Assembly (NCBI GenBank): GCA_964252035.1
Contig: OZ176202.1
DNA from: Podarcis erhardii
Taxonomy: Eukaryota
Direction: 5' to 3' (one strand)
Length of the DNA stretch: 64,000 bases
Positions 1 through 64,000 of the stretch are shown in pieces. Position 1 is the stretch's first letter; the number at the start of each line of letters is the position of its first letter. The translations under genes were made by a program, and so were the position numbers. The notes under the pieces were generated by a model that was given only the letters and a program-made list of their open reading frames with translations, was not told the DNA's origin and made no database searches.

Positions 1-1822
1 GCTGGGCTTTGTTCAGCTGGTTTACCTGGCTCAAGCATGACGAGCATCACCCAGCATAAACCCCATCAAATGCCCCCACTGAACATGGTGCAAATTGGAA
101 TACAAATCAGAGGAAAAAGCTTTCCCCTGTTTGAACAAATTGCTATAGATTCACCCCCGTCTCAGGTCAGAGCCCCCGATGGGAAATATTTTCACTGGCT
201 GACTGCTAATAGACTCTGGAGCAGCCATTGGATCAATAGCTGAATAAGAAAATTAGCCAAAGCACACAATCTGATTTCGCCTTGCTTTAAATTACAGCAG
301 CTTGGTGGGCCTATTTCATTCTCTCCCTTTCTTTCCAGCTCCTCTCCCTCCTTCCTCCCTGTGCACCTATCTTTCAAACGGAGTCAGATTTGTGGGAGCA
401 TAATAAAAAAATACACACCAGAAGATGTAATGCCTTTTGAAAAATGTTTACATGCATTAATATTTCCTGGCAAAGAGGCAGGGTTGCCATTTCCCCAAGG
501 AGCAGAGAGAGACCCGGGATTTGCCACACATATCTGCATTGCTCCCGAGCAGCTAGACATAAAGTCAGTGTGCAGAGGCAGTTATCCATACGGCAACGGA
601 AGGAAAATAGCTTGCCTTTTCTCTCTTTCCTCAAAGAACACCATAGAAGCAAGAAGTATTTCGATTATTATAAAACAAAGGAGACCATTATGGCAGAGAC
701 GTGGCCATATCACAAAAGGACTCATTAGTAAGGCACAAGGAGAGAAACTTCAGATGGAAGCTGAATTATAACCAAACCAGCAGCCTCGCATCCGACATTG
801 CTCAGGAATTCTAGGAAACAAAAAAAAAATTCCAGTTTTGAAATCAGTGATTAGTGGTTACGTGAATCAGTGATCACATGATTTCCCATGAAATCAGTGA
901 TTACATGAAATTAGTGTTTTGAAAGATTCAGTATGCCATCTTGATTCAAAGGCAGTTGCCCAATCTCAGGAACCACCATGCCAAACTTGGTTAAAGTGCA
1001 GTTTTGAAAGGTTTAATCTGCCATCTTGATTTAGAACAACGTCCAGTTGTAACCAAAGACAGACAAAAAATTGCTATGGGGTCTCAGGAACCATCATGCA
1101 AAGGTGATTAAAATATCATAGCTCAAATGCATAGCAAATAGACAAACCATTCTGTGAAATTTATAGATGACATATGTGAATACACACATAGACATCCAGC
1201 TGAATCTAAAACCTGTTCAGAAATTGTGGGCTCTGTCCAAGATGCCCTATACTTTAGTTGAGGTATGGAATAGATTTTAAACATCCCATTAATGTTAGAA
1301 CTTTCTTTCATTTTAAAAATAACCTAATTTGGTCTGAATAGTAGCATAAACATGAGCCAAAAATTCTGGCAGTCATTTTGAAATTTGCCATGTTTTTGAT
1401 AAATCTGCTTGTGAGTCATGCTTACATGAATTAGAATCATGTCTCTGCATTATCTTGACATTTTCAACTCTTTGCACCAAACCATTTTTCATCCTTACAA
1501 TATTTAATTCTTTCACATGTTTAACGTGAAAAGGTTTTACAGTTTCATAATATGTAAAAGCAATCTTTATTCTCATGTGTAAAATAAGCATGTACAGCAG
1601 TAAACAATATCTTACGCAGCCTAAATACCACAAACCCCATGATGCAGTACATCTATAAACAAAACATGCATGTATGCTGGGGGGGGGGGGAATTGACACA
1701 GCTGTACTTAACCCTTTCTGTATTTTCATTCTCCAATTACAAATCACATTCTGGCCATGTCTGTTGACCTTTAAAGTAGGGACTAGAAACCTGTGGCCCT
1801 CTAGATGTTGTTGAATTTCCAC

Positions 1823-1985
1823 NNNNNNNNNNNNNNNNNNNNNNNNNNNNNNNNNNNNNNNNNNNNNNNNNNNNNNNNNNNNNNNNNNNNNNNNNNNNNN
1901 NNNNNNNNNNNNNNNNNNNNNNNNNNNNNNNNNNNNNNNNNNNNNNNNNNNNNNNNNNNNNNNNNNNNNNNNNNNNNNNNNNNNN
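1823..1985. other. Assembly gap (163 N)
   Basis: Run of N. Confidence 1.
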
Positions 1986-2714
1986 TAATAGTGAACCCCA
2001 GCTCCTAGAATAACTTCTCCTCTGCCTGAAGAAATGAAATGAAATGTTCTCCCCAGTTTCTTTCCTGAAAAATAAGAGTGGAGAATTTCAAAAAGAACAC
2101 CTGAGCAAGCGCTAGGTTCTTTGCAAGCACCGGAGGTGATTTCAAACGAAATGTTAAGGCCCAACTGGTCAGTCCTAGGAATTGATGCCTTGGCGCAGCA
2201 GTTGTTTTACTTACTTATTTACATCAGTATGCTGCATTTTGACCTAACATCACCTAAAGTGGCTAATGGTCATCAATATGAATACACAAATAACAATCAA
2301 AATGATTTAAATCAAATATAACTACAGTAAATCAGCAGGAGATAAGATAGCATGGATTTGAGAAAATTCCCAGAGAGGTTGGACTCCACAGGGTCACCAC
2401 AGCAAGGGCATTGCATGTAGCAAATGACAATCACAATTCTGATGATAGTAGTGTCGGAAATGCAGCAGTAGAGGCCATTCAGTTAGTAGCCTAAATGTTA
2501 ATTCTGTTTACAGCTGGTCAGACAAGTGGGGTGGTGGGGATGCCCAGCAACCAGAGTGGCATGATGCTTACTGAGGTAACTTGGGCTCTGATTCACTGTG
2601 TTGTTCTGCAGACACCTTTCTGCCTGTATATGCAGTTATTAAATGTCTCCCTGCTGTCTCAACAAGGCCTGAAATAATAAGAAGCATTTCTATGTTTATT
2701 CCTTTAAATATTAT

Positions 2715-2899
2715 GTGTATGTCATGTTTGGTCCTGATACCTGAAGGAGCATCTCCACCCCCATTGTTCAGCCTGGACACTGAGGTCCAGCTCCAAGGGC
2801 CTTCTGGCAGTTCCCTCATTGCCAGAAGTGAAGTTACAGGGGACCAGGCAGGGGGCCTTCTTGGTAGTGGCACCCACCCTGTGAAACACCCTCCCATCA
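2715..2899 (+). mobile_element. L2-type LINE 3' fragment, left part (interrupted by RTE-X)
   Basis: cctgaaggagcatctccacccc...gagggccttctgg...ggcagggggccttc resembles squamate L2 3' regions and continues seamlessly at 3979. Confidence 0.7.
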
Positions 2900-3978
2900 A
2901 ATCAAATCAAATCAAATTTTATTAAACGGTCACAGACCAGATTAACTCGTACAGCTAGTCATCGAAACTTAACACCGGAGAAAACAAAGGACAATTTCAA
3001 TACAGATTAGGCCATAACAACAATTTAAAATTAGACAGCATGAATAAAATTAAGTATTTGCCTTCGCCTGCATGTTGACACTGGAAAGCTCTTGTTTCCT
3101 GCGCATAATAGCGGCTACACAGAATTTAGCAACATTGATCGTGATTTCAGGAACCTTATCTTCTACCAAGGCTCTCAGACATTGGAGTTCTGGTTCATTT
3201 TTAAGCTTTTGTAGAACTGGGGCAATAAAGGTCAGGCGTAGATCCTCGTAATAACTACAGTGCAGCAATACATTGTAACCGATGAGCCACATGGGCAAAC
3301 ACGTGACTCATATGGTTTGCCCTCATATCTGCCTAACAGCAGGGCAGAGGGCAGAACGTTAAATCTGGCCAGGGTAAAGGAGTGTCTGTACTTAGGTATT
3401 TGTAAATCAGCCAGATAATTTGCGGGTGAGAACCCTCTCCCAAAATCTCTAATTGTGGCGTGTTTATCCATTTTGCCCATATGACATTGCAGCTCTATGT
3501 CCCTAATGCGCTGGAGCACTTGACTTCTGGCTCTCTCATATCCTGCTGCTATCAAGATCTGCGGGGAGAATCCCAAGCTTCTTATCTTTTCAAACAGGGA
3601 AGCTTTCCAGGTAGAATGAAAGGTGTCTAAGAGTGTTGAGGGAGCCAAACCGGCCGGGGAAAAAATAAGTTTTAACCAGTAGTGTATCTTTAGAATCCAC
3701 AAACGCGCGTTAACGGGTAGTTGTCCAACTTCTAAGCGGACAGCTATATTAGATACACAGGGAGGGATCCCCAATAAACACCGATAGAATTTTGCTTGAA
3801 ATGCCTCCATAGGCGCAAAATTTTTAAAACTGCAGACCTGGGATCCATAAGTGAGTTGTGGGAGTATTTTTGCAGCAAAAACCTGGGAGGCCGCCGGAAC
3901 ATATTTACCCCCTTTCCCATGAAAAAATCTTGTAAGGGCTTTATTGGCCCTTCTTGCGTTGGCAATGGCGTTTTTCAT
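2900..3978 (-). mobile_element. 5'-truncated non-LTR retrotransposon, probably RTE-X clade
   Basis: ORF 3232-4011 encodes an RT thumb and C-terminus (QLTYGSQV, LLGIPPCVSNIAVRLEVG, RVCPCGS). It frameshifts into VLLHCSYYEDLR (CCHC knuckle). It has a (TTTGA)n tail and a 13-bp TSD caccctcccatca (2887-2899, 3979-3991). Confidence 0.8.
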
Positions 3979-4170
3979 CACCCTCCCATCAGATGTCAAG
4001 GAGATAAACAACTAGAAAACTTTCCGAAGACATCTGAAAGCAACCCTGTATCAGGAAGTTTTTTAATGTTTGACATTTGCTTTGTTTTTTATGTTGTAAG
4101 CCGCCCAGAGCGGCTAGGGCAATCCGGTAAGATGTGTGTGGTATTAATAAGTGATAGTGATAATGATAAC

Positions 4171-4209
<39 letters not shown>
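3979..4209 (+). mobile_element. L2-type LINE 3' end, right part, with (AAT)n tail
   Basis: gtcaaggagataaacaac...gaagacatctgaaagcaaccctg...gtaagccgcccagagcggct followed by (AAT)n at 4171-4209. Confidence 0.7.
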
Positions 4210-4210
<1 letters not shown>

Positions 4211-4290
4211 TGCTGCTTTTTATTCATTTCACCCAGTAAGGTATTATTAGCTTCTTTCTTATTCAAAGTTATCTTACTAAGGGTGGCACC

Positions 4291-4417
4291 CTGTGCTATT
4301 TTTTAAAAAAAGAGGTGCTGGAACTCAGCATGAATTCCACCCTTGTTCTTTTATAATGGCAATGGCGCCCACCTGAGAGGTGCCAGAACTCAGTTCCGGC
4401 AGAAAATAAAATCCCTG
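4291..4417. mobile_element. Short non-autonomous DNA transposon (hAT-like MITE)
   Basis: Internal repeated gaggtgc(c/t)ggaactca motifs, ends ...ccctg, with imperfect flanks gtggcacc / gtgcacct. Confidence 0.5.
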
Positions 4418-7400
4418 GTGCACCTGTATGCCCTCAATTCATATGTGTGTATGTTCATTAATACAGGAGGTTTTCCATCACATCCCAGAACAAGGCTATT
4501 TAGAGACAAAACATTGGTGGGGGGGGGCCTCTCTTGTGCCAGTGGCATCTCTTTGGCTCCAATGGGGGGGGGGGGAGGACATCCCCTTCAATTAATGCAA
4601 TCTGACCAGAGAAGATAATACATGGCAGTGTGTGCCTTGCCCTTGAAAATCTGAGAAGGCCTTCAGTTCTGAAGAGAAATCTCTGCTCTTCTTGACATAA
4701 CACAGCATTTCCAAGACATTTATTATTCATCTTGCTGGAATAAGTGCCTCAAAGGCAGAAGTGATATTAAGACCCTCCAAAACAGGTCCTTTGTCTCCTT
4801 ATTAGCCAGGAAGATTAATTGTCTCACAAATTTTCAAGATATCAATAGCAATTATAAGAACACCATTTCGAATCTGTCATATTTTGCCACAAGATGCAAG
4901 TGAGCTGCAAATCAGTATGACATGCAAAGCAGGTTTATGGTCTGATATCAAAGTAATGATCCATTTATAAGTTTACTGGTTAAATTGTAAAAATAACAAC
5001 ACAGATCCTTTTGAGGTCTAATGCACTAGGTACTAAAAGAGAGCTTTAAGAAGGGAATGGGCTATCACATATGATCAAATATAGCTGCATTGTAACATCT
5101 TAGTAATGACTCACATGAATGAAAATGCTGTTTTTGTTGACTCCTCTGCTACTGTTAGTCATAGAAATGAAACTTTTCCTCACCCTCAACACTTCATTGC
5201 TTGTCTCTTCTCCAATACTAATGGCAGCTTTACACACTAACTGCTGTGGGAAACAGGCGTTTCTCCAGAGACATATTATTATGCTGGATTAAGTGGTGTC
5301 ACACACAATTACGTGGACCCATCTCTTTAAAAGAAATATGTGAGAAATCTGAACCTTATTCAGAAGTTTCCCACTTTTAGCCCCATCTCCATCACCATGA
5401 GGCTCATCCCGTTTGCCCAGGTGGTCTGGTGTAACTTCTGCTGTGAGGAGAAAGTTTTTTCTAAATATAAGAGGGTCTCCATATATACTGGAAAATTCCA
5501 GTAATGTCTGGGGGTGGGTGGGGGCTAACTTGGCACCGAGGGGGGGGGGTTAAATTTAATGGTAACGCTCAACAACTTTTTGAGCAACTGTGTCCAGATT
5601 TGTACTTCTTGAAAGATGACAACCCTAAAATATGATTCCTGAGATCAAGCAGCAGATTTCTGTCTATGTTTGGACACCATTTTGAATCAAGTAGGAAGAC
5701 TTTCGTAACTGCACTGATTTCAATCCCTGATTTTAAAATTGCACTGATTTTGTTTTTGTTTCTTACACGCCCCAAGCAATGCTACATACGAGGCTGCTAT
5801 TGTTTAACAAAATACATATCTTACCATGGATGTGACTGCAGAACAGTTGCAACTGAAAATCGTTTTCATCAACATCTCTTTCTCTTTCTCTCAGTGAATG
5901 GAAAGGAAGCAGTGTGGTGGCTTTTTGGATTCATGTGGACCCATTTAGAGGCATGTGCAGTAAAGGCGAGATGCCTTTGCCCTCTACTCACATATTTTAT
6001 TAAGAGAACATGACTGGGGTGGGGGCTGAAACCTGCAGAACAGCAGCTTAAATCAACAGGGTATTTAATAAGACATCTCCATAACGCTATCCAAAAGACA
6101 AAATAGGGGCAAGGATTTACCAGGGGCAGGGGGAGGAAAATAGGGTCTGTCCCTGATAAATAGAAGCAGTGCAACTGCATGGAGATATACAGTATTTTAG
6201 TCACGTGGAGCCCAAGAAAATGTTTCAACAGAGGTTTCCCTCTTGCCTATCCATCTGAAATAACCTTCTTCAACCCGGTGCCCTCCAGATGTTTTGACTA
6301 CAACTCCCATCAGCCATTGGTCAGAGGTTGATGACTCTTGCTTTCAGGTGCTCCTTGAAGATTTTTTTTTTTTAATGTCACCAGGCGTATGCAGTTATTT
6401 AAAAATTTATTGAGTCATTTAATGATTGTTCTGTATTGCTTTTAAAGGCTTTTTAAAATCTTGCTGTACTCCCCCCATCTGATGTTTCGCGAGAGGACAG
6501 TATATCGTTTTATAAATAAATATATAAGTTGCAGTCCAACAGCAACTGGAGGAGACAGAGGGTGGGGAGAGGTTGATCTAAAAGATATAGCACTACAGAA
6601 ATGTACAACCGTACTCTCAATGAAGGCATGAGTGCATACAGATGTACATTCAAAGAATTTCTAACCAGGACACAGGCAAAATACAGCATACACTTGACAT
6701 TTGTAGAGCACGTCCAAATGTTCAAAGCACTTCACATTATTGCAACACTTTACAATAGTCCTTTAAGCCAAGTCAATATTATCTCCCATATTGCAGAATG
6801 GGGGGAGGGGGTTTAAAAGCACAAATTTCCCGCCAGACAAAGGAAAAAAGAGGGGGGAGCCGAACAAATACAAAGCATGTTTTGCTCCTTGTCTACACCC
6901 TGCATTAGCAGCTGCTTCTGGATATGAGTAAGTAGATCTGGAGACCAGGGTGGAAGGAAATAGCTTAAAACAGAGTGCAGCAAGGCAAGGCAATTAGAGG
7001 TTTCACTCCCGTCCCCCACATGCTCTGGTTTGACCCCAAAACAAAATATGCTCCAAGGCTCAAACCTGTTGAATTCTACCTCCAATGAACGTGGTTCCAT
7101 TTATGTCTCATTTGGCAGTCCACTGTACTATGTGTTCGTTTATTACAGTTATCTTTATCCTGCCTTTACAACACGAAAACCCTTCTAAGACAGCTTACAA
7201 GTAACCAAAAATAAATAAAATAAATGACAATAACCATATTAAAATATAAAAGTTCAGTTCTATGCCCTTCCCACAAGACAAATGGTGGTAGATGACTTGA
7301 GCTGCCGGGGGGGGGGGGGAGCGGCTGGAGAGGAAAAGTCCAGGTGGAGCAGCCTCTTTGAGGTGGTGTTCACTACTCAAGTGGTTAAATGGAAGAAGAG

Positions 7401-9344
7401 TGGATTTTGCCTTTAGGCCTTTTACACGGAAACACTATCACAGGATCCTCAAGTGACTTATTTGACCCCACATCCTGTGCAGGCCCTGAAAGGTACATAC
7501 ACACACAACTCCCACAGAGAGATGAATCCCACATAAATCTGGTGGCACAAATTTTCCCAACCACCTCCCTGTTGGTCTTACACAGACCAAGGAATCCTCA
7601 CAGTACAACGCTATACACGTCTTCTCAGAAGTTATGTCCCAATGCGTTCAGTGTGTAATAACAATAAGAATCCCAAGTGAGCTAGTATAGGACTGAAGAC
7701 TGCATCACTCAAGCTTCAGAGCAACATTCAGAACTGCTCCAGGACTTGTTAACTCAGGTTATCCTCCTGCAAAGTTCAACCTCTTTGTACATATACCTAA
7801 CTTCCTTCTCAATCTACTTCAAGTGTCGGAAGAATTTGCCATTGCCTTCAAAATCTTACACCTAATGAATGAGTTATTCTCTAAAGGTGCCACGGAAGTC
7901 TTCTCTCTCTCTCTCCTATAAACAAGACAGCTCTTTTTTTCTGAAATCTGTTTCTTGGAGAGATATATATTAAAAAACAACATTCATTTGTGCAAACTCA
8001 AGCCAGGATCTGATCGGAACACCCAACCATTCTTCCTGCCCGTGCCATCATCTCCTGTCACAGTCAGGATGAAGCTGCTGCTTTCCTTGTTGATGGCCAA
8101 TCTAGCAGTCACCAGCTCACTCTGCAATAGCTATTTCAGCTCCTGCAGGGCTAATGAGAATAATAATAAAAAATGTTTCAAAGAACTTGTTTGTGTCAGT
8201 TAAAGTGAGCAGGTGCAACTTCAAGACTTGCAAGTAGCAAGCCATTATATCTTGGGAAATCCAATAAGTCAAATATGCCTTGCAAACTAATTAGAGCAAC
8301 CTTAATTGGATCAGAACAAAAGAGAGCAGAATAAGACGAGTTAGCACAGTAAGGGGGTTGAAATCTATAGTCCCCCAACCCCCTCTCTCCCTTCCTGAGT
8401 TCAGCTTCCTGCCTCAAGGTTTGTCGGTGAGCACTGCTTATAAATGTGCAGATTTTAAAACTCACCCACAAAGAACAGTACAGCCCCTTAAAAAACATAC
8501 TGGCATCGCATCTGGCCTTCAGAGTTCTCATATACCACACTCCTCCCATGTCATTTTTAAGGTTACAGATGAATCTGTGTGCGGTCCTGGAATTGTTTTG
8601 GTGAAACATTCCTGCCAAGAAGAATACTTGCTGCTCCGTTCCTTAATTTTCAAATTCATTTTCCACCGTAACACTGTCATGGATATCACCACTCAGCTCG
8701 TAAAAAGGATAAACATCCTCTCGCGGTAATTACACCGTCGCCATCAATTCCTTCTTTATTCTTCCAGGCCGCTGTCTAATAGCAACAGCCAGATGATATT
8801 CCTTCATCATTTTGCAATTTTACCTCTCTAGGTGTGTCATTGGCCCAAGCACGTCTGAAAAGCAGTTTCTCAGAGAGGCTTCCTCACCTGCAATTAACTG
8901 GTTTGGTCTAAGCGTTGAAAACATTGCATACAATCTGTATCCTATCTATATTTTGTTTTTGCCCCTCAAGGCACCCTAGCCCCACTACTCATTTTGCTAA
9001 GCAAGGTTGAAAATCAACCCTTTCCCATAAGCCATAATCTTTTGGCCTCAGTAGCCAGAATGTTTCCTTCACCTAGCCAGGGATAGGGAATCTCAGCCTC
9101 CCTTCCAGCTTCTCCACCTGGCCTCAGGGCTTCTTCCAGGGCACACCCCTTCCTGGACCTCCTTGAACATTTCTGCCTAGCTGGAGTGTGTCCTTCAGTT
9201 CTTGCTTGTCTGGATGTAGATGTGTGAGTGAGTACATAGAAAGTGTGCAAAAAGTACATTTCACAATTGTTTCTTTGTCCAGTTTCTCCTCTGGAAGCCA
9301 GGTGGTTGCCCAGAAGGGAATGTCCCCCTAGGCCACACAGACAC

Positions 9345-9545
9345 CATAAATCTAAAGCACTAGGATACCACTTTAAACTGTCTTGGCTTCCCCCAAAAGG
9401 ATTCTGGGAGTTCTAGTTTGTTAAGAGAGCTGTGAGTTGTTAAGAGACCCCATTTCTTCTCACCGAGCTACCATTCCCAGAGTGATTTAACAACCAATCC
9501 CCTCTTTCCCAGGGAACTCGTGGGAATTGTAGTCAAATCTGGAGG
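9345..9545. repeat. Unclassified lizard interspersed repeat (related copy at about 49855-50054 plus 50428-50510)
   Basis: Shared ggcttcccccaaa...ctggga..t.tagtttgtt motifs between the loci. Confidence 0.45.
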
Positions 9546-10872
9546 GTGACAGGTTCCCCACCTCTGCAACAGAATGTTGAGAACTGGTTTAAATCGAGAG
9601 ATGAACACATTTGTATTGTTCCATAACGGAACTAGGATATATATTGTTCCTGTTCAGGGTGTATGACATTTTCAGTTCAGAATTCAGGAACATTGGTCAA
9701 AGGTCTTCAAAAAAATATGCCAGAAATGTTAGTATAGAGTACGGCCTGTTACCTCTACTTCACTTTCCCTGTAGCATTGTAGCTTCTGCAAAAACCTTTC
9801 TGTGGCCCTATGTTAAGTAGAGATAAGCAACTGATGCAATATGTTTTCCTTATCCTAAGCAATCTCTTAAGCAAAGGCATATGCTGTGGACAGAGTCTGC
9901 AATGCCTCAGCAACATGAGCAAGTCAAGTGTTCAGCTATATATCACTGCTGGCCACCTGGAATAAGGAATGAAGAAAATAAAGTACATATTTTAAGGGTT
10001 TGGTGCAAAATCAGTGTGCTGCCATGCCCTATGCTCAATAACCAATGGCTGCACATTTTAATAAACTACTATAGAGCTCACAATGACTAAATGATCCATC
10101 TCATCTCAACAAAACTCTACCCATTAAAAAACCATTTAAAAACTGGCTTCTAATAATTACTATTCTTGTTAATGGTCATTTAGTTGATCTCATGTTTTGT
10201 ACATAAAAGGATCTCTGGTTTCACTATAGATTTTGTCACCGATAGTTACTGTTACTATCAAATCCACAAGGCTCCTACCAGGAACAAGAACAAAACTTTG
10301 GGCCTTCTATACATTGTGATTAGCCAAAAGCAAGACCTGATGTTACTCAGCCTTGAGAGAAATTATTGATTTCTGCATTTCTCTTTCAAGCAACAGAGTG
10401 AGAATCCCCAGATTCTGTTTCCAGTTGCACATTTTCCTTTTACACTCTATTTGGATAGCAAATTAGTATTGCCACCTGCCATTAAAGCTGGTACACGAAA
10501 TGACAATGATTTGGGGATCTGAAAATCACATGCGAACACCGCTAAATTTAGCAGTGGGTGGTCTCCTCTCAGCTCTATCCAATTTGGAATTGATCTGTTA
10601 AAAATGGATTAATTTAAGGGGACATCCACTGGACAGCTGAAATTAATTGGTGTTGTTTTTCTTTTAATAGATCTGTTCCAAGCCAGCGAGGCACTTGCAT
10701 CCTGATAGATTCCAGATTGAGAAGATGGTGAGGACTAGATGCTTCTGAACCTGTCCTGTCTGAACCTCCCTTTGCAGATTTGGCCCTCCCTGTTGCATTG
10801 CCACCCAAGGGCAAGGGTGTGTGGAGAGAATACCCCAAGTTCTTGAATTAACGGTGTGATACATATATTACA

Positions 10873-11219
10873 CAGGTGGCGCTGTGGGTTAAACCACAGA
10901 GCCTAGGACTTGCTGATCAGAAGGTTGGCGGTTCGAATCCACATGACGGGGTGAGCTCCCATTGCTCGGTCCCTGCTCCTGCCAACCTAGCAGTTCGAAA
11001 GCATGTCAAAGTGCAAGTAGATAAATAGGTACCGCTCCGGCGGGAAGGTAAACGGCGTTTCCGTGCGCTGCTCTGGTTCGCCAGAAGCGGCTTAGTCATG
11101 CTGGCCACATGACCTGGAAGCTGTACGCCGGCTCCCTCGGCCAATAAAGCGAGATGAGCGCCACAACCCCAGAGTCGGCCACGACTGGACCTAATGGTCA
11201 GGGGTCCCTTTACCTTTAC
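10873..11219 (+). mobile_element. Sauria SINE, near full length and young
   Basis: ggtggcgctgtgggttaaaccacagagcctagg head, gcaagtagataaataggtacc core, ...ggtcaggggtccctttacctttac tail; CpG-rich. Confidence 0.92.
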
Positions 11220-11428
11220 ATATATTACCTTAAAGGGATTACCTCGAAGCCTCAAACACTAGGACTTTGTCTTTCCCATAGCAGTTGCGGTTTCCTTCTT
11301 CCTTAGTGACCCTACACTATTCCTTCTCAAACAAAGATCCCTCAGACTGGACAGCTGCTATTGTTGCTACAACTGTCACTTTCCTTCCCAGATTCTGTTT
11401 TCTGCCCCTGAGAGCAGAGATCAGAGAA

Positions 11429-11555
11429 GGGCCATAGCTCAATGGTAGACCATCTGCTTTACCTGCAGAAAGTCTTAGGTTCAACCCCCAGCATCTCCAC
11501 GTAGGGCTGGGCATGTCCCTTGTCTGAAACCTTGAAGAGCCATTGTCATTCAGTG
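11429..11555 (+). mobile_element. tRNA-derived SINE (Squam3-like), 3' truncated
   Basis: gggccatagctcaatggtagaccatctgc A-box head, aggttcaacccc B box, gggctggg...tgaaaccttgaagagc body. Confidence 0.75.
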
Positions 11556-11579
11556 AAAAGTGACAGAATGAATTGTTGA

Positions 11580-12590
11580 TAGCAAGAATCACAGATAACA
11601 ATGGCTCTCAAAGTGAACCATTCACAGTAGGATCAGGTGTTAAACAGGGTTGTGTTATCGCCGTATTTATTATTTTCATTGCCATGATCCTACACACTGT
11701 CAAAGGGAAACACCCCATCGGGGTAGAAATCATATATTGAACAGATGGAAAGCTCTTTAACTTGAGTAGGCTGAAAGCAAAGAGTAAGGTTACCATAACT
11801 TCCATCATGGAGCTTCAATATGCTGATGACAATGTAGTGTGTACACAGAGGATGACCTACAAACCTTCCTAAATATCTTCGCAGAAGCTTACGAAAAGCT
11901 TGGCCTGTCATTGAACATCCATAAAACGAAAGTGCTGCACCAACATGCACAAAACAACCCCTCTGCAGCACCACAAATCCAACTCACAAGGGAATGTGGA
12001 ATGACATTGATGCCAAAATCCAGCATCGCCTGAGCTTGGTGAGTGCAGCTTTCTCCCAATTGAAGCACAATGTGTCTGAGGACCGGGACATTCACAGGGA
12101 AACCAAAATGCTTGTGTACAAAGCTATTGTGCTATCAACCTTACTTTATGCTTGTGAAACATGGACCACTTATACGCGCCATCTCCAACTCCTCTAAAGA
12201 TTCCATGAACGGTGTCCCCGGAAAAAAAAAATACATATCACTTGGGAAGACAGACGAACTAATGTCAGTGTACTCGAAGAAACAAAGATCACTAGTGTTG
12301 AAGTAATGATTCTTCAACATCAACTTTGTTGGACTGGTGATGTTGTTTGGATGCCTGTTTATCGTCTTCCAAAGCTACTATTCCGAACTTAAAAATGGAA
12401 AGTGTAGTATAAATACCGACAACTGGGAAACACTGGCCTCCAAGCATTCCAATTGGAGAACAGCCTTCACCAAAGGTGTCATGGACTTTGAAGACACTCA
12501 AACTCAGAACTAAAAGGATAAACGTGCTAAGAGGAAGGTATGCTTGGCAAACCCTCACCATGATCAACTCCCACCCAGACTCCCTATTTA
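11580..12590 (+). mobile_element. RTE (BovB-like) LINE fragment, decayed RT to 3' region
   Basis: Frames give SGVKQGCVIA, ELQYADD, FAEAYEKLGLSLNIHKTKV and YKAIVLSTLLYACETWT, with frameshifts and stops. Confidence 0.88.
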
Positions 12591-13716
12591 CACACATTTC
12601 ACTTGTGTGGGGGGGGGGCAGAACACAGCCCCCACATAAGTGGGGAGTTGCCTGCACATTCTTAAGCCATAGGGCACTATCCAGCTAACAAGTTCTGTCA
12701 GTCCAAGAATCTCCACTTATCCACTCGAACACTTCCCCCTCCTCCCCATGTGCCCCTTGCAGCTTCCCTAAATCTGCTCCGTAGGATTGGAAGAAGCCTC
12801 AAAATAGATTTAAGGATTTGAGGGGAAGAAAGCAGAGGAAGTTCCATTGTAATCAAGTTCCATTTTTAAGTTCCATTGTGCAAGCAGAAATCCTTGTGCT
12901 GACGGAGTGTGTTTCTTGGTGCTAGATTGGATGCAGCCCATACTTTGGACCACCACCACCATGTAACCCACCCACCTTTGTTCCAGTGACATCCTTTGCT
13001 TGAATTCAGTGAGCATTCATTTCTCCTGTCCCACATGACATCAAATCTCAGTAATGCTTCTCTTTTGTGTTTTTCGCCCTCCCTTCTTACTTGAAGCTTT
13101 GAGAGTTCAAGCAACCCTCCTTCCGTTTATAAAGCTGGCTCTTCAAACTAGAGCTTGGCACTCCTGATCAGTTTGGATCTACTGCAAAAGAGTTAACATC
13201 GCTGCTTGCATATCAGCCAAGGCCCTGCCCCACTTCATAGTATTTATTTCTCTTGGAATTAGTTTTCAGAGCAGCGGCGGCAGCAACAGCAGATCCAAGC
13301 AGATGCTGCTGCTTCAACTCACAGCCTTAGATAATAAAGACTTGCTTTGTTGTGTTGTAAATGAAATCTTAAAAGGTTTGCAATACAACGTTCAAAAATA
13401 GAAAAAAAGGGGGAAAGGAGCATCTATTCACCAAGCTCCTGTGCATCAAACTAGTTTTATTATATAATTGCCATCCTGCCAATCTTAACAGCTCAAGGCA
13501 GTGTTTACACTTATTAAAGAAGGCGAGCTGGGAATGAAACCCTGTGTCTTAGAACAGCTTACCTAAAAATATGCTCCTCAAATAAACATTCTAGGATGCT
13601 GAGAGATCCTTAATTTCAGGTAAGGCATACTTTATCTACCATTTTTATTATTTGTACTCTTTCCCAGCCCAAGGGCCACATTTCCTCATGGGCAAGCTTT
13701 CAGGGGCTGCATAGTA

Positions 13717-13958
13717 CAGTGGTACCTCGGGTTACATACGCTTCAGGTTACATAAGCTTCAGGTTACAGACTCCGCTAACCCAGAAATAGTACCTTGGGT
13801 TACAAACTTTGCTTCAGGATGAGAACAGAAATCGTGCAGCGGCAGCACAGTGGCAGCAGGAGGCCCCATTAGCTAAAGAGGTGCTTCAGGTTAAGAACAG
13901 TTTCAAGTTAAGAACAGACCTCCGGAACGAATTAAATACTTAACCTGAGGTACCACTG
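13717..13958 (+). mobile_element. Tc1/mariner (Tigger/pogo-like) MITE
   Basis: TIR cagtggtacctc(g/a)ggtta at both ends, TA TSD; four full copies in the window. Confidence 0.9.
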
Positions 13959-13961
13959 TAT

Positions 13962-14018
13962 AGAATTGAATGGGACTCCCAGAGTCATCTATTCCAACCC
14001 CCTGCAATGCAGGAATCT
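13962..14018 (-). mobile_element. CR1-type 3' tail fragment of the tRNA-Lys/CR1 SINE family
   Basis: agaattgaatgggactcccagagtcatctattccaaccccctgcaatgcaggaatc matches the tail of the copy at 20078. Confidence 0.55.
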
Positions 14019-14199
14019 TAACAGCACTGTATTCAAAACACAACGATCAATGTTATTAGTCACTGAACAAAACTGAGCGCTTAATAATACAGAACACAGT
14101 GCGGGTCACACAACCAAAGTGGAACAAATGTTATCAATTTCTATGGTTGCATGATTTAAGTATTCATTTCCATGAAAATAACAGAGGATTCCTTTAATG

Positions 14200-14334
14200 C
14201 AGGCTTCCTCAAACTCGGCCCTCCAGATGTTTTTGGCCTACAACTCCCATGATCCCTAGCTAGCAGGACCAGTGGTCAGGGATGATGGGAATTGTAGTTT
14301 CAACCATCTGTAGGGCTGAGTTTGAGGAAGCCTG
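14200..14334. mobile_element. hAT MITE (fold-back)
   Basis: TIR caggcttcctcaaactc / gagtttgaggaagcctg with an exact 8-bp TSD ctttaatg. Confidence 0.92.
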
Positions 14335-14600
14335 CTTTAATGGAAGCCATTTAAAAGGAAGAAGTTAGATTTGGGGTTTTTTAGCTGCTGGAGCAGTGTG
14401 GTCCATGTAACCAGAAGTAATAGGTAGTCCAAGCTTGTGAGCCTGAAGTCAGAAAAATTCATAAAGTCTTGTTCCAGCCTTTGCTTCACTTGTATTGTGT
14501 GGGTTAAATACTCAAAGTAGTTTGAAAGCATCCGTTCAAGGATCTGAAAAGGAACAAAGGCAAGAGCAGGTGAGGCCAGAGGCAAAAGTAAGCCAAATAT

Positions 14601-14845
14601 GAGAGCCAGTGTGGTGTAGTGGTTAAGAGCAGTAGACTCGTAATCTGGTGAACCGGTTCGCTTCCCTGCTCCTCCACATGCAGCTGCTGGGTGATCTTGG
14701 GCTAGTCACATTTCTTTGAAGTTTCTCAGCCTCACTTACCTCACAGAGTGTTTGTTGTGGGGGAGGAAGGGAAAGGAGAATGTTAGCCGCTTTGAGACTC
14801 TTTGGGTAGTGATAAAGCAGGATATCAAATCCAAACTACTCCTCC
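14601..14845 (+). mobile_element. tRNA-derived SINE (Squam1-like) with L2-like tail
   Basis: gagagccagtgtggtgtagtggttaagagc head, gttagccgctttgagactc...gtagtgataaagcagg tail, followed by (CTC/CTT)n. Confidence 0.75.
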
Positions 14846-15269
14846 TCCTCCTCCTCTTCTTCTTCTTCTTCTCCTCCTCCTCCTCTTTGCAGGGTAGACT
14901 ATACTTCACACACACACAAGTCAGAGGTTTCTATACCCCGACACAGCTCTCTGTCCTCCATCCAGGCAAGTACAAGTCATTAGCTCAATTCAGAGACACA
15001 TTCCAACCAGGTAACAGTAGGTGCGGAGCCAGTCTGCTGATGGACAGGGTTGGGAGGGAGTCCCAAAGGCCAGACAGCTGCACATAGCCTCTGGGCCTGA
15101 GTCTCCCCACCCCCCAATTGAACAGCAAACAATATATATGTCACTTGGTAGAGCACCATATACAAGTGAGTCCCATAGCCGAAGTGCTCACTATCTATAC
15201 GTGCCATGCACACAGAAGTAATTAAAAAGAAACATTTTTCTTTCATGGTTTCAATACTAGAGTGATGTA

Positions 15270-15527
15270 CAGTGGTACCTCTGGTTACGTACTTAAGTCG
15301 TTCCAGAGGTCCGTGCTTAACCTGAAACTGTTCTTAACCTGAAGCACCACTTCAGCTAATGGGGCTTCCCACTGCCGCCGCACCACCGCCTCACAATTTC
15401 TGTTCTCATCCTGAAGCAAAGTTCTTTACCTGAGGTACTATTTCTGTGTTAGCGGAGTCTGTAACCTGAAGCGTATGTAACCTGAAGTGTATGTAACCTG
15501 AAGCGTATGTAACCCGAAGTACCACTG
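15270..15527 (-). mobile_element. Tc1/mariner (Tigger/pogo-like) MITE
   Basis: Reverse copy of the 13717 family with TA TSD. Confidence 0.9.
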
Positions 15528-15739
15528 TAATGCTTTTAGACTCTGTTAAGGTGTCTCTATACTGTAGTTTATTCTAGGAACTTTTAAACTAGAATACAAA
15601 ATCCAGAGACTAGGAAGCTACGCTAAATATTTCTTTGAACATACATCTACAACCAAGAGTTCCCTTTGGCCCCACAGGCTTCTAATGTTATGAACACTCA
15701 TACTTCCTGCATTCCATTCATTAAGCTCTCCACAGAGAA

Positions 15740-16130
15740 TTTCACCGTGTCTTCATTGTGATTTCTGTGCCTTTTTTGCTTAAGAGACACAGAATGGATT
15801 TTAAGAAAACATGGAATGGCATTTTGAGTAAAAGTCATTTTTGCAGTTCACTGAACTCATGTCTACAGTGGAAACAGATTTGTGTTTCACTTTACGTTTC
15901 CTCAACACTTCCAAAAAAATGATGTCCAATACTCCAATCCAAATTTATCTTGTTAAGTCAATTTCTGCCAATTAGTGAAGGACCATTTCCTTCTGTAACA
16001 ATGAACAGTGACAGCAAACTGCTACCTTTGCATTCTGCCTTCATCTGCAAACATCCCAAGACCTTCATCCTGCATCTTCTTGACTATAATTTTCAATATT
16101 ACATCAATTTCTGTTAACGTAACATCAGCA
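15740..16130 (-). mobile_element. Decayed Gypsy-type pol fragment (protease end and linker)
   Basis: The minus strand reads ..LFIVTEGNGPSLIGRN*LNKINLDW.. and ..KMTFTQNAIPCFLK.., resembling the Gypsy GxGPSLLGRDWL protease C-terminal motif. Confidence 0.65.
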
Positions 16131-16305
16131 ACTTTTCCTTCCCGAAATTGCAGGGATTGCTGCCGCTGGGGCAATTTCCATTTCACTATGGAACTACTTT
16201 AAGGGGGATTTGGTTGTGATCAATATATTTAGGTTCCTAATTTTGAACCATTTGCCTGTGTGGCTTTAATCTGCAGCAGGATGCTGTTGTTTGTTGCTAT
16301 AATAT

Positions 16306-16839
16306 TGCTGCATGCCACCCAAGACTCTGAGCAGTGCAAGATTCCAGGAGCTCTAGGCGATTACCCAGGGTTCATGTTTCCTTCTTGGACTCAGGCACGG
16401 TGGAGACCGAGGTGTCTTTATGACATAGGATTTATTTACACATCTACACAACCTCTCTCCAGATTACTATTAGGTCACATCACTCCTAGACTCTCAACTC
16501 TGGCTTTTTGTCCTTCTCACCAGGTATGTGCAGAGAGGTCAGGGATAGGTGGGTACACTTGCCACAGGCCTTAGAGGGCTAAGCCAGCAGGGCTCCTGCC
16601 AGAGACAAGCTGCTTTCCCCCCCCTTTAGTTTATACCTTTTAGTTTATAACAAGCTCTACATGCGAGTTGAGGAAGGAGCCCCATCCATTTGCCATCTCC
16701 CACAGAGCCCCTTCCTTTGTTCTCCTGACACCTCACCAGGAGGCTAGTTTGTCTATTCCAAGAATTAGAAGCCTTGATTAGTTTTTAGCACTTGCTGGGT
16801 CCAGGTATTAGAAGGGTCTGGCATACAATTTAACTAACA
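16306..16839 (-). mobile_element. LTR adjoining the Gypsy fragment
   Basis: On the minus strand it starts TGTTAG, contains GGTATAAA and a later AATAAA, and ends in CA near 16306 (boundary uncertain). Confidence 0.55.
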
Positions 16840-17496
16840 CACACAAACACACGCAAAAAAACTCATAGCACTGCCAAACACTGGCGCACTCTATAAACAA
16901 ACACATTCAATGTACTGATGAAAGTACTGGGATTCTCCATTCTCAGCACTTAGCCTCCCAACCTCCGTGGAGATCAGGAAATCCTGCTGCGCTTATGTAA
17001 CACAGCAGAACACTGATGAAAAGGTTTCAGAAGGGCAGTAAAGGGATGGGGAAGCAGAGGAGCCAGATATGGGAAGGAAAACACTTTATTCAAAGCCTCC
17101 TTGGCAAAAGGAGCTGAGGGAGAAAAATGTATTTTTATATCTCCTGCCAGCTTTTGCCAGCGGAAAAATCTCTTTATGAGGTCTGAAGTTTAAGGTGTGT
17201 GCTAATGTAAGGATTATTCCCTCCCCAATCAAGTGTGTGTACATATAAATATAAGACGGGGCCCTGCTCCATTTTCCATGTAGTACAGGCACACAGGTTG
17301 ACTCACCAGGGCTGCCCTCCATGCTCATGTGGGGGCTGTATTACAGACAGCTTCTGCAGTGGGGACAACAACTATGTCTGAAATTGGTCCTCAGGAGAAA
17401 TTATGGGGCTCACCATGTCAGGGACAAAGCTAGCATCCCTTGCTTCCCTCTGCCATAAAACACAGTACAGTCTAGCATTTTTCGAATAGTGGGGTT

Positions 17497-17845
17497 TTAG
17501 GCACACTGAACTGTATCCAGGCTCTGCCTGCCTTGGAAGAGCTGGGTGTGCCTCCCTCCATCAGTCAGCTGAAGAATGCCATCAACTCTCAGGAATGTGA
17601 TAAAGCCCCAGGACAGGATGGAATCCCAAGAGAAGTGATGAAAGCTGGATTCAATTCTTCTCTCGTGACACACCTCCATGGCCTCCTCTTGCAGTGTTGG
17701 GAACAAGGATCCATGCCACAAGACATGCATGACTCCAGGATTGTGACCCTCTACAAGGATAAAGGTGACCTCCAAGACCGCAACAACTACTGTGCAATCT
17801 CCCCGCCGAGTACTGTGGGGAAAGCTTTCACTCATGTAGTTCTCA
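17497..17845 (+). mobile_element. RTE LINE fragment (RT N-terminal region)
   Basis: KAPGQDGIP, LLLQCWEQGSMPQDMHDSRIVTLYKDKGD, NNYCAISPPSTVGKAF. Confidence 0.85.
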
Positions 17846-18100
17846 ACAGCAGCACCTGCTGTGGTTGTAGAGACTGATATGGAAGAGACATGCTTTGTTG
17901 CAGCTGAGGCAAATGAAGGCGTCTGGTTGTCCTGCTGCAAATGTACCAGGGTGTTTCTTCTCTCTGCACTGCTCCATTGTCCACCAAGGCAGACGGATGG
18001 CAACCATTGTGTCCTGGTGGCCTGGCACTGGCATAATACACTTCTACTCCTTTCAGGGCATCCCAGTTTCCCTTGCATCTCCTGAAAAGCAACTCCTGGG
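17843..18100 (-). mobile_element. RTE LINE 3' end fragment
   Basis: QQPDAFICLSCNKACLFHISLYNHSRC resembles the RTE/BovB C-terminal zinc finger. Confidence 0.75.
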
Positions 18101-19019
18101 TGATGGGAACAGTATGGCACAAAGGGCTACAGTAGGATGTAGAGATGTGAAGGCCCTGGGGAGAAATGAGCAGGAAGCAGGTTCCCCACCCCACAAAAAA
18201 GTCCATTTCCCCCGCCACCTGGCCTTCATGTATCTAGTAAGGCTTTCAGGTCTCTAGTATGTTCAGACTTGCACAAGTAGAAGTGCTTTCCAATAATGCA
18301 AAGACACCACTGTATACAACCCATTCTTCCCAGTATCAAACTGAAGTGTCATAGTTGCACACAGAGCTCTTACTTTCTCCAAAATGTGTGAGCCACTAAC
18401 CCTCATCCTGAACTGCACATTCAATTGTCATCCTCAAAGTGCTTCTCAGGGGTGAAAGATGGGGTTTTAATGCCTTTAAATAAACAAGTGTCTCTCCTTG
18501 GGGTAATTGTCTTCTAGCCACCCCACCCTACCAGAACATGGCTCCCTCCTGCACAACATCAAGAGCCCACATGGGAGTTGATCATGTTACAACTCATTCT
18601 CCAGTAATGGTTGGGAAATTTACCTTCTGATAAATGGGGCAATGTGGGCATGGCCCAATACCTGATCTTCATGGTATGGGAAGAATCCTTGTTGCAGCAA
18701 CTCCCTTGCTGCCAACATGACATGGGACAGGGGAAGCTTGCTGCTGTCTCATTTACCTTACAGCAGAAGGTGGAAAGCAATTCTTGCTGCTCCAAGGAGA
18801 ACGCCTATTTGATCTGAAGCCCCTCTCCAGTATCCTGTAAGCCTGGCAGTAATAGGGTTTGCCACCAAAGCTCCTTCTAATCACAAAAAGAATCCCCAGC
18901 AAGATGAGCAGACAGCAAGCCAACTGTCCTCATCTCTCTGTTTTCATGGGAACCTAGGTGCTCAGCGCTGCACCCACTGACAGCTCAACATCAGCAAGCC
19001 GGCACAACACTCCATAAAC

Positions 19020-19141
19020 CAGGGGTACCTCAACATGGTGCCCTCCAAACGCTGTCGGACTGCAGTTCCAGTCATCCCTAAACATTTGATCATACTACCT
19101 AAGGCTGATAGGAAGCGGCATCCAACATCTGCCTACCCCTG
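19020..19141. mobile_element. Degenerate hAT MITE
   Basis: caggggtac...tacccctg ends, imperfect 8-bp TSD ccataaac / ccgtaaag, shared ccctcca..actgcagttcc core. Confidence 0.6.
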
Positions 19142-19402
19142 CCGTAAAGAACGATCCAAATACAGGAAACAGCTAGGATTCTCCACTGTACCCGTGAAAC
19201 TTTGGACCATGTGAAAAAAGGGGCACAAGCTCCATCACTGAAGACTGCCATCCTATTTACCTGCCAGCCTGTTGAAGCAGCAGTGGATTTAGGGTAGTTC
19301 CCCAGCACAGGGCACAAAGCCAATGGGGTGCAATATTATTACTATTATTATTATCATCATCATTATTACCACCTATATTTATGCAGGTACCTACTCGAAG
19401 TT

Positions 19403-19512
19403 AAGGTAACAAAGGTAAAAATGTAAAGGACCACTGGATGGTTAAGTCTAGTCAAAGGCAACTATGGGGTGCGGCGCTCATCTTGCTTTTCAGGCCAAGG
19501 GAGCCGGCGTTT
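19403..19512 (-). mobile_element. Sauria SINE 3' fragment
   Basis: aaggtaaa...gcggcgctcatcttgc...gggagccggcgt is the reverse complement of the tail of the 10873 copy. Confidence 0.8.
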
Positions 19513-20077
19513 AGGCCCCGGTCAGACAGGCGATTGAATTGCAGCAACTATGACATAGTGCCCTTGAGCGCATGCACAAAGCAAAAGGTGAGAGAGGGGA
19601 GGGCAACAAATTTTGTCCTCGCTAAGGGTGCCATATTACCCCAGTCTGCCCCTGGCTGCAGCTTTCTTGACCCCAAAGTCTGCCTACATTCACTGTGTCT
19701 TTTCCCTAAGGTACAACATTGGGCCTCTCCTGAGTTGAGATTCCAACACTTGGAGGAGTAGAGTCCTACACCGGTACCTGAGATGGAACATATGAGGGGG
19801 TTCCTAATACATTATTAAAGAGAAGGCTGAAAGTAATTTAATACTGTCTTTAATGAAAACCCATTAGTTTGAGTATGTTTTTATTTCTCTGGCAATAGGC
19901 ATAAGTGCGTTTTCAAGTACACATAAAAGTTGATTTGAAAATTAGACTAGCTTTAAATAAAACATCCGCTCCTAATCACAGTCAAATTGCATAATCCAGC
20001 AGTATATTCCAGTGACCAAAATGAATGTGGAGAAGAATGGCAGCCCTGCAAACACCAGCTTGAATACCCCAGGAGAC

Positions 20078-20216
20078 AGAATCATAGAATTATAGAGTAG
20101 GAAGGGACCACAAGGGCCATCTAGTCCAACCCCCTGAAATGCAGGAATCATTTGCCCAACATGGGGCTCGAACCCACGACACTGAGATTAAGAGTCTCAT
20201 GCTCTACCGACTGAGC
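20078..20216 (-). mobile_element. tRNA-Lys(CUU)-derived SINE with CR1 3' tail
   Basis: Head gctcagtcggtagagcatgagactcttaatctcag..gtcgtgggttcgagccccatgttgggc, then ggactagatggccc..ggtcccttcc..ctctataattctatgattct (CR1 end). Confidence 0.85.
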
Positions 20217-20380
20217 ATGGAAGGACAACTCTGGATTCAACCTCCAGAATGTTCAAAGGGCTCTTTGGCCACTGGCCCAGGCGCATCTAAACTAATCCTC
20301 TTTGCTCTCACAAATGGCAGTTCTCTATGATCTTACGCAGGGGATCTTCCTCGGCTTTTGCTCTTTTAGATCCTGTTTCA

Positions 20381-20445
20381 CTGGTGATGCCAGGAATTGA
20401 ACCTGGGATCTTCTGCATGGAAAGCATGTGCTTTGTTGCTGAGCT
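20381..20445 (-). mobile_element. Squam3-like SINE head fragment
   Basis: Reverse complement of agctcag..aaagcacatgc..catgcagaagatcccaggttcaattcctggcatc. Confidence 0.6.
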
Positions 20446-20454
20446 TCGGTAAGT

Positions 20455-20720
20455 AAATAAAATAAATAAATAAATAAATAAAACCTCATCCATCTGCCTG
20501 GGTTGCCCTCTGGGCAGCTTCCAACATAGTATAAAACAACTATGCATCAAATATTAAAAACTTCCCTAAACAGGGCAGCCTTCAGATGTCTTCTAAAAGA
20601 TGTTTATTTCCTTGACATCTTGATGGGCACCACTGCTGAGAAGGCCCTCTGCCTCGTTCCCTTCACTTCTTGAAGTGAGGGAACTCCCCAAAGGCCCTCA
20701 GAACTGGACCTCAGTGTCTG
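20455..20720 (-). mobile_element. L2-type LINE 3' end
   Basis: (AAAT)n tail; cttccctaaacagggcagccttcagatgtcttctaaaag and gagaaggccctctgcctcgttccc are the reverse complement of the 2715/3979 family. Confidence 0.75.
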
Positions 20721-21223
20721 GGCTCAACCCTTCAAATATTGCCCAAACCTTCTTTCTTGACATCCCTTCTTTGCCACTGCCATGCACCCTTCAAAGTTCT
20801 GACATGGTCTTGCAATTACAGTACTTCCCTGTCTTCTCCTAGAAAGGATTTCTTGGCCCTGAAAGCAAAAGAACAGAATGACTAAACTATACAGGTTGCC
20901 ACTGCTTCTCCAGAGAGGATGTTTTTACTTTGGTTTTTGGTCCGTTTTGTACTGTGTGGTCTATAACCACCATCACGTCCCGCGACTTCGTTGACAGTTC
21001 CTTGAAACAATATAATTATGATGCACATGCATGCTTGTGCAGAAGTGTTATTTGTGGGAGTTTAAATCCAGAAGCATGCAAATTAAGTTCAAGGTGAGTC
21101 AAACAGGAGTCAGCACCGGAGACTGACATGGCTGCCTATTGGAAGGTGGCCTTCTAGTGACTGGTGCACTTAGCAGGCCTCCAGAATTCAATAAAAGCAT
21201 TCACTGAAGAATATGATGGACAG

Positions 21224-21242
21224 GCGCTCCCCCTGCTGGCCA
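21224..21242 (-). promoter_or_regulatory. Candidate CTCF site
   Basis: TGGCCAGCAGGGGGAGCGC closely fits the CTCF core consensus. Motif match only. Confidence 0.45.
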
Positions 21243-22983
21243 GAGTATGGGCAGCATGTCCAACTCCACGTCCACGTGTGCCGCCTACCTGTGGACAGCA
21301 AAGCACTTTGAAAGCATAGCAGCAGAGCACGTCAGGCACCAAAGGAGGACTCAGGAGGCTTGCAGAAGCTGTCTCCAGACCAGGTGCTCAAACCCAGTGG
21401 TGCAACAGGCCTGTTGTTCACCTACTTCATGCATGAGGTGGTGGCAGTGGCATCGGGGGAACTGCAACAGGTGCAGAACAAAAACCCACTTTTCAATGCA
21501 AAGTCAAGAAACTTGATGCAGCTGGAGCTGGTGGAACTGCAGCACTGTGAAAGTGGAAGGAATGAGTGATGCAAACCAGGCGATTTGTATCATCACCACC
21601 TGTGCATTTTCTGGTCTTTGCCTCAGAACTAGACTTGCAAGAACAAGAGCAATTTCCACGAGGTCGGGACATCTGTGTCTGAGCTGTACCACTTCAGATA
21701 ACAAATGAAGATTCATGGGTTTGCATGCTCCTCTCCACAGAAAACAAGCATGCCAAGGAGAAGGCTGGCCCTAGAACCCTTATTTTTGGCGTGATAGTTT
21801 TGTACACAAAGGGGAAGAGATTTAATGTTCCTAAAGAAGAGCAATGGCAATTGTGTGAACTCCCATTCGCTGCTTGATGTTGTGCAGTCGAGACACCAGT
21901 GTGCCAAGGACTTGCCCTAAGCCCTACAAGTCTCCCAATCTATTGCTCTTTTGGTAGCTTTCCTTCCATAGTTTTAAGTATTATTAGAAGGGCATCAACT
22001 TCTGCTCTGGGTTCCTCCTCCTCTGCTCCAGCTATTGATTCCCTTCATAACTCATTTCAAATGTGATTTTGATATGATCTCTGCAGAGCAACACATACAG
22101 TAACTAAAACGAAAATCTCCACTATGCTAATTTTCTGCTTGGGAGAAACATAAATCTGCAAGAATGTTCAATAAAAGGAGGACTAAAGCAGGTTTTTTTC
22201 TGGATCCTTAATAGTTCATTCTAATTAAACTTTGCTAAATGTTACATTGTACTTGTAAGCACTCTCACACCCCTGGATCTCGGAGCAAAGATGGAGGCTT
22301 TCCTGATGTGGCTCCCATGAATCACAGCCCGCATGGCCAATGGTCCCATCAATGGATGACAGGAGCTGAAGTCCAGCAATACTCAGAGGATCCTGCTGGG
22401 TACATGACCTGCTTCAAGACTCCAGTTCTATATACTCCCAGCACAATCATCATTATAATAAGATTTCTGCCAATCACCACTTGAGCAAATGGGAGTTTTC
22501 TCTTGCAGCTCCCCTGTGCACAGCTTCATAGGTCCCTCTTGTGAAACATGATCCATCACGAGTGCCGAGTGCTGCCAAATGCAGACAAATGTCAAATGCA
22601 GACATGCAATTCCAGAGGCAGTCGAGTGACTGGATCTCTGCTTTTAATAACCGCTGTGCTGTTTTGCATTGGGACAGAGGAGCACTTTACAAAACAGATA
22701 CATCACTGCAGCTACCTTGAGACAGTGGCTGGGGAGGAGTGGTGGCCTGGATGAGACAAACATTGAGAGAGAAATTTAAACAGGAACATTTAAAACCTGG
22801 AGAAGAGACAATTAAGAGGCAGCAGCCGTCGTCTAGTATTTGAAGAGCTGCCACATAGGCGATGGAGCAAAGTTGTTCTCCTTTGCTCCAGTCAGCAGGA
22901 CCAAGAGGGGTCCAAATAACAAAGAAGGGGTTGGGGGATCTGGAAGAAACCTTAGGAAGGGTTTTCTGGTGGTACTAGCAGTT

Positions 22984-23174
22984 GGGGAAGGGTTGTAGCT
23001 CAATGGCAAAGCATCTGCTTTGCATGCAGAAGGTCCCAGGTTCAATCCCCAGCGTCTCCAGGTATGGTTGCGAGAGAACCCTGCCTCAAATCCACAAGAG
23101 CAGCTGGCCAGCAGTGTGAACAATGCTAAGAAAGGACTAACATTCTAACTCAGTGAAAGGCAGCTTCCTATATT
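22984..23174 (+). mobile_element. Squam3-like SINE, full length
   Basis: tgtagctcaatggcaaagcatctgctttgcatgcagaaggtcccaggttcaatcccc head; ...aaggcagcttcctat tail. Confidence 0.8.
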
Positions 23175-23384
23175 CCAGTTCGACACTGACACAGACTGTT
23201 TCACAAGATGCTGGGGTTTCCTCTTTAGCTGCTTTTGAACAGAAGCCAGGTGGTCACCTATCAAGGACACAGTAGCAGGGGATTTCCTACACTGGCAGGA
23301 GGTTAGACTAGAGGTCCTTTGGGATCTCAATTCTATTAAAGTTCAGCATTGCTTTCTGATGTCATCTTTAGAAACTAGGCACTG

Positions 23385-23561
23385 TGTGTGCAGCGATTGC
23401 CATTTGCGCATGTGCAGAAGCAGCGATCACCATTCACACATGCGCAGAAGCAGGCAATCGTAGCTCACGCCTGCGTACTACAGCACCTCTCCCAGCGACC
23501 GGTTTCAATTTCCGGACGGGCCTCCGGAAAAGATTGTGGTTGTGAGTAGAGGTTCCACTGT
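23385..23561. mobile_element. Partial Tc1/mariner MITE (one end only)
   Basis: Ends ...gaggttccactg+TA with internal gcgcatgtgcagaagc repeats. Confidence 0.5.
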
Positions 23562-25199
23562 ATTGTTCAGCTAGTCAGGAATTACTGGCAAAAGGTTCGA
23601 CAAACCACAAGCCATTCAACAAAACAAGTAAACAAGCCACAACTTGCTTTGTCAAAATTTGGTTGGTTTTCCAGCTGCTCTTGCCTTGCATCTTTGTAGC
23701 TTGGCAAATGTTTGTGGTGGGCTGGCAGAACAGATTTGTTCAATTTAGACATAACAAATCATGGTTAGTCTGCTGAGCCTGCTTCACGTGTCCAAACAAA
23801 CCATAGTTTGGCTAAAGGGACTACAGAAGACCAGTTTGCACATGTTTAAGGTACATGTAACCAGGCACATGTGCGCCATGTTCAGACCTGGGAGAGGGTG
23901 TAATGGAGGCATAACGGGACGGGCTTACATGTGCTCTGCCATCACATGTGATGACCCAGAATGCAACCCCAAACAAATCAGGTGTTGCCTGTATAGCTTA
24001 GTCCTTTGTGCGAATCAGGCCTATTCTACAGGAAAATTGCACGCGCGGGGGAGGGGGGTGTCTTAGCAGCAGCCAATGAGACTCACCTAAATTCCTTCCC
24101 AATTTCATCTATGGTGATTTTGTATAGCCCAAGGATAAAAGCAAACTCCATTCTCAGACCATCATTCTAACATCCCATTCTGATGATATGTAGGTAAGGG
24201 AGAAATACTTTGTCCAAAAGATCACTGCTAACATGTCACATTAAAACTCATACAAAATCCACAGATTTCTCTAACTTGGTTTTCTAGTTATTGAAGCTCC
24301 TGGCTCAAGGCAGACCATCTCAGAAGTTTAAGCTCTAGCCCAAATTTGTTCTTACTCCCATATTATAATTCCAACTACTTCCCTAGGATCTTTTTTTCTA
24401 TTTTATTATTTTTATGCATTTTTGCTTCATCAGTGGTTATTTGAAGGCAACTTATCTCACAAGCAGTAATCTTCTGTCACCATTTATTCAGTTCCCAAAT
24501 TGGATTCTAGTAATATCACACTGATATGACAACTGAGTTTATTCATCTTCAGCATGTTTAATGATATGCTTCGAGAGGATGCCATCGAGTAGCTTGTGTG
24601 GAATGCCACAAAACTAATGAGGTGCTTGAGGCATGAACATGTTCTTTATCAGAGCCTGAGGTTGAACTATGACTTGCAGCTCAGGTTCCAATGAAGAATA
24701 GCATAGGCATTTGCCACATTATCAACACTCTCTGAAGTTGCTGTCACTCACCTACCCATGCCCTGTTTCATTTGAGGTGCAACAAATGGCTTCCTACGAG
24801 TTCCTCTATACAAATAGTTTTTGTTTTGCTTTGTTTGTTTTTCTTTGTTTTCTTAAACCAATGTCTGAACCCACTTCAGTTTCAGATTTGTTTTTCCAGC
24901 TAAGGAATTAAAGGCTGGAAGAGAGATCAACCACCTCTGCGTCATATGGGGGCTCTTGCCTTTGTCTCAGGATATAGTGACCATTCAAACAGCAGTATGG
25001 ACATTATATTTAGGTATGCAAATAGAACAGGCAACTTAGCACAAGCACACCGTGATCCAAGAGTGAGCTGAAATAGTAAGCAGGAGGTCACAGGTGAGGC
25101 ACTGGGGAACACCCTACGGTGCAAGCTAGATTTGTTGAGTCAGGTTAACAATCCTGAAGCAACCTCCAAAATGCCATAGCAATCTTCAGTTGTCTAAAC

Positions 25200-25334
25200 C
25201 AGTGTTTCCCAACCTTGTGCCTCCAGCTGTTTTTGAACTACAACTCCCATCATCCCTGACTAGCAAGACCAGTGGCAAGGGATGATGGGAATTGTAGTCC
25301 AAAAACAGCTGGAGGCACAAGGTTGGGAAACACT
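25200..25334. mobile_element. hAT (Charlie-like) fold-back MITE
   Basis: About 58-bp inverted arms cagtgtttcccaaccttgtgcctccagctg... / ...cagctggaggcacaaggttgggaaacact. Confidence 0.88.
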
Positions 25335-25456
25335 AAACAAGTCCTAACTCCATCTGGAGAAGCTATATATAAAGACTACTTGCGGGAAAGAGCATCCTTT
25401 CTGAACTGCCCAAGCTGCTAGCTGCAAATGACTTACCAGTTTTTCTTTAGTACTAC

Positions 25457-25459
<3 letters not shown>

Positions 25460-25521
<62 letters not shown>
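25460..25521. repeat. Compound microsatellite (CT)n(CA)n
   Basis: Read directly from the sequence. Confidence 0.95.
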
Positions 25522-25523
<2 letters not shown>

Positions 25524-26918
25524 CCCTCACTCACTCTGCCTTTTCAAGTTGTCTGAAATATGCATTTCCTCAAAAACCTGACAAAAACCTGACACGGTGA
25601 TAATTTTCTAAGCTATGTTGCTCATGTCAAATTATTCAACATCTGTCTTCATGCTCACAAAAATTAGCATAAGATAGTGGTTTCTGATGACACCTCTAGT
25701 GAAATATTTTGACTTGTACCAGTAAGTTGCAAACAACCTGTCGGGTGGATAATGTCAGCTTCCAAGTACTGCATACTGTATTAAAAGATGGCTCTGCGGG
25801 TTGTTTGGGGTTTTTCAGAGTGAAACCTGACTGACCTAATGCTGGGTTTGGGCTATACAAAGGGCATAGGTGATTAGGCTGTAAAACAACACCACAAACA
25901 GGCAGGGGAAGGCATTCATAGCAATACTACACAAGCTAAAATCCATGTTTGATGCTGAGCATGTTTGGTGCATAGAAAATGAAAATCTGATTGAAAAGAG
26001 GAAAGAAGATCTTGGGGGAGAATTATACATTTATGCAGCACTGAGCATTCCTGCTGTAAGATAAGGATGGCATCCCTAGAACAGGCATAACCAAAATCAA
26101 ACAGACAAGGAAGGCTGACTGAACACAAGAATAAGGAAAGTTATATATTACCACAAGGAGCATTATACTTATTTGACTACTTAGTAGACTCCAAAACCTA
26201 GCCATGAGATTTCTCTAGGCTAAAAAAATTGATTCTATCGGCTAGGATGAAAATGGAAGCAAGATCTATGAGGGATGCAATAAACGGTTTGCTTGTTGTG
26301 ATTTTTAAATTGCCCTTCATCACAAGCAATTCTGGGATAGTGTGTGTACAAGTAAAACAATTAAATTTAAAACCACATATATGCCAGAACTGCAAAACTA
26401 ACACCACAGTGAGGAATCTAATTCCACTGGCCATGAACTGATGAGACTGTTCCAAGGCCCTGAAGAAATAGGTGTGTCTTGAGACAACACCTGAAACATA
26501 ACAGCGAGGAAGACAAGCAGACTTCAAGAGAGGGGAGTCCATAATAAATGGGTGCCACAACCAAGTAGGCCCTACCTCACATCACCACGCAGCAAGCTGT
26601 GCTTGTCAGTGAGATTGTAAGAAGGACCTTTCCTGCAGATCTTAAAGCCTCAGCTAACAGATATACACTTCCGGAATGCACATTTTTATCTACACCAGTT
26701 TCACAGCTGGTGGGACATCTGAACAATGGAAAAGGAGTTTAGATCACCAGATTTGGGACTGCTATTCACTCTGTGCATGTGCACATTATAGGAAACCCAC
26801 ACAGTGTACTTTTTACATTTAGGACTCACTGGGTCTCACTAAAGCAGGGCTCTCAACTGCCAGAAAAAAATGGTTTGGCCCTGCCTGCTTTTGTGCCTTC
26901 AACTTCAGCTTAGCATAT

Positions 26919-27125
26919 CAGTGGCGGAGCTAGGGGCTTTGGCACCTTGAGCGGGGGGGATGGCAGGTCGCCCACGGAGACGTGGCATGACTGTGCGAGC
27001 ATCCCAATAGGGTTGGCCGCCTGTGCGAGAGCGCCCCAATAGGGGTGCCACATGCAGCGATGTCAACCCCCCTCAGGGATGGAACCCGGGGCGGACTGCC
27101 CCCTGCCCCACTTCCTACGCCACTG
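26919..27125. mobile_element. GC-rich hAT-like MITE
   Basis: TIR cagtggcg / cgccactg flanked by a direct repeat agcatat (7 bp). Confidence 0.75.
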
Positions 27126-30100
27126 AGCATATGAACCTTTCCATGGCATAAACAGAAGTGGGGAATCTGTGGCCTTCCAGATGTTGTTCCCACCATCCCT
27201 AACTGGGCCATACTGACTCTGGCGGGAGTTCAACTGGAGAGCTACACACGGTCCACAAATAAGTATTGTCATGTACTAATGTACGCACATCAATCTACTA
27301 TTAAAAGGTACAGGAAATAAGCTAGCGAAAAGACTATGGCAAAAACAAACCTAGCACATGTTCCCCTATGCTACTCACAAGGCAGTAATATACAGGCAGA
27401 TTATTCCACTAGGCACCCTGCCAGCATCAGAAATATAGAGTTGACCCCATAATCTTAGAAAATGGGAAATCATTCACTCAGCCAGATCCTTTTTTATTTC
27501 TTCTTTTTGTCGTGAGGGAAGAATTGCTCCTTCCTGTGCATATTCTGTCTACTTTTCCTTGTCTCTGGTGATGGAGATCTCCCCACAACATTTCTGTCCG
27601 ATTGCACATGAAGGATATTTTCCCTGATGCTCTGCCTATGTACTCCTTTGAAGCTCATCGCTTCACCTTCCATCTTCCACCCTGGAATGTTTCCTTGAAG
27701 GTGTTGATTTGTTTTCTGCAAGCAGACAATGATGAGGGGCTGCCAACTCACAGGGCCTTTTCCTCAGCAAGGGAAGAGAAAGTTGGGCTGTCAGCTGCTC
27801 CATGTTAGCAATAAAACACTCCTATCAAGGCTTGTTAAATCCTGTTTCTAAAGTAAACAAAGCAGGAGCCCAGTTTCCACCGGCCAAAACAAAGCTACCG
27901 GTACTCAAAAAAGCCTGCTCTCAAAAGACTGTAGACTTTATAAGATGGGCTTTAAAATAAGTATTGAAAAACAAAAAACAAAACTCCCCCGTCTTTCTCT
28001 GTATACATACTTAAAGAGAGAGAAAATATTTGCCACCAACAATTTGTAGAGGAAAAGAGACAAACCCATTTCCTTTTCTCAATGACTATCTCCTTTCCAC
28101 CCACCTCTAATGTATTTTTCACCCTATTTCAGACATTTGTTGCTAAATGCTTTATTAAAACAGTGTTTCCCTTAGGAACCTATGAGATTGCGCTATAGAC
28201 ACTTTCTAGGCCCAGAAGCTGTGGCTGCATTCACATGAACAAAAGCATACAATAAGGGAATTATTTAGGGTATTTCTTTTTTTATCATTTTCACAATGTA
28301 GAGCAGTACAGCCCGACAAGGAGGAATTAGAATTGTCAACCAGTTGTTGTCTTATTTGCACACCCAATACAACCGTGTTTGACCAGGCAAACATAACAAT
28401 GGCATGAAAATTCAATGGCCACCTGATCTAATTTTTTCACCATGGACTTTACAACAGGTTCCACCAAGTTCTTCCCTGATCCTGTCATTTGTCTGGTTTG
28501 CACAAAACTGACTTAGTTTTGTTTGTTTAGCCCGAGTGTGGCATGTTTGAATGTCCAAGCTCAGTTCAGCAGACTAACTAAGGCTTGTTTTCCCGTGACA
28601 AGTCATGACGTGAAGCCATGTTGACTTACAAACCATGACTTGTTTTAACTAAGGTATGGTGTTTGGACATAACCCAACTTGCTTAACCATGTCTTTTATG
28701 GCCTCCCCACTCAAGAAACCTGCCAAGCAATAGCGGCACAAAGCAAGAGCTGCTGAAAAACTTTGGAGAAACAACATGTGGCTTTTTGGCTTGGGGTTTG
28801 CTGAACAGACATGGTTAAAACAAAACCATGGCTTGGCATTGTTTGTGAAGAGTCACTGTCTACCTCAAACAACACTAGGAGATAATGCTCAGTGAAAACA
28901 ATCTAGAATTCTCATCTGCCCTACTTGTGATGGGAATAAGTTTTATAAGAGTCTTTTCCAACTGGTTCAATAGTAGAAAGGTCAGACTGCTGCTCTTATC
29001 TCATTTCAACTTCTCTTCCAGGACCCATTTATATATTACAACCTCCACCATGGTTGGTCAAGGTATTTTGTTACCCAAGGCACAATAATATATGGCATTC
29101 TCCCCCTTCCCTTGCCCAAGTACAAAGTACCCAAAGCTGGACAAGTTACTTTGGTACCTCAGAAAGAAAACTCCACACAAGAGCCACACCCTGATATTAA
29201 AAAGACAATAAAAATAAATTAAGTGTACAGCCAAAAAAACAGCTTCCTAAGGTGGCTGCCACACATGGATGCCCCTCTAAATCTTGTCATATGGCTATGG
29301 TATGGCTTACTTCACTATGGGGTTCAGAGTGATTTCCTTTATGGCAGCACAAATCTCTCTTTGGAGACACGGCAGCAATCCCCCTCTCCACACGCAGCAA
29401 TTTTCGGTGGCCTCCACAAAGTATAAACCAGCTCACAATGAGAAATGCGTAGTAGGAGTCAGATTATATGAGAGGATGGTTAAAGGGAGAGGAAACCGGC
29501 TTTCTATAGATGTGTGAACGTGGTCAAAGTTGGCACAGGTTTTCTGTTGCATCACCAGCAGCTCATGTAAGATTTGACATTTGCCAGCCCTTCTTTAAAC
29601 AGCTATACAGCTTTTAATGGGAGAGGGGTGTGCGCACATGCAATTTTCTGTGGCCAGCTTAAGCTGAATGGAAGGAATCAGATAACGAGGGAAAGGAAGA
29701 TTATTGGGACTCAGACACCCTTCAGTCATCGTATCAAACACCAATTTGTGTAACAAGCCTCTTCAGGCAGCGAGCAAGCTAGATGTACTTTGGACTCCCA
29801 ATTATTCCATGTCTCCACTCCAAGTGTCTCCCTGTAACATATATTTTATTTATTCCATCCTTTGCAATAAACCTTGGCAGAGGCCTTTCAGGGAGGCCCA
29901 CGTGGCCTATTATTTAAAGGGTACATCAAATGGATATTTTATCTGGTTTAATCGGATTTAAACTTACTACATTCAGATTGATAGAGTGTATTTATAGCCT
30001 TCATACCAGCACATGTGACCCCCCTCCTCACCGTCTGCCTTCCTTGCCTCTCTAACATTCAAGGGGTGTGTGTGGGTGTGTGGGTGTGTGTGTGTAAGTG

Positions 30101-33100
30101 TACTGAAATACAACATTTGAATTCCCAACCCTTCCACATTTAGTGCCACAAGAGGCAAACATTCAGAACATGAAATTCTCCAACTATATATAGCTTGAGG
30201 CTCCAGCTCAAGACCAGCATTTAGGGCAAAGGGAAGGGAGATTGTGGGGTGGGCAGGGGGTTGCAGAGTCTCTAATCCTGCTTTAAGTTTCTTTGCAAGT
30301 GTAACAGCTTTGATACAGCAGCGCCAAAGCGCCATTAATAGCTAGTGCTTCACCTTCTAAACAAGCAGCTGTGATTGGAGAAAGCTCCTGGAAAGGAAAG
30401 GCTTGTGAAAAGACAAAATACTGAAAGTTTGCAGTGTGCCGATAGAATAGCCTGAGCCATACACAGAGAAAATTCTGTTCTATATTAAAACCAGCATTCA
30501 CTCAATAGATAGTTGAAAGAGGGAGAGAGAAAGCTGATAGATTTTTGTTCGTGTTTGTACAACCAGGGTTTGGGGGAGCCAGAGAAACCCTGCAGAATAA
30601 ATGAAAGTCTTGTGTACAGTACAAGCTTTAGAGAAGGCCTCCATTACAGCGAAGCTTGTTCCCCCCCACCCCCTGCATTCTCTTTCTCCCTAAAAAATAC
30701 CATCAGGATGTTGATTTAAACATGGAGAGGGTTGAAAGAAAGAAGGAATCAACTAGAAAAGAAAGAAGCCTGAGTCTGAGGAGCGAAACCCAGGGTCTAA
30801 TATAAAAAGAAGCCAGAGGTGTAGGAAGATTGACAATCTTAAAGGGCCTGAAGAGGCCTTTGAAAGCAAGCCCACCAGTAGTTCTGCTTGGACTGCAGCA
30901 GCCAGGCTAATTAAAAATAAAAAGTTTGCCTGGGAGCATATAAAACACCCATGGGGATGTAAAAACCTGCGCACACAATGGTTCTCTCGCCACAAAGACA
31001 TTATACACCCCGTCTCACTGCTCTCGGGTGCTTCTCCTAATTTCCCTCTGGACCTTAAATCCCCCCATTCTCCCTTCCCCTTGACAGACACAGAGATACA
31101 GGGGCTGAGGAGGAAGCTGGAGCAAAACAGCATCTATTTAAAGCAGTTATTTCACAAAACAGAACTAGACTCCAACTAACAACCTCAGCCCTAAGGGAGG
31201 AGAATAAATTCCCTTTTTTTAAAAAAAGAAAAGCATAATTAAAGTGACCTACAAAGACTTTTAGCTGCAGTGGGGAATAGGCTGCACGGAACTCAGCCTT
31301 GATGGTATTTACACATAGGTAAGTTCCAGCTAAATGCTGGTTCAGCTGTTACTGTTTTAACTCTCCCTCTCCCCTGTGGGGATATGAGAGACACGCTTCT
31401 TCTGAAGGTTGACTTTATTACGATAAATTGGTAAGGCAAATCAGGGCTTTGATAAGTCTGGCAAGTTCTTCTTTTTTAAAAAACAGACAAAAACCTCTAT
31501 AAGCAACATATATATTAAAATAGGAGTTTCTGAGATGCAGATCTCCACACAAAAGCCGGGGCAGAGTGAGCGCACCTGCACACGCGAGCGTTGGCGGAAG
31601 CGCCGCATCTCTTGCGCCGGATAAGTCCTTCACTGGCCGGCCCTGGATGAGGCCGACAGGCAACGACTCTTGCGCTTGTTTGGGACCACGGCGGTGCGCG
31701 CCGGCTGCCCGGCCAAGTGCACGTGTGAGCGCGCGCGAGTGCATCCATTTGCAAACGGGGGGCGTCAGCTATCCTCCCTCAGCTGAAGTGGGATCGTAGA
31801 AAAGGGGTAGGGGCTGGGAACGCTTCTTCCACAACATAGATAAGAGCCGGGGAGGCATTGGAGAGAGGAAGGCGATCGAAGCCGCCCCCTGAACGACCCC
31901 CCGCCCCACTTTGTTGTTTTTTTAGCCCACGGAGCCAGTAAAGGAGTGGCTGGCGGATGCAAGGGGCGCGCTTTCTCTTACCCCCACGGCCCTCGCCGCC
32001 TTGCGCAGCGAGCATCCATCTCCACACCTCCACGCCGGCTCCCCAAACGTCCCTCGCAACTCCCGAGGGGCTCTCCCAACAGCAACAGCGGCCGTGCATG
32101 CGCGTTGCCGCTTTGCAGAGCCTGCTCGCATCCCGCTTCATTTCAAAATCGCGGGAGCTCCATGGCGACTGGGTCGGGCTGCCTTCCCTTCTGGCGATGC
32201 GACCTCCACGAAAGAGCTGGGGGGGGGGAATCGGGCCCCTGAATATACTTCCCCGGCCACCCCCGCCCCCCGCCCCCCGACGAGAAAGGGAGCGGGGTGC
32301 GTGGGTAGGATTCCCCTTCTCCGGGCGCCGTGGGTGCAGGCAGAGCGCGCGCGAGAAGTCGCTGGGGGTTGTCTAGAAGCATAAACCGGATTGCAACCAT
32401 ATTAGACTTTGGCAATGTGGTTCTAATAATCGTTTCGGAAAGCCCGTGTGGCGGCCGGTCTCCCACAGCAGCAGCAGCAGCGGCACTTCAGGCCCGCGCT
32501 TGGCTTGCAACCCGGCTTCTGTGCGGGCACAGCGTCAACAAGTAACCGAAGCGGGAGGGAGGGCGCAACAGCTCGCACCGGCGGCGGCAGCGGCAGCGGG
32601 TGCTTCGCCCGAGGGGAATGGGCGACTCAAAGCGGGAGGAGGAGGGCAATATTGAGCAGCCCAACGAACTGGAAAGCTGCTTCGTCTCCCCAGAGGAGGA
32701 GGAGGACATAGTTTTGTACACATTACGCACGCACACCGAAAAGTGCATCTCTCTCTTTCCCAACAACAAGTTGAAGGGAGCTGAGCCATGTGGGCCCGGG
32801 TATCCTTGTGCCATCCCAACCCACCGCCTCCCCTGTTTTGCCCAGAACGAAGCTCGGAAAGGGTTAATCGGCGGCGTCTCTCTCGCCTCGTAAATCTCAA
32901 AAAGGGAGCGGGGGAGAGAGAGAGGCGGCGGCGGCGACAGCAACAGCACACAGGCAAGGAATTACGAAGTCGCGAACCGGGCTGGTGGGGGAACCTATTG
33001 CTACATCCATCCTCTCGCTCCTTCCTGCGCTCTGTGGGCACCATTTACTTTCTCTTGCTGCTGCAGGTGCTTTTGGGGAGGGGGAAAAACTTTGATCTGA

Positions 33101-33168
33101 GCCTAGCTAAGGCTGCACTCCCCCAAAGCAGGAAATCGTGCAACACACACCGACCCCGCGTCACTTAC

Positions 33169-33235
33169 CGTAGACCCCTTGTCCCCTGGTGTACACCGGG
33201 ACCAGAGAGAGGAATAAAACCCAAATAGTCTCCAT
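33169..33235 (-). CDS. MDGA1: MDGA1 first coding exon (signal peptide of a GPI-anchored Ig/MAM-domain cell adhesion protein)
   Basis: ATG in strong Kozak context (gaagATGg) reads METIWVLFLSLVPVYTRGQGVY+G, 67 nt, then a canonical donor CG|GTAAGT. From memory, human MDGA1 starts MEVTCLLLLALIPFHCRGQGVYAP with the same 22-aa length before the phase-1 intron. MDGA2 (MDLLYGLVWLLTVLLEGISGQGVY) fits less well. Confidence 0.9.
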
Positions 33236-34460
33236 CTTCAAGGCAGAAGCTTCATAGCCTGCGAAGAAGAACAGCCCAAGCACCACCTCCAAAAAAAGCC
33301 CAGGCAGCATCAGGCGGTGGATTCGAGAGAGGCAGGCGATAAGGCTTTTCCTGAACCGGCTCTGCTATTTTGCGCTTTTGTAGATATATAGATATACTGT
33401 ATATTAAAAATGCCCACCACTTCCTGGGGCTCGAAGCAGGAAGAGATGGATCCAGCGAAAGGAAGGGAGCCTTGGCTGGGCACAGGGCGCCTCAGCCCGG
33501 CTTAGCCAAGTCAACTCCAGCCAGTGCTTCTCGGGAAGCTCGCGATCTCCTCCACGCACGCACACACAACAGAGCGAGGGAGCGAGTCAATTTGAACGAA
33601 GAGAAATATCCGCCCTCCCCAAACGGGGAGCAGTAATTGCAAGTGTAAAAGGTGCGAGGAAGGGAGGAGAGGAAAAGCCAGCGAGGGATCTGGTTTCTCC
33701 CCCTTCTCCTCGCTCCCCGTCTTGCCTTTCGCCGGATCCCGGAGTCCTCCCAGAAGAAAACAAACAGAACTTCACGCCCAGACGTGCAACGGCGACGAAA
33801 TAACAAGGCGATTCAAAACCAGAAGGCACAAGACGAAGCGATCCAGTGGCGACGCAAAATCCACAGAGAACTTCCGCGGGTTTCCCCCCTTTTCTGGCTG
33901 CGCTCCGATTCCTTTCAAGCAGAGGGAGTCGTATTTGTTGGGGGGGGCGGAGGGAGAGAGGCGTCAACTCCCCAGCTTCCCAAACTCAATCGCCTGCCAA
34001 CTGGGGCCAACTTGAGAGATGCAACAACGACGGAGAGCGAGGGAGACACACGGACTCCTCGCCCTCCCTCCTACTAATGAGCCTCTGGCTGCAACCCCAG
34101 GAGCGAACAAGGGGGCGCGAGGAGGGAGGGGAGGCGGGTGCGCGCGTGTGTGAGAGATGGGGAGGGAGGTGCGGAGAAGGAAACCGAGAGGCAGCTGCTG
34201 GGGCAATAGGTAATCCTCCTCTTCTTGCCTCCAGCTGCTTTCTCTCCCTTTCCCCCGATTTTGGAATTAATTAAATGCAGGGATGACTTTTGCTGCGTGT
34301 GGTGGTTTTGTGTGTGCTGTTTTCCCCCCTCCAAAGAAACATCTCCCGTTCCCAGCTCCTTCAAAGCTGCCGAGCTCCGCTCTCTCCAGGCTGAAGTTGC
34401 TCAGTTGCAGTGCATCGCATGCCGGCCTGATAGTGGAGGAGGAGGAACGAGGGCCAGACA
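33236..34460 (-). other. MDGA1: Probable MDGA1 5' UTR (upstream limit uncertain)
   Basis: Contiguous GC-rich sequence upstream of the ATG. The TSS is only inferred from my recollection that mammalian MDGA1 has a long leader. Confidence 0.4.
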
Positions 34461-37400
34461 CAACACTCGCTCCGCTTGCCGCGCTTCCCTCCCCTCCTTC
34501 GACCTCTCGGCCCCCTTCCTCTCGGTTTTGCCCGAATCAGCGGGTCAGATTTATCCAAAGTTTTAGCGCGTTGGACTGACGTTTTGGCAGCTGGGAAGTT
34601 CCCTCCCTCTTCCCTCTCCTTTTGCAATTTATAAAATCTCTTTTTTCCTAATGTGTTGTTTTCTCTTTGTTCTCTACAAATGGGAGACAGAAACGTTCCA
34701 TCTCGAATGTAACTTCTGAAAGAGGGGAGTGAATAGGGCAAGAGGACCGAGAAACTTGCAGAAAGCAGCTTTTCACTGCAAAGGACGGTCTGTAATAGGG
34801 GCGTGGCAAGCCTTGGCTCCTCCCCTTCCTAGAAGAACGTGTGTGTGTATATATAGCAAGCGCACAACTACAATACTGCACCCCCAGTTCTGTTCCGCTT
34901 ATAGAAGGTTCTGCGCGGTGTAACTCAATACCTGCTTCGCCGTGATCTGCTCTAGAAGGCAGCTCAGCCTTCCAGAAACTTACGGGTCGCTCGGCCGGGA
35001 GAACTCGCTCTCTTCTCGTACTAGCAGTCACCTTTCCCCCAGATCGCCAAGATGACTCGGGAGGAAAGTCCGATCTCGTGAGCCTTTTGCTCAGCTCGAG
35101 CGCGAAGCAGGCGCCCTCTTCTAATCGCAGTCCCTACCCTGAAGTAAGCCTGCAATCCTCCAGGATCTGCCTGTTAAGCCGGCTGCCTCCCTCCGTCTAC
35201 CCTCCCCACCCCTCCACTTTCGCTCGTTCTCCCATCTTCGCGAGTCCCTTCTAGTTTTGAAAAAGAAAGGGAGCCAATTAAATCAACTCTGCTCCAGCGG
35301 AGTCCTACCTCCTACCCAATTCTCCCGGCCCCCCCCCAGGGCCAATTAGAGAAAACAAAACAAGGCTGACAGAAAACGGATCTATCTGGTTATATCCCCC
35401 CCCCCGCTTTTTTTCATTCCTTTCTGCAAGGAAATGCCAGGAATCGGCCGAGGTTTCAGCCGTCCACGCTAAAACGCACAACGCGGTCGGGTGCACCGCT
35501 TCGGCGCCCGGCCTCGTTCTTTGGAAGAGCGTCGCGGGCGGAGAGCCAGGCCGGAGGAACAGACCGCGGCGGCGGCGGCGGCGACTGTGGGTGTCTGGGC
35601 TCCCCAGCCCCCGCGATCTATAGGTTTGTCTTGCCGGGGGTGTCGCGAGGGGCACGCGGATCCCGCCGGGGAGGAAGGATCCGCACGGTGCGCTCTGCAC
35701 ATTCCCCTTGCGCGCGCGCTTGCACCTGTTGTGTGGCTGCTCACTGCGCGCTGCGAGAGCGCGGAGGCCCGCCGCGCTTGCAAGCCCATCAGCGATGCAA
35801 GGGGCGTCTGCAACCCGCTTGCGCTGTTGCTGCTGCTGCTGCTGCTGCTGTACTGGTGCATGTTCGTCCACTCCGCTTTGTACGTGTCTGTGTGTCTGCG
35901 CGTTACGCCGCTCTAGCGCTCCTGCGAGGCTTTTGCGCCCGGGGGAGACGCCTGGCCCGTCATGCATGCATGCATGCACCCTCGGCTTGCGGGCTGGAGA
36001 ATCCCAAGCAGCGGTGCCGGTGTGTCTGCTTTTTTTTTTTCTTTTTTCTTTCCCCACCCCCACCCCACTTTGCTGCAAATCTTTCTCCACAGGCGAAGAT
36101 CCGAGGCGACCATTTCGCCGTTCGAGGCCGTCGGGGGAGGACTTCTCTCAGTAGGCAATTCTGGAAGTGGAGCAAGTCCTTCCAAAAGGCTCTGTAGCCA
36201 GAGTCACCCGCCTTCCTCGCAGGTGGGCGTCTGGGCAGGATTATGCAAGATGTCGTGTCCCGGGTGAACAGAGCAGAGCAAAACTCCTGGAACGCCGTCT
36301 GGCTGGTCACTTCCTTCAAACTCTCTAGGTTTGGTTTCCATTTTTCAGGATTTTATTTTGCAACTTTCCTGCTTCCAGCGATTCCCCCTTCTCCTGTTCA
36401 TTAGAGGATTCTCCTCCCCACAATCCTATTTTAATCTTTTTATAAATGAACGTTTTATATTCCACATCCGAGATGAGGGAAGTGTTAAATCAAAATTTCC
36501 TCAAGGAACAAACCCTTAATTTTCAAATTACACCAAGATCCCATTTTAAATGATCCCATTTTAGAATGATGGGGTGAAGATGTGCAGACAATGTAAGCGA
36601 GGCTGTTAAAATATTAATCAAGAAGTGCCTACTTGCTTTATAGAAACTGATGATGCAGAAATAGTTCCGTTAAGTTTTACTCTCTACCCAGCCCAAATAC
36701 ATTTCCTGAAATAATTGAACTCCCATCAGCCAGTCCCTGTCTTAAAATAGCGCTGTAAAGCATTATTTGCTCCCATCACAATAAACGGATTTGAGCTTCC
36801 TGCAAGTAATGGGGAATATATATTTCAGCATGAGACCTTGTGATGGGGAGGAAATGGGGCTGTTATTGCAAACGTTTATTCTTTCTACTGAACTCCTAAC
36901 AGTGAGGAAATAGATATTTTTGATCATTGTGCAACTGAGTATCTGGAGGTGTGTTATAGATACACTGATTATTTTCCACTTTTTCTGTAACAAGCAGCAT
37001 CAGTCCACCTGGGTTTGTTGTTCTTGTTTTTTGCACAAATAAATAAGTCACAAGACATCTGGGGTTGAGAAGGAGGGAGCGTGTGCTTCTTGATTCCCCC
37101 GCCCCCATATGTTTGTCTCTGTTTCATTTTTACCTATCTAATGCGATCTCGTCTGTAGTGAGATCTGTTGGTGGGGATCCAAATAAGGGGCTCCTGCAGA
37201 CTTGTCATTGATGTAATAGTAATAGTGCAGTCATGCTGGATTTATATTGAACCATCCACACATCATCCCACTTTATTGTTGTTCTGCAGTGCTAATGTTA
37301 ACACTTAATTGCCGTCTGTAGCAGCACTCTTAATCTATAGAGCAGAACAAAAAACAACCAGGAAATTCGTGGTATGGAAGGCTACAGGATTTTAGCAGAT

Positions 37401-39032
37401 TTCTGCACCTCTTGCAAACAAAGCTGCATGACCGCCCAAAAACATTTGCTGCCAAAAATAGCACTGAAAGTCATGGCCCGGTGTAACTGCCCTGGTAACC
37501 TCTTGAGCACAACTCATGATGAACGTGCAACGAAAAGGATGTCTGGAGGTCCCGAAGCAGCATTCAGCCCAGCCTCGTGTTTGTCTTCAGTTTCACCTTT
37601 GCCAAGAATCCCAACTTCCACAGCTGAATTCCTAATAATCTTTTCTCATTCCACGAGGAAGAAGTGCAGCTGCCAGGACATGTGAACACAAGCAAGCTGG
37701 TTGGAACCAACAGTAGCTGAACATTGGGGTTTTCCAAAGTGGCAAGCCCTGCGGGTCACATGCAGCAGTTATTGGGCACCATTGAAAGGGATCAAATTTC
37801 CAGGTGCCCAGTGCCTTTTTGGATTTTCTGTCACCAAAAGCTTTTGAGCAGGCCTTGCAGGGTAGTGCATCTCTACACTCTAAGCACTTGAATGTCGCAA
37901 AACATTGGCTTTCAGTGAAGCCCAACAGATTTATTTCACCAAAGACTATTTCTGATTTCATGTAAGAGACTCGAGACACACTTTTTACTCATTTGTATGG
38001 CAGTTTGAATTTAGTTCTTGATTTCATTTATAGCTGTCTTCTGTGGAACTCACGCCATGAGGTTCCTAAGACTATGTAGTCCCAAATGCATCCACTGACC
38101 AGACTCAGAGCTGCTTAGCAAACACACAGAGCCAGATGTCTCATTAGGCAGACTCCATCAGATGGTGGAGGTGGCAAGGCATCGGAAGATGGAGCTGAAT
38201 GTGCCATGTGGTCTGCCCTCCACCCCATCACCCAGTCTGCTGCTTTCATCTGGTCATTTACTGCATGTGGAAGGAGGAGGCAGGGGTGGCACAGTTTATT
38301 TGTAAGCTGCCATTCCTTAGTCAAACCATACTCAAGGCAGCATACAAGATCAAAAGATTTTATGTATTTCCAGAAATATAACAGAAGTTAAGTAATCAGA
38401 AGCAATACATGGAAACTTGTCAGTAAGTATATGGTAAAATTAAACAATCCACACATAATTCATAGTAAGATCTATCAGTAAATATGCAAATATAACGACT
38501 AAGAGCATAAAAAGCATCTTCCTAAAGTAAATCTTGACCCCAACAAAAAACACCTAAGCAATACCCCAGGAGTCTATAGGCATCTTGAGAAGCAGAGCTC
38601 ACAGGGAAGCAGCTTTTGCAGCTGGAGTCAGACAGGGCCCTGCCTTTCCAAATCTGGTGGAAATAGGCCAGAAGAGCTGGTCTTGTAGGACTTGCAGCAA
38701 AGAGAGGAGCAGGACTAGAGCAAATGTGGTCTCTGGGCCAGATCTAGGAAGCAAAGTGTCTGCATCATGTAATGCCAGAACATGCCCAATTTTTTACAGC
38801 CTTTGGCTTACCTGTTTACAAGGACGCAATATTACTGTGCCCTCAACTGCTTGGTAAGTAACTGGCTGTCCAAGCTCAGCACACTGCCCATTGGACCGTA
38901 CCACATTAGGTTGCCTTATCAGTTACAGAAATTGGAAATAACATCTTGGCATCCGTCATGTTCAAAAGTGCCACTGGGTACCCCTCACTGACTAATTCAT
39001 CTATGGTCTACACAGAGCAGCAGCACCTATAC

Positions 39033-39146
39033 CAGTGATGACCAAACTTGGCCCTCCAGCTGTTTTGGGACTACAATTCCCATCATCCTTAGCTAACAGG
39101 ACCAGTGGTCAGGGATGATGGGAATTGTAGTCCCAAAACATCACTG
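39033..39146. mobile_element. hAT MITE with an internal deletion in the right arm
   Basis: cagtgatgaccaaacttggccctccagc...tcccaaaaca|tcactg; about 20 bp of the right arm is missing. Confidence 0.8.

Positions 39147-39198
<52 letters not shown>
39147..39198. repeat. (CA)n(TA)n microsatellite
   Basis: Read directly from the sequence. Confidence 0.95.
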
Positions 39199-39199
<1 letters not shown>

Positions 39200-40144
39200 A
39201 GCTTTGCAATATATCTGTGGCAAAGGTAGCTGTCTCAACAATCACACCCATTAATACATCACTGTGCACAATGGACCATCCGCTACGAGGTGTCGCCACC
39301 ATCACTCTGCTTCGTCTCGCTGGAATAAGAGCATGCTGCAAAAGAGATATGATGCCCGGGGGGGGGGGGGTGTATTTGTAAAAGGTAGGCTGGCAGGTAT
39401 TGATTTACTCTATGAACAAGAATTATTCCCAGGGTTATGGAGCGTTATAGCCCAGCCAAAGGCTGGTTACTAATTCATGCTCTAACAAATAAGCAGTTAA
39501 CAGATATAGCTGCTAATTAGTAAGCAGTTATTTCTATTATAAATGGCATTCAGTCGTAGAAAGGAGCAGTTAGCTTGCATCAGCAACGGGCGAGCAAGAG
39601 TTGACTGAATAGCTCTCACAAAATGACCAATTTCCCTTCAATGGAGGAGGTGGAGCACATAGGGTTTGTAGCTGAGACCGCTTTCTTTCTTTAAGCTGAC
39701 GGAAGGCTTAAATGATTTGCAAAAGCCCACATCTTAAATATTTTAATGTACTACACTTACAGGTACTGCTTGATAAAGGGGGGGGGGGTTGCACAGGAGG
39801 GGGGTGGATTTAAATTCTAATGTACTTCTAAAATCCCTTTTTGCCTTTGCAGTCTGCAATATGCAAACCAACTCCTGTGGTTGTTTCCTGTTGTTGGATT
39901 ACCAGTCATGACTTCTGTGAAGAAAACAAACCATGAATGCTGGTTCATGCAGCACAGTAAACCATGGCTTGTGCTTTGTTGTGCTTGGTTCCAGAAAGAA
40001 GAGGAACAGAACAGGAGAAATTTAGTAGTGTGCACTAGTACACAGCTTGTGATACAAGAATGGGTCCATTGCGGTTGCCTAAAACAGTAAAATAATAGCA
40101 TGTATGATAATAGGTATAGGCATTCCACATTGTAACTAGAAAGT

Positions 40145-40240
40145 TTTGAAGGCACATGTACAAAGAGGGCAGCCATAATGATCAAGAGGCTGGAGCAAGG
40201 AAAGGGTATTTAGTTTAGCAAAAAAGGGAAGGGGAGACCT
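40145..40240 (+). mobile_element. Old CR1 fragment
   Basis: aagagggcagccataatgatcaagaggctggagc resembles the CR1 RT C-terminal QRRATKMIRGLE coding region. Confidence 0.5.
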
Positions 40241-40341
40241 ACCTGCTGAGCGTCTGAGGGTCCTGCTCCAGCCTTTCTCCACCAGGCTGGGGGTGGGGCT
40301 GATAAGGACTGCTGCTACCCAGCAGAGAGTGCTGTTTACAT

Positions 40342-40473
40342 CAGGCATAGGCAAACTTGGCTCTCCAGATGTTTTGGGACTACAACTCCCATCATCCCTG
40401 ACCACTGGTCCTGTTAGGGATGATGGGAGTTGTAGTTCCAAAACTTCTGGAGGACCGAGTTTGCCTATGCCTG
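40342..40473. mobile_element. hAT MITE (fold-back)
   Basis: TIR caggcataggcaaact / agtttgcctatgcctg with an exact 8-bp TSD gtttacat. Confidence 0.93.
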
Positions 40474-40603
40474 GTTTACATTCTTTCAAACTGCTTTTTA
40501 ATTGTGGTTTGGTGTTTTTTTTTAAGTTAAATTTTTTTTGATGGTTTTTATGTGTGTGTGTTTTTGGGGTGGTGGTGGCATTTGACTGTTTCTATTTTGA
40601 TTC

Positions 40604-40778
40604 CCGTATTTAGTTGAATCTAATGCTCACCTTTTTTGGCCAAATTACGTTGCAAAAAGTAAGGTGCGCATTAGATTCAATGGCACATTTACATTCGCCA
40701 TTATGTTTTTGGTTTCAAGGTTCTGAAAATTGAGGTGCACATTAGATTTGATGGTGCATTGGACTCGAGCAAATATGG
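40604..40778. mobile_element. Tc2/pogo-like MITE, degenerate
   Basis: Ends ccgtatttagttgaatctaatgc / gcattggactcgagcaaatatgg with internal aggtgc(g/a)cattagatt repeats. Confidence 0.6.
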
Positions 40779-40837
40779 TTTGTATTTTGTGTTTTGTTTT
40801 GTTTTGTGAATACCAGAACACGGACTCATCCAATGAA

Positions 40838-40965
40838 ACTTATAAGTGGGAGATTCAGGACACAAAACATAAAGGACTTCTTCATACAGCACATAGTTAT
40901 AACTATGAAATTCACTTCTGCAATATATGGCAATGGTCACCAGCTTGGATGGTTTTTAAAGGGAA
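40838..40965 (+). mobile_element. CR1 3' region fragment
   Basis: gattcaggaca...cttcttcatacagcacatagtt...gcttggatggtttttaaaggg resembles CR1 ends. Confidence 0.6.
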
Positions 40966-40989
40966 TTTATTTCCTGCCTTTCATCTTAA

Positions 40990-41170
40990 AAACAACTTAC
41001 AATAAAAAAATAAGCTGGTTTTAAAAACATACACCTTGAGTATTTTAAAAGTTAGGGTAAAATGGAGGGTCTTCAGCATTGTCTGGTAGCTGTATAATGA
41101 AGGTGCCAGAGGCACAGCCCACAGCTTAGGGCCCTCCACAGATAATGCCCTTTGCCGGGCTGCCACCCCA
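40990..41170 (-). mobile_element. L2-type 3' fragment
   Basis: gtcttcagcattgtctgg...aatgaaggtgccag...gccctttgccgggctgccacc is similar to the 48211 copy. Confidence 0.5.
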
Positions 41171-44100
41171 TAGCCTCTAAGGATGGAGGGATGGGTAGCA
41201 GGATCAGAGGCACTGAATGCCACAGTGGTTGTGGTGGGGAACTATTAGCCTCGTGCCCTGCTTGTGAGTTTCCCATGAGTCTGGTTGGCCTTGGAGAGAG
41301 TGCTATATGCTAAGCAGAAAAGGACAGAAGGAAGGAATGGAAAGTGAAACAACATGTCCACAAAACTTACTGAAGTGGGGAAGTGGCACAAAGCATTAGA
41401 ATCCCCCTTTCTATCCAAAAACAGGCACTTGGTGTTTGACTGTTTTCTAAGGAGCAGGGCGTCAGGTATTAATTTATTATATGCAATGTGATAACCAATA
41501 ACATGGGAATTAATTTTCACGATGCTTGCTGGATAGATTTTGCCATAGAAACTATTGCCTCTGGTCTTCAATTCTTACCTGTGGACTGGCTGCTACTAAC
41601 AAGCTTACTAACCTGGGTGAATAATAGAAAAAGGTGGAGGGGATGCACCAGTATTAATTGAAGTGTTTTTAAAGTAATTTGTTTTGACAGCATTTGTACA
41701 TAACTTCATGACTATCTACATGTTTTGGTTTCAAGGACAAAAATGACAGCAGAAAAGAAATTTAAAGGCTACACACACTTGCAGCAACCAACCCATTATA
41801 TTCAATCACATGAATATTTGTGTGAGAAGTATCTGTGTAGTCACCCAGAAAGGAAATGGAAATATCATGTGGACTTATGTTTCTTTATTACTCAACTGTG
41901 TCTTGTAAAAAGCAGACTGGGAGTGCACTGTTCATAATCTACCTGTAAGTTTTAACAAAACATTAATGGAATGATAAAAAATGTAGAGGGCTCTGGTCTG
42001 TTTGCAGATATTCTGGGAGGTGTAAAAATGACTACATTTGCTGGTAAGTTATGAATTATTTGCTCTGGTCTATCACTTTGTAGCACTTGTTAAATATTAT
42101 CTTTCAGTATTCCAATTGCAAAGTGAGACATTTCTTATAATTTTTCTTACACGTTTATAAAGAAACCGTTATCATGCCAGTTTCCACATGTTATAAACTA
42201 AAAAAAGGAAGGTTGTTGCTTTTTCTGCTGCTAATTTATATACAAAGAACATAGTCAAGCCAACCTCTGGTTGGGAACAAGTGCTTACTTGTGCTTACTT
42301 TGGTTTAAACCCAAACCCATTTTGCAAGTTTAAAGCCACTTCTTTATTTTAAATATAAATACTTTCCAGCACATTTTTGCATGATGTTGCTACAGCCTCT
42401 GGAACAGATGTGGTGTTCAAAGGGGAAATCGTTCATATATATTTCACAGTGTCACTGTGGGAAAGACGACTGATGAACTGGGAGATGCCAAGGTCCAGTT
42501 ACTATACTATTAATTTTCTTGTGCTGATGTTTCCAAGCTATAACCAAGGGCACTCCATCACTCTCTTTTCTTTCTCAGAGACAGTTGGATGAAGCTGCTA
42601 TCTATGTGCCCCAGCCATCTATTCATCTGACATTTCCATCACCTGTCTCTAGTATATTTCGCTCTCAGCATAATTCCCAAGATTCTATCAAATGGCTCTT
42701 AAATCTGATTTCTTTTTTTCTTTTGCAGGAACCCAAACACAGTTCAAAACAAAATCAGAAGCACTTAACCAAGCATCAGAGGGACATGTATTGAGTCCGC
42801 ACACTAGGGAGAGGTCGGGGAAAGAGTGTCTATATATGTGCTCCTATAATGCTGCCGCACAGCTCTGAACTCAGGTGCCAGTAATGTGTGAGAATTCTGA
42901 AAGGTCACAGAATAGTTGAGGAAAGAGAAAAGCAGAAAGCTCATCCTGAACTAGAGGCACCATGGAAGCAAAATGCACCGGGGAGATTAATGAACAAAGT
43001 CCTTGATGCACAGGACTAACCAGGACCATGGTTTGCTTTTTGTCCTTCAGCGCTCTGTTCCATATACGTCTTCCAGTGAAAGACTGATAATAATAGGCCG
43101 ATAATAGTACTGTACCGTTCTGAAGTGCTGGAATCAGCAACTGTTGTCAAATGAATATATAAATTCCTCATGTTTCTCCATGAAGTGACATCAGGGTGCT
43201 GGAATATCTTGCTCTCTGCTGAGTGCCACATTGGGTGTTAGCCCTTTAGCTCTCCCCATGTTTTTCCCAGCAAAGGGCAGCAGTGGAATATTAAGACTGA
43301 GAAGAGCTAGATTTGTCTCACAGGTTCTCACCTTGCTGTCTTGGGAGAATGCCGTGCATCTGTTTCTGTAACTTTTGCAAATGCATTTTACAGCATCATC
43401 TGTGTTTCATCTGTATTCTCTGCCTCTGGTTAATGCTTCTTCAGTACACAGAGTGTTTGCTTTGGAAATAGCCTAAGAAGAATGGGCCTGCTTCATCACC
43501 CTACCCTACATTGTTCACTCCTCATATTCTCATTGCTTATTACCTCTCAGTGAGAGGGGGAGCTTTCCAGCTGACCCCCCCCCCAAAAAAACCCTGGATT
43601 TTTGTTTTTAGCACTACATACGTGCAAAAAACAGTCCACCATCTATAGTGCCGTATCCCATCTGCATGCCATAGAGTCCTGACCCAGTTAAAGTGAGTTG
43701 TGACTAAGTTCGGTTCCGCAGAAAGCAGTGGGAGTTAGTCATGACAAACCTGTTCTGACAGTTTGAATGGGATTTAGTCACAATTAACTAGCGCGATCAG
43801 AACCTGAAGTGTGTGGCGCAGGGATGTAGCCATGCTGAAAAGGAGAGAGCCGTTTTTGTTTTTCAGTTCTCAGTAACTAGCTTAATGCTGCAGTGCTGTT
43901 TACGTTCCATCATGGAAGGCAGGCAGCTCAAAATAAAGATTGTTTTTAATTATTTCCAGTTAAAAGCTGTTTAGTTTTTATAGAACACTGTGCCAATATT
44001 AATATTAATATTGATACTAAAAAATGAGTATTCCAAATATGAAGTGTAGAATGTGGCTGAAGCAGCCACTTTTTGCCTTGACTTCTTGCAAGAACAGTGG

Positions 44101-44240
44101 TTCTGAAATACATAATTACTTTGTAATGCAAACCTGTCCTGCACATAATACTTGGTGACATTCCAAGATGGCTACCATTGTCTGTAAAAGTTCTTCTCTG
44201 GAATGGATTGCAATCTAAGCTGTGCTTTCACCTTTGGCAC

Positions 44241-44818
44241 TGTCAGGAACTGGAGTCAGGCCTATGTTAGCAATAAAATAATAAAGTGCTCGATTCTAGT
44301 GAAGTTAATTCTTTATTCAAAGAAATAAAACAGCTCAGTTCTGGTGGTCACAGCAACACTTCCCAGTCTTGCTCTGATGAAGCAGTTGCTGAAAGTCCCC
44401 ACCTTCCCACCACTCTCTTAGGCTCCACCCCTGGTTCCTTCTCCAACAGACTAAGGCTCGGTCATCTTGTCTCTCTTTGCTCTGCCCTCTTCATTTCTCT
44501 GCATGTTCAGGGAGAGAGGGGAGCTGGTCAAAGCAGGAGGGAGAGACTCTCTGGATTCTTTAGCAGCCTGTCTCATCTCTGTAACCCCCCTCCTCACCTG
44601 CCCCTGAGTTTGGACTGCTCTCTGCCACATCCTCTTCTTGCTCACTAAACCCTGTTGTGTCTTTCAGCACCACCTCCTCCCAGTCTGCCCCCTCTTCTAC
44701 TCTGACCACTCATCGTCATCCCACCACCAATTCCCTGGCTCTGAGCCTTCTTTTCCTGGGGGTTCCCTTGGGGGCTGCTGTCTCCCACTACTCCTGTGCA
44801 TTCAGCCAGTCTATGACA
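44241..44818 (-). mobile_element. Solo LTR, family A (Gypsy-like)
   Basis: TG..CA termini, near-TSD ggcac / agcac, AATAAA near the 3' end; homologous to 57279-57876. Confidence 0.8.
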
Positions 44819-45159
44819 AGCACCTTGCACACTTCAGGACCCTGAATAAAGATGTCATGCACCTGGAAACTACATTTCACTGGCCTTTCTTGTACCTTGG
44901 ATGTTGCTGAGCAGGAATCAAATTGCTAGCATGATTTCCAGTGATCTCATTAGTTTCCAGGATTCTTTGGGGGTAAGGCTTGACAGTTGAACTGCTGCAA
45001 AATTAATTGGGATGAAATCCAACAATATCCACCCGTCAGCAGACTAGACACTGTTGGCTGGATATATTTTCCCTCACCCTTGTATCGCCTCGCTCCTTCA
45101 CTACCCCAAAATCTGATCCAGTGTAAAAGATAAAAGTAAATGACCCCATGATGGTTAAC

Positions 45160-45491
45160 TCTAGTCAAAGGTGACTGTGGGGTTGTAGCACTCATCTAGC
45201 TTCAGGCCAAGGGAGCCAGCGTTTGTCCACAGACAGCTTTCCGGGTCATGTGGCCAGCAGGACTAAATTGCTTCTGGCGCAACGGAACACTTACGGAAGC
45301 CAGAGCTCACGGAAACCCCATTTACCTTCCCACCTATTTACTTGCACTGGTATGCTTTCTAACTGCTATGTTGGCAGGAGCTGGGACAGAGTAATGGGAG
45401 CTCACCCCATCGCACGGATTTGAACTGCCAACCTTCTGATCAGTAAGCCCAAGAGGCTCAGTTGTTTAGACCACAGCGCCACCCATGTCCC
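45160..45491 (-). mobile_element. Sauria SINE, diverged
   Basis: Reverse complement of gggacatgggtggcgctgtggtctaaac...gcaagtaaataggt... Confidence 0.88.
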
Positions 45492-46889
45492 TGTGCAAAT
45501 GGGGGGACAGGGATGCAGAGGGAGGAGAGAAAGATACCCTAAAAAAATGTAGGCGAGAAAGATGGAATGTGAGGCATGGGGGTGTCTGTCTGGACCCTTT
45601 CAGTTATTCCCAACAGTGGCTTTTGCACTCAAAAGCAAACCTTATGAATATTTGGCACACCACTAATTCAAATCCCTCCTTCCTCTTTTTGTCTGTTTTA
45701 GATGTGTGGCCTACATTGTCTCGAGGCCTGAGAGAAGATAATAATAGTAATTTTTCACCAACAGGGATATTTTTGTTGTGACACTGGAAAGTGAGCCGTA
45801 TAGATTGGTGGTGCTCCTGATCTATACAGACCTTGATTCTTTGCTCCTTTCCCAGCCCTGCCACAGTCAGCAGATGGCACGTCAGTTGCAATGCTGTTCA
45901 ATGTGTGCTGAATGATCAGAGCCCCCAGCGTGCTGCCTTGTTGGGGAGCGCAGAGCAGAGCTGCCTCCTGAAGCAGATGGCTTCAGCCCGAGCTACAAGC
46001 TCTGATAGCGGCATCACTGTAAGAAGTCTGCACAGTTTGAGCTGCGTCTGGTAAGGCATCCAGAATCCACCTCACAACAGGAAACAGGTGGCACCGACTA
46101 GTGCAAAGACCACCGGTGGAGAACAGTGCAGTGCCGACTGTTCACGTCTGGCCCGATAAAGGAGATCCTTGAGACTCACATTATAAAGCCGCTTCTAAGT
46201 GGAGGGGGAGTCTAGAGTTAAAGCTCTAATACTTTGTGCAGCGAGAATAAGAATCAGTGGGATCAACAGGTGCACAATGGATATTTTCAAGGGAGAACTG
46301 GTAGTGCCATCTCCCGTGCATTCTGAATGTATATTGTTCCTGGGAAGGGAAGGGCATCATTTGCAGTGAAGGCTGATGCCCATTGGGGCTGGCAGTGCAG
46401 AAAACAGGCCGACTGGAAGGGGAGCCAGCTGATTCTAATTTTGACTCTCATCTTCCTTGCTGAGTTCTGCCGTGCAAACACTGAGGCTGAGGAAGAGGAA
46501 GCTGTCAGTCAATGCCACCCCCTGGACAGGTTGCAGGTAACAAGGTGGGCTGGCTGAGGGCAAACTGAGCTTGGTGGGGCAGTGCCTCATTCAGCCTAAT
46601 GGGTCAGCCTTCACTGATCTTTATTTTATATTATATTATTTTCGAATCACTTTTAAGGGTGCAAACCCTCTCAAGATAACTTACTGAATAAAATAAAGTA
46701 GAACCACCCCTACAACTGGTGAAATCCCAATGAAAGAAAACCCTTGCTCAAAAATGCCAAAATCAAATACATAAATGCAACTAGAAGCTATAAGCATTAA
46801 GATAAAGCCAAAGAAATCAAATGGTCCCCCCCCCCCCGGCAGATAGAGGAAAAATCCAATTCTGTACACATTTAAAGCAGAATCTTATC

Positions 46890-47240
46890 AAGTTGACACG
46901 TTCGAAAACAAAGTGTAAACTGCAGCACAGCTATCCTTCAAAATTCACACTTACCTGAACTGCGCAGTGAAGTTCTCCAACCAACCGATGCTTACAGAAA
47001 TGCTTGACTAGGGGAAAGTGTGCATTAAAAATGAAGATATTATTGAAAACAATATACAAAAATGCATTAGATTAGGGAAAATTACTTTGCAAAAAATGTG
47101 TGCATGAGGCAAACTTGGATACAAAAATTTGTTTATTAAGAGAAATCCGCACTAAGACGCTGACAAATTTCCATGAGGATTTTGCTGCAAAATGTTGAGA
47201 GCTGAATTTAAGACTGGAAAAATGAGAAGTGGAAAGAATT
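46890..47240. repeat. Unclassified AT-rich lizard interspersed repeat
   Basis: Subrepeats aaaaatg(c/t)..attag / caaaaaatgtgtgcatgaggcaaa; recognised from recollection only. Confidence 0.4.
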
Positions 47241-47789
47241 AAAATCGACAGGTCTTTCCACCCCAACCCGCCCTGTCTGCAATCCTGCAAGCCCAACAGA
47301 CTCAGGTGGCAATGCATTCCAAACGCTTGTGGAAGCTACATGCTAAAGATGGGCAGCCGTGATCCTAGGCCCTGCTGTGCCTTGGGGGGAAAGGCGACTA
47401 GAATAAAAGTGCTGGACCAGATAGCTGATTCTCATGTTCTTATAAGTACATAGTCTGATTCTCATGTTCTTATAAGAAGCACTCAGTGCAGCTAGTGCAC
47501 AGAAGCGCACCTGTGTAACTGGAATACAAATTGGTTGGCTGAGCAGCTATCTTGATGAGAGAAAATAAAGAGCCAAGAAAAAAAGGGTGTTGGGCAGAAT
47601 GAAAGAAATGCAGGTTGTAGTGCAGGTTGGGACCTTTGAAGAAGGTTGCTGTCTTTAAGTCCTTTTACATATCTGCTTTGTGTGGGCGCTCCCAGGGTTA
47701 ATTTCTTAAGTGCAAAATTAGCATGGTAATGATTAGCGGGTTAGCAGCTAAGGTGTATATTTGTCTGCTATGCAAGCAGAGACATCTAG

Positions 47790-48210
47790 TTGTCCACCGC
47801 CCAAGTCTCATACTGACTCCTGAGATCTTCTTGATTTCATGCAAGAACTTGCAGGAGAAGCTCCTCCACAGACCCCAGTGGCCTCCTGGGCATGTAAGCA
47901 GTAAGGCAGCTTCTCAAGTCCCCTGGTCCTGAGATGCATAGGGCCATATATTTTAGCCTCAACACCTTGAACTCGGCCTGGTAGCAGATTGGCAGCCAAT
48001 GCACATTCTGCAAGCAAGGTGTTATCTGCTCTTGGTAGTTTGCTCCCACAAGCAACTTAGCCACCACATTCTGAACCAGTTGTAGTCTCTAGGCCAACCT
48101 CAAGGGTGTCCCCATGTACAACACACTGCAGTAGTCCAGCCTTGAGGTCACTAATGCATGGACAATGATGACCAAGTTTTCCTGATCTGGGAATAGGCAT
48201 ATTATTAGTA
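47790..48210 (-). mobile_element. L2 LINE RT C-terminal fragment
   Basis: Reads ITPCLQNVHWLPICYQAEFKV...GPGDLRSCL, the L2 LHWLPV motif. Confidence 0.8.
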
Positions 48211-48790
48211 TTAGTATTAGTATTATACCGTCCTTCATCCACCAATCTCAGAGTGGTTCACAACAATATACACAATATAATATACAATATAACAATATAC
48301 ACAACAATATACACAATATAATATACACTATAACAATATACACAACAATATACAATATAAAAACCACAATATGCATAGCAAAAATAAGAACAACTAACCA
48401 ATGAGCCTTCCTCCCACAACATATTTAAAAGGGCATCAGATGTTAATCAGCCTGGTTGAAGAGGAACGTTTTTGCCTGGCACCTAAAGGTATATAATGAA
48501 AGGGGCAGCCAAAGCTCTCTGGGGAGAGCATCTCACAAATGGGGAGCCACCTCAGAAAAGGCCCATTCTCATGTTGCCACCCTCCGGACTCTCATGAAGG
48601 AGGCACACAAAGAAGGGCCTCAGATGATAGTTGCATGTTCTAGGGTGCTTCATATGGAGAGAGGTGGTTCTTGAGGCATTGCGGTCCTGAGCTGTAACCA
48701 ACCAAATTTGGTAAAAGGCAGTCCTAGCCGCTAAGGACACTTGCACCTCCCACGACAGTGCTGGATCCAAGGGTACAAAACTCCGCAACT
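48211..48790 (-). mobile_element. L2 LINE 3' fragment with an internal AT-rich tandem repeat (48262-48360)
   Basis: (TATTAG)n tail, L2-like 3' UTR and LDPALSWEVQVSLAARTAFYQIWLV at the far end. Confidence 0.7.
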
Positions 48791-49309
48791 GCCCCACGTT
48801 TAGGGTATGACCTTATCCACAGCAAGGACCTGCTTTTAATTCCTTGTAGCTGTAGCATCAGTGGCTCTCCCCAGCAAGAATGTGCATTTTCTCCTCTGTT
48901 TCAGTTGTTCTTGATATCCTATTGTTCACATAGCAGAGGCTTGTTTTCCTTGGTAGGCAATTACTTTCCGTCTATACACAATGGAGCTGTCTCCTTGGGT
49001 GGTAGTCCTGTGAGACACAGTTACAAGCTATTTAACAATATTTATAATGCACTCATAATAGTGGTGTAGATTGTTTCAGAACACAGTCTCCCAGTGGGGG
49101 CAATGAGGGTATCCTACATAGTTTTCCATGTGGGAGATCACATTGCTCCAGCCCTACAAGTCTGTAGTGGCTAAGGTCTTTTTTAATGCACATACGATCC
49201 CACATTAAATCACTAAGCTTTATTCCTGCACATTTTTATGCTATTGCCCTATTATGCCCTAAGGGGAACCAAAACCTTTGAAGACGGGATACAGTTCTTA
49301 TTACAATAC

Positions 49310-49312
<3 letters not shown>

Positions 49313-49348
<36 letters not shown>
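49313..49348. repeat. (GA)n microsatellite
   Basis: Read directly from the sequence. Confidence 0.95.
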
Positions 49349-49351
<3 letters not shown>

Positions 49352-50054
49352 AAAACCCCACCTCCACCATGCATTCATTTTCAAAATGATTTCCAATTTC
49401 TGATTGACAACGAACATTAGTAATCCGTCAGACCACACATAAAATTCAAGTTCTATAATGCACAGATATTAATAGTCAAGGATGTGACGGATTTCACACT
49501 CCCTACATACCATCCCAATTATCCCCAGCAAGTTTAATAAAGTAATGCATATTTCATCACAACAACTCACCGTCCTCCACTCTATAAGAATGTTATTCAC
49601 TTTTTGGGGGGTGAGGGTGATCAGAGTTTAGATGGTTATACTGCGGTTGAATATGCAAGGAAATAAAATGAAGAAGTGCACTTTTAGCCAGGCCTTGTGC
49701 AAGGACAGCAGCTGTCACAGCAACTGGGGCCGGCCCTACCATTAAGTGGAGGGCGCCTGCTACCTCAGAAGGAAGATGCTGAGGGCAGGGAGAGGAGCAG
49801 GGAGAGCTATCTATGCCAAGCATCCCACTCTAGGCTACATCCACAGTATAATTTAAAACACTCTCATACCACTTTAACAGGCATGGCTTCCCCCAAAGAA
49901 GCCTGAAGTGGAATAAATTTTAATCAGAAATTAATGGGCCTTAATTTCAGTGGGTCAGCTCTGAGTAAATCTTACTTGAATACAAGCCCATGAACTGTAG
50001 TTTGTTGAAGGTGCTGGGAATTGTAGTTCTATATGGGGGCGTCCTCAGCATCCT

Positions 50055-50427
50055 TTTTTTAAAAAATTAGATTTTCAGATTTACAAACAAATAAAACAAT
50101 TTCCATAAATTCCTTTGGACTTCCCTCCTCCCCTTTTGTGGGTCCTTATGTTAACTTTTTCTCCTGCATCTTCTCTGCTAATCCAATTCTTATTAAATCT
50201 CCAATAAAACCATAGTCCAACGTTTAACTAACTACAAGCGTCATTCCAATCCTACTAATAATTTTAATTGTTTATGATGATTTTTAAAAATCATTTACAT
50301 ATTTTCCCCATTCCTTATTGAAATTTTGGTCTTCCTGGTTCCTAATTCTTCCGGCCAGTTTTGCCATTTCTGCATAGTCCATCAGTTTAATCTGCCATTC
50401 TTTTCTGGTAGGGGCTGTGCCTTCTCC
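50055..50427 (-). mobile_element. Short 5'-truncated L1
   Basis: Minus strand PTRKEWQIKLMDYAEMAKLAGRIRNQED aligns with the C-terminus of the 60-64 kb L1 ORF2. It has an A-rich tail and a 13-bp TSD tcctcagcatcct. Confidence 0.85.
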
Positions 50428-51139
50428 TCCTCAGCATCCTGAACTAACTACAGTTCCAAGGACTCTTTGGGGGAAGTCATAGTTGTTAACAGTGACATAA
50501 AAGTGCTTTAAATGTGATACTAGCCTGCCTGTGCTGTGAAGGATGCTTATCTCATTGCCTTACAATCTATCCCTACAACAGCGAAAGCAGGGAGATGCAA
50601 TCCAATCCTTAAGCCAGCCCTTAGCAACAACCATTTTTTGTTCACAGACTCAGTTCCCTGCATGGTATAAATTTCCCATTTTTGGACAATGGGAAGAAAT
50701 CCCTACATAACCTTGAAATGCAAAAGAACACTCTGTTAATGCTTCAAGACAAACTATTTCACGGCCATTTTCATAGGCATCTTATGGATGGATTCAGGCA
50801 TCTGAACTTGGGTGGATAAAAGTTTGTGGCACAGGTAAGTCTTGACAATGCCACAAGCCTGTTCATTGCTGCAATGTACCAACACAACCACTCCTCTTCT
50901 GGAATTTCTCATAGGAGATTCTGGTAACTGTATGTTTCCCGCCGCAGATGGGAAAACAGCTAGGGGACTGGAAAGCAGGTCAAGAGGAAAAGGGGTATTC
51001 AGCCCTTCCCCTACTCCTTTGCTTTGAAAGCCGCTTATTGTTTTAAAAATATGTTGAGGAAAAGATGCACATGATATGTCTTTGGACCAGGGAAAGTGGC
51101 TCATTAGTTCATCAGTATTGTCTCACTGGTCACTGCTTT

Positions 51140-51250
51140 TCAGCCAGGATTTCAATCTCTTCCAGGCAGTCCTAGTGGAGATGCGAGGGTTGGAATCTGG
51201 GACCTTCTACATGCAGGGCAAATTCTCTACTGAGAATTTGAGCTACTGAG
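51140..51250 (-). mobile_element. Squam3-like SINE fragment
   Basis: ggagatgcgagggttggaatctgggaccttctacatgcag is the reverse complement of the head. Confidence 0.55.
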
Positions 51251-51420
51251 CAGGAGAGTAGCTGGATAAGGTGAGGCACCCGTGTGGTGTTCCTTTGGCC
51301 TCGATGGGACCCTGATGCAGAAATAGCAGTTGTGCTGTTGGCCTTAGGAATCTGCTCCCATAGTGCTCTGTGTTTATGTTGCCAGACAAGCTGATATTAC
51401 AAAGCGACTATACAAAGTAC

Positions 51421-51775
51421 GGGACGTGGGTGGCGCTGTGGTCTAAACCACAGAGCCTAGGGCTTGCTGATCAGAAGGTTGGTGATTCAAATCCCTGCAA
51501 CGGGGTGAGCTCCTGTTGCTTGGTCCCTGCTCCTGTAAACCTAGCAGTTCAAAAGCACATCCAAGTGCAAGTAGATAAATAGGTACCACTCTGGCAGGAA
51601 GGTAAACAGCGTTTCCGTGCGCTGCTCTGGTTCACCAGAAGTGGCTTAGTCATGCTGGCCACATGACCCGGAAGCTGTATGCCGGCTCCCTTGGCCAGTA
51701 AAGTGAGATGAGTTCCGCAACCCCAGAGTCGTCCACGACTGGACCTAATGGTCAGGGGTCCTTTTACCTTTATCT
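51421..51775 (+). mobile_element. Sauria SINE, full length
   Basis: gggacgtgggtggcgctgtggtctaaacc...ggtcaggggtccttttacctttatc. Confidence 0.92.
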
Positions 51776-52589
51776 TTATACAAACTATGCAGGGTTTGCT
51801 TTCATCAAAAGCAAACTAACTTTTGTAGCAGTTCCCTAGAACTTGCTTCTCAAGGAAGCGGAGAGCACTTTCCTAGGCAGCTGCCATGGAAACTTCCACC
51901 TCCCCAATTTAGGGACTGGTAAGTGCAATACCCCCCCTTCGTGTGCTTTCAACTCTTCCCTGTTCCCAGCATCTGCTACTCTGAGGTAGGCTGTTCTTAA
52001 CAGGGAGGCTCTGCTTAGCTATCAGCCTAGTGAAAGAACAGTTCTCTTGGAACTTAATACAAATTAACCTAAGGAAGTTCAGGCAAGAAAACTTTCTTAT
52101 TTCCTCCTTTCCTCTGCAACCATTGTGCCCCATAAAAATCCTCTCTGGCTAGTAAAGGGTCCCTCCTGGACAATGTCAGATGGGGCACAACAAGGAGACT
52201 GGTAGAGGAAAACCTAAGAAAGTTCACAGAAGGAAAGTTTCGCTTCCTTCCCACTGCAGCCCCACGGCACAAGATTCAGAAGGGAACCCCGGAGCCACCA
52301 AAATGATTTTTAGGATCCAAGTCTGTGAATTACATGAATTCACCTAACTCATAGATCTGGTTACTGCATTCGCTTGGGTGACTTGAAAAGGGATGAGATG
52401 CTCTTTAAAAGTCATCCAAGCTAATGCTGTAAACAGAACGCATGGCAATGAAATATCGAAGTTGATTATGGTCCTGTGAAAAAAGGAGTACCATTTGTTC
52501 CTGCTGTTCAGAACCCAGTTTTATTGGATGACCTTGAAATCTATTGTTTTAGAGAGAAAGAGTTCCATTCTCTCTTCTCTCTTTTTCTT

Positions 52590-53370
52590 TCCACACTACG
52601 CATAATTTTATAAACCTCTGTCATGTTCCCACTCAGATGTTCTTCTCGAAGTGAAAATTCTCCAGCCCCTTCAACCTTTCTTTATATGGTGTTCCAAACC
52701 CTTTGTTCAATTTAGTTGACCCTTTTTATACATATATATCTTTTCCAACTCCGCAGTATCCTTTTAAAGAGGGAATAAACAGAAATGAGCACATATTGTA
52801 AATGCAGATGCATGACAGATTTATAGAACGGCATTACAGTGCTCCCCATTTCATTTCCAGTCCTCTTCCTAGTAATTCCTAACACTGAATGTGCCTTTCC
52901 CCCCTTTCCGCTTCACCGCATCGAACTGACATTTCAAATGAGTTTTCTATTATGATCCCCATATCTCCTTCTTGAGTAATTACTTCTAATTTAAACCCTG
53001 TTGGGACAAGTATATAAAGTCAGACGTAGGTATCTTTTGTCCCAATGCACATCACTTAACTGTGAATTTCGTCTGCTGTTCTGTTACCTAGTCGCTCAGT
53101 TTGAAGGTATTTATTTGTGGCTTTCCATAGGATTAGCATTTTATCAGTCCAAATAATGAGATGTCCTCACCACTTGACTACCTCACTGTTAATACTGACT
53201 GCAGATCACTCATGGCGGAATTTAACAACCACTGGTCTCAGTTCAGCTCTTTTCAGCAGACTCCACTGTATACTTTTTACCACTGTGGAAACAGTAAATA
53301 ACCTTCCTTTGTTCAGCCATCAGCTTTAACTCATTTCCAAAGACCCTGCATGCCAATGAAATGTGTAGTT
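52590..53370 (-). mobile_element. Ancient CR1 LINE RT fragment
   Basis: Degenerate match to CR1 reverse-strand motifs (ttttccaactcc..tatccttt, ttcctagtaattcctaacac, actgcagatcactcatg...actccact). Confidence 0.55.
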
Positions 53371-53657
53371 GTTACAAGTCCAGCAAAACTGTATATTTGA
53401 CCATACTGGGTTGGTCTAATTTCAACAGTGGTCTGGTCCGATAACTGGCATGATAATCTGACAGCAGTCTACTAGGCAGGGGCAAAGGATAGAGATGAAG
53501 AGAGGTGGGGAGGCAGGGATGGCCATGCCCACTGTTAACTCTGGCTCCACCCACTATTGGCATTGACCACGCCCCCTACCAGCATGCACCTCTCCCCCAC
53601 AGATTACCCTTTCTAAAGAAAAAAAGATTGCTGATCTTACCCTGCTCCCTGCCTATA

Positions 53658-53899
53658 CAGTGGTACCTCGGGTTACAGACGCTTCTGGTTACAGACGCTT
53701 CAGGTTACAGACTCCGCTAACCCAGAAATAGTACCTCAGGTTAAGAACTTTGCTTCAGGATGAGAACAGAAATCGTGCAGCAGAGGCACGGCGGCAGCGG
53801 GAGGCCCCATTACCTAAAGTGGTACCTCAGGTTAAGAACAGTTTCAGGTTAAGAATGGACCTCCAGAACGAATTAAGTTCTTAACCCGAGGTACCACTG
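53658..53899 (+). mobile_element. Tc1/mariner (Tigger/pogo-like) MITE
   Basis: TIR cagtggtacctcgggtta at both ends with TA TSD. Confidence 0.92.
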
Positions 53900-54004
53900 T
53901 AATAAATGATGTGATGTCTTGTGCACAAATTTTTGGGTCACATAGCAAATAGCATAAATGTCTTCAGAGTCTTCTTGTTTACTCCTATTTTTATGCCTTA
54001 AATA

Positions 54005-54036
<32 letters not shown>

Positions 54037-54409
54037 GCCCACAAACTAAACGGATTGTATTTATTTTCATTGAACAGGCAGGAAGACACAAAAGAAACAC
54101 TAGACACTTTGCCAACATTTTGAAAAGGAGACCATTAAAATTATTTTAATTTCAAAACATGCCTACGCAATTTATTCAGAAGTGTCAGGAAATGTTCTGT
54201 TGTCAATGAGATGCAACTAGCAAGATGTTTACATGCTGGATAGGTTTGAAGAAATGCGAGGCAGAATTCTAAGCAGCAGGAGTTGTTTTGGTTGGTTTGC
54301 GTGTTTTTTTAACACAGAGCTATAACAGAAAAACAATGTTTAAAGCTTCTCCATAAACTTTGTATGGGGTGTGTGGGGTGTTAGGGCAGGGGTAGTACTT
54401 CTGGTGGGG

Positions 54410-54885
54410 GACACATTGTGCTCCTTCTGGGGTTGTCTGTCCACCTTTGGTCCCCACCCTGCACTCAGCTCTCACCTGTGACTCCTAGAAGCTGTCAGCA
54501 TAAGACTGCAGGCACCCCCTGGGAACAACTTCGACTGGCTGGCTAAACCAGGTGAGGGTAGCCAATGAGTCTCAAACCCTTGGTGAGTTAGGGACTTCCC
54601 TGACATGCAAAGACAGGCTTCAGCAGATTGAGTGGACAAGACTGATAGTGGGACCAATGGTCAAGTTTTTGCATGTGCTATAGAGGGAAGTGAGGGACAG
54701 ACGGGGCTTGTCAACCTGGGAAGGTAGCCCATTCAGGAGAAGGAAAACTCTGATCCAAAACCTCTGCTCCCTTTTGGCTATTCATGAGAAAGTCTTCAGG
54801 AGTAAACCCCAATGAACAATCCGTACCCACTACCTTGTGGGACGTTTTCGGGAGAAGAAAGGGCTAAGGCGTAACCCCTGCATTG
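54410..54885 (+). mobile_element. Probable RTE/BovB 5' UTR fragment
   Basis: ggggcttgtcaacctgggaaggtagcccattcaggagaaggaaaactctg...ggagtaaacccc resembles lizard RTE 5' ends as I recall them. Confidence 0.5.
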
Positions 54886-56240
54886 TGGATAGCAGCTTTG
54901 TCCTTCATGAGTTTGTCTAATATTTTAAAGCCATCACTGTGAGAATAAGTTCCATAGTTTAACTATGATCTTCATGGGAAAGCACTTTCATCTGTCTTGA
55001 ATCTTCCAGCTTTCAGCTTCCCTGAATGTAGGGAGAAAAACTTTTCTCTATCCACTTTGCAGAACAGATCAACCTGGCACATGTTCTCTTTGCTAGGTAG
55101 GCTAGACTTGAGAGCAGGAGCAGACAGCCAGGAAGGGCACTGATGTGGACCTGGCCTCCGTTAGCAGCATCACTGCTCTGTGCCAAGATGGAGCTTGGGT
55201 AGGGTGGGGCAGAGAGCTGCAAGGCTGGGGTAGTACAGGTGCTCCAATGGAGCTACCTCAAGCAGGTCACGTCTTCCTGCCCTGCTTACTAGAGCAGGCC
55301 CTAATATCAGATTATGTGGTCCTCAAATGCCCTGACACCTGCCATCTATGCATCTACTGCCATTGCATATTCATGTATTTAATCTGAGGGAAAGGAAGAG
55401 GTAAATCATTCAGATCAGCAGGTGTCAAGTAAATCATAGTGATGTACAGAAAGATACACCTAGGCTATGTGAAAATAAATTTGGGTAATCCTGGTTTAAA
55501 CTGTACACGCACCAGGTTACAGACATTGGATTTTACAAGGGAAACAAACAAGGCAAGCTCCCTAGAGAGCAGGATCGTTGTATTTAGTCTATCCTAAGGT
55601 TCCTTATAGCACCAAGAATATCTTCTATGATATGTAATAAATACACATGAATATATGCACTATATTTAACTGCATATTTCGTTCTGCTTGGCTGACAGAA
55701 AATACTGTAAGGAGATTTGTTGTATGAAAGTAAAATAGAATGGGGGTTGCCATGCCCCGGGCAGGTTTTTGCGAAATGTAATCACTGCTAATCTGAAAAA
55801 TAATGAAAGGGGTCAGGAGGCATCACTGTGGATTGTATTTATCCCATAATATGTAATAATATAAACCTATATGAGAAACCACATCATAAAGTGTGCTGAC
55901 AAGGAGCCTGCTTTGGCCTGCTTTTATGTTACAAGCAAGCACATTGCTTTGTAAGGATAGGAACCTTGCAATTCTTCCTCTACTCTTTCCAAAAATCTTT
56001 TGAGACCATCAACCACTGGCCAAAGGGAAATGCTGTGCTAAAGTTCTATGTCCCTCTTCCTCCAGAAACTACAGTGTTCCTTTGCTGTGTACATTAATGT
56101 CTTCTCTCTCATGTGGCTTCCACAAGGTCACATGAATGAATCACTCTTCATGGAACAAAGTAGATTGGAAGGGAGGGGACAGAAAGGGAGTCAAGTCTTT
56201 GTAGGCCATAGTTGCACTTGAGTCAGATCTGTTAGAAATA

Positions 56241-56462
56241 CAGTGGTATCTCGGGTTAAGAACTTAATTCGTTCTGGAGGTCTGTACTTAACCTGAAACT
56301 GATCTTAACCTGAGGTACCACTTTAGCTAATGGGGCCTCCCGCTGCTGCCGCGCAGTGCTGGGCAATTTCTCTCATCCTGAAGCAAAGTTCTTAACCTGA
56401 GGTACTATTTCTGGGTTAGCGGAGTCTGTAACCTGAAGCGTCTGCAACCCGAGGTACCACTG
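56241..56462 (-). mobile_element. Tc1/mariner (Tigger/pogo-like) MITE
   Basis: Same TIRs as the other copies, with TA TSD. Confidence 0.9.
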
Positions 56463-57278
56463 TAAAGCAGCACTCAGAGAATAAAACCAGGGCATTTTTA
56501 TTTTTGATTTATTGGCCAGGGGAAATAACAAGCTGTGGACCATGATTAGAGAGAACCAGATGGTAGTGTGTAAAGAGGACACAGGCTGCTTCTTTGCTGC
56601 CGCCGTTCTGTCCTCTGCTGCCATAACCGCTGTAACTCTGCTCCCTCTGCATCTGACAGCAGCAGGGTCTCCGTCTGTGCCAGGAGAGATGAGTCAGTTT
56701 CACATGCATTGCTTCCGTGCCGAGGGAGAAACCCAGTTGCTTCTTTTACTTACTTCATGCCAGGTTCAAAGTGAGCAGCTTTCCACCTTTGATTCAAGCA
56801 TTCCTTTGCTCTTTCCATACCCTTTAAAGAACTCAAGTTGCAGACAGAAATAAGTGTTATCATGTTGTTTGGGAATGTGTTATGGCAATGCTGACCCAAC
56901 GAGGTGAACTACACATTTGGAACATGCCAACAGTAATATATGCTTGCACGGCGACATCACAGTGAAGTGCGAACCTGAGATCTGATAGGCAGAAGTGTGA
57001 TGTGTTAGGGACAAGACTGGCATGAGTGGTGAAGCCATACTGTGCCGCTTCTCAGTGCCTTGGGAGGGGGCACGGTTGAACTGGTTGCCCTCCAGATATT
57101 ACTGGACTACAACATCCATCATGCCTGGTCATTGACTATGCTGGCTAGGGCTGATGGAAGCTGGAGTCCAACAACAAATACCCAAACAGCATAATTCTCT
57201 TGTACTCTCGGTAAGTAACTGATCCTGCAAAAATATGCCCTTAATGTCTTAGTTTTGGGGGAAGTGTGAGTGTGAATA

Positions 57279-57876
57279 TGACAATGACTGGCTGGATGCA
57301 GAAGAGTGGTGGGAAGCACCAGCTGGGGAACGCTCAAGGGAAGAAGGCTCAGAGTCAGGGAATTGGTGGTGGGATGACAATAAGCGGTCAGAGGGAGAAG
57401 AGGGGGCAGACTGGGAGGAGTAGGTGTTGGAAGCTGAAGAGGCAACAGGGTTTAATGAGCAGGAAGAGCCTGTGACAGAGAGCAGTGCAGGCTCAAAAAC
57501 AGAAGAGGAGGCTGGAGAGGAGAGGGCCCAAGAGGTAGAGATGAGGCAGGCTGCTGAAGAATCTAGGGAGTCTCCCCCTCCTGCTGTGACCAGCTCCCCT
57601 CCATGCTGGTCTCCCAGAACACACAGAGGTATGAAGAGAGTAGAGCAAAGAGATACAAGGTGACAGAGCCTTAGGCTGCTAGGGGAGGAACTGGGAAACG
57701 AGCCTTAGAGAGCGGTGAGAAGGCAGGGACCTTTAGTCCTCACAACTGCCTTATTGGGGCAAGACCTACCAGGAAGAATTGCTGTGATCACTAGGCCTGT
57801 GCTGTTTTGGTTTCTTTGAATAAAGAGTTAACTTCACAGACACAGGTGTTTTTTTATTGCTGACCTACTCCTGACA
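57279..57876 (+). mobile_element. Solo LTR, family A (Gypsy-like)
   Basis: Homologous to 44241-44818; AATAAA at about 57819; ends cctgaca. No clear TSD. Confidence 0.75.
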
Positions 57877-57955
57877 ATTCATGGCTCAGAGAGTTGCTGG
57901 CAAATGACCATAGGCTCAAAGCAGCTCAACTGACAAAGGAGCAAACTATGAAGGC

Positions 57956-58530
57956 TGTGATGGCCTGGGATTCCGATTCAGAGGCTGAACCAGAGGAATC
58001 CCAGCCTGCACAGGAGTCCCCGCCTCAGGGGGGGCGGCTGAACTGGGGCAGGGCCTTGATTCTGAAGCGCCTGCACCTGTGCCGGATCCTCAGGAGCAGG
58101 CACCAGGTGATTCCACTCTGGCTCCAGAGGTGGTTGAGGACTCAGTGCCTGCAGGTGAGTCTCCCCCTGGGCCCAGTAACCCTTCAGCCTCTCCTGAACT
58201 GCAGAGGCTCAGGGCAGAGAGGTGAAGGGAACTGGTTTCTCCCAGGAGGAGTGCTCGCCTTAAGGCCAGGAGAGGCGGGTCTCCTGGGGGCCAGGACCAC
58301 CCCTGGCCTCAGAGAAGATAAAGGCCAGTCAGCCCGGTCCCAGGTTGCGGGAGCAACGTCGATGAAGAGCTGTTTCGGCCAGCATCCAGTCCTGTTCCTC
58401 CAGTGTTCCTGTCCCCGCCCGGCTTCCTGCTTCGGACCTCGCCCCGCTCCTTCGGAACTCTTTCCAGGCTATTGACCCAGGACCGGACTTTGACTACGCC
58501 AATGGTAACCTTCCCCCCGGGACCAGCACA
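57956..58530 (+). mobile_element. Solo LTR, family B (575 bp)
   Basis: TGTG...CACA termini, exact 5-bp TSD aaggc, TATA-like agataaagg, relatively CpG-rich (young). Confidence 0.9.
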
Positions 58531-58602
58531 AAGGCACTGAATTGCACCATCTTCTATCTTGAACCAAGAGACACTGTGTTGTATAAGGAGATTTATTTTA
58601 AG

Positions 58603-58774
58603 TAGGAAGCTGCTGTTTTACTGAGTCAGACGGTTGGTCCATCAAGCTCAGTGCTGTCTATACTGGCAGGGGCTCTCTGAGGTTTCAGACAGGAAGTCTC
58701 CCCCAGCCCAACCTGAAGATACCATGGGACCTTCTGCATGCAAAGGCTCCACCCCTCAGCCATAGCCCTTCCCC
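58603..58774 (-). mobile_element. Squam3-like SINE
   Basis: taggaagctgc...actgagtcagac...gggaccttctgcatgcaaa...catagcccttcccc. Confidence 0.8.
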
Positions 58775-60228
58775 TCATGTGGTACAGTCTCAGTGAGGTG
58801 CAATTCTGCATTGAAAATTATTGTTGGTACAGCAACTGCAGTCTGAGAGAGTATTGGGGGAAAGCCAGGAGAAACTGGCCTGATTTTCCTTAAGGCATGG
58901 TGCCAAATTAGGTGTGATGTTAATCATGTGGCTGGTCTTTGCCTGTTTGCTTTCTGCTCACTAAATAGCAGCTGCACACCATCCACCCCTGAATTCATGA
59001 TTGTGATGCAGGGGGAAAAATACTTTTCCCTTATGAGGCAGGGGAAAACAATATCCATTCCAACCTAAGTGATTCTGTGTCTCATACCTCCTCCTCCTCA
59101 TTTGCCAGAAATAAAAACTTTCCAACCAGTGGAGAAAGAGAGGGGCATGTGAGAGGCAAGAGAGAGAGCGAGCCAGGAATGATGGGGAAGGCCTCCTCAT
59201 AGGCTTGGTTTGTGGCCCCCGGATTCTCTTGCTTTCTTTGTCTTGCTTGAAAGGCCCTGTTCTGACAAACAGAGCAGCAGGTCCCGAGGCATGCCCAAGC
59301 AACTATCTCTTAATTTAGGGGGGCTCTGAGTGTTCATTGAAAGAAAAATGCTTCTAAACAGGTAGGCACAGTAGAATTAATTGCCAATGACCACTCACTA
59401 GAGAACTTTGGGCAGGCTCCGAAGTGGAGCTAAACACTGTCAAAGGAAACCTTTCACAACTCACGAAACTGGCCCTGGAAGTCCGGGTCCTGGGTCAATC
59501 CAGAGCTGAATTTATGATTTGTAAAAATGTCAAAACCCAAGCCTATACTAAGAAAACAGCATGCACTTTTCACCTTACAGGATGACTTTTTATTATTGTT
59601 ATTTGCCACAGGGTGGAGAGGGAAAGGTGCAATCTTTATTTTATTTTATTTTTTATCTAACAGAAGCCTGCATCTCAGAACACACACACACAGACACACA
59701 CACACACACACACAAAACACACACACACACACACGTATATTGCTTGTTCTCTTATATTATGTCATTTCTCTTCCTTCTTGGCCGTGCCATTTCTGGGTTG
59801 ACAAGGCAACAGTGTGCATTGTGTAAATAAAGTTTGTTCTTCTTTTGAAGTATTTGGGAAGGCTTTGAAAATCTGGCTGCAGCTGTTCCCAATAATCTCA
59901 ACTTTCTGCTCTATTTCTCTGGTTAACCTTGCTGACTCAAAACAACAATAACAAAAAACAAAAAATGTAGCCTGAAGGAAACAGTGCTAGCTGCTTTCTT
60001 CACTTTCCTGTGGCATATTTACTGGAGATTTTCTGTACAGATCTTTGATGTCCGTTGCTCTTTCTCTGCAAGGATTCCCATAGAGACAGGGAAGAGCTCA
60101 CACAAGTGAGTTTCCACAGGCAGAAAGGTGGGAAGCCTGACGGCCTCCTCCACATTCAAACCATCAGAGAGGCAGAGGCAAGGGGCTAATAATATGCCAA
60201 AAGATATTCCTCCCCCCCCCCTCTCTCT

Positions 60229-63200
60229 GTGTGTGTATTTATGAAGATCTGGCTACATTTCTTCTATGAACGAAAGCAGCATCAATACAGCATTACTTCT
60301 GCATCCGATCTAAAATGTTATGGCTGCAGGAAATCGGAATTTTACAAGAAGTTGCATGAGATTATGCTGGACTATCTGGACTACAACAACATCATTATGA
60401 TGGGAGATATGAATGGGGTCGTATCGACAAACATGGATAAGTCACAAAATCAAAATGTTACAAAAGACGGCAGACTGCCAAAGACATTTTTTGAAATGGT
60501 TGACAATATGGACTGGATTGACATTTGGAGAACTAAGAACCCCCTGGGAAGAGAGGGAACATTCTTCTCTGAAGCCCAACTGACTTGGACAAGAATCGAC
60601 CAAATATGGATATCTAGAGGTCTGGCACCCAAGGTCAGAAAAGTGGAAATCTGCCCAAAGACCTGCTCCGACCATAATGCACTGAAGATGGATATGACAC
60701 TTTTGCCAACCGGCTCCTTTAGATGGAAGATGAATGATAGCTTGTTTAGAGATCAGGAGATTGTCAAGAAGGCCCAAAAAACTCTGAAGGACTATTTTGA
60801 AATAAATATGAACACTACGGTGGAAAAAAGAACTATCTGGGACGCAAGCAAAGCTGTGATGAGGGGGTTCTTGATACAACAGAACACTGTAAAGAAAAGA
60901 ACACAAAATGAAAGGAAGGATAAGATTTTGCAGAAAATCAAAGAATTGGAGAAGAAATTAAGATCAAATCCGAAGTCACAGCCGATTCTGAGAGAAATTA
61001 AACTGTATCAAGCTCAATATTCCAAATTGATAAACCAAGAAATAGAATGGAAGATTAAATTAATGAAACAAAAAACTTTTGAATCGGCAAACAAATGTGG
61101 GAAACTGCTAGCTTGGCAGTTGAAGAAGAGACAGAAACTAAATACAGTTACAAATTTAGAAATTGAAGGAAGAAATATCCAGAACCCCATGGAAATTAGA
61201 AAGTGCTTCCAGAGATACTTTAAAAAATTATACACTCAAGGGCCGCAAGATGAGGTTGAGATTAAACAATTTTTGGAAAGAAATGGACTAACAAAGTTGT
61301 CACAAAAAAACAGATTAATCCTGAACAACAAAATAACACAGCAAGAGATTGAACAAGCTATCCAGAACATGCAAGTGGGCAAATCTCCAGGGCCAGACGG
61401 TCTGACCTCCAAGTATTATAAGACATTAAAAGACTATCTGATCCAACCATTGATGGAGGTCTGTAATGAAATTATGGAAGGGAAGAAGGCGCCGGAATCG
61501 TGGAAGGAAGCTTTTATCACATTGATACCAAAATCTGAAGCTGAAAAGACACAACTTAAAAACTATCGTCCCATCTCCCTTCTGAATGTGGATTACAAAA
61601 TATTTGCAGACATTTTGGCAAGTAGATTTAAAAGAGTTCTTAATGAAGTAATTCATAAAGACCAGGCAGGCTTTCTCCCAGGCAGACATATGTTTGCAAA
61701 TACTAGGAACATTATTGACGTTTTGGAACTTTTGCAAACAGATATAAATACAAAAGCAGTGTTAATTTTTATAGACGCGGAGAAGGCCTTTGACAATATC
61801 TCTTGGAAATTTATGAAGGGAAATTTGAATGAAATGGGAGTGGGACGGGGGTTTGAGAATGGGATTGACGCAATATATTCAGAACAAAAGGCTAAACTAA
61901 TAGTTAACAATGTGGTCACAGAAGAGTTCAAAATTGAAAAAGGAACACGACAAGGCTGCCCGATTTCCCCTTTGTTATTTATTTCGGTTCTGGAGGTGCT
62001 CTTGAACTTGATCAGAGGGGACCGGTTGGTGGAAGGGATTCAGGTCGGAGCGAAACAATATAAATTGAAAGCTTTTGCAGATGACCTAGTTTTGACTCTG
62101 CAGGAGCCAGAATCTAGTACGAAAAGAGTATTACAACTGATACAGGATTTTGGTCGAGTGGCAGGATTTAAATTAAATAAACAGAAAACTAAAGTGTTGG
62201 GAAAAAATTTGACAGATATAGAGTCGGAAAGGTTTCAGAGAGAAACAGAACTAACTATGGTTAAAAAAGTAAAATACCTAGGGGTAAACATAACAGCAAA
62301 AAACCTGAGTCTATTTAAGGATAATTATGAAAAATGTTGGTCTGAAATTAAGAGAGACTTGGATAGTTGGACAAAATTGAAGCTTTCTTTGTTAGGCCGA
62401 ATTGCTGCTATCAAGATGAATGTATTGCCAAAAATGTTGTTTTTGTTTCAAACATTACAGATTGTGGACAAAACGGAGTGCTTCCGGAAGTGGCAGAAAG
62501 ATATATCCAGATTTGTCTGGCAGGGCAAAAAGCCCAGAATTAAGTTTAAGATATTAACAGATGCGAAAGAAAGAGGGGGCTTTGCCCTGCCAGACTTAAA
62601 GTTGTACTATGAAGCCGCAGCTTTTTGCTGGCTAAAAGACTGGCTACTTCTCGAAGACACTGACGTGTTGGACTTGGAAGGTTTTAACAATGCTTTTGGT
62701 TGGCATGCATACTTATGGTATGATAAAGTTAAGATCAATAAGGTCTTTAAGAACCATATTGTCAGGAAAGCAGTGTTTAATGTCTGGACAAAATACAAAG
62801 ACTTACTGGAAAATAAAACTCCAAGGTGGCTCTCACCTCTGGAGGCTAAGGCCCTAAAAAGACCCAATATGGAGGCTAAATGGCCAAAATATTGGGAAAT
62901 ATTAGAAAAAGATGGAGACAATTGGAAATTGCAGAGTTTAGAGAAAATGAAGGATAAGGTGCGAGACTGGTTACATTATGCTCAGATTAAAGAAGTTTTT
63001 AAAAATGATAAAAAGTTAGGGTTCCAGGTGGAGAAATCGAAGTTAGAAACTGAATTGTTAGAACCAAAGACTAAGGTATTATCTAGAATGTATAACTTGC
63101 TGTTAAAATGGAATACACAAGACGAAATGGTTAAATCGGCTATGATAAAATGGGCACAGGACATTGGGCATAACATTATGTTTGAGGACTGGGAAAGGTT

Positions 63201-63732
63201 GTGGACCACTGGGCTGAACTTCACCGCATGTAATGCTCTGAAGGAAAATGTAATGAAAATGATATATAGATGGTACATGACCCCAGTTAAACTTGCCAAA
63301 ATATACCATTCGTCTGATAATAAATGTTGGAAATGTAAAGAAAACGAAGGAACATTCTTTCACCTCTGGTGGACATGCCCTAAGGTGAAGGTCTTCTGGG
63401 AAATGATATATAATGAGCTGAAAAAGGTATTTAAGTATACCTTTACTAAGAAACCAGAGGCCTTCCTTCTGGGTATTGTCGGCCAGAAGGTGTTAAAGAA
63501 GGACCGAACATTCTTCATGTATGCAACAACGGCAGCAAGGATACTCATCGCAAAAAACTGGAAAACTCAAGATCTACCCACACTGGAAGAGTGGCAGATG
63601 CAACTGATGGACTATATGCAACTGGCCGAGATGACTGGCAGAATCCGTGACCTGGGAGAAGAGAAGATGGAGGAAGACTGGGAGAAATTCAAGAAGTATC
63701 TACAAAAACATTGTAATTTGGTTGAATGCTAA
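60229..63732 (+). CDS. L1 ORF2p remnant (partial APE endonuclease, reverse transcriptase, C-terminal CCHC); the first ~33 codons are not ORF2
   Basis: EN motifs MGDMNG, TRIDQIW, SDHNA. RT motifs KSPGPDG, YRPISLLNVDYK, DAEKAFD, GTRQGCPISP, FADD. Also GGFALPDLKLYY and CWKC..HLWWTC. The N-terminal part of EN is missing. Confidence 0.9.
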   Translation: MCVFMKIWLHFFYERKQHQYSITSASDLKCYGCRKSEFYKKLHEIMLDYLDYNNIIMMGDMNGVVSTNMDKSQNQNVTKDGRLPKTFFEMVDNMDWIDIWRTKNPLGREGTFFSEAQLTWTRIDQIWISRGLAPKVRKVEICPKTCSDHNALKMDMTLLPTGSFRWKMNDSLFRDQEIVKKAQKTLKDYFEINMNTTVEKRTIWDASKAVMRGFLIQQNTVKKRTQNERKDKILQKIKELEKKLRSNPKSQPILREIKLYQAQYSKLINQEIEWKIKLMKQKTFESANKCGKLLAWQLKKRQKLNTVTNLEIEGRNIQNPMEIRKCFQRYFKKLYTQGPQDEVEIKQFLERNGLTKLSQKNRLILNNKITQQEIEQAIQNMQVGKSPGPDGLTSKYYKTLKDYLIQPLMEVCNEIMEGKKAPESWKEAFITLIPKSEAEKTQLKNYRPISLLNVDYKIFADILASRFKRVLNEVIHKDQAGFLPGRHMFANTRNIIDVLELLQTDINTKAVLIFIDAEKAFDNISWKFMKGNLNEMGVGRGFENGIDAIYSEQKAKLIVNNVVTEEFKIEKGTRQGCPISPLLFISVLEVLLNLIRGDRLVEGIQVGAKQYKLKAFADDLVLTLQEPESSTKRVLQLIQDFGRVAGFKLNKQKTKVLGKNLTDIESERFQRETELTMVKKVKYLGVNITAKNLSLFKDNYEKCWSEIKRDLDSWTKLKLSLLGRIAAIKMNVLPKMLFLFQTLQIVDKTECFRKWQKDISRFVWQGKKPRIKFKILTDAKERGGFALPDLKLYYEAAAFCWLKDWLLLEDTDVLDLEGFNNAFGWHAYLWYDKVKINKVFKNHIVRKAVFNVWTKYKDLLENKTPRWLSPLEAKALKRPNMEAKWPKYWEILEKDGDNWKLQSLEKMKDKVRDWLHYAQIKEVFKNDKKLGFQVEKSKLETELLEPKTKVLSRMYNLLLKWNTQDEMVKSAMIKWAQDIGHNIMFEDWERLWTTGLNFTACNALKENVMKMIYRWYMTPVKLAKIYHSSDNKCWKCKENEGTFFHLWWTCPKVKVFWEMIYNELKKVFKYTFTKKPEAFLLGIVGQKVLKKDRTFFMYATTAARILIAKNWKTQDLPTLEEWQMQLMDYMQLAEMTGRIRDLGEEKMEEDWEKFKKYLQKHCNLVEC

Positions 63733-64000
63733 GAAGGATGCTAGATTATAAAAAAACTGGCCACCACTAAATTAGATTTGAAATTTGATGATAAGTGAGA
63801 CTAAAGAAAATATAAATTTTTTTTGGAAGAAGTGCTAGATTATATTTGAATGAGTGGACATGAGATTGTAAACAAGTTGATAATTTGTTTGGAAAAAACT
63901 TTTAACGATGTAAATGGGAGCGGGAGACGTGAGGGAGCCCAAAGAAGTGATGAAATTATGTCTGTGATAGAAGTAAGACTGTTTATTATTTGTGCATTTA
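60330..64000 (+). mobile_element. Young 5'-truncated L1-clade LINE; 3' UTR runs off the window
   Basis: Uninterrupted ORF2 followed by an AT-rich 3' UTR; no ORF1 or promoter upstream. Confidence 0.95.

Follow-up and report, generated by a model that had tools for sequence, protein, structure and literature searches.

HIV nef and MMTV sag are accessory genes that overlap the U3 of the 3' LTR, and both are made as separate proteins from RNAs of their own. Among retrotransposons, the accessible part of one study describes plant CRM elements of group A as having coding sequence that runs into the 3' LTR and a CR motif in the place of the chromodomain (PMC3059260). The Tf1/sushi group, according to the accessible part of a second source, has the self-priming arrangement as a group feature, along with the Ty3/gypsy gene order, a chromodomain behind a GPY/F-SH3 module, no env and 5-bp target-site duplications (PMC6317226). 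Arginine anchors that bind the nucleosome acidic patch are described for foamy virus Gag, KSHV LANA and CMV IE1, and loss of chromatin binding by PFV Gag redistributes integration sites (PMC9040877, in part). The vertebrate HMGN consensus is RRSARLSA, and the Dot5 motif RRSARIAT, in which three arginines are essential, binds the acidic patch (PMC13347269, in part). Here, we describe squamate chromoviruses whose integrase carries a real, LTR-coded tail with a candidate nucleosome anchor. The arrangement is apparently undescribed: in the literature searched, which leaves most subscription papers and repeat-database notes outside, we found no description of an HMGN-like motif or an LTR-coded tail in vertebrate chromoviruses, nor of an HMGN-type motif on any retrotransposon integrase.

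The window, a 64,000-nucleotide stretch of Podarcis erhardii DNA (contig OZ176202.1), contains a solo LTR on the plus strand at 57956..58530. This LTR is 575 nt long, starts with TGT and ends with CA (TG..CA ends), and the 5-bp target-site duplication AAGGC borders it on either side (57951..57955 and 58531..58535, both on the plus strand). A search of the lizard's own genome with the LTR gave 2631 first-look candidates, from which 40 were scored and 30 loci fetched; the 29 loci besides the window serve as the sibling set. The siblings are mostly 573 nt long and 97-98% identical to the window LTR, a perfect 5-bp duplication is found at 26 of them, and two full-length elements (L086 and L094) are flanked by the same LTR. 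The window copy, a solo LTR in decay, comes from a Ty3/gypsy chromovirus of the Tf1/sushi type that is young and abundant. All comparisons were made between natural copies; a genome-wide consensus was not their basis. Two pairs of loci (L002/L005 and L004/L006, contig C19) have flanks that are 99% identical and represent recent segmental duplications or assembly duplicates; contig C19 is also rich in old LTR elements.

The original prediction proposed a hidden frame in the U3, and the landmarks on which it was built are all present: an ATG at 57960, a G run near 58028-58034, an in-frame TGA at 58223-58225, an RRSARL motif at 58244..58261 (+) that resembles the HMGN consensus (PMC13347269, in part), and a stop codon at 58319-58321 within GATAAA (58317-58322). 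The frame had been joined by correcting one frameshift and the TGA. At the level of the family no such repair is needed, as 25 of the 29 siblings carry a natural, unbroken frame of 119 codons from the same ATG. Three of the remaining siblings stop early, at the codon where the window copy also does, and one is frame-shifted. RRSARL is found in 21 of the 25 open siblings, and in 19 of the 23 distinct open copies that remain without the two segmental-duplicate pairs. In the window itself, the first break exists as a 2-nt length difference plus three substitutions relative to sibling L003 (58027-58034), so the residues that the prediction had written across it differ from those of the siblings. 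We read 57960..58321 (+), with breaks at 58027-58034 and 58223-58225, as the remnant of an LTR-coded integrase C-terminal tail made up of an acidic, proline-rich linker, a short basic helix and the motif, a candidate arginine anchor. The window copy of this tail has no product.

An open frame is by itself weak evidence, because 4.9% of 5000 dinucleotide shuffles of a natural U3 (63% GC) contained an open 119-codon frame at that position. The motif is rare. The pattern RRSxR[LI], which the family displays with arginines at positions 1, 2 and 5, arose in any of the three frames in 0.24% of the shuffles, and RRSAR[LI] in none of the 5000.

Full-length copies were recognised by a common sequence behind the LTR; purine-run and TGG patterns had been tried as finders and were dropped, as they returned mostly chance flanks. 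The 11 full-length elements fetched (L089 in partial view) are ~5.6 kb long, with 5-bp duplications and a G-rich polypurine tract, and their LTR pairs are 93-100% identical where the whole repeat was aligned. L091 encodes one polyprotein of 1557 residues, in which Pfam identifies capsid, zinc knuckle, protease, RT, RNase H, integrase, a Tf2-type SH3 and a chromodomain, which gives the gag-PR-RT-RH-IN order of Ty3/gypsy chromoviruses between the LTRs. The chromodomain (PF00385) lies at the integrase C-terminus with E-values of 8.6e-15 in L091 and 1.3e-13 in L094, a member of the window's own subfamily, and its three aromatic cage positions translate as Y, W and Y. There is no env, and one long frame takes up the whole element as far as the 3' LTR. 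The 150 matches scored for the chromodomain region all show 100% protein identity, which points to a young and abundant family, and the nearest database matches are Tf2-like polyproteins of lizards, frogs and fish.

Directly behind the 5' LTR of L094, 10 nt are complementary to the LTR bases that match 58347-58356 of the window. This self-primer pairing forms 10 bp in the minimum-energy structure and 9 bp in the centroid, although the stability of the fold as a whole is unremarkable (z +1.38). A primer site complementary to the RNA 5' end, not to a tRNA, is a feature of the Tf1/sushi group, whose gene order, position of the chromodomain, lack of env and 5-bp duplications the family shares (PMC6317226, in part). 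The assignment was made from these features and the self-primer. As in CRM group A, coding sequence enters the 3' LTR. Unlike CRM elements, which are centromeric and primed by tRNA-Met, the lizard family retains a canonical chromodomain with the LTR-coded part behind it, has a self-primer instead of a tRNA-Met primer site, and has young copies spread over many contigs.

The relation of the U3 frame to pol is seen directly in the full-length copies. One uninterrupted frame leads from gag to the stop codon in the 3' LTR in 5 of the 11 elements, and chromodomain and U3 frame are continuous in 8 of them, L094 among these. Because the gag-pol frame runs on through the chromodomain and the polypurine tract into the U3 of the 3' LTR, adding 110-129 residues, we identify the U3 frame with high confidence as the C-terminal tail of the integrase. 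In the other three elements a one-base slip in the G run before the polypurine tract puts the tail out of frame. The top matches to the Chromo profile include 148 in retroelements, of which 93 lie in frames of at least 1590 codons, where the tail was inferred and was verified in the loci fetched; 10 lie in frames of 1507-1525 codons, all of them fetched and all without the tail, and 42 lie in shorter, broken frames. The tail-less copies have +1 and -1 slips, with G runs both longer and shorter, and are interleaved with intact copies in a tree of 25 elements (short branches, weak support). Given this interleaving, no tail-less lineage is evident, and assembly errors in the G run are possible. 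The G run itself (L091 ~5155-5170 and equivalents) varies by one base among young copies, which switches the tail on or off, and it could be a ribosomal slip site or an assembly artefact.

The best named relative, a Podarcis muralis polyprotein in UniRef that is 97% identical over the region, includes the tail without comment. Three other Podarcis database proteins (P0128, P0288 and P0280) are gene models that take the U3 ATG as their start and join the tail by splicing to gag or a receptor gene; these are probably annotation artefacts and possibly cases of exonisation.

The frame had been likened to nef and sag as a stand-alone accessory protein. What the two share is the overlap with the U3 of the 3' LTR; the lizard frame is fused to pol as the continuation of gag-pol and integrase, and its ATG lies in the att end. 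The accompanying proposal that the frame can be translated from the 3' LTR is supported. Thousands of squamate solo LTRs appear to hold a hidden acidic ORF, and an LTR-coded integrase tail accounts for this.

The promoter layout bears on how the tail could be expressed. A TATA-like GATAAA at 58317..58322 (+) overlaps the stop codon of the frame, lies ~30 nt before the inferred transcription start, and is kept in 15 of the 15 subfamily copies listed. Since the self-primer site begins 30 nt behind GATAAA, the U3 would span ~57956-58346 (57956..58346, +), with the inferred 5' end of the element RNA and start of R, the complement of the primer site, at 58347..58356 (+). The remaining, non-coding R-U5 (58347..58530, +, likewise inferred) has many out-of-phase indels between subfamilies. 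As the frame lies wholly in U3, it could not be transcribed from the own promoter of a solo LTR or of the 5' LTR, and only the 3' end of the genomic RNA would carry it.

RNA from a related organism (three raw runs and one contig set) was compared with L091:590-5570 at 90% likeness. Two stranded bulk runs gave a sense depth of 1-5 over much of the inside of the element. Both strands of the U3 had coverage, and some reads ran into it from the host flanks (21 and 15 with loose ends at the LTR start). In the three raw runs of the related organism, at this inside depth of 1-5, no joint from the 5' part of the element into the U3 was seen; the only RNA joints were repeats within U5 and the natural continuity from U3 to R. 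One contig, from a run only guessed to be RNA, covers the chromodomain, the tract and 64 nt of the U3. These data have a weak bearing, either way, on a subgenomic RNA.

These observations bear on the idea that the U3 encodes a separate small acidic protein that acts on chromatin in trans. Its translation would begin at the U3 ATG, on a spliced or internally started RNA or through host read-through of solo LTRs, or the element protease would release it from the integrase. The ATG has a G at both -3 and +4, the LTR candidates number in the thousands (the 2631 from the first look), and host-flank reads do enter the U3 on both strands; a Met is also found at this place in Anolis. However, the ATG falls within the att end, the second lacertid family (L159-L162) and the vipers have no Met there, the frame lies wholly before the inferred transcription start, and the three RNA runs, at their depth of 1-5, contained no joint from the element's 5' part into the U3. 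In the window's subfamily, omega is 1.35 among the 23 distinct open copies, almost all of which are solo LTRs, so solo copies decay freely. We consider a separate protein quite improbable and return to the frame as the end of the integrase.

Selection on this integrase tail is uneven along its length. The subfamilies share 72-88% nucleotide identity, and their tails comprise 110, 116, 119, 126, 127 or 129 residues. Relative to L003, the indels before the motif measure 6, 6, 15, 18, 21 and 30 nt, and past the motif there is a single insertion of 1 nt, two codons short of the stop. Downstream of the stop, the gap length is divisible by three in 11 of 51 cases; in this comparison the ends of three LTRs were mis-called. 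As the 16 copies used had been picked for open frames, only the subfamily-wide 18- and 30-nt indels count as unbiased; both are in frame. In a GY codon model with kappa, applied to 16 natural copies and four regions, the tail as a whole had an omega of 0.95. By region, the estimate was 1.2 in codons 1-28, 1.1 in the linker and 0.48 in helix plus motif (codons 73-105; 2dL 6.8, p ~0.009 before correction for four regions). All of these values are pushed towards 1, because 60% of the tree length is terminal decay. The original prediction had named a dN/dS of about 1 as the sign of a compositional by-product; this describes the tail as a whole, whereas the helix and motif block departs from it, and purifying selection on the motif region is supported.

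Two signals of selection were set aside. A codon model that lacks transition bias put the omega of the motif block at 0.39 and made the first 28 codons, too, look selected; since the N-terminal signal was gone once kappa was included, we rely on the GY values alone. For the last 11 codons omega is 3.3, which we read as promoter overlap rather than as positive selection.

The RRSA codons hold one silent change in 16 copies. With silent sites nearly fixed, some of the conservation within this genome could be due to a DNA element close to the promoter, and this touches a further explanation, by which pol lost its stop, the GC-rich U3 merely stays open, and the tail is functionless read-through whose conserved block is a promoter element. 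Such an account would be at ease with the share of shuffles that remain open, the near-neutral omega of the whole tail and the barely varying silent sites of the motif, as well as with the ten young tail-less copies and with fish and frog relatives that read a few codons into the LTR. It is at odds with the in-frame subfamily indels, with the low omega of helix and motif, and with Anolis, where the same residues stand behind an unrelated linker. The tail-less copies, too, result from slips in both directions next to intact copies and form no clade of their own, albeit in a weakly supported tree. Functionless read-through appears improbable on this evidence, and we continue with a tail that functions as part of the integrase.

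What the tail may do is suggested by its motif. The RRSARL core and the arginine positions essential in Dot5 are common to the tail and to HMGN, Dsup and Dot5. The tail differs from HMGN proteins in that its motif is located at the integrase C-terminus, fused to pol, and in that positions 7-8 read KA, not SA. In Pfam the 119-aa tail matched no family, the HMGN profile included, and a PDB search with the tail gave 4 matches (E 0.66-2.6), of low complexity and none meaningful. We modelled residues 72-112 of a natural tail with the H2A and H2B cores of the same genome, alongside three controls. The complex reached a median score of 0.70 against 0.01 for the best control, with one of three runs at 0.02; at least 10% of contacts are common to the runs, and the partner pLDDT is 42 or higher. 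In calibration, 51 of 78 solved pairs attained the score mark, compared with 2 of 108 mismatched ones; in a eukaryote set the figures were 39 of 65 and 2 of 126. Peptides fall outside this calibration. In the model, Arg5 of the motif contacts H2A E61, Ser3 contacts H2A E61/E64 and Arg1 contacts H2B Q47, and a matching contact mode is seen in the solved Dsup complex (PMC12487698, in part). Because such complexes are already solved, the pass indicates likeness, not binding, and may be a memory of HMGN, Dsup or LANA structures. The model agrees with the acidic-patch role first proposed for the motif, which would dock on the H2A/H2B acidic patch.

The comparison with other lineages shows which parts of the tail recur. 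Among 95 chromodomain-bearing relatives, the motif lies in a real tail in four (Podarcis P0002, Anolis P0009 and P0010, and the frog Leptobrachium P0019); a fifth match is a fused gene model. The two Anolis proteins end in RRSARIAAK, nearly identical to the Dot5 motif RRSARIAT, after an acidic tail of 120 residues that cannot be aligned with that of Podarcis, and a second Anolis family (P0270) keeps RRSARIAAK behind a different linker and helix. The Leptobrachium protein ends in RRSPRLQAR. Among 106 single-chromodomain representatives (148 minus 42 multi-chromodomain proteins), P0247 ends in RRSARLAAAH and Podarcis P0128 has the motif, and four other flagged matches are at unrelated places. 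Both searches used a motif-bearing query and may favour motif-bearing matches. The amphisbaenian Rhineura (P0144) and the snakes Vipera (P0182) and Crotalus (P0203) have the chromodomain, the tract-coded residues, the acidic linker and the basic helix but other basic ends, and Naja and Salvator fragments contain the acidic start; the LTR borders in these species were inferred from the translated tract. Tails are short in most of the relatives listed from fish, frogs and fungi, and many of the fish and frog elements read only a few codons into the LTR. The lizard elements differ in the 110-129 residues that the LTR adds and in the HMGN-like end.

Five fish proteins (P0006, P0082, P0089, P0098 and P0099) extend ~20 codons past the tract and share a REPSP[F/Y/V]-type end after PRRRGRPRRR; short read-through of this kind may be the ancestral state.

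Basic tails are commonly nuclear localisation signals, and RRxS is also a plain kinase site. Yeast Ty1, for one, has an NLS at the C-terminus of its integrase, which counts in favour of reading the lizard tail as an NLS or a non-specific DNA-binding basic helix with an incidental likeness to HMGN. All squamate tails seen have in common the acidic linker and basic helix rather than the exact motif, the Rhineura, Vipera, Crotalus and L159-L162 tails end otherwise, and the block under selection takes in the helix before the motif. Against this, RRSAR[LI], absent from the shuffles, is found again and again exactly where the tail ends, in Podarcis, in two families of Anolis and in P0247; a classical NLS requires neither Ser-Ala nor Leu/Ile, and the model puts the motif on the acidic patch. 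We judge the NLS or DNA-binding reading unlikely. A role in chromatin or targeting, among those originally proposed, is the likeliest.

By a slight balance of probability, we favour a tail that is the end of the integrase and that, next to the chromodomain, would use the acidic patch to tether the enzyme to nucleosomes. The tail would be made from genomic RNA as part of the integrase. Its acidic, proline-rich linker may act as a flexible tether whose sequence and length evolve freely while the frame is kept, and RRSARL would serve as an arginine anchor of the HMGN/Dsup/Dot5 type that docks on H2A/H2B. The integrase would then possess two chromatin readers, a type I chromodomain with a methyl-lysine cage and the acidic-patch anchor, which could together keep the integration complex attached to nucleosomes and may skew the choice of sites. 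HMGN binding is reported to be sensitive to phosphorylation, and the serines of SPRRS could make binding by the tail similarly sensitive. In foamy virus it is Gag that bears the anchor, and LANA and IE1 are proteins of DNA viruses, whereas here the candidate anchor is on the integrase of an env-less retrotransposon, beside a chromodomain. If true, this adds a retrotransposon integrase to the HMGN-motif proteins and to the acidic-patch binders of mobile elements.

A wider proposal is plausible but falls just short of what we would call probable. Squamate chromoviruses would carry a U3-coded, fast-evolving targeting arm, on which several lineages (the lacertid, Anolis and frog families and P0247) have a true HMGN-type anchor that reads the acidic patch together with a histone mark, gated by mitotic phosphorylation. 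Such an arm would be convergent with foamy virus Gag and LANA and a vertebrate counterpart of the CRM design in plants, and families that reside in one genome with different tail ends would divide chromatin niches among them. Site choice of vertebrate chromoviruses is essentially untested; the motif, the structural prediction and at least 150 near-identical young copies in a single genome make the question tractable.

A second very young chromovirus family (L159-L162) has LTR pairs that are 99-100% identical and, in many copies, a pol of 1376 codons with a chromodomain that lacks two of the cage aromatics. An acidic stretch precedes its tract and is followed by ~97 codons inside a 392-nt LTR, which end in a basic helix with no RRSARL.

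An older LTR family of the same design is present in the window at 57286-57875 (+) and 44255-44811 (-), with a TGTCATG-like start, an acidic frame and a decayed, RRSLRL-like end. Its copies are ~80% alike (4736 first-look candidates). No parent pol gene was found for it, as none of 4 pattern matches had a chromodomain upstream. Of 30 loci, 16 still show a legible SLRL; the copy at 57286 has it in the frame of the N-terminal part, with two stops between.

Several young elements lie inside or beside other LTR elements (L087 5575-8925, L088 5599-8943, L089, L093 and the flanks of L086/L094), and a preference for insertion into other retroelements is possible. The frame behind L088 ends in a RTRRPPAYLEDY-type integrase motif.
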